A program made the position numbers and the translations under genes. The notes beneath the pieces were generated by a model. The model saw only the letters and a program-made list of their open reading frames with translations, did no database searches and had not been told where the DNA came from. Shown in pieces: positions 1 through 64,000 of a stretch of 64,000 nucleotides of DNA (positions are counted from its first letter, which is position 1; the number at the start of each line of letters is the position of its first letter). Origin of the DNA: Spirochaetia bacterium (GTDB lineage Bacteria > Spirochaetota > Spirochaetia > DSM-2461); assembly GCA_963666985.2 (NCBI GenBank), contig CAXXIA010000002.1:704001-768000 (forward strand). The letters are read 5' to 3'.

Positions 1-52
1 CCTGGATTCCTCCGCAAACCGCCGATAGACTCTACTGCGGAGGAAAGAAATA

Positions 53-2482
53 ATGAGGAGAATCACGTTCTCAGCTCTGCTCACGGTTCTTTTTATACCG
101 TTGACGGCAGGCACAATCGGAGCACAATCGGAGATTCGGTGGCACGAAACGCCCCGGGTCGGTATCGCCGTCGAAGATACGGCTTCCGCTCCGCTGGTGA
201 ATCTGGCGGCCGTCGGCGTCGGCAATTCGGCCGGACTCGGATGGTCGGGCTACTACGACGGGTCCGGAAATCCGGACAACACGTTTCACGCTTCTCTGGG
301 ACTCTTCAGCTATGCGCTGCGCCGCTTCGAGGGTGTAAACGACCATGAAATCGGCTTGGGATTTCCCATCGCCGACGGAATGTACCTCGGCTCCGGAGTC
401 AGGTGGATTCCCGGAGACGGAGCCGGCGTCAACGTCCATATGCTCTACCGGCCGGCCGATTGGCTCTCGGTGGGCGTGAAGGGCGAATCGCTCAACCAAG
501 GGCCCTGGATGGATTTCGGCGCGGCCCTGCGACCGCTCATGTTCAGCGATTATTGGCGCAGCCGATGCACCCTCTTTTACGACGGCCGTGTCAATCCTTC
601 CGGCGGATACGAGAACATCGCCGCGGGGCTCCGCGCCTCGCCGATCGACGGGATTGAACTCTACGGTCACTGGGATTTCCGATATGAAAAAATGGTGACC
701 GGAGTCAATTTTTCGTGGAACCGCCTTATGACCGGCGGTGAAATTACAGCTCTGGGCGATCAAGCCCTCTCCGAAGGAAATGCACAGCTGTTCGTCTCGG
801 CGAAAACCATGCGCGGATTCGGAGAAAACCGGAAGACGCTGGTGGTGTACGATACGGCGCAAATCATCACCGATACGCCGAGACTCTTCCGTGCGATGGG
901 AACCGATACCCCCAATCCCGGAGCGGTCCGCTCTCTATACGAATTTCTCTCGGATATCGAACTTCTTATACAGGCTCCGGAAGTGAACGCCGTGCTGTTC
1001 GACAGACAGGCCTTCATCACTTCTTTCTCAAACCTTGTGGAAATTGAAGCGGCTCTGAAGCGTCTGAAAGAAGCGGGAAAAGAAATTTACTTCTATGATG
1101 ATGTGATTCACAGCGGGAAATACGCCATGGCCGCCTCCGTGGCCGACGGCATCTTCATGAGTCCTCAAGGATACTTGGATATAAGCGGATTCGGCGTAAC
1201 CAAACTCTATTTTAAAGACCTCTTGGCCGAATACGGCGTGGACATCCGTAATTTCCGAAGCCACGACTATAAAACCGCCTACGATTTCCTTTCCGAATCA
1301 TCCATGAGCGATGCCCAAAGAGAATCTTTGGAATCGGTGTACGGCGAACTGCAGAACCTGATGGACGGAATGATTCTCGGCGGCCGGGCAAACAAGCTCT
1401 CCGGCGGATTGGAAGCACTCTATGAAGAAGGCTTTTGGATGTCCGCGGGCCGGGCGGAAAAAGCGGGCCTGATAGACACTCTGATGTACCCCGACCAACT
1501 GGAAGAATGGATGAAGGAAAAGCAGTGGAAAGTTGAGTTTTCCTCCAATTCACGCTGGAAGGCGAATCCCGAATGGCGACCGGTCTCCAGGCCCAATATC
1601 GCCGTGATCTATGCCAACGGCGGTATTTCCCAGGGTGAAGGCCGACGAAACGAAAGCATCGGTTCCGACAGTCTGGCCGCGGCGATCCGCGAGGCCCGTC
1701 TGAGTCCCTTCGTGGATGCCGTCGTTCTTCGCGTCAACTCCGGCGGCGGTTCCGCATTGGCCTCGGACCTGATTGCCCGTGAAGTGGCTCTGTGCATCGA
1801 TGGAGAGAACCCAAAACCCGTCGTGGTTTCCATGGGAGGAATGGCCGCCTCCGGCGGTTACATGATCTCGGCTCCCGCCTCCCGCATCATCGCGACTCCC
1901 GCAACCCTTACCGGTTCCATCGGCGTTATCGTCATCTTCCCGGACATTTCGGGCCTTCTGGAGAAATTCCATGTCGCCTCAAATCGGGTAACGGCCGAAG
2001 GCGCATCCGATACTCCCGATATTTTCCGGCCGCTTACTTCCGCCGAAGAAGAATATCTTCATAATTCGGTTATGGAACGCTACGATTCCTTCGTCGAACT
2101 CGTGGCGGACAACCGAAATCTGACCATTGAAGAGACGGACGCGGCGGCCCGGGGACGCGTCTGGACCGGGGCTCAAGCAAAGGAGAAAGGCCTTGTGGAC
2201 GAACTCGGAGGCCTCACCGAAGCCATTGAAGCCGCCCGAACACTCATCGGCGCCGAGAATGCGCGTATTCTGGAAATAAATCCCGGCCGAATGGGAGGCA
2301 TTATGCCCGGCATCGTTTCAAGTTTTCTGGGAACCGAACGCTCCGGAGCAAAGGATTTTCTTCCCGACGAACTGAACGATCTCTTGACGTTCTACGGAAA
2401 CCTTACCGAATACGATGAAGGCGAAGCACTCTTTCTGCTGCCCTACACTCTTAAGGAAATGGGCCTGGAAGAAACGAAATAA
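53..2482 (+). CDS. sppA: Signal peptide peptidase SppA (S49, tandem domains) with ~250-aa N-terminal extension
   Basis: 809-aa ORF, GGAGG RBS; motifs LRVNSGGGSALASD, SMGGMAASGGY, TGSIGV, GRVWTG, DYKTA; signal peptide. Confidence 0.9.
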   Translation: MRRITFSALLTVLFIPLTAGTIGAQSEIRWHETPRVGIAVEDTASAPLVNLAAVGVGNSAGLGWSGYYDGSGNPDNTFHASLGLFSYALRRFEGVNDHEIGLGFPIADGMYLGSGVRWIPGDGAGVNVHMLYRPADWLSVGVKGESLNQGPWMDFGAALRPLMFSDYWRSRCTLFYDGRVNPSGGYENIAAGLRASPIDGIELYGHWDFRYEKMVTGVNFSWNRLMTGGEITALGDQALSEGNAQLFVSAKTMRGFGENRKTLVVYDTAQIITDTPRLFRAMGTDTPNPGAVRSLYEFLSDIELLIQAPEVNAVLFDRQAFITSFSNLVEIEAALKRLKEAGKEIYFYDDVIHSGKYAMAASVADGIFMSPQGYLDISGFGVTKLYFKDLLAEYGVDIRNFRSHDYKTAYDFLSESSMSDAQRESLESVYGELQNLMDGMILGGRANKLSGGLEALYEEGFWMSAGRAEKAGLIDTLMYPDQLEEWMKEKQWKVEFSSNSRWKANPEWRPVSRPNIAVIYANGGISQGEGRRNESIGSDSLAAAIREARLSPFVDAVVLRVNSGGGSALASDLIAREVALCIDGENPKPVVVSMGGMAASGGYMISAPASRIIATPATLTGSIGVIVIFPDISGLLEKFHVASNRVTAEGASDTPDIFRPLTSAEEEYLHNSVMERYDSFVELVADNRNLTIEETDAAARGRVWTGAQAKEKGLVDELGGLTEAIEAARTLIGAENARILEINPGRMGGIMPGIVSSFLGTERSGAKDFLPDELNDLLTFYGNLTEYDEGEALFLLPYTLKEMGLEETK

Positions 2483-2494
2483 ACAGGACCTGAG

Positions 2495-2526
2495 CGGACA
2501 TCGGGCCGAAAGCGGCCCGATGTCCG
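2495..2526 (+). terminator. Perfect 14-bp stem-loop after sppA (possible terminator; weak U tract)
   Basis: CGGACATCGGGCCG-AAAG-CGGCCCGATGTCCG. Confidence 0.5.
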
Positions 2527-2667
2527 TATGTTCGATGCCGAACACCGAGACTCAGGGCAGCGGAGTCGAGGATTCACAGGAAGAGGCTTCTCGGTCCATT
2601 CTTATTGATCTGTTCTATATCTATCTCAATCAACACGATATAATTCGCATGAAAAAAAGGAGAAAGG

Positions 2668-3672
2668 ATGCCGTCAATACGAGATGTCGCGAAACGAGCC
2701 AATGTCTCCATTTCCACGGTTTCTCGTGTCATTACGAAAAGCGCTCCGGTTGATGAAGCGACAAAGGAACGAGTCGTATCGGCGATATCGGAAATAGGAT
2801 ACAGACCCAATATCATAGCTCAAAGTCTACGCTCGAAAAGCGGACAAATGATCGGGCTTCTAGTTCCCGGTCTGGGAAATCCGTCTTTTACCAGGCTTAT
2901 AGACTCCTTAGCCGGCGCCGCGAATTCTCATGGACTCGGTCTGATCATCGCAGATACGAAAAACGACCAGAAGCAGGAATCGGAAGCCATCGATATGATG
3001 CTGAGACGCAATGTGGACGGGATTATTCTCTCCCGCGTTTCCGATAAAAGCCAGGTCGTCAGACAGTTCATGAAGAACAAACAAAATTCGATTCCTTTGG
3101 TTGTCATCGACCGAGCACTGGCTCATGAAGGCATTCCGAATGTTGTGGCGGATAATTACGGTTCGGGTCTTCTTGCCGGCCGTCATTTGGTTTCCATCGG
3201 CTGTCGAAAGATCGCATGTGTCTGCGGTCCCAGAGTTATTTCCCTCGTACGCGACCGGATTTCAGGTTTTGCGGATGCTCTCAAAGAAAACGGGACGACC
3301 TTGGAAGAATCCATGATTTTCGAAGGAGATTTCACCTTTGATAGCGGAATAAAAATGGTGGAACAGATCCTCTCGAATCATATCGAAGTCGATGGAATCT
3401 GGTGCCACGACGACATTATTGCTCTCGGAGTTCTTTCCGCGCTTCAGCGCCGGGGCGTTCATGTCCCCGGCGACATCGCTCTGATGGGAATGGACGACAT
3501 CCAATATTCCCGAATGAGTTATCCGACTTTAACGACAATCGCCCAGCCTTTTACCGAAATGAGCGAAAAAGTCATCGAACTCATCGAAAGTATAAAAAAT
3601 GGGCAAAATCCTGAAAAGAAACATATAGTCTTGAATGTCAATCTCGTTAAAAGAGAATCGACGGCCCGCTGA
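2668..3672 (+). CDS. LacI-family transcriptional regulator
   Basis: SIRDVAKRANVSISTVSRV HTH; C-terminal LVKREST. Confidence 0.95.
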   Translation: MPSIRDVAKRANVSISTVSRVITKSAPVDEATKERVVSAISEIGYRPNIIAQSLRSKSGQMIGLLVPGLGNPSFTRLIDSLAGAANSHGLGLIIADTKNDQKQESEAIDMMLRRNVDGIILSRVSDKSQVVRQFMKNKQNSIPLVVIDRALAHEGIPNVVADNYGSGLLAGRHLVSIGCRKIACVCGPRVISLVRDRISGFADALKENGTTLEESMIFEGDFTFDSGIKMVEQILSNHIEVDGIWCHDDIIALGVLSALQRRGVHVPGDIALMGMDDIQYSRMSYPTLTTIAQPFTEMSEKVIELIESIKNGQNPEKKHIVLNVNLVKRESTAR

Positions 3673-3674
3673 TT

Positions 3675-4616
3675 TTATCCCTTCCCTGAGAAAAATGCGT
3701 CGAACGAAACAACGGTGATTAAAATCAATCCCTTAATAACATCCTGCCAGTTCGCTTGAACACCTAATATCAAGAGTGCATTAAAAAGCACTCCGATAAC
3801 GAGCATTCCGAGAAAGGTTTTAATGGCGCTTCCGCGCCCTCCCGACAAACTGGTACCCCCGATAACGACTGCGGCAACGACTGACATAGCCAAATCGTTT
3901 CCAAAAAGTGAGTTCCCGGAATTCAACCGGCACGCCATGATCATACCGGCGAAGGAAGTGACCAGACCGAGAATAACGAAAATGATGAACTTGTAATAAA
4001 CGACGTTAATTCCGGCCATTTTCGCAACATTCATATTCCCGCCGGTAGCGAAGAGATTCCTTCCGAATTTTGTATACTTCAGAACAATATGACTTACGGC
4101 GATAAACCCGAAAAACATATAAACGATATACGGAAGCCCCAGAAACGAACCGTTTCCGAGGTTGTACATTCCATCATGCACATAATTAATCGGCTTTCCG
4201 TTCGTGTAGAAAAGAGCCAGTCCTTTCAGCGACACCATAAGGCTTAAAGTGGCGACGAACGCACTGATTTTCACCCGGGAAACAAGGAATCCGTTGATAA
4301 CACCGACAAGCGCGCCAATCAATAATGAAGCGGCAACGGCGGCGATGAAACCATAATTTTTAGCCATATCGATGAAGACAATCGTCACGACGGCCAGGAG
4401 AGAACCGACGCTCAAATCGAATTCACCGCAGATTATCGCGAACGTCATGGCGCAGGCGACGATTCCGTATATTGAAACCTGCGTCAGGATATTGATGATG
4501 TTGGAAACCGTCAGAAAGGATTTCGAAAGAATACTCATAATCAGCACAAGCCCGATGAGGGCCAGCACGACAATGTTGTTTTTGATCGTATTGAGAATCG
4601 AGGCTTTTTCAAGCAT
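3675..4616 (-). CDS. Monosaccharide ABC transporter permease (RbsC-like)
   Basis: FDLSVGS, FGRNLFATGGN, AAVVIGGTSLSGGRG. Confidence 0.93.
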   Translation of the reverse strand: MLEKASILNTIKNNIVVLALIGLVLIMSILSKSFLTVSNIINILTQVSIYGIVACAMTFAIICGEFDLSVGSLLAVVTIVFIDMAKNYGFIAAVAASLLIGALVGVINGFLVSRVKISAFVATLSLMVSLKGLALFYTNGKPINYVHDGMYNLGNGSFLGLPYIVYMFFGFIAVSHIVLKYTKFGRNLFATGGNMNVAKMAGINVVYYKFIIFVILGLVTSFAGMIMACRLNSGNSLFGNDLAMSVVAAVVIGGTSLSGGRGSAIKTFLGMLVIGVLFNALLILGVQANWQDVIKGLILITVVSFDAFFSGKG

Positions 4617-5616
4617 TCTTCAGAATCTCCTTCCCCTCTGAAATCGAACGATTCCACATATCCAAACTTACCGCGGCCGCAATAACGATGCCTTTAATAA
4701 TCATCTGAGGATAAGAGGTTACATTCATGATATTCAAAGCGTTTCCAAGTACTCCGATAACGATAACTCCCATGAGTGTATTCAAGAAAGTTCCGCTTCC
4801 ACCGCTCATACTGATACCGCCGACAACAACGGCCGCGATGGCATCCAGTTCGTAGCCGACGCCCGCGGTCGGATTGGCCGCGGCGACTCGCGAAGGAAGG
4901 ACGATTCCCGCCAAGGCGGCGATGGCACCGCTCAAAGTAAAAATTAAAACCCTATATCGACCGATATTAATCCCGGAAAGCTTCGCCGCTTCAGGGTTGG
5001 CGCCGAGAAAATAAATATTTCTTCCGAATGTCGTGCGTTTAATAAAAACCTGACAAATCAGTATCAGCGCAAGGAAAATAACAATGGGGTTGGCTCCTTT
5101 TCCGATACGGCTGAAAAAGCCGAATGTATCGCTCATAAGGAACAGACCGCCTGAAACGATCATAGCCAATCCCGCAAGCGCCGTCTGTGCTCCATAGGTT
5201 ACCATGAATGATTCGCCGAGACGTCCGTTGATTCGGGCCATAACCAGCCCGATTAAAAAACCGAAAAGGGCCCCGAGCATAAGAGCCATGATTATTCCCG
5301 GAAAATCACCGAACCGCTTCACCATCTTAATCACCACAATACCGGTAATGGAAATAACGGATCCTACGGACAAATCAATACAGCCGGTAATGATTACAAA
5401 CGTCATACCGCACGCCAAAATCCCTATTACGGAAACCTGATTCAGCACGTTCCGTATGTTTTGGAAAGAAATAAAACGCGGCTCGATGAAAGCGGCAACG
5501 ATAATAAGAATGATTAAGGCCACGATAAGTGCGTATTTGCGGAGAATCCCCACAATTCGATCGAGGTAATCATACGATTGAACCGACTTTTTCGGCGACA
5601 CTGTACTGGATTTCAC
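4609..5616 (-). CDS. Monosaccharide ABC transporter permease (RbsC-like)
   Basis: IDLSVGS, YELDAIAAVVVGG; GTG start with GAGGAG RBS. Confidence 0.93.
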   Translation of the reverse strand: MKSSTVSPKKSVQSYDYLDRIVGILRKYALIVALIILIIVAAFIEPRFISFQNIRNVLNQVSVIGILACGMTFVIITGCIDLSVGSVISITGIVVIKMVKRFGDFPGIIMALMLGALFGFLIGLVMARINGRLGESFMVTYGAQTALAGLAMIVSGGLFLMSDTFGFFSRIGKGANPIVIFLALILICQVFIKRTTFGRNIYFLGANPEAAKLSGINIGRYRVLIFTLSGAIAALAGIVLPSRVAAANPTAGVGYELDAIAAVVVGGISMSGGSGTFLNTLMGVIVIGVLGNALNIMNVTSYPQMIIKGIVIAAAVSLDMWNRSISEGKEILKNA

Positions 5617-5632
5617 TGCCCGCTCCTCATCT

Positions 5633-7123
5633 TCAGCCTATAGCCATTTCCATAAGAATCTCAGGCGTGGCTTTATCTTTGTCGACACATCCCTTCAAAC
5701 GGCCCTCATGCATAACGAGGATACGATCGCTCAGAGCGAAAATCTCAGGCAGTTCCGAAGATATCATGATGATCGATTTCCCCCGCTTCACCAATTCGTT
5801 CATCAAAACGTAAATTTCAAACTTCGCGCCGACATCAATTCCTCTGGTCGGTTCATCCAGAATTAGGATATCCGCATCGGCATGAAGCCATTTCGAAAGA
5901 ACCACCTTTTGCTGATTTCCTCCGCTCAGATTCTGAACCTTCTGAAAAATAGAAGGAGTTTTAATTCCGAGTTCTTTGACATAATGTTCGGCGATTGATT
6001 GTTCTTTCCGCCGATTCAGGAATATTTTCCCGGAAACGACTTTTGATAGATTTGTAACGGAAATGTTCCGGCTCACATTAAAATCGACGGCTAAGCCCTC
6101 TTCTTTTCGGTCTTCGGGGACAAGTCCCAAAGAATTGTGTTTCGCGAGAACCGTCGAATGGAATTTCACATTCCGCCCATTAATGGACATTGTTCCCTTT
6201 TCCACCTTATCGGCTCCGAAAATTGCACGCGCGACTTCCGTTCTGCCGGATCCCACCAGGCCGGAGATTCCGAGGATTTCTCCTTTCCGCAAGGAAAAAC
6301 TGATATCCCGCAAAAAGCCGGGAGTGAAGAGATCCTTGACTTCCAACACCGCATCTCCGGGAGAATAGTCCCGAGGAGGGAATTCCACGTCGATCTTCCG
6401 ACCTACCATCTTCTCGATAATTTCCGTTCTTGAAGTATCAGAAACATCCGTCGTATCAATGACGCGTCCGTCGCGCAGTACCGTCACCTTTTGGCAAATC
6501 TGGAAGATTTCCTCCAAACGATGGGAAATATAAATAACAGTAATTCCATGCCGTTCAAGGTTTCTGATGATATTGAAAAGCTTATCAATCTCATTACTTG
6601 TAAGGGTGGCCGTCGGTTCATCCATTACCAAGATTTTTGAATCAATGAGCAAGGCTTTGGCAATTTCCACCATCTGCTTTTCGGCGATACTGAGCCGGCC
6701 GACGGGAACGTCGACATCAAGAGCGAAATCAAGACCGTCCAAAAAAGAAACGAACTTCCGGCGCTGTTCCTTCCATTTAACAAATCCAAAACGATCGGTC
6801 GTCAATCTTCCAAGAAACGCATTTTCAACGGCCGAGAGAGTAGGAACAAGATTCAATTCCTGGAATATCAAACTGATTCCCGCTGCCGCGGCATCTCGGG
6901 TGTTCCCCATGACGACCGGCTCACCGTCAATGCGAATCGTTCCTTCATCCGGACGGTAAACACCGTCGAGAATCTTCATAAGAGTGGATTTGCCCGCTCC
7001 GTTCTCGCCGACCAAACCATGAACGCTCCCTTTTTCCACGCGGAAGGTTACGTCCTGCAACGCCTTGACTCCGCCGACAAAGGTTTTCGAAATATGCACC
7101 ATTTCCAAAGTCGTTTCGTTCAT
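5633..7123 (-). CDS. Monosaccharide ABC transporter ATPase (RbsA/MglA-like)
   Basis: GENGAGKST, LSGGNQQK, DEPTRGIDVGAK; start moved to ATG 7123. Confidence 0.95.
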   Translation of the reverse strand: MNETTLEMVHISKTFVGGVKALQDVTFRVEKGSVHGLVGENGAGKSTLMKILDGVYRPDEGTIRIDGEPVVMGNTRDAAAAGISLIFQELNLVPTLSAVENAFLGRLTTDRFGFVKWKEQRRKFVSFLDGLDFALDVDVPVGRLSIAEKQMVEIAKALLIDSKILVMDEPTATLTSNEIDKLFNIIRNLERHGITVIYISHRLEEIFQICQKVTVLRDGRVIDTTDVSDTSRTEIIEKMVGRKIDVEFPPRDYSPGDAVLEVKDLFTPGFLRDISFSLRKGEILGISGLVGSGRTEVARAIFGADKVEKGTMSINGRNVKFHSTVLAKHNSLGLVPEDRKEEGLAVDFNVSRNISVTNLSKVVSGKIFLNRRKEQSIAEHYVKELGIKTPSIFQKVQNLSGGNQQKVVLSKWLHADADILILDEPTRGIDVGAKFEIYVLMNELVKRGKSIIMISSELPEIFALSDRILVMHEGRLKGCVDKDKATPEILMEMAIG

Positions 7124-7142
7124 CAGATCCTGCCAAAAAACA

Positions 7143-7170
7143 GCCGGGAAAACCGTGAGGTTTCCCCGGC
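7143..7170 (-). other. Stem-loop after binding-protein gene (probable mRNA-stabilising hairpin)
   Basis: GCCGGGAAAACC-GTGA-GGTTTCCCCGGC; similar hairpins follow the binding-protein genes at ~20089 and ~40382. Confidence 0.5.
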
Positions 7171-7196
7171 ATGCTCTCAATTATAAGCTTGGCCGA

Positions 7197-8150
7197 TTAC
7201 CAGCCGAAGCCCCTCCATTCCTCAAGGTTCTCACGAGTAACAAACGGAGAAGAGCACTTCACCCATTTATCGACGGGCTGTCCGGTTAAAAGCTTATGAA
7301 TGGCTTCAACACCGAACTGTCCTTCTTCTTTGGCCGAGTGAAGAACCGAACCGTAAAGGGTGCCGGCTTCTATAGCCGCACAGCCGACGTTGTTGGCGCC
7401 CGTTGAAATACCGACAATGTCATCCAGTAATCCGGCCGCTTCCATAGCCTGGGAAGCACCTTGATAAATACCGTCGTCATGAGTATACAAGAGATCAATA
7501 TCGTCACCGTATTTCGTGATGTAATCCTGCATAATGTTCATGGCTTTCGCAGGATCCCAACCGTCGACGGTCTGTGTTTGCAGAATCTTGATATCCGGAT
7601 ACTTCTTTACGATATTCATGAAGCCCTGCTGCCTGTTTCGAGCCGGGTCGGTTCCGGCGGCCCCTTCGAGAATAACGACATTCCCTTTCCCTCCGAGAAC
7701 ATCAACGGCGGCCTGACCGCAAATCTCTCCCATTTTCACATTATCGGGACCGACGAATACGGGAACCGTATCCATAACCGAAGGATCGACCATGGAATCA
7801 AGAACAATATAAGTAATACCGGATTCATTCAGTCTCTTAACCACGGCGACACTCGATTCCTTATCGGCCGGGAAATAAATAACACCATTATAACCTTGGG
7901 TAATGGCGTTGTTTACCTGATCCAGCTGAACTTGGGCATCGGCTTTTCCGTCGACAATATCCAACTTGATGCCTAAGCTCTTGGCGGTTTCGGTTGCGGC
8001 GGCATTCAGAGGCGCGCAAAACGGAGCCGTATTAAAAGCATTCGTGAACAGAACACGATATTCCGCATCACCGGCGCTCTCTTTATCTCCCCCCGCGAAT
8101 AAGACCGCTCCGATCAGAACGAGGACCATTAACAGAAAACCTTTTTTCAT
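7197..8150 (-). CDS. Sugar ABC transporter substrate-binding protein (RbsB-like)
   Basis: Signal peptide ending LFAGG; VGPDN, LEGAAG, R..GF pattern; first gene of ABC operon. Confidence 0.9.
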   Translation of the reverse strand: MKKGFLLMVLVLIGAVLFAGGDKESAGDAEYRVLFTNAFNTAPFCAPLNAAATETAKSLGIKLDIVDGKADAQVQLDQVNNAITQGYNGVIYFPADKESSVAVVKRLNESGITYIVLDSMVDPSVMDTVPVFVGPDNVKMGEICGQAAVDVLGGKGNVVILEGAAGTDPARNRQQGFMNIVKKYPDIKILQTQTVDGWDPAKAMNIMQDYITKYGDDIDLLYTHDDGIYQGASQAMEAAGLLDDIVGISTGANNVGCAAIEAGTLYGSVLHSAKEEGQFGVEAIHKLLTGQPVDKWVKCSSPFVTRENLEEWRGFGW

Positions 8151-8251
8151 AACTCCCCCTTTAAGGAAAATAACCTTCCGCGTTTTCTAAAAGACAAATC
8201 CCTGAAGAACAGCCGATTTGGGATGATTCGGCTGGACATCAGCCGCTTCGC

Positions 8252-8299
8252 GAAAACGTTTTCATGGATGATAGTAAATCTGCAAAATTCCGTTGTCAA
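8252..8299 (-). promoter_or_regulatory. Sigma70 promoter of ABC operon with LacI-type operator near +1
   Basis: Minus strand TTGACA (8299-8294), 17 bp, TACTAT (8276-8271); palindrome GAAAACGTTTTC 8252-8263. Confidence 0.8.
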
Positions 8300-8424
8300 G
8301 CTTTAATTTATCCAAAGTAGAAACTGAAACTCAAAGGAGGAGAAATTTCTTGAAACCAAAAGAGAAGATATATACAAAACACCATACAGGAAGGAAATAA
8401 GTTCAATTGCATTAAGTTTCCCGC

Positions 8425-9558
8425 TTAATCAATATCAACCCATCGTCTCGATTTCGCCGAAGCCAATACGGCCTCGCAGACTTTCTGCGTTTCAAGAGCG
8501 TCCCGAAAAGTCGGACCGGCAGGTTTATTCGCGGCAATGCCGCCGAAGAAATCGGCAAGCTGATGGACGAAAGTACTCTCGTAGCCGATTTGCAGACCGG
8601 GAACCCACCAATGGTCCATGTACGGATGCTTGCCGTCGGTTACATGAATGGACTTCCAACCGCGGACGATATCTTCATCTTCATGGTCAAACCAGGAAAG
8701 TCTGTTCATGTCATGCAAATCCCAAGCGATAGAGGCGTCCTCACCATTTATTTCGAATGTATACAGAGCCTTATGTCCGCGGGCATAACGTGTTGATTCA
8801 AAAACGGCAATTGATCCATTCTCGAACCGTGCCAGGAAAGCGCAAGCATCATCGATTCCAACCGGTCTCATTTCTCCGGTATCCGCATCGGCCCGCTCCT
8901 TAATAAACGTCTCGGTCATGGCGCTCACTTCACGAATAGGACCGTTGAGCCAAAGAGCCGTATCGATGCAATGGGCCAGAAGGTCTCCTGTTACGCCGCT
9001 TCCCGAAATAGTCGAATCCATGCGCCACTGAGAATCACCGCCCTGCGGCACATCGGCGGAAATCGTCCAATCCTGGAGAAAATTCGCCCGATAGTGAAAA
9101 ATCCGTCCGAGCTTCTCTTCGTCTATAAGGTTTTTCGCCAGACAAACGGCCGGAATGCGTCGGTAATTGAACGACACCAGATTGGAAACTCCGGCATTTT
9201 CAACCGCTTCCACCATTCGCCGCCCTTGAGCGACATCCATAGCAAGCGGCTTTTCGCAGATAATCATTTTCCCCGCTTCCGCGGCGGCGATTGCGATATC
9301 CGCATGAAGGTTGTTGGGTGTGCAGATATCAATCAAATCGATATCGTCGCGTTCGACGATACGGCGCCAATCGGTTTCAATCGATTCATAGCCCCATCGG
9401 GATGCAAACTCCCGAACATGCGCTTCATTCCGGGAACAAGCGGCTTTTAAAACAGGCATGCGGTCCAAATCAAAAAATCGGCCGACGCGTAAATAAGCGT
9501 CCGAATGGGCTCGACTCATAAAGCCCCGGCCGATCATTCCGACATTGATGGTCTTCAT
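8425..9558 (-). CDS. Gfo/Idh/MocA family oxidoreductase
   Basis: [32 protein letters not shown]; start at ATG 9558 after GAGGAG. Confidence 0.92.
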
Positions 9559-9832
9559 AACAGTACTCCTCATCTTCAAATTTTTGCCGTAACGCACCGA
9601 TCACGAGTTCCGTACATTCCTCTCCCGAAATCGCATGCGGTTCTTTCGGCAAACAACATCGAACCCATAGTGCGTCAAGGCACATAGCAGGTCAAGAATG
9701 CTTTTCATCGGAAGATACGCCTACCGACAAATATGAGATGTTTAATAAATATCTAATAGATAAGGATTTGTTTCTCTGATAATCATCCGGACGGCCGCGG
9801 GATTCGTGAATTGAATCCAAATCCGGAAAAAC

Positions 9833-10765
9833 TTATAACGCGGAAGGGCGCCGAATCACCGCTCTGGCGTCCGTTCCCCGGCCGGGTTCCGAAACAAGGG
9901 TAAAGTCATCGGAAACCCTCTTAACGTTCGGCAGTCCCATACCGGCGCCGAATCCCAAGGAACGAATCCACTCGTTGGCCGTGGAGAATCCTTCCTCAAG
10001 CGCTTTATCCACATCCGGGATTCCGGGACCGCTGTCGGAAGATCTGATGGTGATCTTCTCATCATCCATCCGGAACTCCATTTTCCCGCCGGTGGAATGA
10101 ACCACCAAGTTCATCTCCAGCTCGTAACAGGCCACGGCCGCACGGCGGACCGTTTCTCTGTCGAGTCCCTGTCCTTTGAGAATCTTCTTAATCTCCGTAG
10201 AAGCCCGGCCGGCGTTCTCAAAATCATAAGCGACAATATAGAACTGCCGTGAATTCACCCCTTGCCCCTCCGGAGTATTCCTGTTGAGCTCGTCTTCCAG
10301 ACTTTCGACAATACGATTGACTTCCCGTAAAAGCGTTGTGTTGATATCGCGAATGGTGATGATGCCGGAGAGCTCGCGGTCTTTGTTCAATACGGGGAAA
10401 CGGCCGAAACGGAATTTATTGAAATAATTCACGGCGAAGGAAAGGGGCATATCGTCCTCCAGCACTTTGAGGGAACGCGTCATATGCCTTTCAGCCGGTT
10501 CGTCGATCGTTCCTTCGTCAAAAGCGGTGAGAATATCATGCATGCTCACCAGCCCCAAAAGCCGTTTATCCTCCACGATGGGAACCCCGGTAATATTCTC
10601 TGCCTTCATCCGATGCTGAATCGTCCGGAGAGATTCCGTCTTCGAAGCGGTGATAACCTTTCGAGACATTACGTCCTTGATTTTAAGACGAAAAATGAGC
10701 TCGGTCAGAACCGACGGAATATTTTGAGAATCGAAGGAAACCGGACGACGATTCGGATCGGACAC
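9833..10765 (-). CDS. CBS-pair + RsbT/anti-sigma-type Ser/Thr kinase domain protein
   Basis: Tandem CBS repeats then ELEMN, DSGPGIPD, GFSTA, GFGAGMGLPN. Confidence 0.85.
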   Translation of the reverse strand: MSDPNRRPVSFDSQNIPSVLTELIFRLKIKDVMSRKVITASKTESLRTIQHRMKAENITGVPIVEDKRLLGLVSMHDILTAFDEGTIDEPAERHMTRSLKVLEDDMPLSFAVNYFNKFRFGRFPVLNKDRELSGIITIRDINTTLLREVNRIVESLEDELNRNTPEGQGVNSRQFYIVAYDFENAGRASTEIKKILKGQGLDRETVRRAAVACYELEMNLVVHSTGGKMEFRMDDEKITIRSSDSGPGIPDVDKALEEGFSTANEWIRSLGFGAGMGLPNVKRVSDDFTLVSEPGRGTDARAVIRRPSAL

Positions 10766-10767
10766 CG

Positions 10768-11112
10768 TTACCGATCCCCGTTAAGAAGGGAGTGCAGGAT
10801 CGCGCAGGCTTCGAACATCGACTGCGCGGTATTCAGCAGAGTAATTCCCATATCTCCGGCCAAAATCTTCATTGCCTGAGTCGGTTCCTTCTCATTAACC
10901 AGAACCACTCCGACGGCGTCCACCATGTCGGCCGTCCGCAGAACCTGTTCGGAATTCAGAGAAGTAACCAGAAGCATTTTCTCAAGATCAAAAACCAGAA
11001 CTTCGCTCATAAGATCACCGGCGGTGACGTTTCGTACATCCACATCGGAGAAATCTTTACCGCGATTGTATTCCTTGCAGTTAAGGGCCCGGCAGATCTC
11101 GGGAAAATGCAT
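10768..11112 (-). CDS. DRTGG-domain protein
   Basis: GDLMSEVL, LLVTSL, QVLRTA, SMFEAC. Confidence 0.8.
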   Translation of the reverse strand: MHFPEICRALNCKEYNRGKDFSDVDVRNVTAGDLMSEVLVFDLEKMLLVTSLNSEQVLRTADMVDAVGVVLVNEKEPTQAMKILAGDMGITLLNTAQSMFEACAILHSLLNGDR

Positions 11113-11237
11113 CTATATTCCTCCTGGCGACATAATCAGTTTAGAGAATCCTTGGAGTGATGAACAGCGGCCCGGCCATAATCCCGATCTTAAGATTGAA
11201 TCGATACGGCGGCGATGTCGAATCACATCCCCGCCGG

Positions 11238-12431
11238 CTAACGGATTCTCTTGGTTCCGGCCTTCAAAAGATCCCCCAGAGTCTTCGCCGGATCGGCGAA
11301 TTTCGATGTCAGTATCATGGCCGCGATGATATACGGCTTAAAACTGGCCTGTTTATAAAGGGGCACCCGGTATCGGTCGAATACGGTGGCGGCCACTTCG
11401 CCTTCGGAACAGCTCACGCCGCTGATGTCCGCGGGCAGGCAGTGGAGATAGAGAGCCTTGCCGCCGGATGTTTTGGACATCATCTCCTCGGTGCATTCCC
11501 AATCCTTATGATTCGCGTTCTGAGTCAAAAGCTCCTTTTCCAAAGACTTAATGCCCGCATCGTCGCCTGCGGCATACAAATCGGTCCTCTTTTCCATGAC
11601 GGCGTAAGGAGCCCAGGATTTGGGATAAACAATGTCGGCATTCTCGAAAGCCTCGGCCATGGAATAGGTTTTGGTGAACGAACCGCCGGAGTTCTCGGCG
11701 TTGGTCGTCGCCACTTGTTCCACATCCCCCATGATTTCATATCCTTCGGGATGCGCCAGAGCCACATCCATTCCGAATCGGGTCATGAGTCCGATAACGC
11801 CCTGGGGAACCGAAAGGGGTTTTCCGTATGAGGGAGAATAGGCCCAGGTCATGGCGACTTTCTTGCCTTTCAGATTTTCCACTCCGCCGAAATGCTCAAT
11901 AAGATGAAGGGTATCGGCCATGATTTGCGTGGGGTGGTCGATATCGCACTGAAGGTTCACCAGGGTAGGACGCTGTTCCAGAACACCGTCGTCAAAACCT
12001 TCTTGAACCGCTTGGGCGACATTCCTCATGTAAGTGTTGCCTTTGCCGATGTACATATCGTCCCGGATGCCGATAACGTCGGCCATGAACGAAATCATGT
12101 TGGCCGTTTCCCGTACGGTCTCGCCGTGGGCGATCTGACTCTTGCCTTCATCCAGATCCTGAACTTCCAGTCCCAGCATATTCGCCGCGCTGGCGTAGCT
12201 GAAACGGGTTCTGGTTGAATTATCCCGGAACAAACTGATGGCCAAACCGGAGTCGAAAAGCTTCGACGAAATGTTCCGCTCCCGAAGCGTCCGAAGGATT
12301 TGCGCCGTCTTGAAAGTCGCGGCAATCTCGTCGTCGGTTTTCTCCCAAGTCAGGAAGAAATCGTTCAAATACATGGCCGAGGTATCCAGAGCGGCCAGTT
12401 CCTTAATCATCGTTTTCGCATCATTTTTCAT
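11238..12431 (-). CDS. ygeW: Knotted carbamoyltransferase YgeW
   Basis: STRTR, HPTQ, WAYSPSYGKPLSVPQG, HCLPAD. Confidence 0.95.
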   Translation of the reverse strand: MKNDAKTMIKELAALDTSAMYLNDFFLTWEKTDDEIAATFKTAQILRTLRERNISSKLFDSGLAISLFRDNSTRTRFSYASAANMLGLEVQDLDEGKSQIAHGETVRETANMISFMADVIGIRDDMYIGKGNTYMRNVAQAVQEGFDDGVLEQRPTLVNLQCDIDHPTQIMADTLHLIEHFGGVENLKGKKVAMTWAYSPSYGKPLSVPQGVIGLMTRFGMDVALAHPEGYEIMGDVEQVATTNAENSGGSFTKTYSMAEAFENADIVYPKSWAPYAVMEKRTDLYAAGDDAGIKSLEKELLTQNANHKDWECTEEMMSKTSGGKALYLHCLPADISGVSCSEGEVAATVFDRYRVPLYKQASFKPYIIAAMILTSKFADPAKTLGDLLKAGTKRIR

Positions 12432-12491
12432 TGCGTGTATCCTTTTCTGCCCCTCGGCGGCATTTTCGCTCCGGGTTTTTTTAGCGGAATG

Positions 12492-15371
12492 TCAAATATT
12501 TCCCAATGCCCGAAGAATATTCTCAGGACTGAAGGGCCATTTTCTCATCCAAATCCCGCAGGCGTCATGGATGGCGTTGGCCAGGACGGGAGCGGCGCCG
12601 TTCACCGAAATCTCGGAAACGGATTTCGCCCCGAAAGGCCCGTGGGGATCGTCGGTTTCCACCAGATCCACGCGGAAATCATCGGGCACATCTCCGATCA
12701 TGGGCACCCCATAGCTCCTTAAATCCGGATTCAGGCACCGGCCTTCTCCGTCAAAAAGCATTTCTTCGTACATGGCGTGGCCGATGGATTTCATCACGGC
12801 ACCGAAAACCTGCCCCTTGGCCAATTCGGGATTCACCGGAACACCGCAGTCCTGAAGGGCATAATACTTTTCAATCTTAACCTTGCCGGTCCGGATATTC
12901 ACCGCGACCTGGGCGAAGTGAGCCCCGTAGGGAAAGGAAAACTTGTCGGTAACGAAGCTGGACGACGCGATAATCTGTCCGGAGCCCTCACCGCCCTGAG
13001 TGTGCCAGGCCAGCTTGGAAAAATCCATCAGCTTTTCACCGCTTGCGGCATCCGCGATGATTCCGGGGAATTCCAAATGCAGATCTTCGGGGAACCGTTC
13101 CAGAATCGCGGCGGACTCCATAAGAATTTTCTCCCGCATCTTCTCGGCGGCATTGTACGCCGCGCCTCCGGAGAAATAAGTACCGCTTGAAGCGTAAGCA
13201 CCTTTATCGAAAGGCGCCGTATCGGTATCGCCGGAATTGACGGTGACGTTTTTTATGTCGGCTTTAAGGATTTCGGCCACCATTTTTGTCACCACGGTAT
13301 CCAAACCCGTTCCCAAATCGGCACCTCCGGATTGAACAAGGAACGTTCCGTCGCCGAGCATCTTAATGGTGCAGTTCCCCTGATCCAAACCCGGAAGACC
13401 CGATCCCTGCTGGATAATGCACAGCCCCTTGCCGATTTTAATGTCGGGATTATCGGAAACTTCTTTCTTACCCCATTCGATGAGCTTAATGCCCTTTTTC
13501 AGAGCCTCATCCAGTCCGCAGCTGTCTACGGCCGCCGCGGCGCCTTCACGGCCCTCACCGAGGCATTTGAGGATTTCCAGCACCGAACCTTTGCGCACCC
13601 GATTCTTTTCAATCAGCGCGTAATGGTCCATGCCGAGTTCCACGGCCAACTCTTTCACAGCCATCTGCATGGCGTAATTGCCCTTCGGCGCGCCGTATCC
13701 CTGATAAGCACCGGTAGGCGGGATGTTCGAATAATAGGCCGTAACGGTAAAGAAAGCGTTGTCGCAGAGGAAAAGCGGCAGACTTTTGGAAACACCGTTC
13801 ATCGGAACGGTCAGCGCATGGGCTCCGTAGGCACCCTGATTGGATTCCACATCCATCCGCATCGCGGTAAGCTTTCCATCCTTTTTGGCCCCCAGCTTCA
13901 CCCTGATACGCATGGGCTTCCGGGTGCTGCAGGCGATGAATTCCTCGCGGCGGGTGTATTGATGAAACACCGGCCGGGCCGTCGTCCAAGCCGCCCAGGC
14001 CGCGAGTTCATCCAGAAGGATGTCCTGTTTGGATCCGTAGCCGCCGCCGACACGCTCTTTGATAACACGAACCTTATTTTCCGGGATTCCCAACTGAGTG
14101 GCGACGATGCGCCGCAAGTGATAGGGAACCTGCGTGGAGGCGTGAATGATAATGCGATCACCTTCGGGTTTAACGTAGGTTGTATGCATTTCCAAAGGCG
14201 TGCATTGGATTTGGGAAGTCTCATACGTGCGCTCGATAACGACATCCGCCTCGGAAAAGCCCTTTTCCACATCGCCGATGCCGCCTTCCACCGAGGCCGC
14301 GATGTTCTTTCTCGGATTCCCGCCGATGGGGAACTGGTAGATAACCGGCGTTTCATTGGGATCGGCGGCCGCGTTCAGTTCTTCCAAGTTATCCGGCGCT
14401 CCGTTAACGTACCGAATCGGTCCGTCGTGAAGAAGCGGGGCGTCTTCGGCCTTTGCCTCGTCATAAGTCATGACATGGGGAAGCACTTCGTAATCCACTT
14501 CGATGAGATTCAGCGCATTCAGAGCCGTTTCTTCATCTTCGGCCAGCACCGCCGCCACTCTGTCGCCGTAATGCCGAACCTTCGTATCCAGAAGGACTCT
14601 GTCGTACGGCGAGGGTTCGGGGAACCCCTGTCCGGCCTGGCTGTAGGGTCTTTGCGGTACGTTGGCATGCGTAAAAACAGCCACCACTCCGTCCAAATCT
14701 TCGGCGGCCGATGTATCGATACGGACGATGTTCGCGTGGGCGTGAGGGCTGCGGAGAACTTTCAGGATGCAGGCGTCTTTTTCCACCCTGTCTTCGACGA
14801 AGGCCTTCTCTCCGGCGACGAGCCGAGCGGCATCCACCTTGGGGATTCTCTTGCCGATGTAGCGGGATGTTCCGCCGAAAGAGGGAGAAGGAGGCATGGC
14901 GTATTCGGTTTCGTGCTTTTTCGCAACGGCGATCCGCACCGCTTCGAAGAACTGTTCGTATCCGGTGGCTCTGTTGAATAGTCCCGAAAGAGCATCCACG
15001 ACATCGGCTCTCGTGGGCGCCGGAACACGCTCGATCAAATCGGCTATCATCAGGGCCGCGGCGGGGGAATTGTATCCGGACTGCACGCACCCGGCTTCGA
15101 TAAGGGCCTTCTGGACGAAAGAAAGCGTCCGCCCCGTTCGCTGGGAATTCACGGTTTTCACGTCTCGGCCGTCAAGCTGGCCCGCTATAAGCAGATTCGC
15201 ACCGACAATTTTCCCGTCGAGCAGAATGGTATCGGATCCGGCGAATCCGTGCCCGTCGTCGCTGTTCCGCACCGAATCGATTCCCATATCTTTGAGAAGT
15301 TTAACCGCGCAGAGACCCGGATCGGCATGAACCGTGCGCTCCGCTCCGTCCAAAACAAACGTGATCTTCAT
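12492..15371 (-). CDS. xdhD: Fused Fe-S/molybdopterin subunit XdhD (YgfN)
   Basis: N-terminal SVRNSDDGHGFAGSD as in XdhD; GGGYGSK, GAYQGYG, GAKSVSE; ATGA overlap with upstream gene. Confidence 0.9.
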   Translation of the reverse strand: MKITFVLDGAERTVHADPGLCAVKLLKDMGIDSVRNSDDGHGFAGSDTILLDGKIVGANLLIAGQLDGRDVKTVNSQRTGRTLSFVQKALIEAGCVQSGYNSPAAALMIADLIERVPAPTRADVVDALSGLFNRATGYEQFFEAVRIAVAKKHETEYAMPPSPSFGGTSRYIGKRIPKVDAARLVAGEKAFVEDRVEKDACILKVLRSPHAHANIVRIDTSAAEDLDGVVAVFTHANVPQRPYSQAGQGFPEPSPYDRVLLDTKVRHYGDRVAAVLAEDEETALNALNLIEVDYEVLPHVMTYDEAKAEDAPLLHDGPIRYVNGAPDNLEELNAAADPNETPVIYQFPIGGNPRKNIAASVEGGIGDVEKGFSEADVVIERTYETSQIQCTPLEMHTTYVKPEGDRIIIHASTQVPYHLRRIVATQLGIPENKVRVIKERVGGGYGSKQDILLDELAAWAAWTTARPVFHQYTRREEFIACSTRKPMRIRVKLGAKKDGKLTAMRMDVESNQGAYGAHALTVPMNGVSKSLPLFLCDNAFFTVTAYYSNIPPTGAYQGYGAPKGNYAMQMAVKELAVELGMDHYALIEKNRVRKGSVLEILKCLGEGREGAAAAVDSCGLDEALKKGIKLIEWGKKEVSDNPDIKIGKGLCIIQQGSGLPGLDQGNCTIKMLGDGTFLVQSGGADLGTGLDTVVTKMVAEILKADIKNVTVNSGDTDTAPFDKGAYASSGTYFSGGAAYNAAEKMREKILMESAAILERFPEDLHLEFPGIIADAASGEKLMDFSKLAWHTQGGEGSGQIIASSSFVTDKFSFPYGAHFAQVAVNIRTGKVKIEKYYALQDCGVPVNPELAKGQVFGAVMKSIGHAMYEEMLFDGEGRCLNPDLRSYGVPMIGDVPDDFRVDLVETDDPHGPFGAKSVSEISVNGAAPVLANAIHDACGIWMRKWPFSPENILRALGNI

Positions 15372-16168
15372 GAAAGCGCCTCCAGAGAGCAAATGAGGGC
15401 GCCGGCAACGACGACTCCGTTGATATAGGTTTTATATTCGGCGGATCCGAGAATATCGGCTTCGGGCCGAATCTCCGCCCGGACGGCTTCTTCGATGGAC
15501 GCGCGGTCCGTAAGAGTTCCCGAAACGATTCCCTCTTCCACGGCGGTAAGCCGAATGGTTTTCGAAGCGACGCATCCCACGGCGACACATGCACCCGAGG
15601 GAGCTCCTTTGGAGGCTTCATTCCCCGGAACCATGGATACGGCGGCGCTCACAACCGGCAACGCCAAATGAGAACGCGACTCTTTCACGACGATGCAGGG
15701 ACCGATAGGAAGGGGAACATACACATCCAGAATGAGTTCCCTGCGGTTATCCCGGATATATTCTTCAATGGAGAAACTCCCCTCGGCCGTTCTGACCGTT
15801 CCGGAAAGGGCGATGAGCGCCGGAATAAGGTAGGAATCGGCCCGGCCCGCGGCTATATTGCCGCCGATGGTTGCCTGATTGCGGATACTGCGCGTGGGAA
15901 TGAATCCGGCCGCTTTCCGCAGCGCCGGAGGAACCGCTTCCGAATCGGCGATTTCTTGCAGCGTGGCCATCGCTCCGATAACCACATCGGTTCCTTCCCG
16001 AACAATGTTTCCCGAAACGGCGTCTCTGATATCGATTACGGAGGAAGGCCGTCCCTGTTCCAGAGGTGCTCGATTGATTTGGGTTCCTCCGGCGAGAAAA
16101 ACGGCATCGGGCCGTTCTTTCATCGCATCCAAAGCCTCGGTAACGCCGGCCGGTCTTACATACATCAT
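15368..16168 (-). CDS. ygfM: FAD-binding subunit of molybdenum hydroxylase (YgfM-like)
   Basis: LAGGT, IRNQATIGGN; directly upstream of xdhD. Confidence 0.8.
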   Translation of the reverse strand: MMYVRPAGVTEALDAMKERPDAVFLAGGTQINRAPLEQGRPSSVIDIRDAVSGNIVREGTDVVIGAMATLQEIADSEAVPPALRKAAGFIPTRSIRNQATIGGNIAAGRADSYLIPALIALSGTVRTAEGSFSIEEYIRDNRRELILDVYVPLPIGPCIVVKESRSHLALPVVSAAVSMVPGNEASKGAPSGACVAVGCVASKTIRLTAVEEGIVSGTLTDRASIEEAVRAEIRPEADILGSAEYKTYINGVVVAGALICSLEALS

Positions 16169-17532
16169 ATTCCCGCCCTCCCGTACAAAGCATTCACAGC
16201 TTCGGCCGCTTTCGCGGTCAGTTCCTCATCTTCCATTCCGACAAGCCGGCCGTTTTCCACAACGATGCGGCCGTTCACGATGGTATAGGCGGCCCGATGA
16301 TCGTATCCGGAAAAAATCAGAGCCGCGGCCGGATCGCTCAAGGCACCGACATAAGGAATATCGTTTACATCGAAGAGAGCCAGATCCGCGGCCCAGTCGG
16401 CCTTAATGCGCCCGATTTTCTCAAAACCCAAAAGTTTCGCGCCGTTCTCGCCGGCCAAACGCCAAGCTTCCCGGGCGCTTAAAGCCTTGGCCCCCTTGGC
16501 AACCCTCTGAAGAAGCAGGGCCTGACGGACTTCTCCGAGCATATCGGACGTGTCGTTGGAAGCCGAGCCGTCCACTCCCAGAGCGACATTCACTCCGCGA
16601 TCAAGCATTTCCCGAACCCGGCAAACTCCGGACCCCAGACGCATGTTGGAACTCGGACAATGACTCACACCGGTACCGGAGGAAGCCAGCAAGTCCAATT
16701 CGGCGTCATTGAAGAAAATGCCGTGAGCAAACCAGACATCATCGCCGATGAAATCACAATCTTCCATCAGCTTCAGCGGCCGCCTCTTGTACATTTCCAC
16801 GCAATAGTCTTCTTCATCACGCGTTTCGGCCAGATGCGTATGCAGCCGGGCACCGTACCTGCGGGCCAGCGCCGCCGAATCCTTCATCAAAGCTTCCGAC
16901 ACCGAAAAAGGGCTGCAGGGCGCCAAGGCCACCTTGCGCATGGCCCAGGGATTCGGATCGTGAAATTCCCTGATAACCCGTTCAGAGTCCCTCAAAATCG
17001 TCTTTTCGTCCTGCACCGTCGAATCCGGCGGCAGACCGCCGTCCTTCTTGGAACGGCTCATGCTTCCGCGCGTCGGCGCGAAACGAATTCCGGTAACCGC
17101 GGCGGCGTCGAACTGGAGCGCCATGATGTCCGCGCCGATTCCTTCCGGATAGAGATAATGATGATCCGAAGCCGTCGTACAGCCGGTCTTCAACAGCTCG
17201 GCCGTCGCCAGAGCGGTGGACCACCAAACGGTTTCGGAGTCCATGTTTTTCCAGATTTCATAGAGATAGGTGAGCCAATCGAAAAGTTCGGCATCCTGCG
17301 CGGCAGGCAGATTTCGGGTAAACGTCTGATAAAAATGATGATGCGTATTCACCAGTCCCGGAACAGCCACCATTCCGGACGCATCAATGGTTTCCACATT
17401 CGAATCCGGCGGCGGAGTTAAATTGCGGCCGACTTCGAGGATGCGCGTTCCCTTAATGAGCACATCGGCATCCCTCAGGACTTCACCGTCGGCGCTGGTA
17501 AGAACGGCTAAGGCGTTTTGAATATGAATCAT
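16165..17532 (-). CDS. 8-oxoguanine deaminase-like amidohydrolase
   Basis: NTHHHFYQ, HTHLAET, HCPSSNMRLGSG, GVDGSASND. Confidence 0.85.
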   Translation of the reverse strand: MIHIQNALAVLTSADGEVLRDADVLIKGTRILEVGRNLTPPPDSNVETIDASGMVAVPGLVNTHHHFYQTFTRNLPAAQDAELFDWLTYLYEIWKNMDSETVWWSTALATAELLKTGCTTASDHHYLYPEGIGADIMALQFDAAAVTGIRFAPTRGSMSRSKKDGGLPPDSTVQDEKTILRDSERVIREFHDPNPWAMRKVALAPCSPFSVSEALMKDSAALARRYGARLHTHLAETRDEEDYCVEMYKRRPLKLMEDCDFIGDDVWFAHGIFFNDAELDLLASSGTGVSHCPSSNMRLGSGVCRVREMLDRGVNVALGVDGSASNDTSDMLGEVRQALLLQRVAKGAKALSAREAWRLAGENGAKLLGFEKIGRIKADWAADLALFDVNDIPYVGALSDPAAALIFSGYDHRAAYTIVNGRIVVENGRLVGMEDEELTAKAAEAVNALYGRAGI

Positions 17533-17566
17533 TATGCTCCCCTCATCTGGTTGGCACTGGGATATA

Positions 17567-17595
17567 ATGATACTTCGCCGCGTATCCTTCTACAA
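17567..17595 (-). promoter_or_regulatory. Candidate sigma70 promoter for deaminase-ygfM-xdhD-ygeW block
   Basis: Minus strand TTGTAG, 17 bp, TATCAT. Confidence 0.5.
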
Positions 17596-17745
17596 GGAAT
17601 CCCGCGATTTCCCGGCGAGAAAAGACTCATTTCAAAAGACTGGGCGTTTCCCCAACCTCCGGTTTAAGGGGCTGGGCAGGCATGGGCGTTTACACGCACC
17701 ACAGATCCGGACATGCGAATTCCCCGCATCCGCCTCCTCATGTAG

Positions 17746-17969
17746 AACATTCACATGTTCAGCGCCCTCGACTTTTTCGTTGAGCTTACCCAGCACATCC
17801 CGCCGAAGGGTTTACAACTTATCCGACGATACGGTTATACGTATCACGCACTAAGAGGCAAGAGGAAGATATGCCATGGATTTCACAACGGGCCCCTGAT
17901 GAGTGGAAGGGTTCGCATCCGGGTGCTGCCTATGATGTCTCGCAAAATCTAGGCCATGAACCGTTTTCA
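17746..17969 (+). pseudogene. IS91-family (Y2/HUH) transposase internal fragment, frameshifted
   Basis: NIHMFSALDFFVELTQHIPPKGLQLIRRYG, 1-nt shift, YVSRTK...MPWISQRAPDEWK; resembles the QHIP..IRRYGLY region of Y2 transposases. Confidence 0.7.
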
Positions 17970-18071
17970 GAGGCTGCGTCCGTTCAAGCAATTATCGACA
18001 AAGTCGAAATGGTCACTAATAATAACTTGGGACTCTATCAACTGGATAAAGAAGTCTCCGCCCGGCAGTAA
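17970..18071 (+). pseudogene. Ferritin (FtnA-like) C-terminal fragment
   Basis: EAASVQAIIDKVEMVTNNNLGLYQLDKEVSARQ* resembles ferritin helices D-E (I.DK...GLY.LDKE..AR). Confidence 0.6.
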
Positions 18072-18117
18072 GTGTCGCGGAACCTGATTCGCCCTCGGGC
18101 GATATAGGAGTCCATTA

Positions 18118-18280
18118 ATGAAGAAATATGTATGTGATATGTGAGGTTACATTTACGATCCGGCTGAAGGAGATCCTGATAACGACATAGCTGCAGGAAT
18201 CCCCTTTTGATGCATTGCCTGATGACTGGGTTTGCCCGCTGTGCGGGACCGAGAAGTCCGGATTCTCGGAGATGGACGAC
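18118..18280 (+). pseudogene. Rubredoxin pseudogene (nonsense + frameshift)
   Basis: [37 protein letters not shown], +1 shift near 18208, [19 protein letters not shown]. Confidence 0.9.
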
Positions 18281-18553
18281 TGCTTCGTCTTTCTGCTTTG
18301 TAGCCAACCCCCTGCAAAAAGGGCGGAAGAGGACCAATCTTGAGGTGTCGGTCCTTTTTGGATCAATTCCCTCCAGAATCGAGACGCCATAACCTCGACC
18401 ATGATCTCTTGTAGGTTTTTATCGAGAAATCATGAAAAAGGTCATCCTTTATTTGTCGGAAAAATAAAATAGATTAGTCGTATTCCAGGTGGCGGGCCAT
18501 TTTCTGCGGTTCTACCATTACTTCACATTTTCACACAAACGAGGAGGTTAAGT

Positions 18554-20062
18554 ATGAAAAAGGGAATCCCACTGTTAACAGTTCTTCTGGGAATGGTTTT
18601 CCTAACACCCATATTCGCCAATGGCGATATGGAACAAAATGCGAATGGTGATGGGATACAGGAAGTTAATGTTGTTTTTGTTCAGCTGTCTGCATCTCTG
18701 CCGGATCTCAGTATTGTCGAAGCGGCCATTAATGAGAGAACGGAATCGGAAATCAATGCTCATATCAATCTGGTAGGCCTGCCAATTTCCAATTACAGCC
18801 AGCAGATCAGATTGATGCTGGCCTCCCGGGAAAAAATGGATCTGTTCCTGACCGGAACGCTCCCTTTCTTTGATTTTCCCGGACAGCTGGCAAACAAACA
18901 GCTTCTTCCCTTGAATGAGCCTTTGAATGCCTACGGTCAGGAACTCCAGGATACCGTCGGCGATTTCCTCAACGTGTCCAAGGCCGGTGGAAATATTTAT
19001 GCGGTTCCCACGTTCCGGGATGAAGCCAAAGCCCCCGGATACGGGATTCGCGCCGATCTTGTTGAGAAATATAATATTGATCTTTCCCAAATCCGCTCAA
19101 TTGAAGATATTGAGCCAATTCTTGCTCTAATTCGTGAAAATGAGCCGGATTTAATACCTTTCAATCCTTGTCAGGAAATGAGCACCGGCCTTGATGTATC
19201 CATACATATTCCCGGTGGAGATCCCCTGAGCAGTGATCATTACTTTACGGGCGTTCTTATGGATGCGGACAACGGCAACACCAAGTTGGTCAACTATTAT
19301 GAGACCCCTCAGGCAAAGAACCTTTTCGAGATGACAAGAAGGTGGTATCAGGCCGGGTATATCGGAAAGAGCTTCCTGACCGGAACAGAGTCCGGAACTC
19401 AGCTTGTTCAGGCCGGAAGGTTGGCATCACTAATTCAGGATGTGAAGCCCGGCGTGGAGTCGCAACTCAGCAACCAATGCGGAATGCCGATGCGAGTAGT
19501 ACCATTAGCCGAGCCTATTTCCTACACTGGGGTTGTTGGAGCTTTTATGTGGGCAGTTCCGAATTATACAGACGTTCCGGAGGCTGCCGTAAGATTTCTC
19601 AATATGATGTACTCCGATGAAGATATAATAAACAAGCTAATCTGGGGCATTGAGGGGCGTCATTACGTTATAACCGACGATGGAACCATCGACTATCCGG
19701 AAGGTATCGATGCCAACACCTCCGGATATCCCATGTTTTCAAGTTTCCTGTGGGGTAACTCCCTAAAATCCCATATTTTCAAAGGCGATTCCATCACATT
19801 GTGGGATGACACTCAGGAATTTAATGACACAGCCGTTAAATCCGTAGGTTTGGGCTTCATTTTCGATCCTACTCCGGTGAAGACCGAGTACGCGGCTTGT
19901 ACCAATGTTTGGCAGCAATATGAAAAGGTGCTGGGCATCGGAGCCGCAGATCCTGATGAATTACTGGAGGAATTTATCAGCAACCTCAAAGACGCCGGTG
20001 TCGATGCGATTATCACCGAGAAACAGAGACAGTTTGACGCATGGCTTAAACTGAACAACTGA
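18554..20062 (+). CDS. Carbohydrate ABC substrate-binding protein (LplA/DUF3502-like)
   Basis: Signal peptide ending FANG; WGIEGRHY, LGFIFDP, AGVDAIITEKQRQ. Confidence 0.88.
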   Translation: MKKGIPLLTVLLGMVFLTPIFANGDMEQNANGDGIQEVNVVFVQLSASLPDLSIVEAAINERTESEINAHINLVGLPISNYSQQIRLMLASREKMDLFLTGTLPFFDFPGQLANKQLLPLNEPLNAYGQELQDTVGDFLNVSKAGGNIYAVPTFRDEAKAPGYGIRADLVEKYNIDLSQIRSIEDIEPILALIRENEPDLIPFNPCQEMSTGLDVSIHIPGGDPLSSDHYFTGVLMDADNGNTKLVNYYETPQAKNLFEMTRRWYQAGYIGKSFLTGTESGTQLVQAGRLASLIQDVKPGVESQLSNQCGMPMRVVPLAEPISYTGVVGAFMWAVPNYTDVPEAAVRFLNMMYSDEDIINKLIWGIEGRHYVITDDGTIDYPEGIDANTSGYPMFSSFLWGNSLKSHIFKGDSITLWDDTQEFNDTAVKSVGLGFIFDPTPVKTEYAACTNVWQQYEKVLGIGAADPDELLEEFISNLKDAGVDAIITEKQRQFDAWLKLNN

Positions 20063-20088
20063 TTATAATTCACAGAATATAAAAACAT

Positions 20089-20120
20089 ACCGTTCCGGAT
20101 TCAAGGAAATCCGGAACGGT
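20089..20120 (+). other. 13-bp stem-loop between binding-protein and permease genes
   Basis: ACCGTTCCGGATT-CAAGGA-AATCCGGAACGGT. Confidence 0.55.
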
Positions 20121-20202
20121 TCGGAAGGGTCTATTTTTCACATCGCCCAACAGCGGATGAACGAATTAAGCCATGCCCGTAAAGATAAGCAAATAAGGAC
20201 GA

Positions 20203-21135
20203 ATGATGAAGCCTCCAGCGCTGAAAAATAAATCCAGTTTTCGGAGATACCTGCCGCTGTTTCTGATGATGATACCGGGACTCCTATATCTTTTAATCAA
20301 CAATTACATACCTATGGCCGGTTTGGTAATCGCATTTAAGGACATTGACTATTCCGTGGGGATACTGAAAAGCCCTTGGTGCGGATTGAAGAATTTTGAG
20401 TATCTCTTCAAGACCTCCGACGCAATGATTATTACGAGGAATACCATTTGCTACAATGCGGTGTTTATCGCCCTGACGACGTTTTTTGCGGTGATTACGG
20501 CTGTCTTGTTGAATGAATTAAAGAGCCGCTTCCTTCTGAAGCTCTATCAAAGCCTGATACTGCTTCCGTATTTGATATCCATGATTATCGTTGCTTACTT
20601 GGTTTATGCTGTGCTCAGTGTTGATACGGGGTTTTTTAACAACAGTATTCTTCCCTTTCTGGGACTTGATGGTATCGACTGGTACAGCCGACCCGAATTT
20701 TGGCCTTTCATCCTGACATTTGTGAATCTTTGGAAGAATGTCGGATACCTGTGCATCATATATTTCGCATCCCTTGTCGGTATCGATCAGGAATGTTACG
20801 AAGCCGCCATGCTGGACGGTGCGTCCAGGCTCCAGCAGATCCGGCATATAACAATTCCCCTTCTGAAGCCGGTCATCATAACGATGGTCCTCCTTCAAAT
20901 CGGGCGAATCTTTTATGCCGACTTCGGCCTTTTCTACCAGGTTCCGATGAACTCAGGACTTCTGTACAGAACCACGAACGTCATCGACACCTATGTCTAT
21001 CGTGGACTCCTTCAAATCGGGGATATCGGCATGGCTTCGGCGGCAGGCATGTATCAATCCATTGTCGGTTTCTGTCTTGTGATGCTGGCCAACACTCTGG
21101 TTCGAAAAATCGACCCCGATAACGCATTGTTCTAA
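20203..21135 (+). CDS. Carbohydrate ABC permease (LplB-like)
   Basis: EAA loop YEAAMLDGAS; VIDTYVYR. Confidence 0.92.
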   Translation: MMKPPALKNKSSFRRYLPLFLMMIPGLLYLLINNYIPMAGLVIAFKDIDYSVGILKSPWCGLKNFEYLFKTSDAMIITRNTICYNAVFIALTTFFAVITAVLLNELKSRFLLKLYQSLILLPYLISMIIVAYLVYAVLSVDTGFFNNSILPFLGLDGIDWYSRPEFWPFILTFVNLWKNVGYLCIIYFASLVGIDQECYEAAMLDGASRLQQIRHITIPLLKPVIITMVLLQIGRIFYADFGLFYQVPMNSGLLYRTTNVIDTYVYRGLLQIGDIGMASAAGMYQSIVGFCLVMLANTLVRKIDPDNALF

Positions 21136-21156
21136 TACGAAAGGAAGACGGAAAAT

Positions 21157-22044
21157 ATGCGCAAACGAAAAACACCCCTGGAAATTGTATCTATTGTACT
21201 GTTGGGGCTGGCATCGCTGGCAGCAGTTCTCCCTTTCATCCTGTTGATCGTATCATCCTTTGCGGACAACAATACGCTGATTAAAGAAGGGTATTCATTC
21301 TTTCCTTCGAAGCTCAGTATGGCCGCTTATAATTACCTGCGGGTACAGGGGCACGTTATATTCCGGGCTTACAGCATTACCATCATCGTGACGGTATTAG
21401 GAACCGTTGTCAGTTTGGCCATTTCTTCAATGCTGGCCTATGTGCTGTCTCGAAAAGATTTTCCCATGAGCCGTGTTATTACTTTCATCGTCTTTTTCAC
21501 CATGCTTTTTAATGGTGGACTTGTACCGACATATCTCCTTTATGCCAGCTACCTGAAAATTAAGAATACGATCTGGGCATTGATGATGCCTATGTTGTTG
21601 ATGAACGGGTTCAATGTTCTCATTATGAGAACCTATTATCGAACGAATGTCCCTGGAGCGGTGATTGAATCGGCAATCATCGACGGCGCCGGGGAATTCA
21701 GGATCTTCATGCAGATTGTCATGCCGCTTTCGGTGCCGATCATTGCGACCATCGGGCTTTTTGTCGGAATCGCATACTGGAATGATTGGTTTAACGGTCT
21801 GATTTATCTGACAAAGCCGAGTTTATTCAATATCCAGAATCTGCTTAATCGAATCCTTATGAACGTTCAATTCTTATCAACGACTACTGTCGGCAGTGAT
21901 GCTTCCGCAGCGATATCGAAACTACCGACTGTGTCGGTGAGAATGGCCATTGCGGTTATCGGTATTCTTCCGGTGCTGATTGCCTATCCGTTTTTTCAGA
22001 AATATTTCGTAAAAGGATTGGTTGTAGGAGCGGTGAAAGGATGA
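21157..22044 (+). CDS. Carbohydrate ABC permease (LplC-like)
   Basis: FNGGLVPTY, IESAIIDGA, YPFFQKYFVKG..GAVKG. Confidence 0.92.
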   Translation: MRKRKTPLEIVSIVLLGLASLAAVLPFILLIVSSFADNNTLIKEGYSFFPSKLSMAAYNYLRVQGHVIFRAYSITIIVTVLGTVVSLAISSMLAYVLSRKDFPMSRVITFIVFFTMLFNGGLVPTYLLYASYLKIKNTIWALMMPMLLMNGFNVLIMRTYYRTNVPGAVIESAIIDGAGEFRIFMQIVMPLSVPIIATIGLFVGIAYWNDWFNGLIYLTKPSLFNIQNLLNRILMNVQFLSTTTVGSDASAAISKLPTVSVRMAIAVIGILPVLIAYPFFQKYFVKGLVVGAVKG

Positions 22045-22083
22045 GACCTGTCATTTTTGCAAAAAAAACATTTGGAGGAACAT

Positions 22084-22500
22084 ATGTTTGATGAATTTAA
22101 CAAACTGATGGTGGCTGAATCCGACATCAGTAACATTAAAGCCGGTGAATCTGTTGTCGGTTATGAATTCAACGTTCAATACCCGTCTTACAGAGGGACT
22201 TTCTTGAGTTGTATTGAGGCCTTTACTGTAGACGTTGATGGTGAGGAAATCGCTCCTGATGAAATGGCATTCTTTATTAACGGCAAAGAGGTTTTGATCG
22301 AAGAATTGCATGAACTGTTCAGGGAATACTGGTTCATCTTGGATTATGCAAAGGTGAGAGTGTACCGGAAGGGAGGTCTGCCCCAGGGATCCACTCACAA
22401 GGTTCATGTCTTTATGAAGCATCGGATTCCCTATACGGGATATTTCGGGAACTACATGGTACTGGATGCGCATTGTCAGAAAGAACTCGCCGTAGGTTGA
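22084..22500 (+). CDS. DUF6379 protein, C-glycoside deglycosidase beta-subunit-like (DgpB-like)
   Basis: 138 aa; GYEFNVQYPSYRGTFLSCIE...VDGE...EYW pattern; GGAGGA RBS; precedes alpha-subunit-like gene. Confidence 0.75.
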   Translation: MFDEFNKLMVAESDISNIKAGESVVGYEFNVQYPSYRGTFLSCIEAFTVDVDGEEIAPDEMAFFINGKEVLIEELHELFREYWFILDYAKVRVYRKGGLPQGSTHKVHVFMKHRIPYTGYFGNYMVLDAHCQKELAVG

Positions 22501-22524
22501 TTCGGCAGCGAAGAGGAGAAGAAT

Positions 22525-23487
22525 ATGAATAGCGATATCAAACTCGGCGTAACATTATTCAGTTTTTCAGGTGTCTATTCTCAGCGGAGAATGGATCTGG
22601 AAGGTATTCTTAAAACGGTTCATGAGATGGGGTACAAAGGCATCGAACTGGTGGCGGCTCAGATGGTGCCCGAATATCCCGATCCCTCGGATCGATGGAT
22701 CGGCGAGTTCCGGAATCTTCTGGAGAAGTACAGCCTGGAGCTGGTTACCTGGAGTGCTTACATCGATATGGGGATACGATCCGACAGAGACCTGAGCCCT
22801 GCAGAGATCATCCAGTATACCCGGAACGATATGATTTACGCAAAAAGGGCAGGAGCCTCCATTGTTCGGACTCAGCATGCGATCACACCTGAAATCTTCA
22901 AGAGAATGATCCCGTTCTGCAAGGAGCTGGATATGAATTTGTCCATCGAGATGCATTCGCCTCATCATCCTGATGTTCCGGTATGGAAGGAATATCTGGA
23001 AATTATGGCATCTCCGGATTCGGAAGGTTATCTGGGGGTGGTTCCCGATTTCAGTATTTTCCAGCATACCCCCCATGAACCGGCGAAAAAGGAATTCATG
23101 GAAGGAGGATTTGATGAGGAGAAGCTGATGAGGGTTATCGCCCTTCATGATGCTGGGAAGAGCGAGGAAGAAATTCTATCTACTGAAAGTTTCACGGACT
23201 TCGAGAAACGGAGCGTACACGACATCAAGCACCGGTTTTCCGCACCTGCGAAGGTTGAAGATCTCGGAAACCTCTTGCCGTATGCGCCTTATATTCACGG
23301 CAAATTCCATTATCTTCCCGCAAATTGCGTGGACCCGACCATCCCGTTTGAGAAATTGATTCCCATCATCAAGGAATCTGGATTCAAAGGATATATCGCC
23401 AGTGAATACGAAGGCGGCGATGCGGAGCATACCGTTGAGCAGCTGTCGCGGTTTGTTAAGATGAACACGGCGTTGCTGAATTCATAG
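22525..23487 (+). CDS. AP_endonuc_2 TIM barrel, C-glycoside deglycosidase alpha-subunit-like (DgpC-like)
   Basis: KLGVTLFSF, GIELV..QM..EYP, IEMHSPH, VPDFSIF, IHGKF, SEYEG. Confidence 0.75.
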   Translation: MNSDIKLGVTLFSFSGVYSQRRMDLEGILKTVHEMGYKGIELVAAQMVPEYPDPSDRWIGEFRNLLEKYSLELVTWSAYIDMGIRSDRDLSPAEIIQYTRNDMIYAKRAGASIVRTQHAITPEIFKRMIPFCKELDMNLSIEMHSPHHPDVPVWKEYLEIMASPDSEGYLGVVPDFSIFQHTPHEPAKKEFMEGGFDEEKLMRVIALHDAGKSEEEILSTESFTDFEKRSVHDIKHRFSAPAKVEDLGNLLPYAPYIHGKFHYLPANCVDPTIPFEKLIPIIKESGFKGYIASEYEGGDAEHTVEQLSRFVKMNTALLNS

Positions 23488-23509
23488 CTCTGGATATCTT
23501 AGTAGCCAT

Positions 23510-23544
23510 GGCCGCTGTTTCTTCAAGAGACGGCGGCCGTTTTA
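23510..23544 (+). terminator. Intrinsic terminator
   Basis: GGCCGCTGTTTC-TTCAA-GAGACGGCGGCC followed by GTTTT. Confidence 0.65.
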
Positions 23545-23602
23545 TCTTAGGGGCGCGATCGCCTTGAAAGAAACATTGGCAACAGCCTAAACGTCATTTA
23601 AC

Positions 23603-25456
23603 ATGGATCAAGCTTATCTGATGAATATATTAAACCTGCGGTATGTGAAAGGATCTCTTAAGTTCAAGTTCACGATCATAATATTGGCAACGGCGTTTCC
23701 TTTAACAGCCTTGCTTGTCTTTCAGAATTTTTACTCGGTAACGCTTCTGCATGATCAAGTCGCTCGATCTCAGCAGAAGGTTCTTTCCCTATACATGAAT
23801 AAGATTGATATGGAATTGGATAATCTCGGCAGCTACATACACGGATTTCTTTCTTCCAGCCTGGATCTCGATTTTCTGGAGGATTCAACACCTGAAGATG
23901 CGGACTACCAGTTGGCAAAGATGCGGGTAGCGAATCTTTTTTCCAACGACATCATGCTTTACCACACCGCAGGAGGCTTCTTTACTTACTTGAGTACACA
24001 GGACGAACTCGTTTACAGGTATGACAACACTAGAGTCTGCTATGAAATGAAAGAATTACCAGAAATTAAGGCAACGCTTCAGAGGCCCCAGTGTTATCCT
24101 CCGGGAGTTTGGTCCATTGTTCTTGCCGGAAAAAGACCTATCCTGATACGGGTTGTGCAGACCGGCAATGTGTATGTCGGCGCCTGGATAGACGTGAAGG
24201 GCCTTCTTTCTCCCGATACCGGACTCATGGGCTATGAAGAAGGCGAGATCCTGTTTTTAGACAGAGACGGCCGATCTTATCCCGAATCGGAATTAATTAG
24301 GAAGAACCGAATCCGTCTCGAGAGCTTTTCGGAACCTTATGCCATCACAGGAAGTCCGGAGAAATATCTTGTGGTGGAGGAAGAGTCGCAATTTGGACTT
24401 TTCAGCCTTGTCGCCCTGATTCCGGATCGAAACATTCTCAGGCAATTGCCGTTTATCAGAGGATTGAACTGGGGCATCATCGTCATCGTCTTGCTGATAC
24501 TGGTCTTTTTCTACATTCTTCAGAACAGAATCCTGTTAAAACCCCTTTTTAATCTTATTTCGGCCATGGACCAGCTGAAAGACGGCGATTTCTCCGTGCG
24601 AATTTCAATGGAGAAGACAAGTCTTGAGTTCAATCAGCTTCATGAAACCTTCAATCTGATGGCTTCAAGAATCAAGGATCTGAAGATTGAAGTCTATGAA
24701 GAAAAGATGGAACTTCAGAAAGCAGAGCTTGCTTTCTTACGGGTTCAAATCAATCCGCATTTTTTCCTGAACAGCCTCAATATTCTCTATCAACTTGCGG
24801 AGATCGGAGAAAAGGACCTGCTGCAGCATATGGTGATGAATCTTTCCAAGTATTTTCAATTCGTCTTCAGGAGTACTTCTACGGTGGTGCTGATCGAAGA
24901 GGAACTGAAGCATGTCGAGACGTACCTGGACATACAAAAAATGAGGTATCCCTTAAGACTCTCGGTCAGTCTGGAAAGACCGGTTGCCATTCCGCAAGTG
25001 AGCGTTCCGCCGTTATTGCTTCAGACGTTCATAGAAAATAGCATTATGCACGGTTTTCTTCAGGATGAAGATTTGGAGATATCGATCAATATACGGGAAG
25101 AAGGAGATGATTTAAGCATTACCATCGCCGATACGGGATGCGGGTTTCCGGAGACGATCCTGAAAGCTTTTTCCGATCCGAAGGTCTCAGAGGGTCATGA
25201 CAGGTATAGCCATATCGGGCTGGAAAATGCAAGACGGAGGCTGCAGCTGATATACGGAGAGAGAGGGTGCATGAAAATCCGGAATCGAGGGAAGCCGGAG
25301 AAAGGCGCCATTGTACATATCCGCATTCCCCTTTCTCCAGCGGCGTTCAATGCCGATGGGGCCCGAATGCTTCACTTAATGAATAGTAATGCGGTACGGG
25401 TTCAGGACATCGTTTACACGAGAGTACCAGGACATCCTTTACACGACAAGAACTAA
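23603..25456 (+). CDS. YesM-type sensor histidine kinase; last codons supplied by IS left end
   Basis: Two TM segments, HAMP, QINPHFFLNSLN, IENSIMHG, DTGCG, HIGLEN. Confidence 0.9.
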   Translation: MDQAYLMNILNLRYVKGSLKFKFTIIILATAFPLTALLVFQNFYSVTLLHDQVARSQQKVLSLYMNKIDMELDNLGSYIHGFLSSSLDLDFLEDSTPEDADYQLAKMRVANLFSNDIMLYHTAGGFFTYLSTQDELVYRYDNTRVCYEMKELPEIKATLQRPQCYPPGVWSIVLAGKRPILIRVVQTGNVYVGAWIDVKGLLSPDTGLMGYEEGEILFLDRDGRSYPESELIRKNRIRLESFSEPYAITGSPEKYLVVEEESQFGLFSLVALIPDRNILRQLPFIRGLNWGIIVIVLLILVFFYILQNRILLKPLFNLISAMDQLKDGDFSVRISMEKTSLEFNQLHETFNLMASRIKDLKIEVYEEKMELQKAELAFLRVQINPHFFLNSLNILYQLAEIGEKDLLQHMVMNLSKYFQFVFRSTSTVVLIEEELKHVETYLDIQKMRYPLRLSVSLERPVAIPQVSVPPLLLQTFIENSIMHGFLQDEDLEISINIREEGDDLSITIADTGCGFPETILKAFSDPKVSEGHDRYSHIGLENARRRLQLIYGERGCMKIRNRGKPEKGAIVHIRIPLSPAAFNADGARMLHLMNSNAVRVQDIVYTRVPGHPLHDKN

Positions 25457-26735
25457 AATGATCAGCACTTTCCCTTATCGAGGTGCTGGTTATGCCGTGG
25501 AAGGAGACCAATATTATGGACGTCAAATTCGAGTTCGCCCTCAAGGCCATGGATCCCCATGTCTGTATGAAAGACCTCTGTGCTGAGTACGGGATCTCCC
25601 GGCCGACAGGCCTTAAATGGAAAAACCGGTTTATCCAGGAAGGGCTCGCCGGGTTGAAGGAACGACCCCGTAGACCTCGCAGCAGCCCCAACCAAACGCC
25701 TGAAGACGTTATATGCGGTATTATCCGGATCAAGACGTTGCACAACTCCAGCTGGGGGCCAAAAAAGATTCTCGAGATCTACCAGAAGACCCATCCTCAT
25801 AATAATCCCCCAAGCCTCACCACCGTCAAACGCATCCTTGATAAAGCAGGACTGGTTCATCATCGAAAGAAACGGCAGCAGACCAAAGGCAGCCGAATCC
25901 AAACACATCTGCAGGCCAAAGCCCCTAATGATATCTGGACGGTCGACTTCAAAGGATGGTGGTACACTCCCGATAATGAAAAGTGTGAACCTCTGACGGT
26001 TCGGGATGAATACTCCAAATACATCTTCACCATCAAAGCTCTCCAAAAGGCTGACACACAAGAAGTTAGAACAGAGTTCGAAAAGCTCTTTTTTCTCTAT
26101 GGAATCCCTCGGGTAATCCGCTCCGATAACGGACCACCCTTTGCTTCCATGAAGGGATTACTCGGACTCACCCGCTTAAGTGTTTGGTGGCTGGCCTTGG
26201 GAATTGAACTTGATCGCATCACTCCAGGAAGGCCTTGTGAAAACGGAGGGCATGAAAGAATGCATGCCGATATCAAACGCGAATTGCAGGGACAGATTCA
26301 AGGGAACCTCTCAGAACATCAGGCACACTTTGATGTTTGGAGAAATCAATTCAACAGTGTTCGTCCGCATGAAGCTCTCAAAATGCAGACTCCCGGAAGT
26401 ATTTACACAAAGTCCAATCGGCCTTTCCCTCCTCGAATCCCTCAGGTGATCTACCCGGCCGGGTATCTGGTGAGAATGGTGAATAATCGGGGAGCCGTTA
26501 CTATCGACAGGCATAGAGTCTTTGTCAGTTATGTCTTTTCAGGATACCAAGTTGGACTTCGGGAGAATGAGGATGAGAGCTTCACCGTATGGTTTGACAA
26601 TCTCAGATTGGGAGAAATTGATTTGAAAACCTATGCCTTTCTCCCTTCAGTTGATGGATTCAAATGCTTCGTTTAAGCTTGTTTTGTGTAAACGATGTCC
26701 TGAACCTAAAATGTAAAGGATGTCCTGGTCGCTCA
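25395..26735 (+). mobile_element. IS481-family insertion sequence
   Basis: Inverted pairs GGTTCAGGACATCGTTTACAC (25399-25419 / 26686-26706) and ACCAGGACATCCTTTACA (25426-25443 / 26712-26729); ATGC on both flanks; left end uncertain by a few bp. Confidence 0.85.
25492..26676 (+). CDS. IS481-family DDE transposase
   Basis: MPWKE start, HTH, WTVDFKG, RSDNGPPF, NGGHERMH, RPHEAL. Confidence 0.92.
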   Translation: MPWKETNIMDVKFEFALKAMDPHVCMKDLCAEYGISRPTGLKWKNRFIQEGLAGLKERPRRPRSSPNQTPEDVICGIIRIKTLHNSSWGPKKILEIYQKTHPHNNPPSLTTVKRILDKAGLVHHRKKRQQTKGSRIQTHLQAKAPNDIWTVDFKGWWYTPDNEKCEPLTVRDEYSKYIFTIKALQKADTQEVRTEFEKLFFLYGIPRVIRSDNGPPFASMKGLLGLTRLSVWWLALGIELDRITPGRPCENGGHERMHADIKRELQGQIQGNLSEHQAHFDVWRNQFNSVRPHEALKMQTPGSIYTKSNRPFPPRIPQVIYPAGYLVRMVNNRGAVTIDRHRVFVSYVFSGYQVGLRENEDESFTVWFDNLRLGEIDLKTYAFLPSVDGFKCFV

Positions 26736-26738
26736 ATG

Positions 26739-27878
26739 CTACCCGCTGACGGCACTGACCGCACAGCGGGTATTACGGAAATTAATGGGCGTATCGTTAA
26801 CAATCTTTTTGAAGGTGCAGGAAAAATGAGCCGGATTATCATAACCGCAGAGTGCGGCAATCTCACCGACAAGGAATTTTGAATTCACGAGAAGATCTTT
26901 GGCGAAGTCTATACGTTTCTGTATGATAAAGCCTGACGTGGAGACGCCCAATTCCTTCTTGAAAAGGCGCGTCAGATAATCGGGATTGACGCTGACATAA
27001 GCTGCGATTTCTTCGCATGTAATCTCTTCGGACAGATGCTGCTCTATGTATTCCATGGCCCTTCCCACATAGGAGTCTGATCTTCTCGCGTTTGAAAACG
27101 TGTTCATTGCATCATCGAGCGCGGAGTCTATCCAGCGGAGGAGTTCCGAAGTGCTTTCGCAGGCATCATGGTACTGAGCGACTTTTTCTTCCGTATCCAG
27201 CAGGCTGTGCGGCGATATATCCCTGGAATTGAGGATAGAGAGGAGAACGTACTGGAAATCCAGAAGGATCTTCTCCAGCAGGACTCGGTCCCGGCTTCTT
27301 TCTAGCGGAATCTTGCCGATCCAGTTCCTGACTTCAGAGCGCACCTTTTCAACCGCTCCTCCCTGTAGGAGAATGACCCAGCGTTTAACGTCTTGAGAGA
27401 AAAGGTTCTCCTCGTTTTCAGTCTCTGCGGCTTCAGTTTCGTAACAACTGAACAGTTGATCCCTGTATGATGGTACAGGAACCTGATGAACTGGCATCAC
27501 GCCCAGGGCCTGAAGAATGACCTGCCGGAGTTCAGATGACGCGACGGGCTTCACCAGATAATCAAAGCTCTTCAAGTGGATTGCCTTCTGGGCGAAATTG
27601 AAGTCCGAATGACAGGAGAGAATGATGAACTTTGTCTCCAATGAGTTTTCCTTCACCCATTGGAGAAGAGATAGCCCACTTTCCTGTGGCATTTCTATAT
27701 CACAGAGAATGACATCAACAGGATAGGATGTGAGTATATCCCTGGCCTGGGCGGCATTGAATGCCGTATGGATGCGTTCAATGCCTATTCTCTTCCAGTC
27801 CAGACATGATTTTATGCCTTCAACCGTATAAATCTCATCGTCAACAATAAGAATTGATTTCCCTGATGTATCGATCAT
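26739..27878 (-). CDS. YesN-type response regulator (REC + AraC HTH)
   Basis: LIVDDE, CDIEMP, YLVKP; NPDYLTRLFKK, HFSCTFKK. Confidence 0.93.
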   Translation of the reverse strand: MIDTSGKSILIVDDEIYTVEGIKSCLDWKRIGIERIHTAFNAAQARDILTSYPVDVILCDIEMPQESGLSLLQWVKENSLETKFIILSCHSDFNFAQKAIHLKSFDYLVKPVASSELRQVILQALGVMPVHQVPVPSYRDQLFSCYETEAAETENEENLFSQDVKRWVILLQGGAVEKVRSEVRNWIGKIPLERSRDRVLLEKILLDFQYVLLSILNSRDISPHSLLDTEEKVAQYHDACESTSELLRWIDSALDDAMNTFSNARRSDSYVGRAMEYIEQHLSEEITCEEIAAYVSVNPDYLTRLFKKELGVSTSGFIIQKRIDFAKDLLVNSKFLVGEIAALCGYDNPAHFSCTFKKIVNDTPINFRNTRCAVSAVSG

Positions 27879-27922
27879 AACAGTATCCTGGCGGAGGGGA
27901 ATCTCCGCTGATTCATTATACC

Positions 27923-28858
27923 TTACAGATTGGGGCCGAACGCATTATTTCCGAGCTGTTTCAAGTAGTCACGGCTCCGGATCAATGATTCCTGCCTGGA
28001 CGATAGAGAGCCTTCGAAATCGGCATCTTCAACTTCAATGCAGGCATGTCCGTTGTAGCCGATATCCTGCAGCGCATTGATGAACGCCTTCCAGTCGACG
28101 TCACCCCGGCCGGGGATGACAGGTGACATGTACTTGAGAGGTGTCGCCATGATGCCGACCCTGTCCAGTTTTTCTCGCCAGACCTTGATGTCCTTGAAGT
28201 GAATCTGAAATATCCGATCGGCGAATTCCCTGATGGGAGCGATGTATTCCATTTTCTGCCAGATGAAATGGGACGGATCATAGTTAAGGCCGAAATACGG
28301 GCTGGGAATAAGGCTGAACATTTCCTCCCAGATTTCGGGTGTTGTCGCCAGATTCAGCCCGCCCGGCCATTCATCGTTTGTAAACAGCATCGGACAGTTC
28401 TCAATGGCAATCCGGATCTCTCGCTCTTCCGCGTATTGAATGATCGGAGTCCAAACTGCCGGGAAGACTTTCAGATTTTCCTCGATGGTTTTGCTTTTAT
28501 CCCTGCCTATGAACGTGCCAACAGTATCGATTCCCATGAGCTTGGCCGAATCAATCAGCTTGTGGATGTGGGAAAGAAAAACAGACTGTCTTTCTTTCTC
28601 CGGATCCATGGGGTTGGGGTAGTAGCCGAGCGAAGCTATTTCGACGGAATTTTCCTTCAGAGTCATTTTGATATCATCCATGGCTTCCGGAGTGAGCGTT
28701 TCCATGTCGATGTGCGTGACACCGGCATACTTCCGTTCAATCTTTCCCTTTGGCCAGCACATGACTTCAATGCTGCTGAATCCATTCCGGGAAGCGAACT
28801 CGACGATGCCCTTGAAATCCATGTCCGACAGAATTGCACTTACGAACCCGAGTTTCAT
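27923..28858 (-). CDS. Sugar phosphate isomerase/epimerase-family TIM barrel (possible hydratase)
   Basis: LGYYPNP, IENCPM, NYDPSH, HFKD, IEVED. Confidence 0.85.
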   Translation of the reverse strand: MKLGFVSAILSDMDFKGIVEFASRNGFSSIEVMCWPKGKIERKYAGVTHIDMETLTPEAMDDIKMTLKENSVEIASLGYYPNPMDPEKERQSVFLSHIHKLIDSAKLMGIDTVGTFIGRDKSKTIEENLKVFPAVWTPIIQYAEEREIRIAIENCPMLFTNDEWPGGLNLATTPEIWEEMFSLIPSPYFGLNYDPSHFIWQKMEYIAPIREFADRIFQIHFKDIKVWREKLDRVGIMATPLKYMSPVIPGRGDVDWKAFINALQDIGYNGHACIEVEDADFEGSLSSRQESLIRSRDYLKQLGNNAFGPNL

Positions 28859-28869
28859 GGTCTACTCCC

Positions 28870-29967
28870 TTAGAAATTGATGATGGTTCCGTCTTTTTCT
28901 GAGTTGTAAATGCCCTCGAGGATTCGAGTTACAACCAAGGCCTCTTCCGGCTTCACAAGAGGGTCCGTATCGTTAATGACGGCGTTCAGCCACTGACGGG
29001 CTTCAAGATCCCCAGGTGCGGATGAATCAGAGTCGAAATAGGCGACACCTCCGGTGCCGGAGACGTGTTCCTCCATCATCTGTCCATACTGGGTTTTATT
29101 GAGAATCAGTTCGTAGGGAGGAGCCATGCCGCCGCGCAGTTCCGCGCCGCCCTCGGTGCCGCAGAGAGTCGTACAGGCTTCACGAGATTCAAGAACATTC
29201 AGAACCCAGGACGACTCAAGGAACACCGTGGCTCCGTTTTCGAACTTGATGAATCCGAAGGCCGAGTCTTCAACCTCATAGGTGGTAGGATCCCAGGGGC
29301 CGAAGACGTTTCCTTCAACCTTGTCCGCCATCTTGTAAAACACCGATCCGGTGACACTCTTCGGCTTGTAGTTGTTCATCATCCAGAGGGTGATGTCCAG
29401 AGCATGGGTGCCGAGATCGATCAGCGGTCCGCCGCCCTGCTGAGCCTTGTCCATGAACACTCCCCAGGTCGGAACGGCCTTTCTCCGGATGGCGTGGGCC
29501 TTGGCGAAATAAATGTCGCCGAGATTCCCGGACGCGCAGGCCTTCTTCAGAGTCAGCACGTCTTGCCTGAATCGGTTTTGATACCCGATGGTGAGTTTCT
29601 TCCCTGTTTTCTTCGCAGCATCCAGCATCTTCTTGGCGTCCTCATAAGTATGAGCCATGGGTTTTTCGCACATGACATGCTTCCCGGCATTTAACGCGTC
29701 GACCGTAATTTTCGAATGAAGGACGTTGGGGGTAAGGACATGAATGACGTCGATGGAATCGTCATTCAGGAGTTCCATATAGTCGGCGGAAATCTTCGCA
29801 TAGCCATCGGCATACTCCTTATTCGCTTTTTCCGCCCGTTCAATTTTTATATCGCAGAATGCAACCAACTCACAAAGATCCGATTGATGAGACAGGGAAG
29901 GAAGGTGTTTTTGATTGGCGATTCCTCCGCACCCTACAAGACCTATTTTCAATTTCTTGTTGTTCAT
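28870..29967 (-). CDS. Gfo/Idh/MocA family oxidoreductase
   Basis: GCGGIANQKH, CEKPMA, GGGPLIDLGTHALD; start ATG 29967 after AAGGAG. Confidence 0.93.
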   Translation of the reverse strand: MNNKKLKIGLVGCGGIANQKHLPSLSHQSDLCELVAFCDIKIERAEKANKEYADGYAKISADYMELLNDDSIDVIHVLTPNVLHSKITVDALNAGKHVMCEKPMAHTYEDAKKMLDAAKKTGKKLTIGYQNRFRQDVLTLKKACASGNLGDIYFAKAHAIRRKAVPTWGVFMDKAQQGGGPLIDLGTHALDITLWMMNNYKPKSVTGSVFYKMADKVEGNVFGPWDPTTYEVEDSAFGFIKFENGATVFLESSWVLNVLESREACTTLCGTEGGAELRGGMAPPYELILNKTQYGQMMEEHVSGTGGVAYFDSDSSAPGDLEARQWLNAVINDTDPLVKPEEALVVTRILEGIYNSEKDGTIINF

Positions 29968-30157
29968 AACTATCTCCTTACTTATCGTGATATCGATGAT
30001 ACTCTGGCGAAATTCCCGGTCGCCACCTAAGAAACGACCACTTGATTTCAACTATCCGACCCTGATTGGTCGATCGATCAGGTTTTATTGAGTCGGTGTC
30101 TTGCTTCCGGTCCTCTGCAAAGCCTCATGAGACCAGCCGGTTATTTATTCCTGTGTC

Positions 30158-31273
30158 CTACAGGTTGATCTTCCGTCCTTCCCTTCCCGATTGATAGATG
30201 GCGCAGATCATCTGCTGCGTCTTGAAGGCTTCCGCAGCGGTTATGTCCGGCGTCTTGCCCGCGGCTAGGCTGGAATAGAAATTGTCAATCTGAATATGAT
30301 GCGTTTTTCCCCAGTAGGGTCGTGGCGTTCTCCAGGTGACCGGGAACATCTCGACGCCCCATTCGTCCAGCGTTCTCATGGCTGTATCAGAGGTCTTCTC
30401 GTCAAAGAAAGAGGCGTAGTCCTCCTCGCTCACCGAATCCAGCGGGTTGTTGACGATAGTGACCTCCCGGCCGTCCAGATACGTGATAACCGCCTTGTCG
30501 AACTCCATGACGGCCGTGCCGTTTTCGCACTGGGTTTCGATGACAACCGGAGCGTTGTAGGTGAAGTTGTTGGAGGCAAAAAACACAGAGGTAACGCCGC
30601 TGGTGTAGGTAATCAGTCCTTCGGCGGTATCCTCGGTTTCGATTTCAGGATGATTCCGATTGTAGAAGGACGACTGAATATTGGCAATCGGTTCGTCGAT
30701 GAACCAGCGGGCAACGTCCATGACATGGATGGCCTGATCGATCATCAGCGATCCGCCTTCCTTGTCCCAGGTGCCGTGCCAATCGCTTCTCTTGTAGTAC
30801 TCCGCCGGCTTTGACCAGGTCAGGATAATCCTCTGGCCGATGATTCGGCCAAGATCCTCGGCCAGGGCTTTCTTGATTCCCATGGATGCCGCGGTATAAC
30901 GGTTCTGGCTAATGATGCCGATGGTCACTCTGTTGCGGGAACCGGCATCAAGGATGCCCTGAGCCTGCTCCATGTTGATCGCCATAGGTTTTTCGGAGAG
31001 TACATGCTTCCCGAGATTCGCTGCATCGATAACCATCGGCGCGTGCAGATAATGGGGCGTCAGGACATGAACCACATCGATGTCGTCTCTGGCCAACAGT
31101 TCATGGTAGTCGCTGTAGCTATCGCATTGAAAAAGTTTCGCAGCCATTTCCCTGGAGGTCGGATTGATGTCGCAGACGGCCTTGATTTCAACCATTTTCT
31201 GCTTGTGAAGCGGATAGGCGTGCATGGAGAATATTGCTCCGCACCCGATGATTCCTACACGGTATTTGTTCAT
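30158..31273 (-). CDS. Gfo/Idh/MocA family oxidoreductase
   Basis: IGCGAI, TPHYLH, SEKPMA, EGGSLMIDQAIH. Confidence 0.92.
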   Translation of the reverse strand: MNKYRVGIIGCGAIFSMHAYPLHKQKMVEIKAVCDINPTSREMAAKLFQCDSYSDYHELLARDDIDVVHVLTPHYLHAPMVIDAANLGKHVLSEKPMAINMEQAQGILDAGSRNRVTIGIISQNRYTAASMGIKKALAEDLGRIIGQRIILTWSKPAEYYKRSDWHGTWDKEGGSLMIDQAIHVMDVARWFIDEPIANIQSSFYNRNHPEIETEDTAEGLITYTSGVTSVFFASNNFTYNAPVVIETQCENGTAVMEFDKAVITYLDGREVTIVNNPLDSVSEEDYASFFDEKTSDTAMRTLDEWGVEMFPVTWRTPRPYWGKTHHIQIDNFYSSLAAGKTPDITAAEAFKTQQMICAIYQSGREGRKINL

Positions 31274-31531
31274 ATTCTGTCCTCAAAGTGTTTCGATTCT
31301 GTCCGGATACGGACGTATCGGCAGATCCATTGGCTTTAGGAAATCCGACATAAATGATGGTACACCCCGGATTCAGGCGGGCGCCACAAACGAGACGACT
31401 ATTTGCTTTCGACTATCCGACTCAGCCGAATGCGGCTGAGGCCCATGGTTCAGGTGCCATGGGCTTCCTAAGAGGATCTCAGCGGTTCGTGTCGGGTTCA
31501 AAGCCCCGCAGAGCCCTGAAGGCCAGCCGGT

Positions 31532-31745
31532 GTGATCCATGAATACCAGCGCGGTCAGAGCCTCGATTACCGGGAACGATGCGCGGACAGATGATAGGAG
31601 CATGACGTCCTTCTGTGAGGATTTCAGCGGTTTTTCCGGCAATATTTCGTGTAGTCTGCGGCCTGCTGATGGAACTGGTGGGCCTGATCGCGACTCGGAA
31701 GATCTCCCATCCCGTATTGATGCCTCCGGCAGTATTGGAAAGAAC
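31532..31745 (-). pseudogene. aroC: Chorismate synthase C-terminal fragment, frameshifted
   Basis: SNTAGGINTG..IFRVAIRPTSSISRPQTT...EGRHAPIICPRIVP, shift near 31574, VIEALTALVFMDH; resembles AroC KPTSSI...GRHDPC..PRAVPVVEAM. Confidence 0.8.
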
Positions 31746-31816
31746 CATCCGATATGAATTAAAACATATACGGCAATCGTATATCCTCTACAAAACATAA
31801 CACCGACAGGAAATCC

Positions 31817-33010
31817 ATGATTAAAAAAGAAGAATTGAAATCCCGTATCGAAGAAATCAGCCAAAAATGTAAAGAAGCAGGCCTCGATGCTTTCGTCGTT
31901 ACATCCGGAGACAACCTGTATTATCTTACCGGGAAATCCATCATGCCGTTTGAACGACCCTTCATCCTGATTATTCCTTCTGATGGAGATCCTGTGTTCC
32001 TGGTTCCCCAACTTGAACTGGACCACCTGCGCTCTGGAATCCCTCATATTCAGATGTTTGAAACCTATTATGAATACCCCTCTCCAGCAGAAATCAGCTG
32101 GCCCGAGAAACTTAAAGAGCTAACGGCCGGATATAAAAAAATCGGAACTGATTTGTACACCCGCTCGGAAATCTTCAATGCACTTCAAGCCAACGCCCAG
32201 GTTCACCCCTTCAACTGGGTCTACAACCGAAGATTTGTTAAATCCGAAGCCGAAATCCTTATACTAAAAGAAGCATCAAAGTACATTCGCTCCTCCATGC
32301 TGGATTTCATCAAACACATCCGCCGGGGCGCAATAGTTATGGACACACTGAATCCGGCCAGAAAAACACAGAAGAAAGTCCTCATAGACAGGAAATTCAA
32401 CGTCGATTTTCTGGCCTACAACTTTCTTTCCGCCGGGTGGCCCGGAGCCCAAAGCGCCGAACCCCACAGTATTCCGAACCCCACCACACAATTCACGGAC
32501 GGTCCGAACGTAATGATTCTATCCTATAGGATCGATGGATATGCCGTAGAACTGGAACGAACATTCTTTACATCAGTCCCTTCAGAACTGGAAACAAAAC
32601 GCTTTCAGGATATGCTCAATGCCCGTCAGATCGCCTTTGCCATGTGCAAACCCGGAGCAAAGACCCATGATATCGATAAGGCCGCCCGGGATTATCTTAT
32701 CGCTCAAGGCTATGAAAAAAACATCATCCACCGCACCGGACACGGCATGGGCGTTTCCAACCATGAAGGCCCCTTCCTCGCCATCGGATCCGACACCATT
32801 CTGGAACCGGGAATGGTTCTTACAATAGAACCGGGAATCTACTTCAAAGGCCACGGCGCCTACCGCCATTCAGATACCATTGTGATAACCGAAGACGGCT
32901 ATGAAAACCTCACCGGCATCCCCACCGGATTGAACTTTCTCACCAGAACCCGCCCGGTCGGCCCGATTGACCGAATCAAGCGGATGGCAATCAATAGAAT
33001 CATCCGTTAG
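31817..33010 (+). CDS. Xaa-Pro peptidase family (M24) protein
   Basis: Creatinase/prolidase N-domain; HRTGHGMG, HEGP, TIEPGIY, RHSDT. Confidence 0.88.
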   Translation: MIKKEELKSRIEEISQKCKEAGLDAFVVTSGDNLYYLTGKSIMPFERPFILIIPSDGDPVFLVPQLELDHLRSGIPHIQMFETYYEYPSPAEISWPEKLKELTAGYKKIGTDLYTRSEIFNALQANAQVHPFNWVYNRRFVKSEAEILILKEASKYIRSSMLDFIKHIRRGAIVMDTLNPARKTQKKVLIDRKFNVDFLAYNFLSAGWPGAQSAEPHSIPNPTTQFTDGPNVMILSYRIDGYAVELERTFFTSVPSELETKRFQDMLNARQIAFAMCKPGAKTHDIDKAARDYLIAQGYEKNIIHRTGHGMGVSNHEGPFLAIGSDTILEPGMVLTIEPGIYFKGHGAYRHSDTIVITEDGYENLTGIPTGLNFLTRTRPVGPIDRIKRMAINRIIR

Positions 33011-33056
33011 CTCTTCTTCCTTTGGGCAAATTTTCCCGACTTCTGCGGGAAAAACA

Positions 33057-33262
33057 CGCTTTGCGGGATTCCGTCCCGGCGGCTACGCCGCCGGATCGCA
33101 AAAAGGGTTGTACCGCAGACGCAAAGCGTCGAGGAACATAACAGCCGTGCACCACAGCGTAGCGAAGAGCATGGCGAGTCTCCCGACACTGCGGCGCCCC
33201 TCCTCTCCCTAACGCAGTCGAGGGTTGTGGCCAAGTTTAACTTGGACATAACCGAGACAAGG
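33057..33262 (+). repeat. Structured non-coding element, copy A (unknown class)
   Basis: Shares ordered blocks with the reverse complement of 44974-45173; see findings. Confidence 0.75.
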
Positions 33263-33335
33263 CAAGGGAAATGCATAGGCATTATCCCTAACGTTTTAGG
33301 GACGCACCGCTGTTAATGTTCTTCGCTTCGGCCGT

Positions 33336-33722
33336 CTATCCTTGAACATGTTCCCGGACATAAGCTTGAAGCCGATGACATGTTTGCAGCATAAACGGAA
33401 TATCGTCCCGAGAAATCGGATTGGAAGGTTCCGCTTCCAGAGAGCAGAATCCCGATTGATAATCATCAAGATCAATTAGATTCTTCATAAGACCATCCGG
33501 AAGCGGAGCAACTTTTTCAAGACCGCTCGCCAAATCCCGAAAGGTGTGCCCTTCGGGCAGAACCGATTCCCTGAGCAATAAAGCCATACTCATTTTCTCA
33601 ATGGAGAGAGCCACCAAATTGAATAAAGCATCGGGGTTGAACTTCCCGGGCCGTTCATAACCGCCGCAAGCCGTTTTAAAGAAACTTCCGCCCTGCTCCC
33701 AATACGATTGCCAGTCATTCAT
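33336..33722 (-). CDS. Small HEPN-like protein
   Basis: 128 aa from ATG 33722 with GGAGGTG RBS; ALSIEK...PEGHT.L resembles HEPN EK..H pattern. Confidence 0.55.
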   Translation of the reverse strand: MNDWQSYWEQGGSFFKTACGGYERPGKFNPDALFNLVALSIEKMSMALLLRESVLPEGHTFRDLASGLEKVAPLPDGLMKNLIDLDDYQSGFCSLEAEPSNPISRDDIPFMLQTCHRLQAYVREHVQG

Positions 33723-33904
33723 TCTTACACCTCCCGGAAGCCTTTGCAAAAAGAAAGCAAAATCCATTCCGGGCAAGGAACCGACCTCTTTTACAGTCTT
33801 TTCACGGATGAAGATGAGGGAAAGGCACCTCGGGGTATCCTTAAAAGGATGTTTTTACATTTTCGTGAGAAATAAGCGGAGTAAAAAAAGACGCCTCGCG
33901 GGGA

Positions 33905-34420
33905 TCAACTCTCCCCTTTCAACAGCTCCCGTTCCAGAAACCACCGGACGGAACCGAAAGCGAACATTTCCATCTTCACATCCCGGCGGCTCAAAAATAA
34001 AACCTCCGAGACTTCATCTTCCTGGAGGGAAAACGGTCCGGAAACACATTCGGCTCTAAAGAATAAATCACAGGTTTTATAAACAATGCCCTTATAGGGG
34101 TATGTATTCGGCCGACTGGCGGCGTATTCGAGGGAAGCAAGCTCAACACCCAGCTCTTCTCTCAGCTCCCGGCGGCACGCTTCCTCGGCGGACTCATCCG
34201 GATCCACGAACCCGCCCGGAAGATCGAGGAGCCCGAGCCCGGGCTCCTTGGCGCGGCGTAAGAAAACGAATCGGTCATCCCGCTTCAGCAGAATACCGAC
34301 GGCGGAAGCAACGTTGTGATAATACGTAAAACCGCATTCGGGACATACGATTTTCCGTTCGGCGGGAAACTCCGGGGCCGGACGGCGGCATTGGGGACAA
34401 TACTTGAACATGGAATTCAT
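33905..34420 (-). CDS. NUDIX hydrolase with Zn ribbon
   Basis: CPQC/CPEC; Nudix box GGFVDPDESAEEACRRELREELG. Confidence 0.92.
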   Translation of the reverse strand: MNSMFKYCPQCRRPAPEFPAERKIVCPECGFTYYHNVASAVGILLKRDDRFVFLRRAKEPGLGLLDLPGGFVDPDESAEEACRRELREELGVELASLEYAASRPNTYPYKGIVYKTCDLFFRAECVSGPFSLQEDEVSEVLFLSRRDVKMEMFAFGSVRWFLERELLKGES

Positions 34421-34572
34421 TGTCTCTTGATTCGAAAGGACAAATCAAGGATGCGATCGGAAAAGATCGGTTTGAAATCCGCGCCCTTCTGGTTACACAC
34501 GGCGGCTTACACACGAAGCCGCGTCGAAGAAAAATCGAGGCGGCTCCGGCGTTTTTTCTCAAGGACGCACCG

Positions 34573-35553
34573 CTATAAGGCAAAAACCCCGGTTCGCAGC
34601 ATCTTCAGCATTTCCGTGGCGGAACCTGTTTCCGTTAAAGAATCCAAGGCTTCCCTGCCGATTTTTTCCACCAGCCGGGTATATAAATCCATGTAGAGGA
34701 TGCTCTCCCGAACGGCTTCGAACTGATCTTCCCGGAAAGGGAAAATGTCCACGGAAATCCATCCGCCGTATCCTCGCTTATCCAGGATATGAAACATCTC
34801 CAGGAACTCAGGCAAACGGACCGAACCGACAATCATGTCGTCGTCCCATGTTCCGTAGTTGTCGTTGGCGTGAACATTGAACAAACGGCCCGCTTTCAGC
34901 GCCATATCCAAATCCCGAGCCATGTTTCCGCCGGCCAAAAGCGTATGCCCCACATCCACGGTCAAACCGAGATTGGTCCGATTCGCTTCGGCGCAAATCA
35001 GAAGAGCCGTGGGCACGGTATCCACCAGAGAACGATTCCGAGGTTCCCGAAGCTTCGGTTCCAGGGTAATCTTCACATCGGGCGCGTAATCACAGAGCTC
35101 TGTGACGCTTTCCAGAAACGCATCCCACTGCCGGGCGTAATCGGTTTGGAAGGGGTAATCGAATCCGTCCTGACCGGTCCAAAGATTATATCCGCCCGCT
35201 CCGACCGACCGGGCGAAATCCAGCCCCCGTTTGGTATCGTCAACAGCGTTTTTCCGAACAGCCGCATCGGAGGCCGAAAGCGATCCGTACATCCATTTTT
35301 GTTCTCCGTATAAGGAAGAATTCACGAAAGACGCCTTCAGTCCCGCCTCGCCGAGGAGTTTTTTGACGGCGATCTCATCGGATTCAACGCCGCCTTCGGT
35401 GGAAAAGCTCAATTCCACGCCGTCAAGAACGCCGATGTTCACCAAGGCGTCGATAATTTCTTCATAGGCGTAGGGACGTTTATACCCGCAACTCATATAC
35501 CTGTCGCAGATGTTGTTCAAAGATCCGGTGATGGTGCTGTACTTGTATTTCAT
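34573..35553 (-). CDS. Xylose-isomerase-like TIM barrel sugar isomerase
   Basis: WTGQDGFDY, EPKLREPR, DVGH, HANDN, DDD, DIFP. Confidence 0.82.
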   Translation of the reverse strand: MKYKYSTITGSLNNICDRYMSCGYKRPYAYEEIIDALVNIGVLDGVELSFSTEGGVESDEIAVKKLLGEAGLKASFVNSSLYGEQKWMYGSLSASDAAVRKNAVDDTKRGLDFARSVGAGGYNLWTGQDGFDYPFQTDYARQWDAFLESVTELCDYAPDVKITLEPKLREPRNRSLVDTVPTALLICAEANRTNLGLTVDVGHTLLAGGNMARDLDMALKAGRLFNVHANDNYGTWDDDMIVGSVRLPEFLEMFHILDKRGYGGWISVDIFPFREDQFEAVRESILYMDLYTRLVEKIGREALDSLTETGSATEMLKMLRTGVFAL

Positions 35554-35657
35554 TTAAATTCCTTTCGGTGGCGTCTTTCGAGAACCGCCCTTATGAAAAG
35601 TCGCATAAGATTCCGGGATTCACTCACCCCGGATTGAACGGGCGGTTCCGTTTGTTC

Positions 35658-36524
35658 CTATTCGCTCATCAGCCCCCGAACGAAGGCAACCGATTTCTTA
35701 AGATTTTCATCCATCAAGGAAGGATTCATAAGAGGACGATATAAGCTTACGGCGGAGCCGACTTCGCCTCCGGGCTTCACGAAAGGTTCCATGGTAATGG
35801 GCCCCCGGTAGTCCGCGCCTTTGAGCGCCGAGAAAATATCCTTCCACGGCATGGTTCCCAAACCGGGGAATTTTCGGTTGTTTTCACCGATATGGAAATA
35901 GCCGAGGCGTTTCCCGGCCGTGAGAATGGCATCAACCTGGGAATCTTCTTCGATATTCATATGGAACGTATCCAAATGAATACCGATTTGAGGCGAACCG
36001 ACCTCATCAATATATTGAATCGCCTCGGCGCAGCTGTTGACCAGGAAATTCTCGAAACGATTCACCACCTCGACATTGAACTTCACGCCATGATCGGCGA
36101 AAGCCTTGGAGGCTTCCTTCATGCTCTTCACGCTGATATTCCAGCGTTCGCTCTTTTCTTTATAATCCTGAATCCGCCCGTTCCAAGCTCCGTGAACAAT
36201 GCCGCTGCATGAGGGAGCTCCCACCTTTTCCATGGCGGCGGCCAGTTTGATCAGGAAATCCAGACCGGCCTTCCGAACGGAGGAATCGGCGGAACTCACA
36301 TCCAGTTCCACGGGGAGTCCCAAACTCATCGCCAATAAAACGCCGTTGTCTTCCGCCATGGCCTTGAATTCGGCGATGGCCGCATCATCCATTTCCACAA
36401 GCCATGCGGCGCCGAACTCCAAGAGATCGAAACCCAGGGCTTTAGCCTTCGGAATCAAATCTTGTTGATTTTCCATCCAGTCGGTTACGAAACAGCCGTA
36501 ATGGATACCCAGAGGATTATTCAT
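35658..36524 (-). CDS. D-psicose/D-tagatose 3-epimerase family protein
   Basis: EVVNRFE, HLDTFHMNIEE, HIGENNRKFPG, MEPFVKPGGEVG; start ATG 36524. Confidence 0.85.
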   Translation of the reverse strand: MNNPLGIHYGCFVTDWMENQQDLIPKAKALGFDLLEFGAAWLVEMDDAAIAEFKAMAEDNGVLLAMSLGLPVELDVSSADSSVRKAGLDFLIKLAAAMEKVGAPSCSGIVHGAWNGRIQDYKEKSERWNISVKSMKEASKAFADHGVKFNVEVVNRFENFLVNSCAEAIQYIDEVGSPQIGIHLDTFHMNIEEDSQVDAILTAGKRLGYFHIGENNRKFPGLGTMPWKDIFSALKGADYRGPITMEPFVKPGGEVGSAVSLYRPLMNPSLMDENLKKSVAFVRGLMSE

Positions 36525-36628
36525 TGCTCGATTCTCCTTTTCTTCTCTCATTTCTCATTTGCGTGTATCGAAAGGCGGCGATGCCGGCGGAGTCCTGGGA
36601 CGAACAAAACGCCCCGAGAGGAATGCCG

Positions 36629-37852
36629 TCAGATCTTCCGCCAATCCTCGACGGCCAAATCCGGATTACCGGCGCCGAAATGTTTCAGAATAACCAGATC
36701 GTCACAGGGCGAATTGTTTGTAATTTCAACACCTTCTTTAGCGGCCTGCTCGCCGACGAAATATTCATCAAGAGTCAGCTGACCGAATCTGATCAACGCC
36801 GGTGTTTCCACCGGATGTCCGCCGAAGGAACCATGTCCCTGAACCACGTACATTCCGTAAGCCGCCGCATCTTTAATAACGACGCTGCGGCCGGGTTCGA
36901 CGGTCAGCTCTTTGGCGCTGATGGCCTCGCTCTTATAGCAGATCCAATTTTCGCGGTATCCGTCCATCTCTTCGGAAGCTTTTACCGGTTTCGGAGCCAT
37001 GAAGTTATGCTCGTGAAAAAGAGGATCCACATTGAGTTCCCAATCGATTACTTCAACGAGGTAGTCGAAGTTTCCCATTTTATCTTCGGGAGTATTCTTC
37101 CACAGAAGCGAGGAATCGATAATCTGATGATTCACCAAAGACTGGTACATGGCATAAACATCGGAAGCCATTTGAGGCTCGTAAGTACACAGACTTCCCG
37201 GCGCGTGAAGCACTCCGGGATGAACGTTCCAGCCGGTTCCCGGAACAAGACGATACGCCGGGGCCAAATCGGTAATATGATTATCCCCTTTGGTGAAGTC
37301 CATTAAAGCCTTCTTCACCTCTTCCCTGGTGGTTTCGGGATTCAGACCGAAGAACGTATACGGGAAATCTCCGCCGTGATTGTTCAGTTGGGGCGGAAAA
37401 TAATAAGCCTCGGGCTTTCCCATCTCGCCGACCAGAGCGGCATGCTCATCTCCATGATGAATATGATGCGGCAGCGGCCCTTTATTATCGAAGAATTTGG
37501 AAAACATCGGCCATTTGCCGTAGGTGTTCCACAGACGATCGCCGATAAGAGCGCCCTTCAGTTCATCCACCGCATCCCTGAGAAGGAACTGCTCCGTTTT
37601 GCCGCCGTCTTCGAAAACAACGAAACTCAAACCTTCATTTTCACCGGTTTCCGGACCGTTGTCCGCCGGAGTCGTGGAGGAAAACCACCTTTCGTCGATT
37701 CCGCCCCGGTTTCCGCCGAGAGCATAGTAATCATCCGGATGGAGCTTGATACGCCGGCCGGGGATACAGAAGGAACGAGGAACCCAGTTGGGAACCAGCC
37801 TGAAGATGCCCCGCCCGGCATCGAATGCGTTGTGAATCGTATTTTTAGACAT
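36629..37852 (-). CDS. Cupin, class I phosphomannose-isomerase-like conserved protein
   Basis: GPLPHHIH, KPEAYY, HAPG, YEPQMASD. Confidence 0.7.
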   Translation of the reverse strand: MSKNTIHNAFDAGRGIFRLVPNWVPRSFCIPGRRIKLHPDDYYALGGNRGGIDERWFSSTTPADNGPETGENEGLSFVVFEDGGKTEQFLLRDAVDELKGALIGDRLWNTYGKWPMFSKFFDNKGPLPHHIHHGDEHAALVGEMGKPEAYYFPPQLNNHGGDFPYTFFGLNPETTREEVKKALMDFTKGDNHITDLAPAYRLVPGTGWNVHPGVLHAPGSLCTYEPQMASDVYAMYQSLVNHQIIDSSLLWKNTPEDKMGNFDYLVEVIDWELNVDPLFHEHNFMAPKPVKASEEMDGYRENWICYKSEAISAKELTVEPGRSVVIKDAAAYGMYVVQGHGSFGGHPVETPALIRFGQLTLDEYFVGEQAAKEGVEITNNSPCDDLVILKHFGAGNPDLAVEDWRKI

Positions 37853-37921
37853 ATGCCTACTCCTTAGAAATCCGTTGTAAGTATCATGGAACGCGAGAGA
37901 TTCCGCCTCTCACGATTCGTT

Positions 37922-38854
37922 TCAATCCCGGAGCCGGTCCAGAAGAACGGCACCGATTATAATCAATCCCTTCACGACCAGCTGAAAATAAGCCGAAATC
38001 CCCAGAAGATTCATACCGTTGTTAATCACGCCGATCAGCAGGGCGCCGACAAAGGTTCCCCAAATGGTGCCGCGGCCGCCCATCAGGCTCGTTCCGCCGA
38101 TAACCACCGCCGCGATAACGTCCATTTCATATCCGTTACCGGCGATCGGTTCCGCGGAATTAAGCCTTGAGGTAAGAATGAGGGAACTGATGCCGGCGGT
38201 CAGACCGGAGATTCCGTAAATAATCGTCTTGAAGAAAGGCGCATTAATCCCCGAGAGACGAACGGTTTCCTCGTTGCCGCCGATGGCGTAGGTGTAGCGT
38301 CCCAAACGGGTCTGATTCAGAATAAGCCAGGCCAATACCACCGATACGAAGAAAAGAATGATGGGAATGGGGATTCCCAGAACATAACCTCCGCCGAGCT
38401 TCCGGAATCCCTCGCTGAATCCCGATATGGGATACCCGTTGGTATAAATCATCGTCAAACCCCGGGCGATGCTCATCATTCCCAGAGTCACCACGAAGGG
38501 CGTAATCTTTCCCAGATTGATAATCAGCCCGTTCACCAGGCCGAAGAGGGTGCCCACCAACAAAGTACCGATGAAAACGGGAAGAGGACTCCATCCGGCT
38601 TTAAGCATTCCGGCGCAGGCAACGCCGGAGATGGCCACCAAAGACCCGACCGAAAGGTCGATACCGCCCGTGAGAATCACAAACGTCATTCCTACCGCCA
38701 TAATTCCGTAAATGGACGACTGCCTGACGACATTGATGATGTTCATTCCGGTAAGAAACACAGGAGAGAGAATGGAAAGGATGATGCACAGAACGAAGAA
38801 CGCGATCACGATCCCGTAGTTCTTCATGATGTACTTGATATCGGGCGCTTTCAT
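37922..38854 (-). CDS. rbsC: Ribose-type ABC permease
   Basis: GGIDLSVGS, LGRYTYAIGGNE, AAVVIGGTSLMGGRG. Confidence 0.85.
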   Translation of the reverse strand: MKAPDIKYIMKNYGIVIAFFVLCIILSILSPVFLTGMNIINVVRQSSIYGIMAVGMTFVILTGGIDLSVGSLVAISGVACAGMLKAGWSPLPVFIGTLLVGTLFGLVNGLIINLGKITPFVVTLGMMSIARGLTMIYTNGYPISGFSEGFRKLGGGYVLGIPIPIILFFVSVVLAWLILNQTRLGRYTYAIGGNEETVRLSGINAPFFKTIIYGISGLTAGISSLILTSRLNSAEPIAGNGYEMDVIAAVVIGGTSLMGGRGTIWGTFVGALLIGVINNGMNLLGISAYFQLVVKGLIIIGAVLLDRLRD

Positions 38855-40356
38855 GCGGTCGCTCCTTTTTCATGGAGGCCGAGGGAATATTCCATCACCT
38901 CTTCCTCACTTGCTTCGCCCTTGGCGAATTCCTTGACGATGCGACCGTCGTAGACGACTTCGATCCGATCGCTCATATTCATAATTTCCGTAAGCTCCGA
39001 GGACACCATGATGATTCCGGCACCGGCGGCGGCAAGATTCTGCATCAATTTGTAGATTTCCAGCTTGGCGCCCACATCGATGCCCCGTGTCGGTTCGTCA
39101 AAAATGTAAAGGTCGCAATCCCGAATAAACCACTTGGAAAGAACCACCTTCTGCTGATTGCCGCCCGAGAGGTTCTGAGCCTGCTGCTTGGTGGAAGGTG
39201 TTTTGATTGCGATGTCCCGAATAATCTTCTTAACCTTGCCGGTGATGATGCGGCGCTGGAGAAACCCGAACCGGGAATACTTATCAAGAACGGTGATGGC
39301 CGAATTGTCGAATAAGGACATTCCGAGAATCAGTCCCTGCTTCTTTCTCTCTTCAGGAATAAGACCGATACCCTGACGAACAGCGTCCCGCGGCTTCTTA
39401 ATCTTTATTTCCCGCCCCTTCATGAAGATTCTGCCCGCATCCTTTTTCCGATGGCCGTAGATCAGTTCCATAATCTCCGTCCTGCCGGCACCCACGAGAC
39501 CGGTGAATCCGACGATTTCACCGCTTTGCACGGTGAAATTCACGTTACGGCAGACTCCTTCTTTGGATAATCCTTCCACGCGCAGCATTTCGCCTTTGGG
39601 AACGTAGGAAGATTGGGGATACTGCTCGGTAAGCTGCCGTCCGACCATGTGTTTGATAATCTCATCGACGGTTAGTTCACCATACGGTTTCGTAATAATG
39701 CACTCGCCGTCCCGAAGAACGGTTACCCGATCGGCGACATGGCTGAGTTCTTCCAATCGATGGGAAATATATATAATCGAAACGCCTTTGGCCTTCAGGC
39801 CGGCGATAATTTCAAAGAGACGATCAACCTCGTTTCCGGTGAGCGGCGCGGTGGGCTCGTCCATCACCAAAATGTCCGATTTCAAAGAAATGGCTTTGAG
39901 GATTTCCACAACCTGCTGGAAGGCCGGACTGATGGTATACACCTTGGCCCGAGCATCCAGCTCAATATGGAACGACGCCATCAGTTCTTCCACATTGCCG
40001 TACATGGCTTTCCAATCGATAAGCCCGCTTGGATGGCGGGGTTCCCTGCCGAGGAAAATATTTTCGGCGATGGAAAGGTTGTTTACCAGGTTCAGCTCCT
40101 GATAGATCACGCTGATTCCGGAGGCCAGCATGTTTTTAAGGCCGCTGTTGGTTACATCCCGGCCTCTGAGTTCAATCCGTCCTTCGTCCGACCTGTACAC
40201 ACCCGAGAGTATCTTCATCAGTGTGGATTTTCCGGCGCCGTTCTCTCCCACCAAGGCATGGACTTCACCGGTATCGAGGTCGAAATTCACATTTTTAAGG
40301 GCTTTGACTCCGGGAAACGATTTCGTGATTCCCGTCATTTTCAGCAATGTCGACAT
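38851..40356 (-). CDS. rbsA: Ribose-type ABC ATPase
   Basis: GENGAGKST, LSGGNQQK, DEPTRGIDVGAK. Confidence 0.88.
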   Translation of the reverse strand: MSTLLKMTGITKSFPGVKALKNVNFDLDTGEVHALVGENGAGKSTLMKILSGVYRSDEGRIELRGRDVTNSGLKNMLASGISVIYQELNLVNNLSIAENIFLGREPRHPSGLIDWKAMYGNVEELMASFHIELDARAKVYTISPAFQQVVEILKAISLKSDILVMDEPTAPLTGNEVDRLFEIIAGLKAKGVSIIYISHRLEELSHVADRVTVLRDGECIITKPYGELTVDEIIKHMVGRQLTEQYPQSSYVPKGEMLRVEGLSKEGVCRNVNFTVQSGEIVGFTGLVGAGRTEIMELIYGHRKKDAGRIFMKGREIKIKKPRDAVRQGIGLIPEERKKQGLILGMSLFDNSAITVLDKYSRFGFLQRRIITGKVKKIIRDIAIKTPSTKQQAQNLSGGNQQKVVLSKWFIRDCDLYIFDEPTRGIDVGAKLEIYKLMQNLAAAGAGIIMVSSELTEIMNMSDRIEVVYDGRIVKEFAKGEASEEEVMEYSLGLHEKGATA

Positions 40357-40441
40357 GGCATTCCTATTTTAACGGACATCAGGGACCGGTGAATCAATTC
40401 CCGGTCCCCGACGTCATTTCATTTTTCTATCTACTCCGGTT

Positions 40442-41353
40442 TTACGGCATCGGCTTCGGGCTGATGTAAATCACATCCTTGGCGGGCTTTTCTCCCGCAG
40501 TGATGTTTTTATAGAGAACTTCCAGCGCCGTTCCGGCCTGCTGTCCGGGGAACTGGTCGACGGTCACGTCCAGTTTGCCTTCGTCGATATAAGCAAAGGC
40601 ATCGGGAGTGGCGTCGAAACCGACGGTAACGATACCGGAAGGATCGATGCCCGAAGCGGCCATGGCCTCGATGGCGCCGATGATCATTTCGTCGTTGGCA
40701 CCGAAGACGGCGTCGAAATCAGGATGAGCCTGAATCAGATTTTCCATAACGCTCTGACCTTTGGATCGGGAGAAGTCCGCGCTCTGGCTGGCCAGAATTT
40801 TCACTCCGGAACCGGCCATGACTTCATCGAAACCGGCTTTCCGGTCTATGGCCGCCGAAGCGCCCGGTGTGCCTTCCAGCTCAATAACCTTACCTTTTCC
40901 GCCGAGTGCATCAATGATGAACCGCGCCGCGGACCGTCCGCCTTCGACATTGTCGGCACCGACATGAATCAGAACTTTGTCGGTATTCGCCTTCCTGTCC
41001 ACGGTGGCCACGGGGATACCGGCGGCCACGGCGGCCTCGATGGCCGGAACTTGGGAATCGGTCGTAATGGGGGAAATCAAAATGCCGTCGACCTTCTGAG
41101 CGATGAAGTTTTCAATGGCGGCCATCTGATTGGACGATTGATTCTGAGAATCATGAATAATCAGCTTCACACCGAGCTCATCGGCCTTCTTCTGCGCTTC
41201 GTCTCCCATAATGACGAAAAACGGGAACTGCATTCCCGGTACGGTCATCCCGATGGTAATTACACCTTCGTCGCCCGCATCGGCACCGCCGCCGGCAAAG
41301 GCCATGGGAACGGCCAAAGCGATCAGACAGAGAACCGCGAGATACTTTTTCAT
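40442..41353 (-). CDS. rbsB: Ribose-type ABC substrate-binding protein
   Basis: FPFF, VDR, GADNVEGG, LEGTPG, NDEM, GFDA; start ATG 41353. Confidence 0.85.
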   Translation of the reverse strand: MKKYLAVLCLIALAVPMAFAGGGADAGDEGVITIGMTVPGMQFPFFVIMGDEAQKKADELGVKLIIHDSQNQSSNQMAAIENFIAQKVDGILISPITTDSQVPAIEAAVAAGIPVATVDRKANTDKVLIHVGADNVEGGRSAARFIIDALGGKGKVIELEGTPGASAAIDRKAGFDEVMAGSGVKILASQSADFSRSKGQSVMENLIQAHPDFDAVFGANDEMIIGAIEAMAASGIDPSGIVTVGFDATPDAFAYIDEGKLDVTVDQFPGQQAGTALEVLYKNITAGEKPAKDVIYISPKPMP

Positions 41354-41429
41354 GTCATTTCTCCTTTTTGGAATTGGTATTGGCCTCATTATCAGGGGCT
41401 GAATTCACACTTGTCAAGGAAAATATGGC

Positions 41430-41630
41430 ATCGTTTGCAATATCGTTTTCAGGATCATTTTTTCTGCATCCGAAATCAAGTTTCCTAAAATTAAATCGAT
41501 TCCATTTCCTTTTCTTATAAGTTTTTATCATTTATCAAGCGTAAATCATCAAAACATTGTTCATTGACAACGGCAAATCGTCATGATAACGTTTTTGCAA
41601 TCGTTTTCTTAACAATGGTAACGATATCCC
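41430..41630. promoter_or_regulatory. Divergent control region with LacI-type operator-like sites and lacI promoter
   Basis: TTGACA 41564-41569, 17 bp, TAACGT; CG-centred sites GATAACGTTTT, GCAATCGTTTTC, GGTAACGATATC, CAATATCGTTTTC. Confidence 0.55.
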
Positions 41631-41671
41631 GCATTAGGGTAAGATACATCAACGGAAGGAGATCGTTTGCA

Positions 41672-42673
41672 GTGGCATCCATGAAAGACGTCGCCAAAAT
41701 GGCCGATGTTTCGATATCCACGGTCTCCCGAGTTATAAGCGGCACTACTCCCGTAGATCCCAAAACCCGCAAACGGGTGGAACAAGCCGTACAGGCAACC
41801 GGATTTAAGCCGAATCTTATCGCTCGCGGACTCCGTGTAAAAAGCGCATCACTGGTGGGAATGCTGGTTCCGGAAATCCGGACGACGAGTTTTTCCATTC
41901 TTATCGAGCACGTGGAAACGGCCGTCGAAGCCTTGGGCTACAACCTGATATTGGGAGGAACCGGAGGTGATCCGGACCGTGAAGAGCGGTTTTTTGAGAA
42001 TCTGGTCCGGCGTCATATCGACGGCGTGATTGTTTCCTTGGTGTCCGATCACAGCCACCTTATGCACCTGATCGAGCGTACCGACGTACCGGTGGTTATC
42101 ATCGATCGGCCGCTGAAACACTATGCGTTTCCCACGGTGGTTATGGATAACCGCCTTGCCGGAAAAATGGCCGCGGAACACCTGCTCTCCCTCGGACACA
42201 AGAAATTCGCCTGCATTACGGGAGGATCCGACATCGGCATCTCCAGAGACCGGCTGGACGGATTTCGGGACGCGCTCGCCGATGCGGGGATTCTCCTTGA
42301 AAGCAAAGCGGTTGTCGACGGGAATTTCCAGTATGAATCCGGATATCGCTGCATAGACGCTTTATTGTCAAACGGCGCGGCCTTTACGGCACTTTGGGCG
42401 CAAAACGACATTATGGCCATCGGCGCTCTGAACCGGCTCAGAGAACACGGGATTTCCGTTCCCGGAGACGTTTCCATAATGGGCGTCGACAACGTGGATG
42501 ACGCCTGGATGGCGCGGCCCGCGATAACCACCATCGCCCAGCCGTACAAAGAGATTGCGCAAGTCGCGGCCCGTCTGCTTCACAGCATAAATCGGGGTGA
42601 AACTCTGGAAGAAAAATGGCTGACGCTTGCTCCCGAATTGGTCGTGAGGGAATCAACCGGAATCGCATCTTAA
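41672..42673 (+). CDS. LacI-family transcriptional regulator
   Basis: SMKDVAKMADVSISTVSRV; GTG start after AAGGAG. Confidence 0.93.
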   Translation: MASMKDVAKMADVSISTVSRVISGTTPVDPKTRKRVEQAVQATGFKPNLIARGLRVKSASLVGMLVPEIRTTSFSILIEHVETAVEALGYNLILGGTGGDPDREERFFENLVRRHIDGVIVSLVSDHSHLMHLIERTDVPVVIIDRPLKHYAFPTVVMDNRLAGKMAAEHLLSLGHKKFACITGGSDIGISRDRLDGFRDALADAGILLESKAVVDGNFQYESGYRCIDALLSNGAAFTALWAQNDIMAIGALNRLREHGISVPGDVSIMGVDNVDDAWMARPAITTIAQPYKEIAQVAARLLHSINRGETLEEKWLTLAPELVVRESTGIAS

Positions 42674-42706
42674 GAAAAAGGCCGCTTGGGCCGGGATAAG
42701 GAAACC

Positions 42707-43102
42707 ATGAAGAAAACCACGTTACTGAACGCACCGCTCTCCGGACTCATCGCGTCTTTGGGACATACGGATACCGTATGCCTCGCCGATGCCGGGCTGC
42801 CCGTTCCTCCGGGCCCCGCACGCATCGATCTTGCCGTCCGTCCCGGACTTCCCGATTTCAAAGCCGTTCTGGAAACCATACTTGAAGAGATGGAAGTGGA
42901 AGAAGTGATTCTTGCGGAAGAAATTCGGGAGAAAAATCCCGAGATTCATCAAGTACTGACTCAAAAGCTCAGAGGGATTCCCTTTACTTATGTTCCGCAT
43001 GAGGAATTCAAACGCTTAAGCGCGGGAACGAAAGCCGTCGTCAGAACCGGAGAATGCACGCCGTATTCGAACGTTATCCTCCGTTCCGGAGTTGTTTTCT
43101 AA
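42707..43102 (+). CDS. rbsD: D-ribose pyranase
   Basis: LGHTD, DAGLP, RIDLA, HEEFK, VRTGECTPYSN, GVVF. Confidence 0.95.
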   Translation: MKKTTLLNAPLSGLIASLGHTDTVCLADAGLPVPPGPARIDLAVRPGLPDFKAVLETILEEMEVEEVILAEEIREKNPEIHQVLTQKLRGIPFTYVPHEEFKRLSAGTKAVVRTGECTPYSNVILRSGVVF

Positions 43103-43185
43103 AAACAACCCGGCTCGATAAAAACAACCCGATTCCCCATGCCTCCGTTCCGCGATAAGCGGTTTTCAGCCGCTTTACCGAATTC

Positions 43186-44793
43186 TCAGGACTTTCTTTT
43201 CAACAGAGAGGCCCATTGAAATTTCTTTACCTGAAACCTGCCGAAAGAAGAAACTAAATAATAGAATAAAAAGAACGTCGTATAACCTTCCCACAGTAAA
43301 TTCATCAAGGCGTTTCTCATATCATACTTAATCGCAGTCAAGAACGTCTGAAGCATTAAGACTGAAAGAAAACCGTAATATAGAATAGGAATTAAGTTTA
43401 TACTCAGATTCTCCTTATGATTATTATATTCCGACAGGTTTAAGGCATTTGAGATGATTTTGGAATATACATTAATCAAGAAAATTAGAATTACAAAAGA
43501 AACAATCCTGAAACTTTGCACATTGTAATTGGAAATCAAGAAGAAATCATACACTCCGTGTAAAATCATTGCCGCGAGGAAGGTCGGTATAACATACAGC
43601 CCGATTCCTTTATATTTTTTCACAAACAAACCATAAACGGACAAAGAAGTGAGTGCCATGTGCAGAACGACGGCGCTTAACGCTCTGGAATTGATATTGG
43701 ACAGACCCAACTCGTTAAAATAATGCATATTTTCTATTGTCGCGAAGCCCAAAGCACCGAGAGAAGCATAGATTATGAAATCCACGGATTCATTCATTTC
43801 TTTTAAGGCAAATAAAACAACTAAAAATGGAATCAATTTCACCAATTCTTCAATAAACCCAATGCAAAACACGGAATAAATCAAATCATTCACTAAAGAT
43901 CCGGAAAGATGAAACTTAAAATAGATATGCCAGATATCATAGAGAATACTGGAGAGGAACGCGGAAATTATTCCCAATAGAAAAGTGAAGATGAGAATGG
44001 ATATCCGATCTTTCTCAAACACATCAATTTTATGGAAGAAGAAGATCCATACGGCTGAAATGAGTATACCGGCGATAAAACCTTCCGGGATAATGTTCCT
44101 AAAAAAATCAAGAAATCTCTCGGCTAAATAACTGAAATATTTTTTCTGAATCAGCGTATATCGTATAAGGATATTTGACGAAATGTATTTAAGGGATTCT
44201 TTGTTTGACAACAACTTGTCCAGCTCGGCGTATTGTTTCGTGGAAAACAGAAGTTTCGACAAATTGGAATATGCTCCGCTCACATTTCCGCGAATTTCAA
44301 TCTCCTTATAAAAATATTTCTTGGCGGCATCGGCTTGATCCGTTTGGAGATAGATGTAACCAATTGAATTATTAACATAAGGAATCTTTTCATCGTTTAT
44401 TTGAAGATAAAAAGACAATGCGCTCTCAAAATCATAGATTTTGACATAATAAAACCCGATGCAGTAGAGAATAATATCTCTATATTCGGGTTTTGTAATA
44501 AGATAATCCTGATATTCCTTCAGAATATCTTTATCGCTTCTGCTGCTATACTTTGATTTCGACGAGAGAATACTGAAATAATTATTAATATAACCTCGAT
44601 GCAATTCCACATTGCCGAAATCATCGGCTAATAATCTTTTGTATTCTTTTTCCGCAATGAAATATCTTTTGGTTGCAACGGCATTTTTAATGATTTCTTC
44701 AGACGATTCGGAATGAGAAAAACGGTCGACCAGCAGGATTAAAACCAACGTAACCAATAATGCCGAAACGGTAACAAAAAAATACTTTCTCAT
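43186..44793 (-). CDS. TPR-like domain + PrsW-family intramembrane protease; AT-rich
   Basis: IEELVK, LGFATIEN, HMALT, HGVYDF; helical-repeat N-half; start ATG 44793. Confidence 0.82.
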   Translation of the reverse strand: MRKYFFVTVSALLVTLVLILLVDRFSHSESSEEIIKNAVATKRYFIAEKEYKRLLADDFGNVELHRGYINNYFSILSSKSKYSSRSDKDILKEYQDYLITKPEYRDIILYCIGFYYVKIYDFESALSFYLQINDEKIPYVNNSIGYIYLQTDQADAAKKYFYKEIEIRGNVSGAYSNLSKLLFSTKQYAELDKLLSNKESLKYISSNILIRYTLIQKKYFSYLAERFLDFFRNIIPEGFIAGILISAVWIFFFHKIDVFEKDRISILIFTFLLGIISAFLSSILYDIWHIYFKFHLSGSLVNDLIYSVFCIGFIEELVKLIPFLVVLFALKEMNESVDFIIYASLGALGFATIENMHYFNELGLSNINSRALSAVVLHMALTSLSVYGLFVKKYKGIGLYVIPTFLAAMILHGVYDFFLISNYNVQSFRIVSFVILIFLINVYSKIISNALNLSEYNNHKENLSINLIPILYYGFLSVLMLQTFLTAIKYDMRNALMNLLWEGYTTFFLFYYLVSSFGRFQVKKFQWASLLKRKS

Positions 44794-44930
44794 GGAAACA
44801 TTATGAATAAAGTCTCTGGAAATGTTTATTACTTTTTCCGGTTCGGCTGCGGCTCTCACTTCGCGGAAGCGAGACCTGAGGTTGTTCTTCCGCTCGTTCG
44901 GCATCAGCCAAAACATCCCGCTTTGGCTGA

Positions 44931-45041
44931 TGATCTCGGCTGCGAAAGCGATAACTCTTTCGGAGTACCGCGTCCTTGCCTCGGCACTATCCGATAAAGC
45001 TCCGCTTTATCATCTGCTGATCTCGGCTGCGAAAGCGATAA
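44931..45041. repeat. 24-bp exact direct repeat x2, 87-bp period
   Basis: TGATCTCGGCTGCGAAAGCGATAA at 44931-44954 and 45018-45041. Confidence 0.9.
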
Positions 45042-45173
45042 GAGGGGCGCGGCGGCTGTGTCCGTTCGGCGGAGCCGAACCGGACTACCGGAATCGTTCC
45101 TCGGGCGTTTCCCTGCGGTACGACCCTTTTTGCCGTATGCGCAAAAAAGCGCATATGGAACTCCCGCAAAGCG
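44974..45173 (-). repeat. Structured non-coding element, copy B (unknown class)
   Basis: Reverse complement shares ordered blocks with 33057-33262. Confidence 0.75.
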
Positions 45174-45239
45174 CGGCGCTCCGGCTTCGAGCCGAAACGG
45201 CCCGCGAAGCCGGAACAATCGTCCCTAAAAAACGATCAG

Positions 45240-46703
45240 CTACCTGAAACTCTCCACCCGCTTATTGAACTCAACGATCATTTCATCGATGGCTCCGGCG
45301 GCTCCGAAAATTTCATTCCAATAATCCCGATCGTACCACTGAGCGTTGATTTCCTCGTAGGTTTTTCCCTGCTGTTCAACCCAGGTGTAGTACTTCAGAT
45401 TATGGATGCGCTTGCGGTCGGTATAGCGCAGTTCGGCCATGTTGTCCGTACCGATACCCATCAGCATTTCATAATCGGCAACGGCGTTATCCCGCGTATA
45501 CGCACCCCGCTCCTCGGTGAGCTCTTTCAGACGGCTGGTATACATGGCTTCCGAATCGGTGAAACAGGTAAAGATGATATCGTCTTCGGTAAACTCGTAA
45601 TACTTGGCCATTTTCACGGCGGTAAGCATGTTGCAGATGGAGCTGATTCCCAGCAGATTCATATTCTCAACCACGCCGCCCGCGGCGCCCTTGGAGATTA
45701 AATACTCCTTGCCGGCCGACTCGTTAAAGAGACGCAGCATCCTCATGGTGGGCTCGTCGTCGATGGCGGCCACCATATCGGTGTCCTTCAGGTTATGAAC
45801 CCACGGAACATGCTTGTCGCCGATCCCCTCGATGCGGTGGGCGCCGAAACCGTTGGCCAGAAGCGTGGGGCACTGCAAGGCCTCGGAAACCGCCAGCTTG
45901 GCGCCGGGGAACTTCTTCTTGATATACGTCCCCGATCCCAAAGTTCCGCCGGAACCCGAAGAGAGGGTGCAGCCGGCCAGACGGCTCCTCTCTCCGGCCA
46001 CAATTCCGAAAACCTCTTCAAAAGCCCGCCCGGTCACCTCATGATGCCAGAGGGTGTTGGGCATCTGGTCGAACTGATTAAAAATAAAGACGCCCGCGCC
46101 GTGCTCGGCTTCAATCTCATGACACTTGTCGAAAATCTCTTTCACGTTGCTCTCGGAACCCGGCGTGGCGATGGTCTGGTCGGCCATGTTCTTCAGCCAG
46201 TTAAACCTCTCCTGACTCATCTCCTCGGGAAGAATGGCGATGGACTTACAGGCCAAAAGCCGGGAGATATACGCGCCGCCGCGGCAGTAGTTTCCGGTGG
46301 ACGGCCAGACGGCCATGTTTTTCTCCGGATCAAACTGACCGGTGATAAGCGTGGGGGCCAAGCAGCTGTAGGCCGCTCCCACCTTGTGCGCGCCGGTGGG
46401 GAAGTATTTGCCCACCAGTCCGATAATCCGGGCCCGCACTCCGCTGATTTCGGAGGGGATTTCCACGTAATTAACGCCGCCGAAGCCGCCGCCTTTCCGC
46501 ACGGGCTCATTCTTCCACGTTACGCGGAACAGGTTGCGGGAATGCACCTCGTCCCTGTCGATGCCCTTCAATTCCTCCACGATGGAATCGGGAACCAGGG
46601 TTGGGTCGGCCATTTGGGCGTACGTAGGGAGGATAATATCCTGCTCGGCGCAAATCTTCGCATTTCTATCGATTTGGGCCTCATTTTTCGTTAGATCGAT
46701 CAT
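45240..46703 (-). CDS. PLP-dependent fold-type II enzyme (cysteine synthase/PALP superfamily), function unknown
   Basis: TGAHKVG, STGN, SSGSGGT, HRIEGIG; start ATG 46703 after GAGGAG. Confidence 0.8.
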   Translation of the reverse strand: MIDLTKNEAQIDRNAKICAEQDIILPTYAQMADPTLVPDSIVEELKGIDRDEVHSRNLFRVTWKNEPVRKGGGFGGVNYVEIPSEISGVRARIIGLVGKYFPTGAHKVGAAYSCLAPTLITGQFDPEKNMAVWPSTGNYCRGGAYISRLLACKSIAILPEEMSQERFNWLKNMADQTIATPGSESNVKEIFDKCHEIEAEHGAGVFIFNQFDQMPNTLWHHEVTGRAFEEVFGIVAGERSRLAGCTLSSGSGGTLGSGTYIKKKFPGAKLAVSEALQCPTLLANGFGAHRIEGIGDKHVPWVHNLKDTDMVAAIDDEPTMRMLRLFNESAGKEYLISKGAAGGVVENMNLLGISSICNMLTAVKMAKYYEFTEDDIIFTCFTDSEAMYTSRLKELTEERGAYTRDNAVADYEMLMGIGTDNMAELRYTDRKRIHNLKYYTWVEQQGKTYEEINAQWYDRDYWNEIFGAAGAIDEMIVEFNKRVESFR

Positions 46704-46898
46704 TATAAAGTTCTCCTCAATTAAATTCCGGTGTATTTCACTGCCGAAACGCGGCTTGCGGTTTTCGATGACAGCGAAGCCGACGGCCGTTTGCCTCGGC
46801 AATCGGTGAGCTTATAAATCAAGACACGCCGGGCCCGTTTTTCACATGATGCGAACCCTCAGTGTTCCGATACGACAGCTCATCGCTTCCATATCATT

Positions 46899-47858
46899 TT
46901 AACACTCCTCATTTCCCTTCAAATACGCGGCGAAGCGGCCGAAGGCCTCTCCGGCAAGATTCAGCGCCACGGTTTTTCTGTATTTGGCCGTGGAGCGCTG
47001 GTCGTCTATAGGTTTAATAAGGGGTTTGATGACCCCCGAAGCCCGGCGGATCATTCCATCCGTATCCCGTAAGATTTCCCCCGCCGAGTGCCCTAAAAAC
47101 ACGGCTTCGGCCTCAAGAGGCCGAACCACGGTGGGTCCCACGGCGCCGAAGGCCATGGCGAACGACCCCACACGCCCGTCCGCCATCCTTGCGAAGGCGG
47201 CCAGCGACACCTTGGTCAGAGCGTTGGCGCGGCGGGTTCCAACCTTGCGCCAATAGTGCCAGGAAGAGTCCTTTTCGTCCATCTCATTCCCGGCCGCAGG
47301 AACACGGAAAGCCGTGATGATTTCATCGGCGGCCAGAGCGGTGCGCCCCGGTCCGGAAACGAACTCGCCGATAAGAACTTCGCGTTTTCCTCTTACCGAG
47401 GTCAGAATCACCCGGGCATCCAGAGCATAGAGGGCGCAGAGTCCGTCCCCGGCGGGTGAGGCGTTGGCGGTATTGCCGCCCAATGTCGCCCTGTTGCGAA
47501 GCGCCGGAGCCCCGAGCGAAAAGGCCGCCGCCGAAAGAAGGGAGGGAACGGCCGCCAGAGCATCGGCGCAGGCGGCGCCTGATTCGGCATAGGCCGCCCT
47601 CGCCCCCGGATCGTCCGCCAGTACGGCCATGGGCACGGCCGCCCCGATTTCCACCGTTCCGTCATCGGTTAAACGAACACCGCGAAGCTCCGGGAGGGCA
47701 TTCACGAACATCACGGAGGCGGGCATTTTCGGTCCCAGGCCGTTCTTGGCCCGGTAGCGCACCATCAGGTCGGTGCCGCCTGAAAAAGGCATGGCGGCTT
47801 CCTTCTCCCTGATGTCCAGAGCCTCCGTTAATGTCTTGGGAGAAAAAACCTTCACCAC
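46899..47858 (-). CDS. xdhB: Xanthine dehydrogenase family FAD-binding subunit
   Basis: SGGTDL, RNRATLGGN..NASPAGD, PIDDQRST..YR. Confidence 0.85.
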   Translation of the reverse strand: MVKVFSPKTLTEALDIREKEAAMPFSGGTDLMVRYRAKNGLGPKMPASVMFVNALPELRGVRLTDDGTVEIGAAVPMAVLADDPGARAAYAESGAACADALAAVPSLLSAAAFSLGAPALRNRATLGGNTANASPAGDGLCALYALDARVILTSVRGKREVLIGEFVSGPGRTALAADEIITAFRVPAAGNEMDEKDSSWHYWRKVGTRRANALTKVSLAAFARMADGRVGSFAMAFGAVGPTVVRPLEAEAVFLGHSAGEILRDTDGMIRRASGVIKPLIKPIDDQRSTAKYRKTVALNLAGEAFGRFAAYLKGNEEC

Positions 47859-48331
47859 AAGCCCCTCCCCTTCTCGGCGGCCATCTGCACCGCGTTGATA
47901 ATGGCATCATACCCGGTACACCGGCAGATATTCCCGGCAAGTCCCTCACGGATTTCCTGTTCGGACGGTTTGGGATTTTTTTTCAGCAGAGCATAAGAGG
48001 CCATCATCATGCCGGGTGTGCAGAAACCGCACTGGGCTCCGTGACATTCGGTAAAACATTCGGCCAAAAGCCGGCCGGCTTCACTCTTGCGCAAACCTTC
48101 GAGGGTTAAAACTTCCGATCCCGAGGCCTGCGCGACGGGCACCAGGCAGCTGTTCACCAGCCGGCCGTTCAGCAAGACCGAACAGGCGCCGCATTCTCCC
48201 TCACCGCAGCCTTCTTTGGTTCCGGTAAGGCCCAAATCGTCGCGAAGAACATCCAAAAGGCGCCGCATCCCGCTTTCGGGACGGACCGTTTTCTCTTCAC
48301 CATTGACGAAAAGCGTTACTGTTTCGCTCAC
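47852..48331 (-). CDS. xdhC: Xanthine dehydrogenase family 2x[2Fe-2S] subunit
   Basis: CGEGECGAC...C, QCGFC, CRCTGY. Confidence 0.92.
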   Translation of the reverse strand: MSETVTLFVNGEEKTVRPESGMRRLLDVLRDDLGLTGTKEGCGEGECGACSVLLNGRLVNSCLVPVAQASGSEVLTLEGLRKSEAGRLLAECFTECHGAQCGFCTPGMMMASYALLKKNPKPSEQEIREGLAGNICRCTGYDAIINAVQMAAEKGRGLW

Positions 48332-50682
48332 GCTCCGGCCTCCTTTTCGTCCATCAGTTCCATTAAGGTTTCGGGCACAATGGGGATTCGGCGGCAGGAA
48401 CGGCCCACAGCCTGTTCCACCGCGGCGGCGAAGGCCGCATGTCCCGCGTCGTGAACCATTTCTCCCATGCCCTTGGCACCGTAGGCACCGTAGGGATAGG
48501 GATTATCCACCGTGGCCGCTCCGGTCCGGGGAAAGTCCAAAGAAGTGGGAACCATATAATCCGCCATGGCCACCTGACGGAAACGGCCCTTCTCGTCCAC
48601 TTCCAGTTTCTCCATCGCGCCGTAGCCCAGTGCTTGGCTCATGCCGCCCTGGATTTGCCCTTCGACGACTCTCTCGTCGATGGCCCGGCCCACATCGTAA
48701 ACGCCCCAGGCGCCCGTTATGCGGACTTCCCAGGTAACCGGATCCACTTCCACTTCGCAGGCGTTCACGCCCCAGCCATATGTTCCGTAGGAATCCCCGC
48801 TCAAGGTATTCTGATCCCATTGAATTCCCGGCGGAAGCTCGTACTTGCGCTCAACGCGCTGCCTCTCGCCGTCCTTCCAGATGTCCTTCAAGTCCTCGGC
48901 GGCTTTCTGCAGCAGAAAGCCGACAACCATCATGGTCCGGCTGGCCACGGTCGGTCCGGAATCGGGTGCTCTGCGGGTATCCGGATACGGGAAAAGAATC
49001 TCCTTGGGATGAATATCCAGAACCTTCCCCACCACTTTGCGGAATGTCGATTGGCAGCCTTGTCCCAAATCCACGGCGGCGCAGAGGATTTCAACCGTAC
49101 CGTTTTCATCCTTTTCCAGGGCCACCTCGCCCTTAATGATGGTCTGTTCGCCGTCGCCGGTGAATCCAGCGCCGTGAAGAAGGTAGGACATGCCGATGCC
49201 CCGCAAAAGACCGTCTTTCGGGGAGGAGGCCGAATAGGATTTCGAGCCGGCCTCGCCAAGAGTATCCGCGGCCGCATTCTCCGTGCCGGAAGCACCCGGC
49301 CGACCCGAGCACGCGCCGGCCTGTTTTCGAGCGGCCTCATAGAAGGCGCGCTTTCCGGAATAACCCGACATGTCCTCCAGCTTTTTCACCAGTTCGTCCA
49401 GAATAATCGGTTCCCGGAACATCCCTCCGGTTACCGTAGGATCGCCCTGCTTCAGAAGATGCCGGTTTTTAAAAGAAAGGGAGTCTTCCCCGACGATTCG
49501 GGCCAGCTCCTCCATATGCATTTCGATGCCGAAAAGAGTCTGAGGAGCGCCGAATCCGCGGAAAGCGCCCGAAGGGACGGTATTGGTGGCGATGCCCCGG
49601 CCGCGAATTCGGAACGTCGGAATATTGTAGGCTCCGAGGCAGTGAAACACCGCCCGCATGAGAACGATTCTGGTATAAGTTGTATAGGCGCCGCCGTCGA
49701 GATCAACCTTCACGTCCATGCCGAGAATACGGCCTTTGTTATCCAGCGCGGTCCTGTAAGTACAGCGGGACGGATGGCGCTTGCTGGTAAAAGAAAGATC
49801 CTCCACCCGGTCCATAATCATCCGTATGGGCCTTCCCGTTACCAATGCCGCCACCGCCATCGGCGCGCCCATGATTTCCGGATAGTCTTCCTTGCCGCCG
49901 AAAGCGCCGCCGACGGTGTCTTGAATCACCCGAACCTGATCGGCCTGCAGTCCCAGAACATGATGCACGGTATGGCTGACGTAATAGGGACACTGCATCG
50001 ATCCCCTGATGCCGACTCCGTCCTCTTCGGGCCAGGCGATGAGTCCCTGGCCTTCCATGTAGAACTGTTCCTGGAAACCCGTTTCGTAGGTGCCTTCAAC
50101 GATTTCGGCCGCGGCGGAAAAAGCCGCATCCAGATCGCCGTTATCCAAATCGACACGGCAGAAAACGTTGTTCTCGCCGTGAATAGGCCCGCCTTTCAGA
50201 GCCAAGCCGTCATCCATGTTCACGCAGAGAGGGAGGGGGTCAACCTCCATTTCAACGGCGTTCACCAGCCGGTCCACCTCGGCCGGATTCGGCCCGCAGA
50301 CCACCGCGACAATCTGACCGATGTAGCGAACCTCGCCGTCGGCGAAACAGGGCAGATCGAAAGCGCCGGCCATGGGAATTTCGTTTTTTCCGCCTTCCGG
50401 GATATCCGCGACCGTTACGATGCGGTAGCCCTCGGGGCAATCGGGCAGACGTAAGGCGGTGATGCGGCCCCGGGGATGCGGCGAGCGATAAAACCTGCCG
50501 TACAGCATGTCGGATCCCAGTCCGGCGTCGGCACCCAGAGGAACACATCCGGTGGAACTGTTCTCCGCGGGACCGAGGTCGTCAAACTTCAAATCCGCGA
50601 CATACAGCGCGGCCCCGCAGGCCTTGGCCATACCGTCAGGTTTGGGAATGGCGGTTGAAATGGATGCGTCGTATCGGCTCAT
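48328..50682 (-). CDS. xdhA: Xanthine dehydrogenase family molybdopterin subunit
   Basis: GGAFGGKE, GAFRGFGAPQ, GPTVASR, GAKGMGE. Confidence 0.88.
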   Translation of the reverse strand: MSRYDASISTAIPKPDGMAKACGAALYVADLKFDDLGPAENSSTGCVPLGADAGLGSDMLYGRFYRSPHPRGRITALRLPDCPEGYRIVTVADIPEGGKNEIPMAGAFDLPCFADGEVRYIGQIVAVVCGPNPAEVDRLVNAVEMEVDPLPLCVNMDDGLALKGGPIHGENNVFCRVDLDNGDLDAAFSAAAEIVEGTYETGFQEQFYMEGQGLIAWPEEDGVGIRGSMQCPYYVSHTVHHVLGLQADQVRVIQDTVGGAFGGKEDYPEIMGAPMAVAALVTGRPIRMIMDRVEDLSFTSKRHPSRCTYRTALDNKGRILGMDVKVDLDGGAYTTYTRIVLMRAVFHCLGAYNIPTFRIRGRGIATNTVPSGAFRGFGAPQTLFGIEMHMEELARIVGEDSLSFKNRHLLKQGDPTVTGGMFREPIILDELVKKLEDMSGYSGKRAFYEAARKQAGACSGRPGASGTENAAADTLGEAGSKSYSASSPKDGLLRGIGMSYLLHGAGFTGDGEQTIIKGEVALEKDENGTVEILCAAVDLGQGCQSTFRKVVGKVLDIHPKEILFPYPDTRRAPDSGPTVASRTMMVVGFLLQKAAEDLKDIWKDGERQRVERKYELPPGIQWDQNTLSGDSYGTYGWGVNACEVEVDPVTWEVRITGAWGVYDVGRAIDERVVEGQIQGGMSQALGYGAMEKLEVDEKGRFRQVAMADYMVPTSLDFPRTGAATVDNPYPYGAYGAKGMGEMVHDAGHAAFAAAVEQAVGRSCRRIPIVPETLMELMDEKEAGA

Positions 50683-52151
50683 GATTCGACTCCTTTCATG
50701 GCGGTGGCGATGTCTTTCAGTCCGTTGCCCGTGAGAAGCACCACCGCGCGGTCGCTTCGGCCGGGGCCGCGCCCGGCTTCAAGGTCCGCCAATAGGCCGG
50801 CGAAAGCCGCCGAGGCGGCCGGCTCGGCAAAAAGGCCGCTGGAGGAAGAAAGCCGTCTCTGGGCCGAAACGATGGCCTCGTCGGACACCAGAAGGCAGCG
50901 GCCGTTATGGCGGATGAGTCTCTGCAGGGCGTAATAGCCGCCGCGGGGCACATCGACCGAGATGGAATCGGCGACGGTCTTCGCCGAAAGAGGCGTTCCG
51001 AAGGCTCCTTCGAGATTCGCGAAATCATCGGCCGCCGAAGCGGGAGGCGCCGAGATGTTCGTTCCGTGCGTGAAGGGGGGAAGCTCACCGGAGTGCGCCG
51101 GGACGGCGGCGCCGATTGAAGCGCCGGATTTCAGAGTACCGGCTGAAGTTCGCGCGGAAGCGGCCGTTCGTGCCAAAGCCCGCGCCAGAGCGGCGCTGCC
51201 TACGGCCTGCACGCAGACCACCTCGGGCATTCGGTCCGTCAGGCCCAGCGTCATTAGGTCCTCAAAACCCTTATACACGCCGCTGAGAATCACACCGTCG
51301 CCGGTGGGAACATAAACAACATCCGGCACAGCGGCACCGAGCTGCCGAAAAATCTCCAGGGAGACGCTTTTCTTTCCTTCCACGGTCAGGGGGTTATGCG
51401 CGGTGTTCCGTGAAAGGCCGCCGTGCGCGGTGACATAGGCCAAAGAAGCATCGAAGGCATCATCGTAGGTGCCCTCGACTTTGATGACGTTCGCTCCGTA
51501 CTGCATGGCCTGGACGATCTTCGCCGGAGGCGCGGAAGAGGGAAGATAGAGACGGACGTTCAGACCCGCGGCCGCGGCCACTCCGGCCATGGAACTGCCC
51601 GCGTTTCCGGTGGAGGCCACAACGATGTCCGGCAGGCCGCGAGAAGCGGCAAAGGCGGCCACCAGATAGCTGGCCCGGTCTTTCAGGGAGCCGGTGGGAT
51701 TGGCCGTATCGTCTTTCAAAAAGAGACCCGATCGGTCCAATTCGGAGCGAAGCCGCTTCGGAGACCAGAGCGGCGTTTCCCCCACGGGAATGGACGGAAA
51801 GAACTCGGCGGGCACCGGCATGAGGGAACGGGAATCGGCGAAAGGTGAACGGGAAGGTCCTTTCCCCGAAAAAACCCGACCGTCTTCCGGCGCACCTGCC
51901 GGAGCGGCGGCGGCACTCTTCGCGGCGCTGTTGCCGGAACCAAGATCGCCGGCGGCTTGGGCCGCGGCCGAAGTGCCGCCCAGTCCGAGCGCCGCCCAGT
52001 CCTCCGGCGTCTGACCGGAGAGCCGTACTTCCAGCTGGCCGCGAAGCGGCTGGTCGGCCGTTTGATGCGCCGCGCAGTCATCACAGAGATAGCGGCCGGT
52101 TTCAATCGGATAGGTCCGGCCGCATTCGATGCATACATATTCAAAGTTCAT
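50679..52151 (-). CDS. Threonine-synthase-like PLP enzyme with Zn-ribbon N-terminus
   Basis: CIEC..CDDC, NPTGSLKDRA, ASTGNAG, PTGDG, EPA, TGNGLKD. Confidence 0.82.
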   Translation of the reverse strand: MNFEYVCIECGRTYPIETGRYLCDDCAAHQTADQPLRGQLEVRLSGQTPEDWAALGLGGTSAAAQAAGDLGSGNSAAKSAAAAPAGAPEDGRVFSGKGPSRSPFADSRSLMPVPAEFFPSIPVGETPLWSPKRLRSELDRSGLFLKDDTANPTGSLKDRASYLVAAFAASRGLPDIVVASTGNAGSSMAGVAAAAGLNVRLYLPSSAPPAKIVQAMQYGANVIKVEGTYDDAFDASLAYVTAHGGLSRNTAHNPLTVEGKKSVSLEIFRQLGAAVPDVVYVPTGDGVILSGVYKGFEDLMTLGLTDRMPEVVCVQAVGSAALARALARTAASARTSAGTLKSGASIGAAVPAHSGELPPFTHGTNISAPPASAADDFANLEGAFGTPLSAKTVADSISVDVPRGGYYALQRLIRHNGRCLLVSDEAIVSAQRRLSSSSGLFAEPAASAAFAGLLADLEAGRGPGRSDRAVVLLTGNGLKDIATAMKGVES

Positions 52152-52370
52152 GACCGCTTCCTCCATCGTCGCGGATAAAACAGGCCGGATATCGGCCGAT
52201 ACTTAAAGCCGGTCGTCGGCTTCGGAACCGAACGGGTATCGGCAACAAGAACCGTCGGCCGGCCGACATTCAGCCGGGCGGGAACGGCATGAAAGCCGCA
52301 TCCCCGGAACCGTCCGCTACCCGGCCAAGCGTCGGCTCCCCGGTCGTACGAAACGAACATTGCGCCCCCG

Positions 52371-52439
52371 AACGGCCGACTTGCCCGGCACATCAAGCCG
52401 GGCGGCGTCTCCGTAGGCAAAACGGCCGACTTGCCCGGC
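52371..52439. repeat. 19-bp direct repeat x2, 50-bp period, intergenic
   Basis: AACGGCCGACTTGCCCGGC at 52371-52389 and 52421-52439. Confidence 0.85.
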
Positions 52440-52554
52440 CGGCGCCCGGCGAGCACCCAAACCGGATAATCCCCCGAAGAACCGCCCGCTCAGCCGATCG
52501 GCAAACGGCCATTCTCCGGCTCGATAACCATTCGGGGATCACCCAAGCGGACCG

Positions 52555-53778
52555 CTAAACCTCCACGCCCTCCAAAGCATACACCAAGGACGCGTAGAAC
52601 GCCGAACAGATCACCAAATCCTCAACGCGGTTCACCTCGTTAGGAGCATGAGCCTGATTTTCATCGCCGGGACCGAAGCCGATGCCCGGGATGCCGTGGC
52701 GGCCGGAAACCGACACCAGGTTGGTGGAAAAGGTCCACTTGTCCACCACGGGTTTCTTGTCGTAAACCCCTTCGTACGCCCTCACGCCGGCCTGCACCAA
52801 AGGATGATCCGCGTCCGTCTTCCAGGTGGGGAAGTAGAGTTCCTGAGAATATTTGGTTCCCTTCCAGCCGGTCTTGCCGTAGTCGGGCATCACGCAGTCC
52901 ACTTCGGAGGCGCTTACGCCCAGGGCTTTGCCGATTTTTTCCTTCACCTGACCGATGGCCAAATCGGCATCTTCGCCCCAGGTAAGGCGGCGGTCCAGAT
53001 AAAGCCGGGCCTGGTCGGGTACGGCGCACTGGCTGGGACCGTGAACGTTGATCTGACTCACCACGACGGTTCCCTTGCCCAGGAAATTCTCCGCGTCGGG
53101 TTTGAGTTCTTCGTTGAGCTCTTCCATGGCCAGGGCGGCCCGGGCCGCTTTGTAGGCCGCCGAATCGCCGCGTTCGGGGGCCGAACCGTGAGCCGAAACG
53201 CCCTTGAGAGTCACTTCCATTTCCATGCGTCCCCGATGTCCCCGATACAGCCGGCAGCTGGTGGGTTCGGTGGAAACGGCGAAATCGGGCTTCAATCCCT
53301 CTTCCTCGATGATGTACTTCCAGCACATGCCGTCGCAGTCCTCTTCCATCACGGTGAAAGTGAACCAAATGGTCCAATCGCCGTTATACCCCAAGTCTTT
53401 GAGGATTTTCCCGGCGCTGATCATGGCGGCCGCTCCGCCTTTCTGATCGGTCGAGCCCCGGCCGTGCACCAGTCCGTTTTCGATATCGCCGCTGAAGGGA
53501 TCTTTTTTCCACTGCGCCAAATCCCCGGTTTCCACGGTGTCGATATGGGCATCGAAAACAAGAATCTTCGGGCCGCTGCCGATGCGGGCCAGAACGCTTC
53601 CCAGGGGGTCGATTTTGACTTCATCGAAGCCCATCTCTTCGCACACCTTCGCGATATGGCGGCAGACATTCTCTTCCTGACTGCTGTAGGATTTGATTTT
53701 GACCATTTCCGAAAGGATCTTCGCGGTTTGGTCTCGATAGGCCTCGGCCTTCGCTTTAACTTCTTTGGCTTTTGTCAT
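52555..53778 (-). CDS. ygeY: YgeY-family M20 hydrolase
   Basis: DAHIDTV, GRGSTDQKGG, EEDCDG, GHRGRME, WTFSTN, AHAPNE. Confidence 0.92.
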   Translation of the reverse strand: MTKAKEVKAKAEAYRDQTAKILSEMVKIKSYSSQEENVCRHIAKVCEEMGFDEVKIDPLGSVLARIGSGPKILVFDAHIDTVETGDLAQWKKDPFSGDIENGLVHGRGSTDQKGGAAAMISAGKILKDLGYNGDWTIWFTFTVMEEDCDGMCWKYIIEEEGLKPDFAVSTEPTSCRLYRGHRGRMEMEVTLKGVSAHGSAPERGDSAAYKAARAALAMEELNEELKPDAENFLGKGTVVVSQINVHGPSQCAVPDQARLYLDRRLTWGEDADLAIGQVKEKIGKALGVSASEVDCVMPDYGKTGWKGTKYSQELYFPTWKTDADHPLVQAGVRAYEGVYDKKPVVDKWTFSTNLVSVSGRHGIPGIGFGPGDENQAHAPNEVNRVEDLVICSAFYASLVYALEGVEV

Positions 53779-53959
53779 TTTGGCTGATCTCCTTGGTATC
53801 GTTATCTTTTTCTTAACATGTTCTTTTTTTATGTTCCTGCCGTCTTCCTCGGGTTTTTAGAAGTCGGAAGGCAGAATACAGGAGTCGGAATACAGGCGGC
53901 GGGAGGTCTTGCGGCCGGTCTGGGAATGGCCTCGACACTCGGCACCTCCCGGCTCCTTT

Positions 53960-55297
53960 CTAACTCTCAATTTCCTCCATCCGCTTCCACATCTGTTTTG
54001 CCGCTTCCTCGGCGCCCGCGGCGATGGCCGCTTCATCGATTTCAACCGGGAATTTTCCGTCACGGAGCACGATTTTCCCGTCGATAATCACCGTTTCGGT
54101 GATGCCGGCGTTCCAGCCGAAAACAAAATGCCCCGCGATGTTCTCAGGCACCAGCGGCGTGGGAGCCGCGTAGCGGGCCACCACCACATCGGCTTTGTAT
54201 CCGCTCTCCAAGCGTCCGAAGGATTGACCGAAAAGCCTTTCCAGAATTCGATTGCCGGCCTGAAGGGCCTTCATAAAGTCTCCGGGCCACCACTTTCCGT
54301 GTTCATCCTTGTGCTTGAAATAGGCCGTCTGCATTTCGGTGTACATATCCGAGCCGATTCCGTCGGTTCCCAACGCCAGGTTATGCACTTTGGGCAGATT
54401 ATGGTTATAGCCCACGCCGTTGTTCATGTTGGAGCGGGCGTTATGAATCAGAAATCCGTCGCGGCCGTTGAGAATGTCCAGTTCGCCTTCGGAGAGATGA
54501 ACGCCGTGAACCAGAAGGGTTCGGCTGTCCAGAAGACCGTGGCGGTCCAGCCGGGCCACGATATCTTCGCCGTAAACGGCATGGGAATGGGAAACATCGT
54601 AGCGGTCTTCGGCCACATGGAGATGCAGTCCCCGGCCCGTTTCCCTGATAACATCGGCCATGCCTTCCAGAGCTTCTTCGGGAAGGGTGCAGGGGGCATG
54701 GCCGCCGATGCAGGCTTCCACGAGGTGCGGCCCCTCTCCCCGATCGGCGGCGGCTTGGGTGTCATGAGCGAAACGCCGATTCTCTTCGATACCGGCCAGC
54801 ATGTCCTGGCGGCCGTGGCGGTCGGTCACCTCATAACAGGTGGCGCCCCTCACGCCGAGAAGCTCCATGCCCTGTTTAATCACGTCCAGCGATCCCTCGA
54901 TAAACGCCGGGGAGGCGTGATGGTCGATGATGGAGGTTGTGCCGTTGCGGATCGCCTCCATGGAGGCGATAAGAGTGCTGAAATGCAGGGCATCTTCATC
55001 AATGGCCCGATCCAGCCGCCACCAGAGTTCCTTCAAAATGGAAACGAAATCCGGCGTAGGGCCGATGGGCGCCAGAACTCCCCGGCTCAATGCCGAGTAG
55101 ATATGATGATGCGAACAGACAATCCCGGGAAAAACGATGCGGCCCGAACCGTCGATGGTTTCATCGGCGGCGACTTTTCTGGCCGCCCCGGTTTTCACCG
55201 CGGCGATTTTATCATCCTCAATGACGATGTCGCAGTTCTCCCGAATACGGGGCGGATGGAATTCAACGGCTGTGACGTTTTTTATTACGATGATCAT
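53960..55297 (-). CDS. ssnA: SsnA aminohydrolase
   Basis: CSHHHIYS, WWRLDRA, DHHASP, HVAE, RSNMNNGVGY, LGTDGIGSDM. Confidence 0.92.
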   Translation of the reverse strand: MIIVIKNVTAVEFHPPRIRENCDIVIEDDKIAAVKTGAARKVAADETIDGSGRIVFPGIVCSHHHIYSALSRGVLAPIGPTPDFVSILKELWWRLDRAIDEDALHFSTLIASMEAIRNGTTSIIDHHASPAFIEGSLDVIKQGMELLGVRGATCYEVTDRHGRQDMLAGIEENRRFAHDTQAAADRGEGPHLVEACIGGHAPCTLPEEALEGMADVIRETGRGLHLHVAEDRYDVSHSHAVYGEDIVARLDRHGLLDSRTLLVHGVHLSEGELDILNGRDGFLIHNARSNMNNGVGYNHNLPKVHNLALGTDGIGSDMYTEMQTAYFKHKDEHGKWWPGDFMKALQAGNRILERLFGQSFGRLESGYKADVVVARYAAPTPLVPENIAGHFVFGWNAGITETVIIDGKIVLRDGKFPVEIDEAAIAAGAEEAAKQMWKRMEEIES

Positions 55298-58200
55298 ACG
55301 GCGGCCTCCTCAGGCGTTTTCTCTTCTACCTTGCCGAAGAGCGAGGGCATGTCCCGAAGAACCAGTTCGAAAAGACGGAAGAATCGGCCGGCGTCCGGAG
55401 CGCCCGCTCCTTCGCCGCACTTCGCCGTTCCGGAATCTTTCACCGTTTCGGCACCCTTCACCCGTCCGTCCCGAACCGGCAGAGTTCCGCAGAAATCGCC
55501 GAGTCTCCAGGTTAGGATATCTTTGTGAAGGAACCATCCCGAGTTGGTACTGTCGCCGAAATCCTCGGCGCTGCTGAATACCGTGGGCTTATCCCGGTAG
55601 GGCACGCCGTTCGTCCAAGGACAGAAATGCCCGCAGTTTCCGCACTCGTTGCAGTACGCGTCGATATGGACAATCTGCGCGGAATCGGAAAAGAGCGGTT
55701 CGGCCTCGGTATCCACCGGAAAGGCCAGGTTCGCCCGGTTCGGACAGACATCGGCGCATTTGTCGCAGATATAGTTGCATTCCAGGCACCGCCGCGATTC
55801 GGCGGCCGCGAACGGCTCGGGATTCGCTCTGTCGAAGGGCCGCTTAAGAGAAGGCGTAATCGTTCCTTTTTTCACGCGGATCTCATCCCTCTGCGCTTCG
55901 GCGCTCCAGGAAGGCACGTTCTCTTGATAACGCCAATCGCCCTGCGGCCCATACATCGCTTCCATCACGGCATCGGCGGCCCTTCGGCCTTCGGCGATGC
56001 ATCTTACGATGGTGGAAGGACCGGTTCGCCCGTCGCCCGCCAAATACACGCCGTCCTGTTCGCTCATCTGATTCGCGTCGGTTACCATCCGTCCGCGCTC
56101 ATCGGCCGCCAGACCCAGAGCCGCATAGTTCGCCGAGTCCGGCCTGTCGCCGATGGCGTACAGAACCGTACCCACCTTCCAGGTTTCGGTGGAATCGGTC
56201 GCCACCGGACTCCGGCGGCCTGAGGAATCCTTCTCGCCGAGTTCCATCACACGAGCGGTCAAGGTTCCGTCGGCGTCAAACCGTTCGGGATTGCGCAGCC
56301 AGGCGAATTTCACTCCGTCGGCCAGAGCGTCTTTATATTCCTCCCGACTCGCGGGCATCTGTTCAAAGGAGCGGCGGTAGAGAATCCAGCTCTCCTTCAC
56401 GCCCGGAGATCGCAAGGCCGAGCGGGCCGCGTCCATGGACGTATCCCCGGCGCCGACGGTCACCACCGTTTCGCCCATGTTCTCAGGGAAAATCCCTTTG
56501 TTGAAATTATAGAGAAATTGAGCGGCGGGAATCACATTGGGATTCTCGCCCTCCACCGGCAGCTTCGGACTGTCCCAGGTTCCGATACCCAGAATCACCT
56601 TCTCAAAACCGGCCGCCTTTAATCCGGCAACCGTCACGTCCTTTTCTCCGAAACGGAACTCGGCGCCCATGGCTTTAATCACATCGATATCGCTGTCGAT
56701 AGCCTCCCGGCTAATCCGAAAATGCGGCACCACGTACCGAACCACCCCGCCCGCATCGTCTTCACGTTCAAACACCGTCACGGGAACTCCGCTTCGCGCC
56801 AGAAAATAGGCGGCGCTGAGTCCCGCCGGGCCGGCCCCGACAACCGCCACCTTCGGCCCGGAACGTTTATCAGGCGCGCTCCATCGCCGGCGCCATTCGT
56901 CCATTCCCTTTTCCACGGCCATCAGCTTAATTTCCCGGATGTTCACCGGCCCCTCGTAATCAAGGCGCGTACAGCGAATCTGGCACTGATGATCGCAAAT
57001 GGTCCCGGTGATGGAGGGCAGCGCGTTGCGTTCATAAATCAAATCCAGGGCGTCGGCATACCGGCCCTCGCCCACCAGCCGAACGTACTCGGGGATATGC
57101 TGACCGATGGCGCAGGCGGTGGTGCACGGCGCCACATAGCAGTTGGTCATCGGCAAAGAACCCGCGGTCCGCACCTCATCGGTGCCGCGGAACTCTTTCA
57201 AAACCGTCGGCTCGGTTCGTGCCGCTTCGGCCAGAACCGTCACGCCCGGCACATCGATGGAAGGCAAATCCCATCCGGAAGCGGCTTCCAGAGCCTCGGC
57301 GATCTGTTTCTGACGGCGGTAACCGCCGGGCTTGAGCATGTCGCTGCACAGCGTCAGAGGCCTGATTCCCGTGGCCAGCAGTCCCGGAGCGGTATGAATC
57401 GTTACGCCGCCGGAATAGGAAATGGGGATGCGTCCGTCGAAGGCTTCGGAAACAAGGGAGGCCACGGCCGAGGTAATAGGATACAGGGCGCGGCCGGACA
57501 TATACATTTCATCCCCGGGCAGTTCCTCCCGGTTGTTGATCGACGCCAGAGTGTTGGTAAGCTTCACGCCGAAACGCCGGCCCTTCCCGGCGGCAAAAGC
57601 CTCCAGACGGGCGAGCATGGCCTTGGCGTCGCTCCACTGCAAATCGTGCGTGAACGACTCTTCCTTCATGCCGACGTTTTGAAAGCCCAAACCGTCCAGA
57701 ATTCCCCTGACGGTTTCATACCCCAGAAGCGTCGGGTTGAGCTTCACGAACGTATCCAGCCCCTTTTCGCCCAGCATGTATCTGCAAATGGATTCAATCT
57801 CCGTCGGAGGACAGCCGTGCATCGTCGAAAGCGTTACGTTGCCGGCGATTTTCCCTGAGATTTTTTGGGGAAGACCCCCGAAGCCGTTTCGGCGATCTTC
57901 CAATCCCGTACCCTTCAGGAAGTCAGGGTCGTCCAAACGCTCATCAAGTTCGGCAATCCATCCTTGAAACCGCGCCTGGTCGCCGGAATCCTTCATCCTC
58001 TCGATATATTCATCCATCCGGGGATTCTTGATGCCTTCGAGGTTATAGCCCACCGAAATGTTGAACACGAAAGAACGTTCCAAGCCCGGCATTCCCAAAT
58101 CGAAAAGCTCTTCCAGGAAATGCAGAAGAATCCAGGCCTTGGCGTATTCCTCCCAGGCCTGCCCCAGAGTGAGTTCGGTCGACCACTCGGTGTTGAAGCC

Positions 58201-58509
58201 CTCATCGGTCATGTCGATGCAGGGCTTGGCGATTTCCAGAGCGTCGAGGATCTGAACGGTCTTCAGTTCGATGAACCGGCTTCCGGTCAGATACGAGGTG
58301 ATGATGTTCTGGGCGATTTGCGTCTGCGGACCGGCCGCCGGACCGAGCGGGACCGAAATCTTTCTGCCGAAAACCTCATACACACGGTCGTCCGACTTGC
58401 GGTAGAAATCCGCCTCAGGGATACCGAAGATGCTGCGGCCGTGCCGCCACTCATCCATCATCCTGTCGATGAGGCCGCCGAAGGGAATCATGCGCATTTT
58501 GTCACTCAT
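55294..58509 (-). CDS. ygfK: YgfK Fe-S flavoprotein oxidoreductase
   Basis: GPAAGPQTQ, ELKTVQ, STMHGCPP, KLNPTLLG, GAGPAG, C-terminal ferredoxin motifs. Confidence 0.93.
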   Translation of the reverse strand: MSDKMRMIPFGGLIDRMMDEWRHGRSIFGIPEADFYRKSDDRVYEVFGRKISVPLGPAAGPQTQIAQNIITSYLTGSRFIELKTVQILDALEIAKPCIDMTDEGFNTEWSTELTLGQAWEEYAKAWILLHFLEELFDLGMPGLERSFVFNISVGYNLEGIKNPRMDEYIERMKDSGDQARFQGWIAELDERLDDPDFLKGTGLEDRRNGFGGLPQKISGKIAGNVTLSTMHGCPPTEIESICRYMLGEKGLDTFVKLNPTLLGYETVRGILDGLGFQNVGMKEESFTHDLQWSDAKAMLARLEAFAAGKGRRFGVKLTNTLASINNREELPGDEMYMSGRALYPITSAVASLVSEAFDGRIPISYSGGVTIHTAPGLLATGIRPLTLCSDMLKPGGYRRQKQIAEALEAASGWDLPSIDVPGVTVLAEAARTEPTVLKEFRGTDEVRTAGSLPMTNCYVAPCTTACAIGQHIPEYVRLVGEGRYADALDLIYERNALPSITGTICDHQCQIRCTRLDYEGPVNIREIKLMAVEKGMDEWRRRWSAPDKRSGPKVAVVGAGPAGLSAAYFLARSGVPVTVFEREDDAGGVVRYVVPHFRISREAIDSDIDVIKAMGAEFRFGEKDVTVAGLKAAGFEKVILGIGTWDSPKLPVEGENPNVIPAAQFLYNFNKGIFPENMGETVVTVGAGDTSMDAARSALRSPGVKESWILYRRSFEQMPASREEYKDALADGVKFAWLRNPERFDADGTLTARVMELGEKDSSGRRSPVATDSTETWKVGTVLYAIGDRPDSANYAALGLAADERGRMVTDANQMSEQDGVYLAGDGRTGPSTIVRCIAEGRRAADAVMEAMYGPQGDWRYQENVPSWSAEAQRDEIRVKKGTITPSLKRPFDRANPEPFAAAESRRCLECNYICDKCADVCPNRANLAFPVDTEAEPLFSDSAQIVHIDAYCNECGNCGHFCPWTNGVPYRDKPTVFSSAEDFGDSTNSGWFLHKDILTWRLGDFCGTLPVRDGRVKGAETVKDSGTAKCGEGAGAPDAGRFFRLFELVLRDMPSLFGKVEEKTPEEAAV

Positions 58510-59355
58510 GGAGCGCTCCTGGTTCCGAATCGGGATTCATAAAGGCCCACACAGCGCCGGCGCGCTTTATGATAAGCATTCCGAATCGGAAAAACACTAT
58601 TAGGACGGCCGTACGGCCTGTCGAATTTGCATGGATTATTATTCAATCCCGAATCTTGAGGGTGCGAAGTTTCATTCCTGTTGCAAAATTGCGGCGGGAA
58701 GCCGGCCGAACGGGCATCGGGATATCCTGCGAGGCCGGCGCCGTTTTTTCGCGCTCCGCCCTTGCTCAATCCGAAAGATACGGACAGGATGAAAATCCCA
58801 TCGGGGAACATTTTGTTCCTGCCGACCAACATGCCCTCCTCTTCGCCGATACAGGCGTCGGACGGGCCCGGATAGCGATACGTCCACGGGTCCCGATTCT
58901 CGGGACTCGCCGTTCCGGCCCGCCGATCCTCTCTGTCCGCCGTTCTCATCCGAATTGGATTCGAACGGTCTTAACCCGCCGCCCATGACGGGGGCGGATT
59001 CAATCCTTTTTGGAGTTTACCTGAAAAAAAGGATAAGGAAAAAATCAGTAAAAGCAATTTCATCATTCATGAAATTGCTTGTTTCCGACGGCCGGAAGCC
59101 CTCCGGATTCGTATTAGAGGGGCCTCATTTCAAAAATCGTTGATTTTTGAATCGCCTCGGCAAACTTGCACGGATTCCCGGCAAGTCGAGCAAAAGAATA
59201 GGCGCGCTCCAACACGGTGTCAACGGTCCTTTGTGCATTTTCAAAGCTCCCTTCGGCAGACATTTACAAAACCTACGCTTTTGTAGGAAGACAGTCCGAT
59301 ATTAAACGAAAACTCAGGAATGGAACGATTCTCCATCAGAGTCCATGAGAAAATA

Positions 59356-59384
59356 TTGACAGGGCGGAAAACGGGGAATAGTGT
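59356..59384 (+). promoter_or_regulatory. Candidate sigma70 promoter of BMP gene
   Basis: TTGACA 59356-59361, 17 bp, TAGTGT 59379-59384. Confidence 0.55.
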
Positions 59385-59420
59385 TTTCCAATCATTGAAT
59401 ATTAACAAAAGGAGAAATCA

Positions 59421-60605
59421 ATGAAAAAGACGTTGTTGATCCTGTTATCACTTGTTCTTGTTTCAACCGCCGCATTCGCCGGCGGCAGCGGAGAGGCCGC
59501 CTCCAAAGCATCGGGTGAAACAATAAAAGCCGGTCTGATCTACATCGGGCCCGCCGGAGACTTCGGCTGGACCTACGCTCACGAGATGGGCCGTGTGTAC
59601 GCGGAAGAAAAACTGCCCTGGCTCGAAACCATCATCGTGGAAAGCGTTCCCGAGGGCGATGCGGTGCGGTTCATCGACCGTCTGGTCCAGGAACAGCACG
59701 TCGATGTCGTGTTCACCACCAGCTTCGGCTACATGGAAGATACCGTTAAAGTCGCCGAAAAATATCCCGACGTTAAGTTCTTTCACTGCTCCGGCTACAT
59801 GAATGCTCCCAACATGGGCAACTACATGGCCGACATGTACCAAATCTATTATCTGAACGGTCTCATGGCCGGCGCCATTTCCAAATCCGATAAAATCGGT
59901 TACGTGGCGGCGTTTCCCATTCCCGAACTCTTCCGCCACATGAACGCTTTCGCCATCGGTGTGAAAGAGACAAATCCGGAAGCAACCATCAATGTGAAAT
60001 GGACCTTCGCCTGGTATGGTCCCGACAAAGCCCGCGAAGCCGCCGAAGCCCTTGTGGCCGAAGGCTGCGATGTTCTCGGCTTTACCGAGGATACTCCCAC
60101 GGTTATCGAAGTCGCCCAGTCCTATCAGAACAAAGGGAAAAAGATTTACGCGCTCTCTCACTACAGCCCGATGCAGGCTTATGGAAAAGACGCCGTCATC
60201 ACCGGCCAGCTCACCAACTGGGGCCCCCTGATGGTCCAAATGCTGGAAGATGTGAAAGCCGGCAAAGCGGAAGATCTTTCCAACTACGCTCTTCTGGATC
60301 TTCTGGATTCCGGTTCCGTTGAACTCGGCGCTTCCTGGGAAGAGAAAATCAATCCCGCGTACGTGGATACCTTCAAGGGCATCATGACCGACAACGCCGA
60401 CTTCGGCAAAATCAGCGTCTACGACCTGGTTATGAAGCGTTACGATCAGATGAAGAAAGGCCGGGATGTTTTCGATCCTTTCACGGGTCCTCTCTTTGAC
60501 ATGGACGGCAAACAGGTGGCCGCCGAGGGCGAAGTCCTCAGCATCGGACACCTCTTCGGCGAAATGAACTATCAGCTGGATAACTTCGTTACTCCGCTGC
60601 CGTAA
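59421..60605 (+). CDS. BMP-family ABC substrate-binding protein (likely purine/nucleoside)
   Basis: GPAGDFGWTYAH, TSFGY, HCSG, YLNG..AG, PFTGP; divergent from ygfK operon. Confidence 0.85.
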   Translation: MKKTLLILLSLVLVSTAAFAGGSGEAASKASGETIKAGLIYIGPAGDFGWTYAHEMGRVYAEEKLPWLETIIVESVPEGDAVRFIDRLVQEQHVDVVFTTSFGYMEDTVKVAEKYPDVKFFHCSGYMNAPNMGNYMADMYQIYYLNGLMAGAISKSDKIGYVAAFPIPELFRHMNAFAIGVKETNPEATINVKWTFAWYGPDKAREAAEALVAEGCDVLGFTEDTPTVIEVAQSYQNKGKKIYALSHYSPMQAYGKDAVITGQLTNWGPLMVQMLEDVKAGKAEDLSNYALLDLLDSGSVELGASWEEKINPAYVDTFKGIMTDNADFGKISVYDLVMKRYDQMKKGRDVFDPFTGPLFDMDGKQVAAEGEVLSIGHLFGEMNYQLDNFVTPLP

Positions 60606-60622
60606 CACACGGAAAACTCGGC

Positions 60623-60660
60623 AAAAAAGGGGCTGTCTTCTCACGGACGGCCCTTTTTTT
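60623..60660 (+). terminator. Intrinsic terminator (possibly bidirectional)
   Basis: A6-GGGGCTGTC-loop-GACGGCCC-T7. Confidence 0.85.
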
Positions 60661-60787
60661 ACGCCGGACTTCCTTTAACCCATAAGGAAGAAGAATTGCC
60701 TCCCGATATGATTTCCCGCAAATCTCCGCCCGAATGCCGTATACTGTTATCGGTTTCCCTTTACGCTGCTTTAAAGAGGTGAGTTCT

Positions 60788-61615
60788 ATGACACTTACAA
60801 TCCTCGCTGAAAATACACCGCATCCGTCAAATCCGGAATTAATCTCCAACCACGGATTTTCGATGCTCATCCAAACCGACGAAGAACATATTCTCTACGA
60901 TTTCGGTCCCGGGAATGGAACTCTTACCGAGAATGCACGAACCCTGGGAGTTCGTCTCTCAGGTGTTACCACGGCCGTACTCTCTCACGGCCACTACGAC
61001 CATTCCGGCGACATGGCGGCCTTTCTTAAGCTGAACAGCATCGCCACGGTTTATCACGGACGAGGCGCGTTCTTTCCGCGGTGGAGTATTTCCAAGGGTC
61101 CGGCAAGGGATATCGGCGTTCCCATCATCCCCACCGACGAGATCGTCAACCGCCTCTGTGTCGTCGACACTCTGAAGGAAATGGAAGAACTTATTATCCT
61201 GCCTGCGGCTCCGGGACATTGGCCGCGGCCGGCGGGAAACGCGAATCTTCTCTGCGGTGACGAAGGCGCCCGGCTTCCCGATGAATTTACCGACGAACTG
61301 AGCCTCATCCTCAAAGCGGGAAACGGAATCATTCTTATCTCCGGATGTTCGCACCGCGGCATACTGAACATCGTGGATCAAACGAAGACTTATTGCCCGA
61401 AATGTCCCATCCTCGCCATTATCGGAGGCTTTCACTTAACCGATTCCGAAACGGAAGAAACCCTTCGATTAATCGCGAAAGAACTCGCGGATAAGCTTCC
61501 GGAAACTCGAATCATTACCGGGCATTGCACGGGAGCGAAAGCAAAAAAGATCCTTTCGGAGCACCTGGGCGATTCTTTGGAAATCCTGCATGTCGGAAAG
61601 GTCTTTACTTTCTGA
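60788..61615 (+). CDS. MBL-fold metallo-hydrolase
   Basis: HGFS, SHGHYDH, GCSHRG, GGFH, GHCTG; start ATG 60788 after GAGGTG. Confidence 0.88.
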   Translation: MTLTILAENTPHPSNPELISNHGFSMLIQTDEEHILYDFGPGNGTLTENARTLGVRLSGVTTAVLSHGHYDHSGDMAAFLKLNSIATVYHGRGAFFPRWSISKGPARDIGVPIIPTDEIVNRLCVVDTLKEMEELIILPAAPGHWPRPAGNANLLCGDEGARLPDEFTDELSLILKAGNGIILISGCSHRGILNIVDQTKTYCPKCPILAIIGGFHLTDSETEETLRLIAKELADKLPETRIITGHCTGAKAKKILSEHLGDSLEILHVGKVFTF

Positions 61616-63632
61616 GATACTGAGCCACTTTCCGCATTAATTCGGACTCATCAACGGGCTTGGGCACGATATCCTCAAAACCGCTGTTTAAGATTTCTTC
61701 TTTTCCCAACTGATTCGAATAGGCCGTAACGGCTATAATGGGAATATCCGGATGAGAGTCTTTTATTCGCGCGGCGGCTTCAAGTCCGCCCATCAGCGGC
61801 ATATTAACATCCATAAGGATTAAATCGCATTCGTGCTTTCCGGCCAGGTCCACCGCTTCGGAACCATTGGCGGCCTCATCCACGTTATACCCATCTTGCT
61901 CCAAGATAGCCCGCAGACATAACCGGCTCACGCTTTCATCTTCCACCACGAGGATTAAAGGGCTTTTCGGCGGATTCTCAATTTCATTATTCATATCCGT
62001 CTCAACCATCTGCGCGATTGCACGCTTCAAAGGCAGCGAAACCGTAAACCGGCTTCCTTCACCTTCGGCACTTTGCAGATCAATCCGTCCTCCCATCGCT
62101 TGAACCAGTTCCTTCACAATATACAGCCCGATACCCGTACCGCCGATGCTTGTTTTTTCATTCGCCTGATGGTAGATATTGAAAATCGATTCCCGATCCT
62201 CCGGGCGGATTCCCATCCCTGTGTCGGCGACTTCAATACGCAGCATACCGTCCTCTTCGGTGGCGCTCAGATGAACAAATCCCTTATTCGTGTATTTAAC
62301 GGCGTTCGAAACAAGATTGGTCAGAATCTGATTGATTCTCTCTCTATCGCCGAGAACCAGTTTTACCCCATCGTCGATAATCGTCTTCATCTCCAGCCCC
62401 TTTTCCCGGGCCATATAGCCGCTTGTCTCGACGATATGCCGGCAGAGTTCCCGAAAATCGAACATCTCCTCCTGGATGGTGATTTTGCCTGTTTTAAGTA
62501 ACGTCAGATGCGTAATATCGTTGACAAGCCGATCAATGGTTCTGGCCGAGAACATCATAATATTGACCTGTTCCCGCTGATCCTCATTTAATTCGGATTC
62601 GCTTAAAAGGCTGGCCATCATCATCACTCCGTTCAGCGGCGAGCGGATTTCATGCCCGATATGCATCAAAAAATTGCTTCGCTCCTCCGATTCTCTTTCC
62701 GCCTTTTCCCGTGCGGCCTCCAATTCGTAAAAGAAATGGTTGAACATCAGCGCGAGATTAAACACGTCAACGACTTTTTCAACATGATCCAAATTCCGGC
62801 GGCAATATTCCTGATTCAAATTGAAGAGAACAAGCTGACTTGGAGAACTGTCAATATCATTTTCTTGAGGGCTCCAAGTCGGTACTCGAAGGATTCCGGT
62901 GACTTCCGCGGTACCGGAATCTTTCAGGGGTATGGAAATCCGCTCATTCAGATAGAACGCGCCTTCTATGCGTCCGTTCCGGCGCTTTTTCATAAGCTTT
63001 TCATCTTCCAAAAACCGCTGAAAGTAATCGGGAAGAGAACAGTCCTTATACTTCGGATCGGATTTAATTTCATAAATAAGTTTTTTCCCGGGGCTGTTGA
63101 TTTCCATAAATCCGCAGGTACTCTTCGATAAAGAAAGAACGGATTTCAGCATGGCCGGAACAATTTCGTCCAGAGACATGGACGAGATAAGAATTTTTCT
63201 TATAACCAGTTCCATAACGGCATCCAGTTCCTGGAATTCAAGAAATCTCTGTTCGAACGGCTGGTAATGAGTTATGGAATTCATATAAATGAATGTCGCC
63301 GGCGCATTATCCCAATCCATTCGGCCGTAGCGTCCCCGAAAGTGAACGAGAGAGCCGTCGCCGCGCACCATTCCGACATTCAGCATCGGAAGAACATATT
63401 CGCCCCGTTCAAAATGATGCAATGCGGTTATAAACGCCTGGGTGCGGGAATCGTCGAAAAGCAGATCGGTAATATTCAAACCCGCCAGTTCCTGCCGGGA
63501 CCGGCCGATCAGAGAGGCAAACCGTTCATTCGCGAACACAATGCGATCATCGCGAATAATGATGAGATTGCTCTCAATGGCTTCGGCTATTTCCCGCAGG
63601 TAATAATTGCTTCCCTGTTTGTTCTCATTCAT
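61605..63632 (-). CDS. Cytoplasmic PAS hybrid sensor kinase/response regulator
   Basis: PAS N-terminus, HEIRSPLNG, NAVKYT, GTGIGL, REC with LMDVNMP. Confidence 0.92.
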   Translation of the reverse strand: MNENKQGSNYYLREIAEAIESNLIIIRDDRIVFANERFASLIGRSRQELAGLNITDLLFDDSRTQAFITALHHFERGEYVLPMLNVGMVRGDGSLVHFRGRYGRMDWDNAPATFIYMNSITHYQPFEQRFLEFQELDAVMELVIRKILISSMSLDEIVPAMLKSVLSLSKSTCGFMEINSPGKKLIYEIKSDPKYKDCSLPDYFQRFLEDEKLMKKRRNGRIEGAFYLNERISIPLKDSGTAEVTGILRVPTWSPQENDIDSSPSQLVLFNLNQEYCRRNLDHVEKVVDVFNLALMFNHFFYELEAAREKAERESEERSNFLMHIGHEIRSPLNGVMMMASLLSESELNEDQREQVNIMMFSARTIDRLVNDITHLTLLKTGKITIQEEMFDFRELCRHIVETSGYMAREKGLEMKTIIDDGVKLVLGDRERINQILTNLVSNAVKYTNKGFVHLSATEEDGMLRIEVADTGMGIRPEDRESIFNIYHQANEKTSIGGTGIGLYIVKELVQAMGGRIDLQSAEGEGSRFTVSLPLKRAIAQMVETDMNNEIENPPKSPLILVVEDESVSRLCLRAILEQDGYNVDEAANGSEAVDLAGKHECDLILMDVNMPLMGGLEAAARIKDSHPDIPIIAVTAYSNQLGKEEILNSGFEDIVPKPVDESELMRKVAQYLRK

Positions 63633-63767
63633 ACGCGGCTCTCCGTGCATTCTACACTATACGTTTACTCTTGCCGCATCACATATAAAATCTTCTCGGT
63701 ATTCTTGCGCATCAGGTAAATTTTAAAGGATCTTGACCCTCCCTTGGCCATGTCCTAGGCTCATTCT

Positions 63768-64000
63768 ATGAACACTCCGGACATTCGTGAGCAAGTCGAT
63801 CTTATCCGAGAAGTTTTCGCTTATACCGAACAGTTTCGGGGATCCACCTTCGTTATAAAAATCACCAACGATATCATCGACCATCCCGATTTCCCGCAGC
63901 ATGCCCGGGATTTCGCTCTGCTCCACAAAGCCGGAATCCGCATCGTCATCGTACCCGGGGCCCGCCTGCGCATCGACGAAGTTCTGGATCGCTTCGACGT
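63768..64000 (+). CDS. argA: Amino-acid N-acetyltransferase (ArgA type), 5' part, truncated by window edge
   Basis: Own translation: MNTPDIREQVDLIREVFAYTEQFRGSTFVIKI...DFALLHKAGIRIVIVPGARLRIDEVL; absent from ORF track (no stop in window). Confidence 0.75.
   Translation, partial: MNTPDIREQVDLIREVFAYTEQFRGSTFVIKITNDIIDHPDFPQHARDFALLHKAGIRIVIVPGARLRIDEVLDRFD

Follow-up and report, generated by a model that had tools for sequence, protein, structure and literature searches.

The locus and its two composite repeats

Two inverted structured repeats, A and B, lie in the window analyzed here (the whole stretch of DNA, 64 kb in length), with a sugar cluster and a gene for a prsW-like protease between them (Table 1). 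A first-pass annotation had described them as two copies of a single, unrecognized element of approximately 200 nt, in which named sequence blocks are kept in order while the stems are swapped. All of those blocks and swapped stems are present at the coordinates it gave, and the copies start, as it said, shortly past the stops of co-oriented genes (47 and 67 nt). The 21-nt core common to both, at 33098-33118 (plus) and 45113-45133 (minus), has no other match in the window with three mismatches allowed, and none in 100 shuffled sequences. Hairpin 3 of A also exists, but its stem as originally drawn would leave a 1-nt loop; the corrected form has a 6-bp stem and a 3-nt loop.

The number, extent, and unity of the copies need revision. 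Both stacks run further than was thought, A covering about 33021-33293 and B reaching from 45174 or beyond to about 44832, and the genome holds approximately 18 copies of the module that we call E1 as well as eight shells. In place of a single element we find a mosaic, the parts of which also occur separately and carry mini-hairpin loops on opposite strands. Each copy consists of stacked hairpin micro-elements, 40-90 bases in size, within a scattered repeat, the shell, of Flavo-1 type; A and B are the only two of the eight shells of the genome to hold both E1 and E4. A pattern specific for the A/B block arrangement found no locus in metagenomes, a second such pattern found one locus in which the other blocks proved absent on inspection, and copy A had no BLAST match among plasmids and phages.

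Table 1. Features of copies A and B and of the region between them (positions in the window)
Feature	Position	Strand	Remark
A: outer flank and first shell hairpin	33021-33057	-	Matches flank of the empty shell at G000 C2:2111371; precedes the start first assigned
A: shell arm (Flavo-1-type 3' arm, minus) and variable hairpin 1 (33076-33094)	33058-33099	-	
A: E1 with 21-nt core and hairpin 2	33100-33188	+	Halves 33100-33137 and 33178-33188, with E3 between
A: E3, nested 40-nt module within E1	33138-33177	+	Most of what had been called a variable segment
A: shell arm (Flavo-1-type 5' arm, minus)	33194-33215	-	One base disrupts the 2-bp stem
A: E4, 78 nt, hairpin 3 and another hairpin	33216-33293	+	
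Sugar uptake and catabolism cluster, 8.8 kb	34403-43210		Missing from related strain
prsW-like membrane protease gene	43186-44916	-	Adjoins B; likely start 44792; context, outside the element
B: second E4-like module (44884-44941) and hairpin tail (44832-44880)	44832-44941	-	Past the end first assigned
B: E4, 87 nt	44942-45028	-	Exact 13-nt repeat of shell end: 45029-45041 = 44942-44954
B: shell arm, GCG/CGC subtype	45029-45050	+	Compensatory to GGG/CCC subtype
B: E1	45059-45131	-	Different 26-nt hairpin (45064-45089) nested close to 3' end
B: shell arm and variable hairpin 1 (45136-45156)	45132-45174	+	Shell on plus in B

The earlier inference of selection on a single-stranded fold is borne out by compensatory pairs in the shell and in E1, and the GNA triloops indicate that this fold is probably one of DNA. 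Compared with shuffled sequences, RNA folding gave z scores of -2.7 (A) and -2.4 (B), and DNA folding of the extended A gave -5.2 and -4.1 on its two strands. The suggested TTCC/GGAA pseudoknot can be rejected, since it pairs bases of two independent modules and the shell side varies (GGA, GCA, GAA, or GTA) while the E1 side is invariant.

The 33.3-44.9 kb interval had been read as cargo between inward-pointing ends. In a related strain, compared through one contig each from runs X3 and X5 of one sample, the missing segment is the sugar cluster, which lies inside A and B; since that strain retains A and the start of B without the cluster, A to B is not a cargo unit. The strain's alignment breaks within both A and B, and at B its gap is 163 nt shorter than in the window, near the combined length of E1 and E4 (160 nt). 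The prsW-like gene is low in GC, has a close homolog in none of 40 relatives, and is about 80% identical in the related strain over 43211-44115, against 96-98% elsewhere. A role as gene-insertion point finds loose support, and only at B, which adjoins this foreign-looking gene. Among the ORFs between A and B (eight of them scanned) no transposase or integrase was seen, and the joints listed for four runs of contigs, which drop rare variants, include none produced by excision at A or B (87 more fall outside the list). A MITE or composite transposon, for which one would expect terminal inverted repeats, target duplication, and cargo travelling with the ends, was considered and set aside: E1 has no consistent duplication, and A and B do not form the borders of the variable segment.

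The shell and Flavo-1

The shell folds on the strand opposite to that originally annotated, minus in A and plus in B. Empty shells occur at C2:463956, where E4 is absent, and at C2:2111371; the shell at C1:756716 holds E4 only, and two others (L048 and L055) hold E1 only. These empty and partly filled shells establish a modular make-up. In an alignment of 32 pattern-selected rows, 13 of which come from one genome, 98.4% of 256 cells in the outer fold are paired, three of eight pairs change on both sides, and none of 500 shuffles attained the score; paired bases covary, and the apical hairpins are free. Pooled third codon positions around nine shells and four weak Flavo-1 matches gave no sign of a mutation shadow. 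A CGC-GNA-GCG hairpin stands on the strand opposite E1's loops in 33 of 53 shells, and the variable arm of some shells is occupied by hairpins that we read as GTAG-like. The distribution is patchy, with bursts: the shell arm was found in 19 of 301 genomes of the class, two of which have 29 and 25 copies.

The element was unrecognized in the sense that no Rfam family matches A or B at cut-off, nor does anything relevant appear with E values up to 5, but its backbone shares an outer shell with Flavo-1 (RF01705; Weinberg et al. 2010). The two share 3 bp, an A-G mismatch, 2 bp, a 3x3 purine loop, and a stem, and the shell ends correspond to one flank type of the published alignment (PMC2864571), the GCG/CGC subtype included. 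Genome G090 has a genuine Flavo-1 (51.8 bits) between the same flanks that enclose the shell. They differ inside: the shell has a GNA mini-hairpin and a variable hairpin where Flavo-1 has a long U/A-rich stem, the AUCC/U-run consensus of that stem is absent from the shell, the shell's inner motif has no match in the published alignment file, and the shell here carries nested inserts. With membership set at a covariance-model score of at least 42 bits, the Flavo-1 model found no match on A or B and no shell among the 20 loci scored; the best score in the genome, among the 150 of 892 candidates scored, was 30.1 bits, away from A and B. The literature searched, which takes in a minority of subscription papers, describes neither the modules nor Flavo-1 as mobile DNA.

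Modules E1, E3, and E4

E1 is 41-46 nt long, contains the 21-nt core, and occurs in 9 of the 301 class genomes. It is inserted in both orientations, within genes as well as within other repeats. In rarA it forms a 42-nt in-frame antisense insert that is absent from all eight parsed homologs (nine fetched), and among IS91-like genes 4 of 36 aligned loci carry it, all at a single codon junction; it also lies inside two IS66 genes, in rRNA spacers, and after tRNA-like 3' ends, in tandem arrays. The four interrupted IS91-like genes are close to synonymous saturation (pS 0.74-0.92; pN 0.10-0.18), and their monophyly was not rejected (AU p 0.18, 2000 replicates). Junctions in rarA and the IS91-like genes are precise, overlapping by at most 1 nt, and there is no consistent target duplication. 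The 3' end is fixed (G in 42, C in 35, and A in 33 of 43 copies) and at the 5' end 3-5 nt are variable; the junction base counts of these 43 copies reveal no CGTC or GTAG tag.

Of 63 E1 loops, 43 are GNA triloops, three are GNRA, and none is UUCG, and on E1's other strand only one of 63 reads as a GNA triloop. Mini-hairpins of the type GCGNAGC/GCGNNAGC have a far higher stability in DNA than in RNA (PMC13037366), and we take these loops to suggest that the form recognized is single-stranded DNA. A conserved bulged base is retained across genomes and, with the precision of insertion, argues for recognition by a protein. Twelve E1 copies lie on the leading and six on the lagging strand, without clear bias, and the E1 pattern found nothing in viral contigs.

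E3 is found at the same position of E1 as in A at C2:1505387 and C2:2201663, and within E1-like pieces at C1:543941 and C2:2633723. E4, 78-87 nt in size, ends by repeating 9-13 nt of the target in which it lies: in A, 33285-33293 copies the shell end 33206-33214, and at C1:756716 and C2:1503410 there are 12-nt repeats of the respective hosts. The same insertion sites have been reused repeatedly.

Possible mechanisms and related systems

We suggest that E1, E3, and E4 are micro-elements at fixed sites of the shell that spread as folded single-stranded DNA through an enzyme acting in trans, and we would give this reading a probability of about one half. The modules would leave as small single-stranded circles and join exposed, folded single-stranded DNA at short matching sites; joining would leave no repeat in the case of E1 or a host-matched repeat of 9-13 nt in that of E4, sometimes with tandem arrays. 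A and B would be alike because each module goes to the same site, local common ancestry probably helping. The enzyme may be of the HUH class, and an IS91-like Y2 transposase is the best local candidate.

The genome has no Y1 transposase and no Y2 transposase detectable by Pfam, by which the control was also silent; a single broken IS91-like remnant was found, about 2 Mb from A and B. The two repeats are not ori and ter ends of an IS91-family element, a Y2 gene being absent near either. Among genomes of the order, IS91-like remnants occur in 6 of 9 E1-positive and 8 of 29 E1-negative ones, in counts that are small and from kin that are not independent. Y1 transposases were found in one of the nine E1-positive genomes, neither E1 nor a complete shell was found beside 22 Y1 loci, and no cognate Y1 transposase flanked by the repeat was found, most of the genomes searched being incomplete. 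Neighboring genes are unrelated, with no recurrent family apart from transposase hosts among 60 ORFs by E1 loci or 89 of the 96 ORFs picked by shell loci. The genome also has one GIY-YIG match, in a 618-aa frame. Several observations weigh against our preferred reading: no mobilizer was found, no excision joint is listed, there is no clear strand bias, and the variable 5' end of E1 and the repeats of E4 would also fit retroposition.

No dedicated enzyme would be needed if the modules arose by template switching or gene conversion through short homologies at hairpin-stalled forks. Such events would account for the swapped apical hairpins, the tandem arrays, and the host-matched repeats of E4, and for our not finding a mobilizer nearby, but they fit poorly with the precision of E1 in rarA and the IS91-like genes and with its conserved bulged base, and we regard this explanation as unlikely. 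Somewhat less probable still is retroposition, in which modules would be transcribed and then reverse-transcribed into nicked targets, in the manner once reportedly proposed, as an RNA route, for the SDRs of cyanobacteria. The fixed 3' and variable 5' ends of E1, its sites after tRNA-like 3' ends and in rRNA spacers, and the direct repeats of E4 are what this process might leave; the loops, however, are of DNA type, the distribution of reverse transcriptases does not follow that of E1 (they occur in 6 of 9 genomes with E1 and in 17 of 29 without it, and genomes that have 10-12 reverse transcriptase matches show no E1 match), and the only one found in this genome is that of an St85 retron.

A functional ncRNA or ribozyme of about 200 nt, on the strand of the original annotation, is very improbable. 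The RNA folding scores and the position of both copies directly past co-oriented genes speak for it, as does the filing of Flavo-1, since 2010, as a probable RNA without function (PMC2864571); yet the parts of A and B occur separately and fold on opposite strands, their combination recurs neither in the metagenomes nor in the other six shells, and Flavo-1 matches in F. psychrophilum lie sense or antisense, frequently outside transcribed regions (PMC9723704). That the 33.3-44.9 kb region moves as a unit, with A and B serving as its ends or as recombination sites, is largely refuted: their inverted arrangement, the features that they share and other copies in the genome do not combine, the alignment breaks in both, and the divergent prsW-like gene by B would suit it, but the missing segment is bounded approximately 1.1 and 1.6 kb inside the stacks, no transposase or integrase was seen among the ORFs between, and two of eight shells would fall within 12.2 kb by chance with a probability of 13%.

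Returning to spread as folded single-stranded DNA, a bolder version is quite doubtful: that Flavo-1-type shells and E1-E4 constitute an undescribed micro-transposition in which an HUH enzyme writes cassettes of 40-90 nt into folded DNA. The enzyme could possibly be the IS91-like transposase itself, with cassette ends matched to the target, and a cassette beside HUH-coding codons may be removable, in which case interrupted transposase lineages would have stayed active and these would be the smallest excisable, target-adapting mobile elements known. We know of no mechanism for very small mobile repeats. Several modules are represented at this locus and elsewhere in the one genome by sites both filled and empty, by exact junctions, and by targets used more than once, so that short oligonucleotides and candidate HUH enzymes should permit a direct test of the mechanism. 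A process able to place 40-90 bases at particular sites, lengthening a conserved protein by 14 codons and disabling transposases, would shape spirochete genomes and could serve as a tool. As a caution, an "RNA motif" that shows covariation may turn out to be a stack of mobile DNA.

The closest known systems are Flavo-1, the SDRs of cyanobacteria, RPEs, and REPs. The SDRs that Elhai et al. are said to have described in 2008 are very small, structured, site-specific, and nesting, and by that description E1 and its companions stand beside them; E1 differs in being about twice as long (by the sizes SDRs reportedly have), in being spirochetal, and in its DNA-type loops. RPEs, which are longer than E1, resemble it in their in-frame insertion in a conserved gene, here rarA, and in having no dedicated transposase. 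SDR5 inserts precisely in HIP1 (PMC4390886), and CGTC repeats have been reported in Spirochaetes (PMC3733652); unlike RPEs and CGTC repeats, E1 ends without a CGTC or GTAG tag and returns to fixed positions within other repeats. REPs and REPINs are also non-autonomous hairpins in mosaic arrays, and movement as single-stranded DNA by a transposase in trans has been proposed for them (PMC3116915), although here there is no RAYT in the genome or beside the repeats, no GTAG end, and no doublet arrangement. A and B differ from IS91-family elements in not flanking a transposase, E1 lying inside the transposase gene at the loci examined, yet E1 and related inserts have lodged repeatedly in IS91-like genes. 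The features by which very small mobile repeats of the SDR or RPE type are judged, namely precise filled versus empty sites, nesting, and patchy distribution, are all found here.

Composition of copies A and B

The first-pass annotation described two inverted copies, A and B, of one structured element of about 200 nt. Their shared blocks and exchanged stems are present at both places as it said, the likeness of the 21-nt cores far exceeds chance, and a check against Rfam gave zero matches on either copy. It is the unit that does not hold: the blocks belong to separate elements, namely a dispersed Flavo-1-type backbone repeat (the shell), a 41-46-nt micro-element carrying the core (E1), a 40-nt module (E3) and a module of 78-87 nt (E4). 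The proposed pseudoknot would join bases from two modules, with the shell side free to vary, and the "variable segment" is two unlike things: E3, which is nested in E1 of copy A and also found at other sites, and in copy B a different, 26-nt hairpin. E4 consists of the 3′ blocks and hairpin 3, has four sites in the source genome (G000) and is missing from empty shells. At its terminus every E4 repeats the end sequence of the host in which it sits (exact over 13, 12 and 12 nt; 9 nt in copy A), and the helix arm preceding that repeat differs between A and B in step with it. Since only A and B have E1 and E4 together, local common ancestry of the two, added to site preference, is suggested.

The shell comprises the copies' 5′ block, hairpin 1 and the GCGCCCCTC block. 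G000 has eight shells with both arms, and the conserved arm occurs in 19 of 301 genomes of the class, two of which hold 29 and 25 copies. Read on the other strand from that first described, the outer part of the shell matches Flavo-1 in architecture. Among 32 chosen shells, 98.4% of cells are paired, with both-sided changes in three of eight pairs, and none of 500 shuffles, nor any slid control, reaches the pairing score; because the rows were picked by pattern and 13 come from one genome, this is support and not a significance test. In one genome (G090) a true Flavo-1 (51.8 bits) lies between the same flanks as a shell, and the published Flavo-1 alignment (PMC2864571, supplement 5) has the same ends. 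Outer architecture, flanks and ends are alike but the interior is not, and A and B give no score with the Flavo-1 model; the shell is therefore a sibling of Flavo-1, in which membership fails by score. E1 lies at the GNA mini-hairpin of the shell in A, B and two further loci (L048, L055). In one genus (L113-L117, L132) a GTAG-REP-like hairpin makes up the variable arm of the shell. Two shells lie within MITE-like elements that end in short inverted repeats, and G000 carries further abundant non-coding repeat families genome-wide (top 11-mer, 93 non-genic and 0 genic copies).

A and B had also been read as inward-facing ends of a cargo. A related strain, represented by contigs from one sample (runs X3 and X5), is 96-98% identical in the flanks. 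There 34402 is joined to 43211 with 100 other bases in between, so that the sugar cluster is missing; copy A, a pair of small genes, the prsW-like gene and the beginning of B are kept, which largely rules out A to B as a transposed unit. The chance of two of the eight shells falling within 12.2 kb is 13%. The related-strain alignments stop inside both A and B. The prsW-like gene, only about 80% identical to the related strain's over the aligned part, has low GC3 (2nd percentile) and no close homolog among 40 relatives; copy B possibly marks a point of gene exchange. Directly before copy A, an M24 peptidase gene has high C and an extreme third-position G/(G+A) of 0.32, a ratio that ranks it among the lowest 0.3% of the contig's 716 lagging-strand genes. 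The cause could be strand bias inherited from a donor, or mutation acting locally; pooled shells have no such mutational shadow. The related strain retains a 146-aa ORF that follows copy A and has no Pfam or NCBIfam match.

Coordinates of the features (window positions unless a contig, C1 or C2 of G000, or a locus is named; the window covers C2:704001-768000)
Feature	Position	Remark
M24 peptidase gene	31817-33010	
Copy A	~33021-33293	
146-aa ORF	33336-33776	
Sugar cluster	34403-43210	
prsW-like gene	43186-44916	minus strand
Copy B	~44832 to at least 45174	inverted
IS481-family transposase	25483-26676	
Empty shells	C2:463956; C2:2111371	
Shells with MITE-like surroundings	C2:463956; C1:756716	
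Doubtful E1	C2:1370959	inside a gene
rarA with E1	C2:2647423-2649705	L175
rRNA spacers with hairpin modules	C2:267200; 270958; 274698; 1051550	
Apparent 23S 3′ end/5S duplication	near C2:267000	
Retron	L269:3122-5039	
Other IS91-like hairpin inserts	L046, L023, L029, L030, L097, L086, L197, L209, L210, L214, L221, L222	

Insertion of E1

Where the first-pass annotation had two cores to compare, a profile of the 21 nt finds 18 in G000 at E<0.01, one of them doubtful; the reversed genome gave one match, of E 0.89. Of 38 genomes from the order, 8 contain an exact E1 pattern, and a looser version is present in 9 of 301 genomes from the class; 35 of 36 core-bearing loci lie in records titled Spirochaetia.

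Filled and empty sites define the boundaries of E1. In rarA it lies antisense and in frame, adding exactly 14 codons to an otherwise open, full-length gene, and is missing from all eight parsed homologs (nine fetched). Among 36 aligned loci of IS91-like transposase genes (domains Y2_Tnp and Zn_Tnp_IS91), four carry E1 as a 41-46-nt insert, each with a different hairpin, at a single codon junction just 5′ of the stretch that encodes HUH. E1 is also found within two IS66 genes, in rRNA spacers, and in tandem arrays (one of three 228-nt units, the other of three units of 41 nt) directly 3′ of tRNA-like 3′ ends at L234 (genome G099) and L023; we read the preceding sequences as probable tRNA 3′ ends. 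At L040, an antisense E1 seems to break an IS3-like orfA. The 16S-23S and 23S-5S spacers of G000 host E1-like and other hairpin modules, and a 23S 3′ end/5S segment is apparently duplicated.

The 3′ end of E1 is constant, its first 3-5 bases vary, and its junctions lack a consistent target duplication. Some compensatory changes are seen in the base stem: among 56 copies one pair is G-C in 50 and T-A in 4 (three from one tandem array), and another is C-G in 54 and T-A in 2.

Folding strand and proposed mobilization

GNA triloops close 43 of 63 E1 copies (GNRA 3, UUCG 0) and occur on E1's other strand in only one of the 63; in 33 of 53 shells it is the opposite strand that carries such a triloop. 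From this placement, shell and E1 appear to fold on opposite strands in A and B, which disfavors a single transcript spanning either copy. PMC13037366 gives GNA-type mini-hairpins much higher stability as DNA and places them at ssDNA origins and N4 promoters, and PMC9723704 reports no link of F. psychrophilum Flavo-1 matches to transcript orientation.

The modules are separable, insert precisely and repeatedly in both orientations, and conserve structure. They would travel as ssDNA substrates, through circular intermediates, with an enzyme acting in trans. HUH enzymes (IS200/IS605, RAYT, IS91) act on folded ssDNA without target duplication. This behavior, described in PMC3116915 and PMC3733652, favors an HUH-type mobilizer, to which we give about an even chance (roughly 0.5). 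Counting against it, no intact HUH candidate was found in G000, and Y1 genes neither track with nor adjoin the repeats. IS91-like remnants occur in 6 of 9 E1-positive versus 8 of 29 E1-negative genomes, an association that is suggestive only. Reverse transcriptases (RTs) do not track E1; the local one in G000 belongs to a retron (St85-type RT and effector pair). The pair adjoins an IS481-family transposase equal in length, and apparently identical, to that in the window.

The four E1-interrupted IS91-like copies diverged under purifying selection despite inserts that cause a frameshift or introduce a stop codon, implying up to four independent hits or a tolerated old insert. Three form a group with 90-96% bootstrap support, and the data do not reject a single origin (monophyly) for all four, the second tree having kept 21 of 32 rows after long or poorly aligned ones were dropped. 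At least three bear other lesions, which favors independent E1 hits on dead or dying genes. Spirochaetia IS91-like genes carry several other families of 32-53-nt hairpin inserts, some at the same positions across genomes.

Relation to known repeats

Identity as IS91 ends fails for the copies and modules, as does membership among MITEs or, for the modules, REP-RAYT systems. A literature search of limited coverage yielded no description of these modules. Cyanobacterial-type SDRs behave much as E1-E4 do. The modules resemble RPE/CGTC repeats and REPs in behavior and are set on a Flavo-1 sibling backbone; copies A and B are a variant of a known but unexplained class of repeat.
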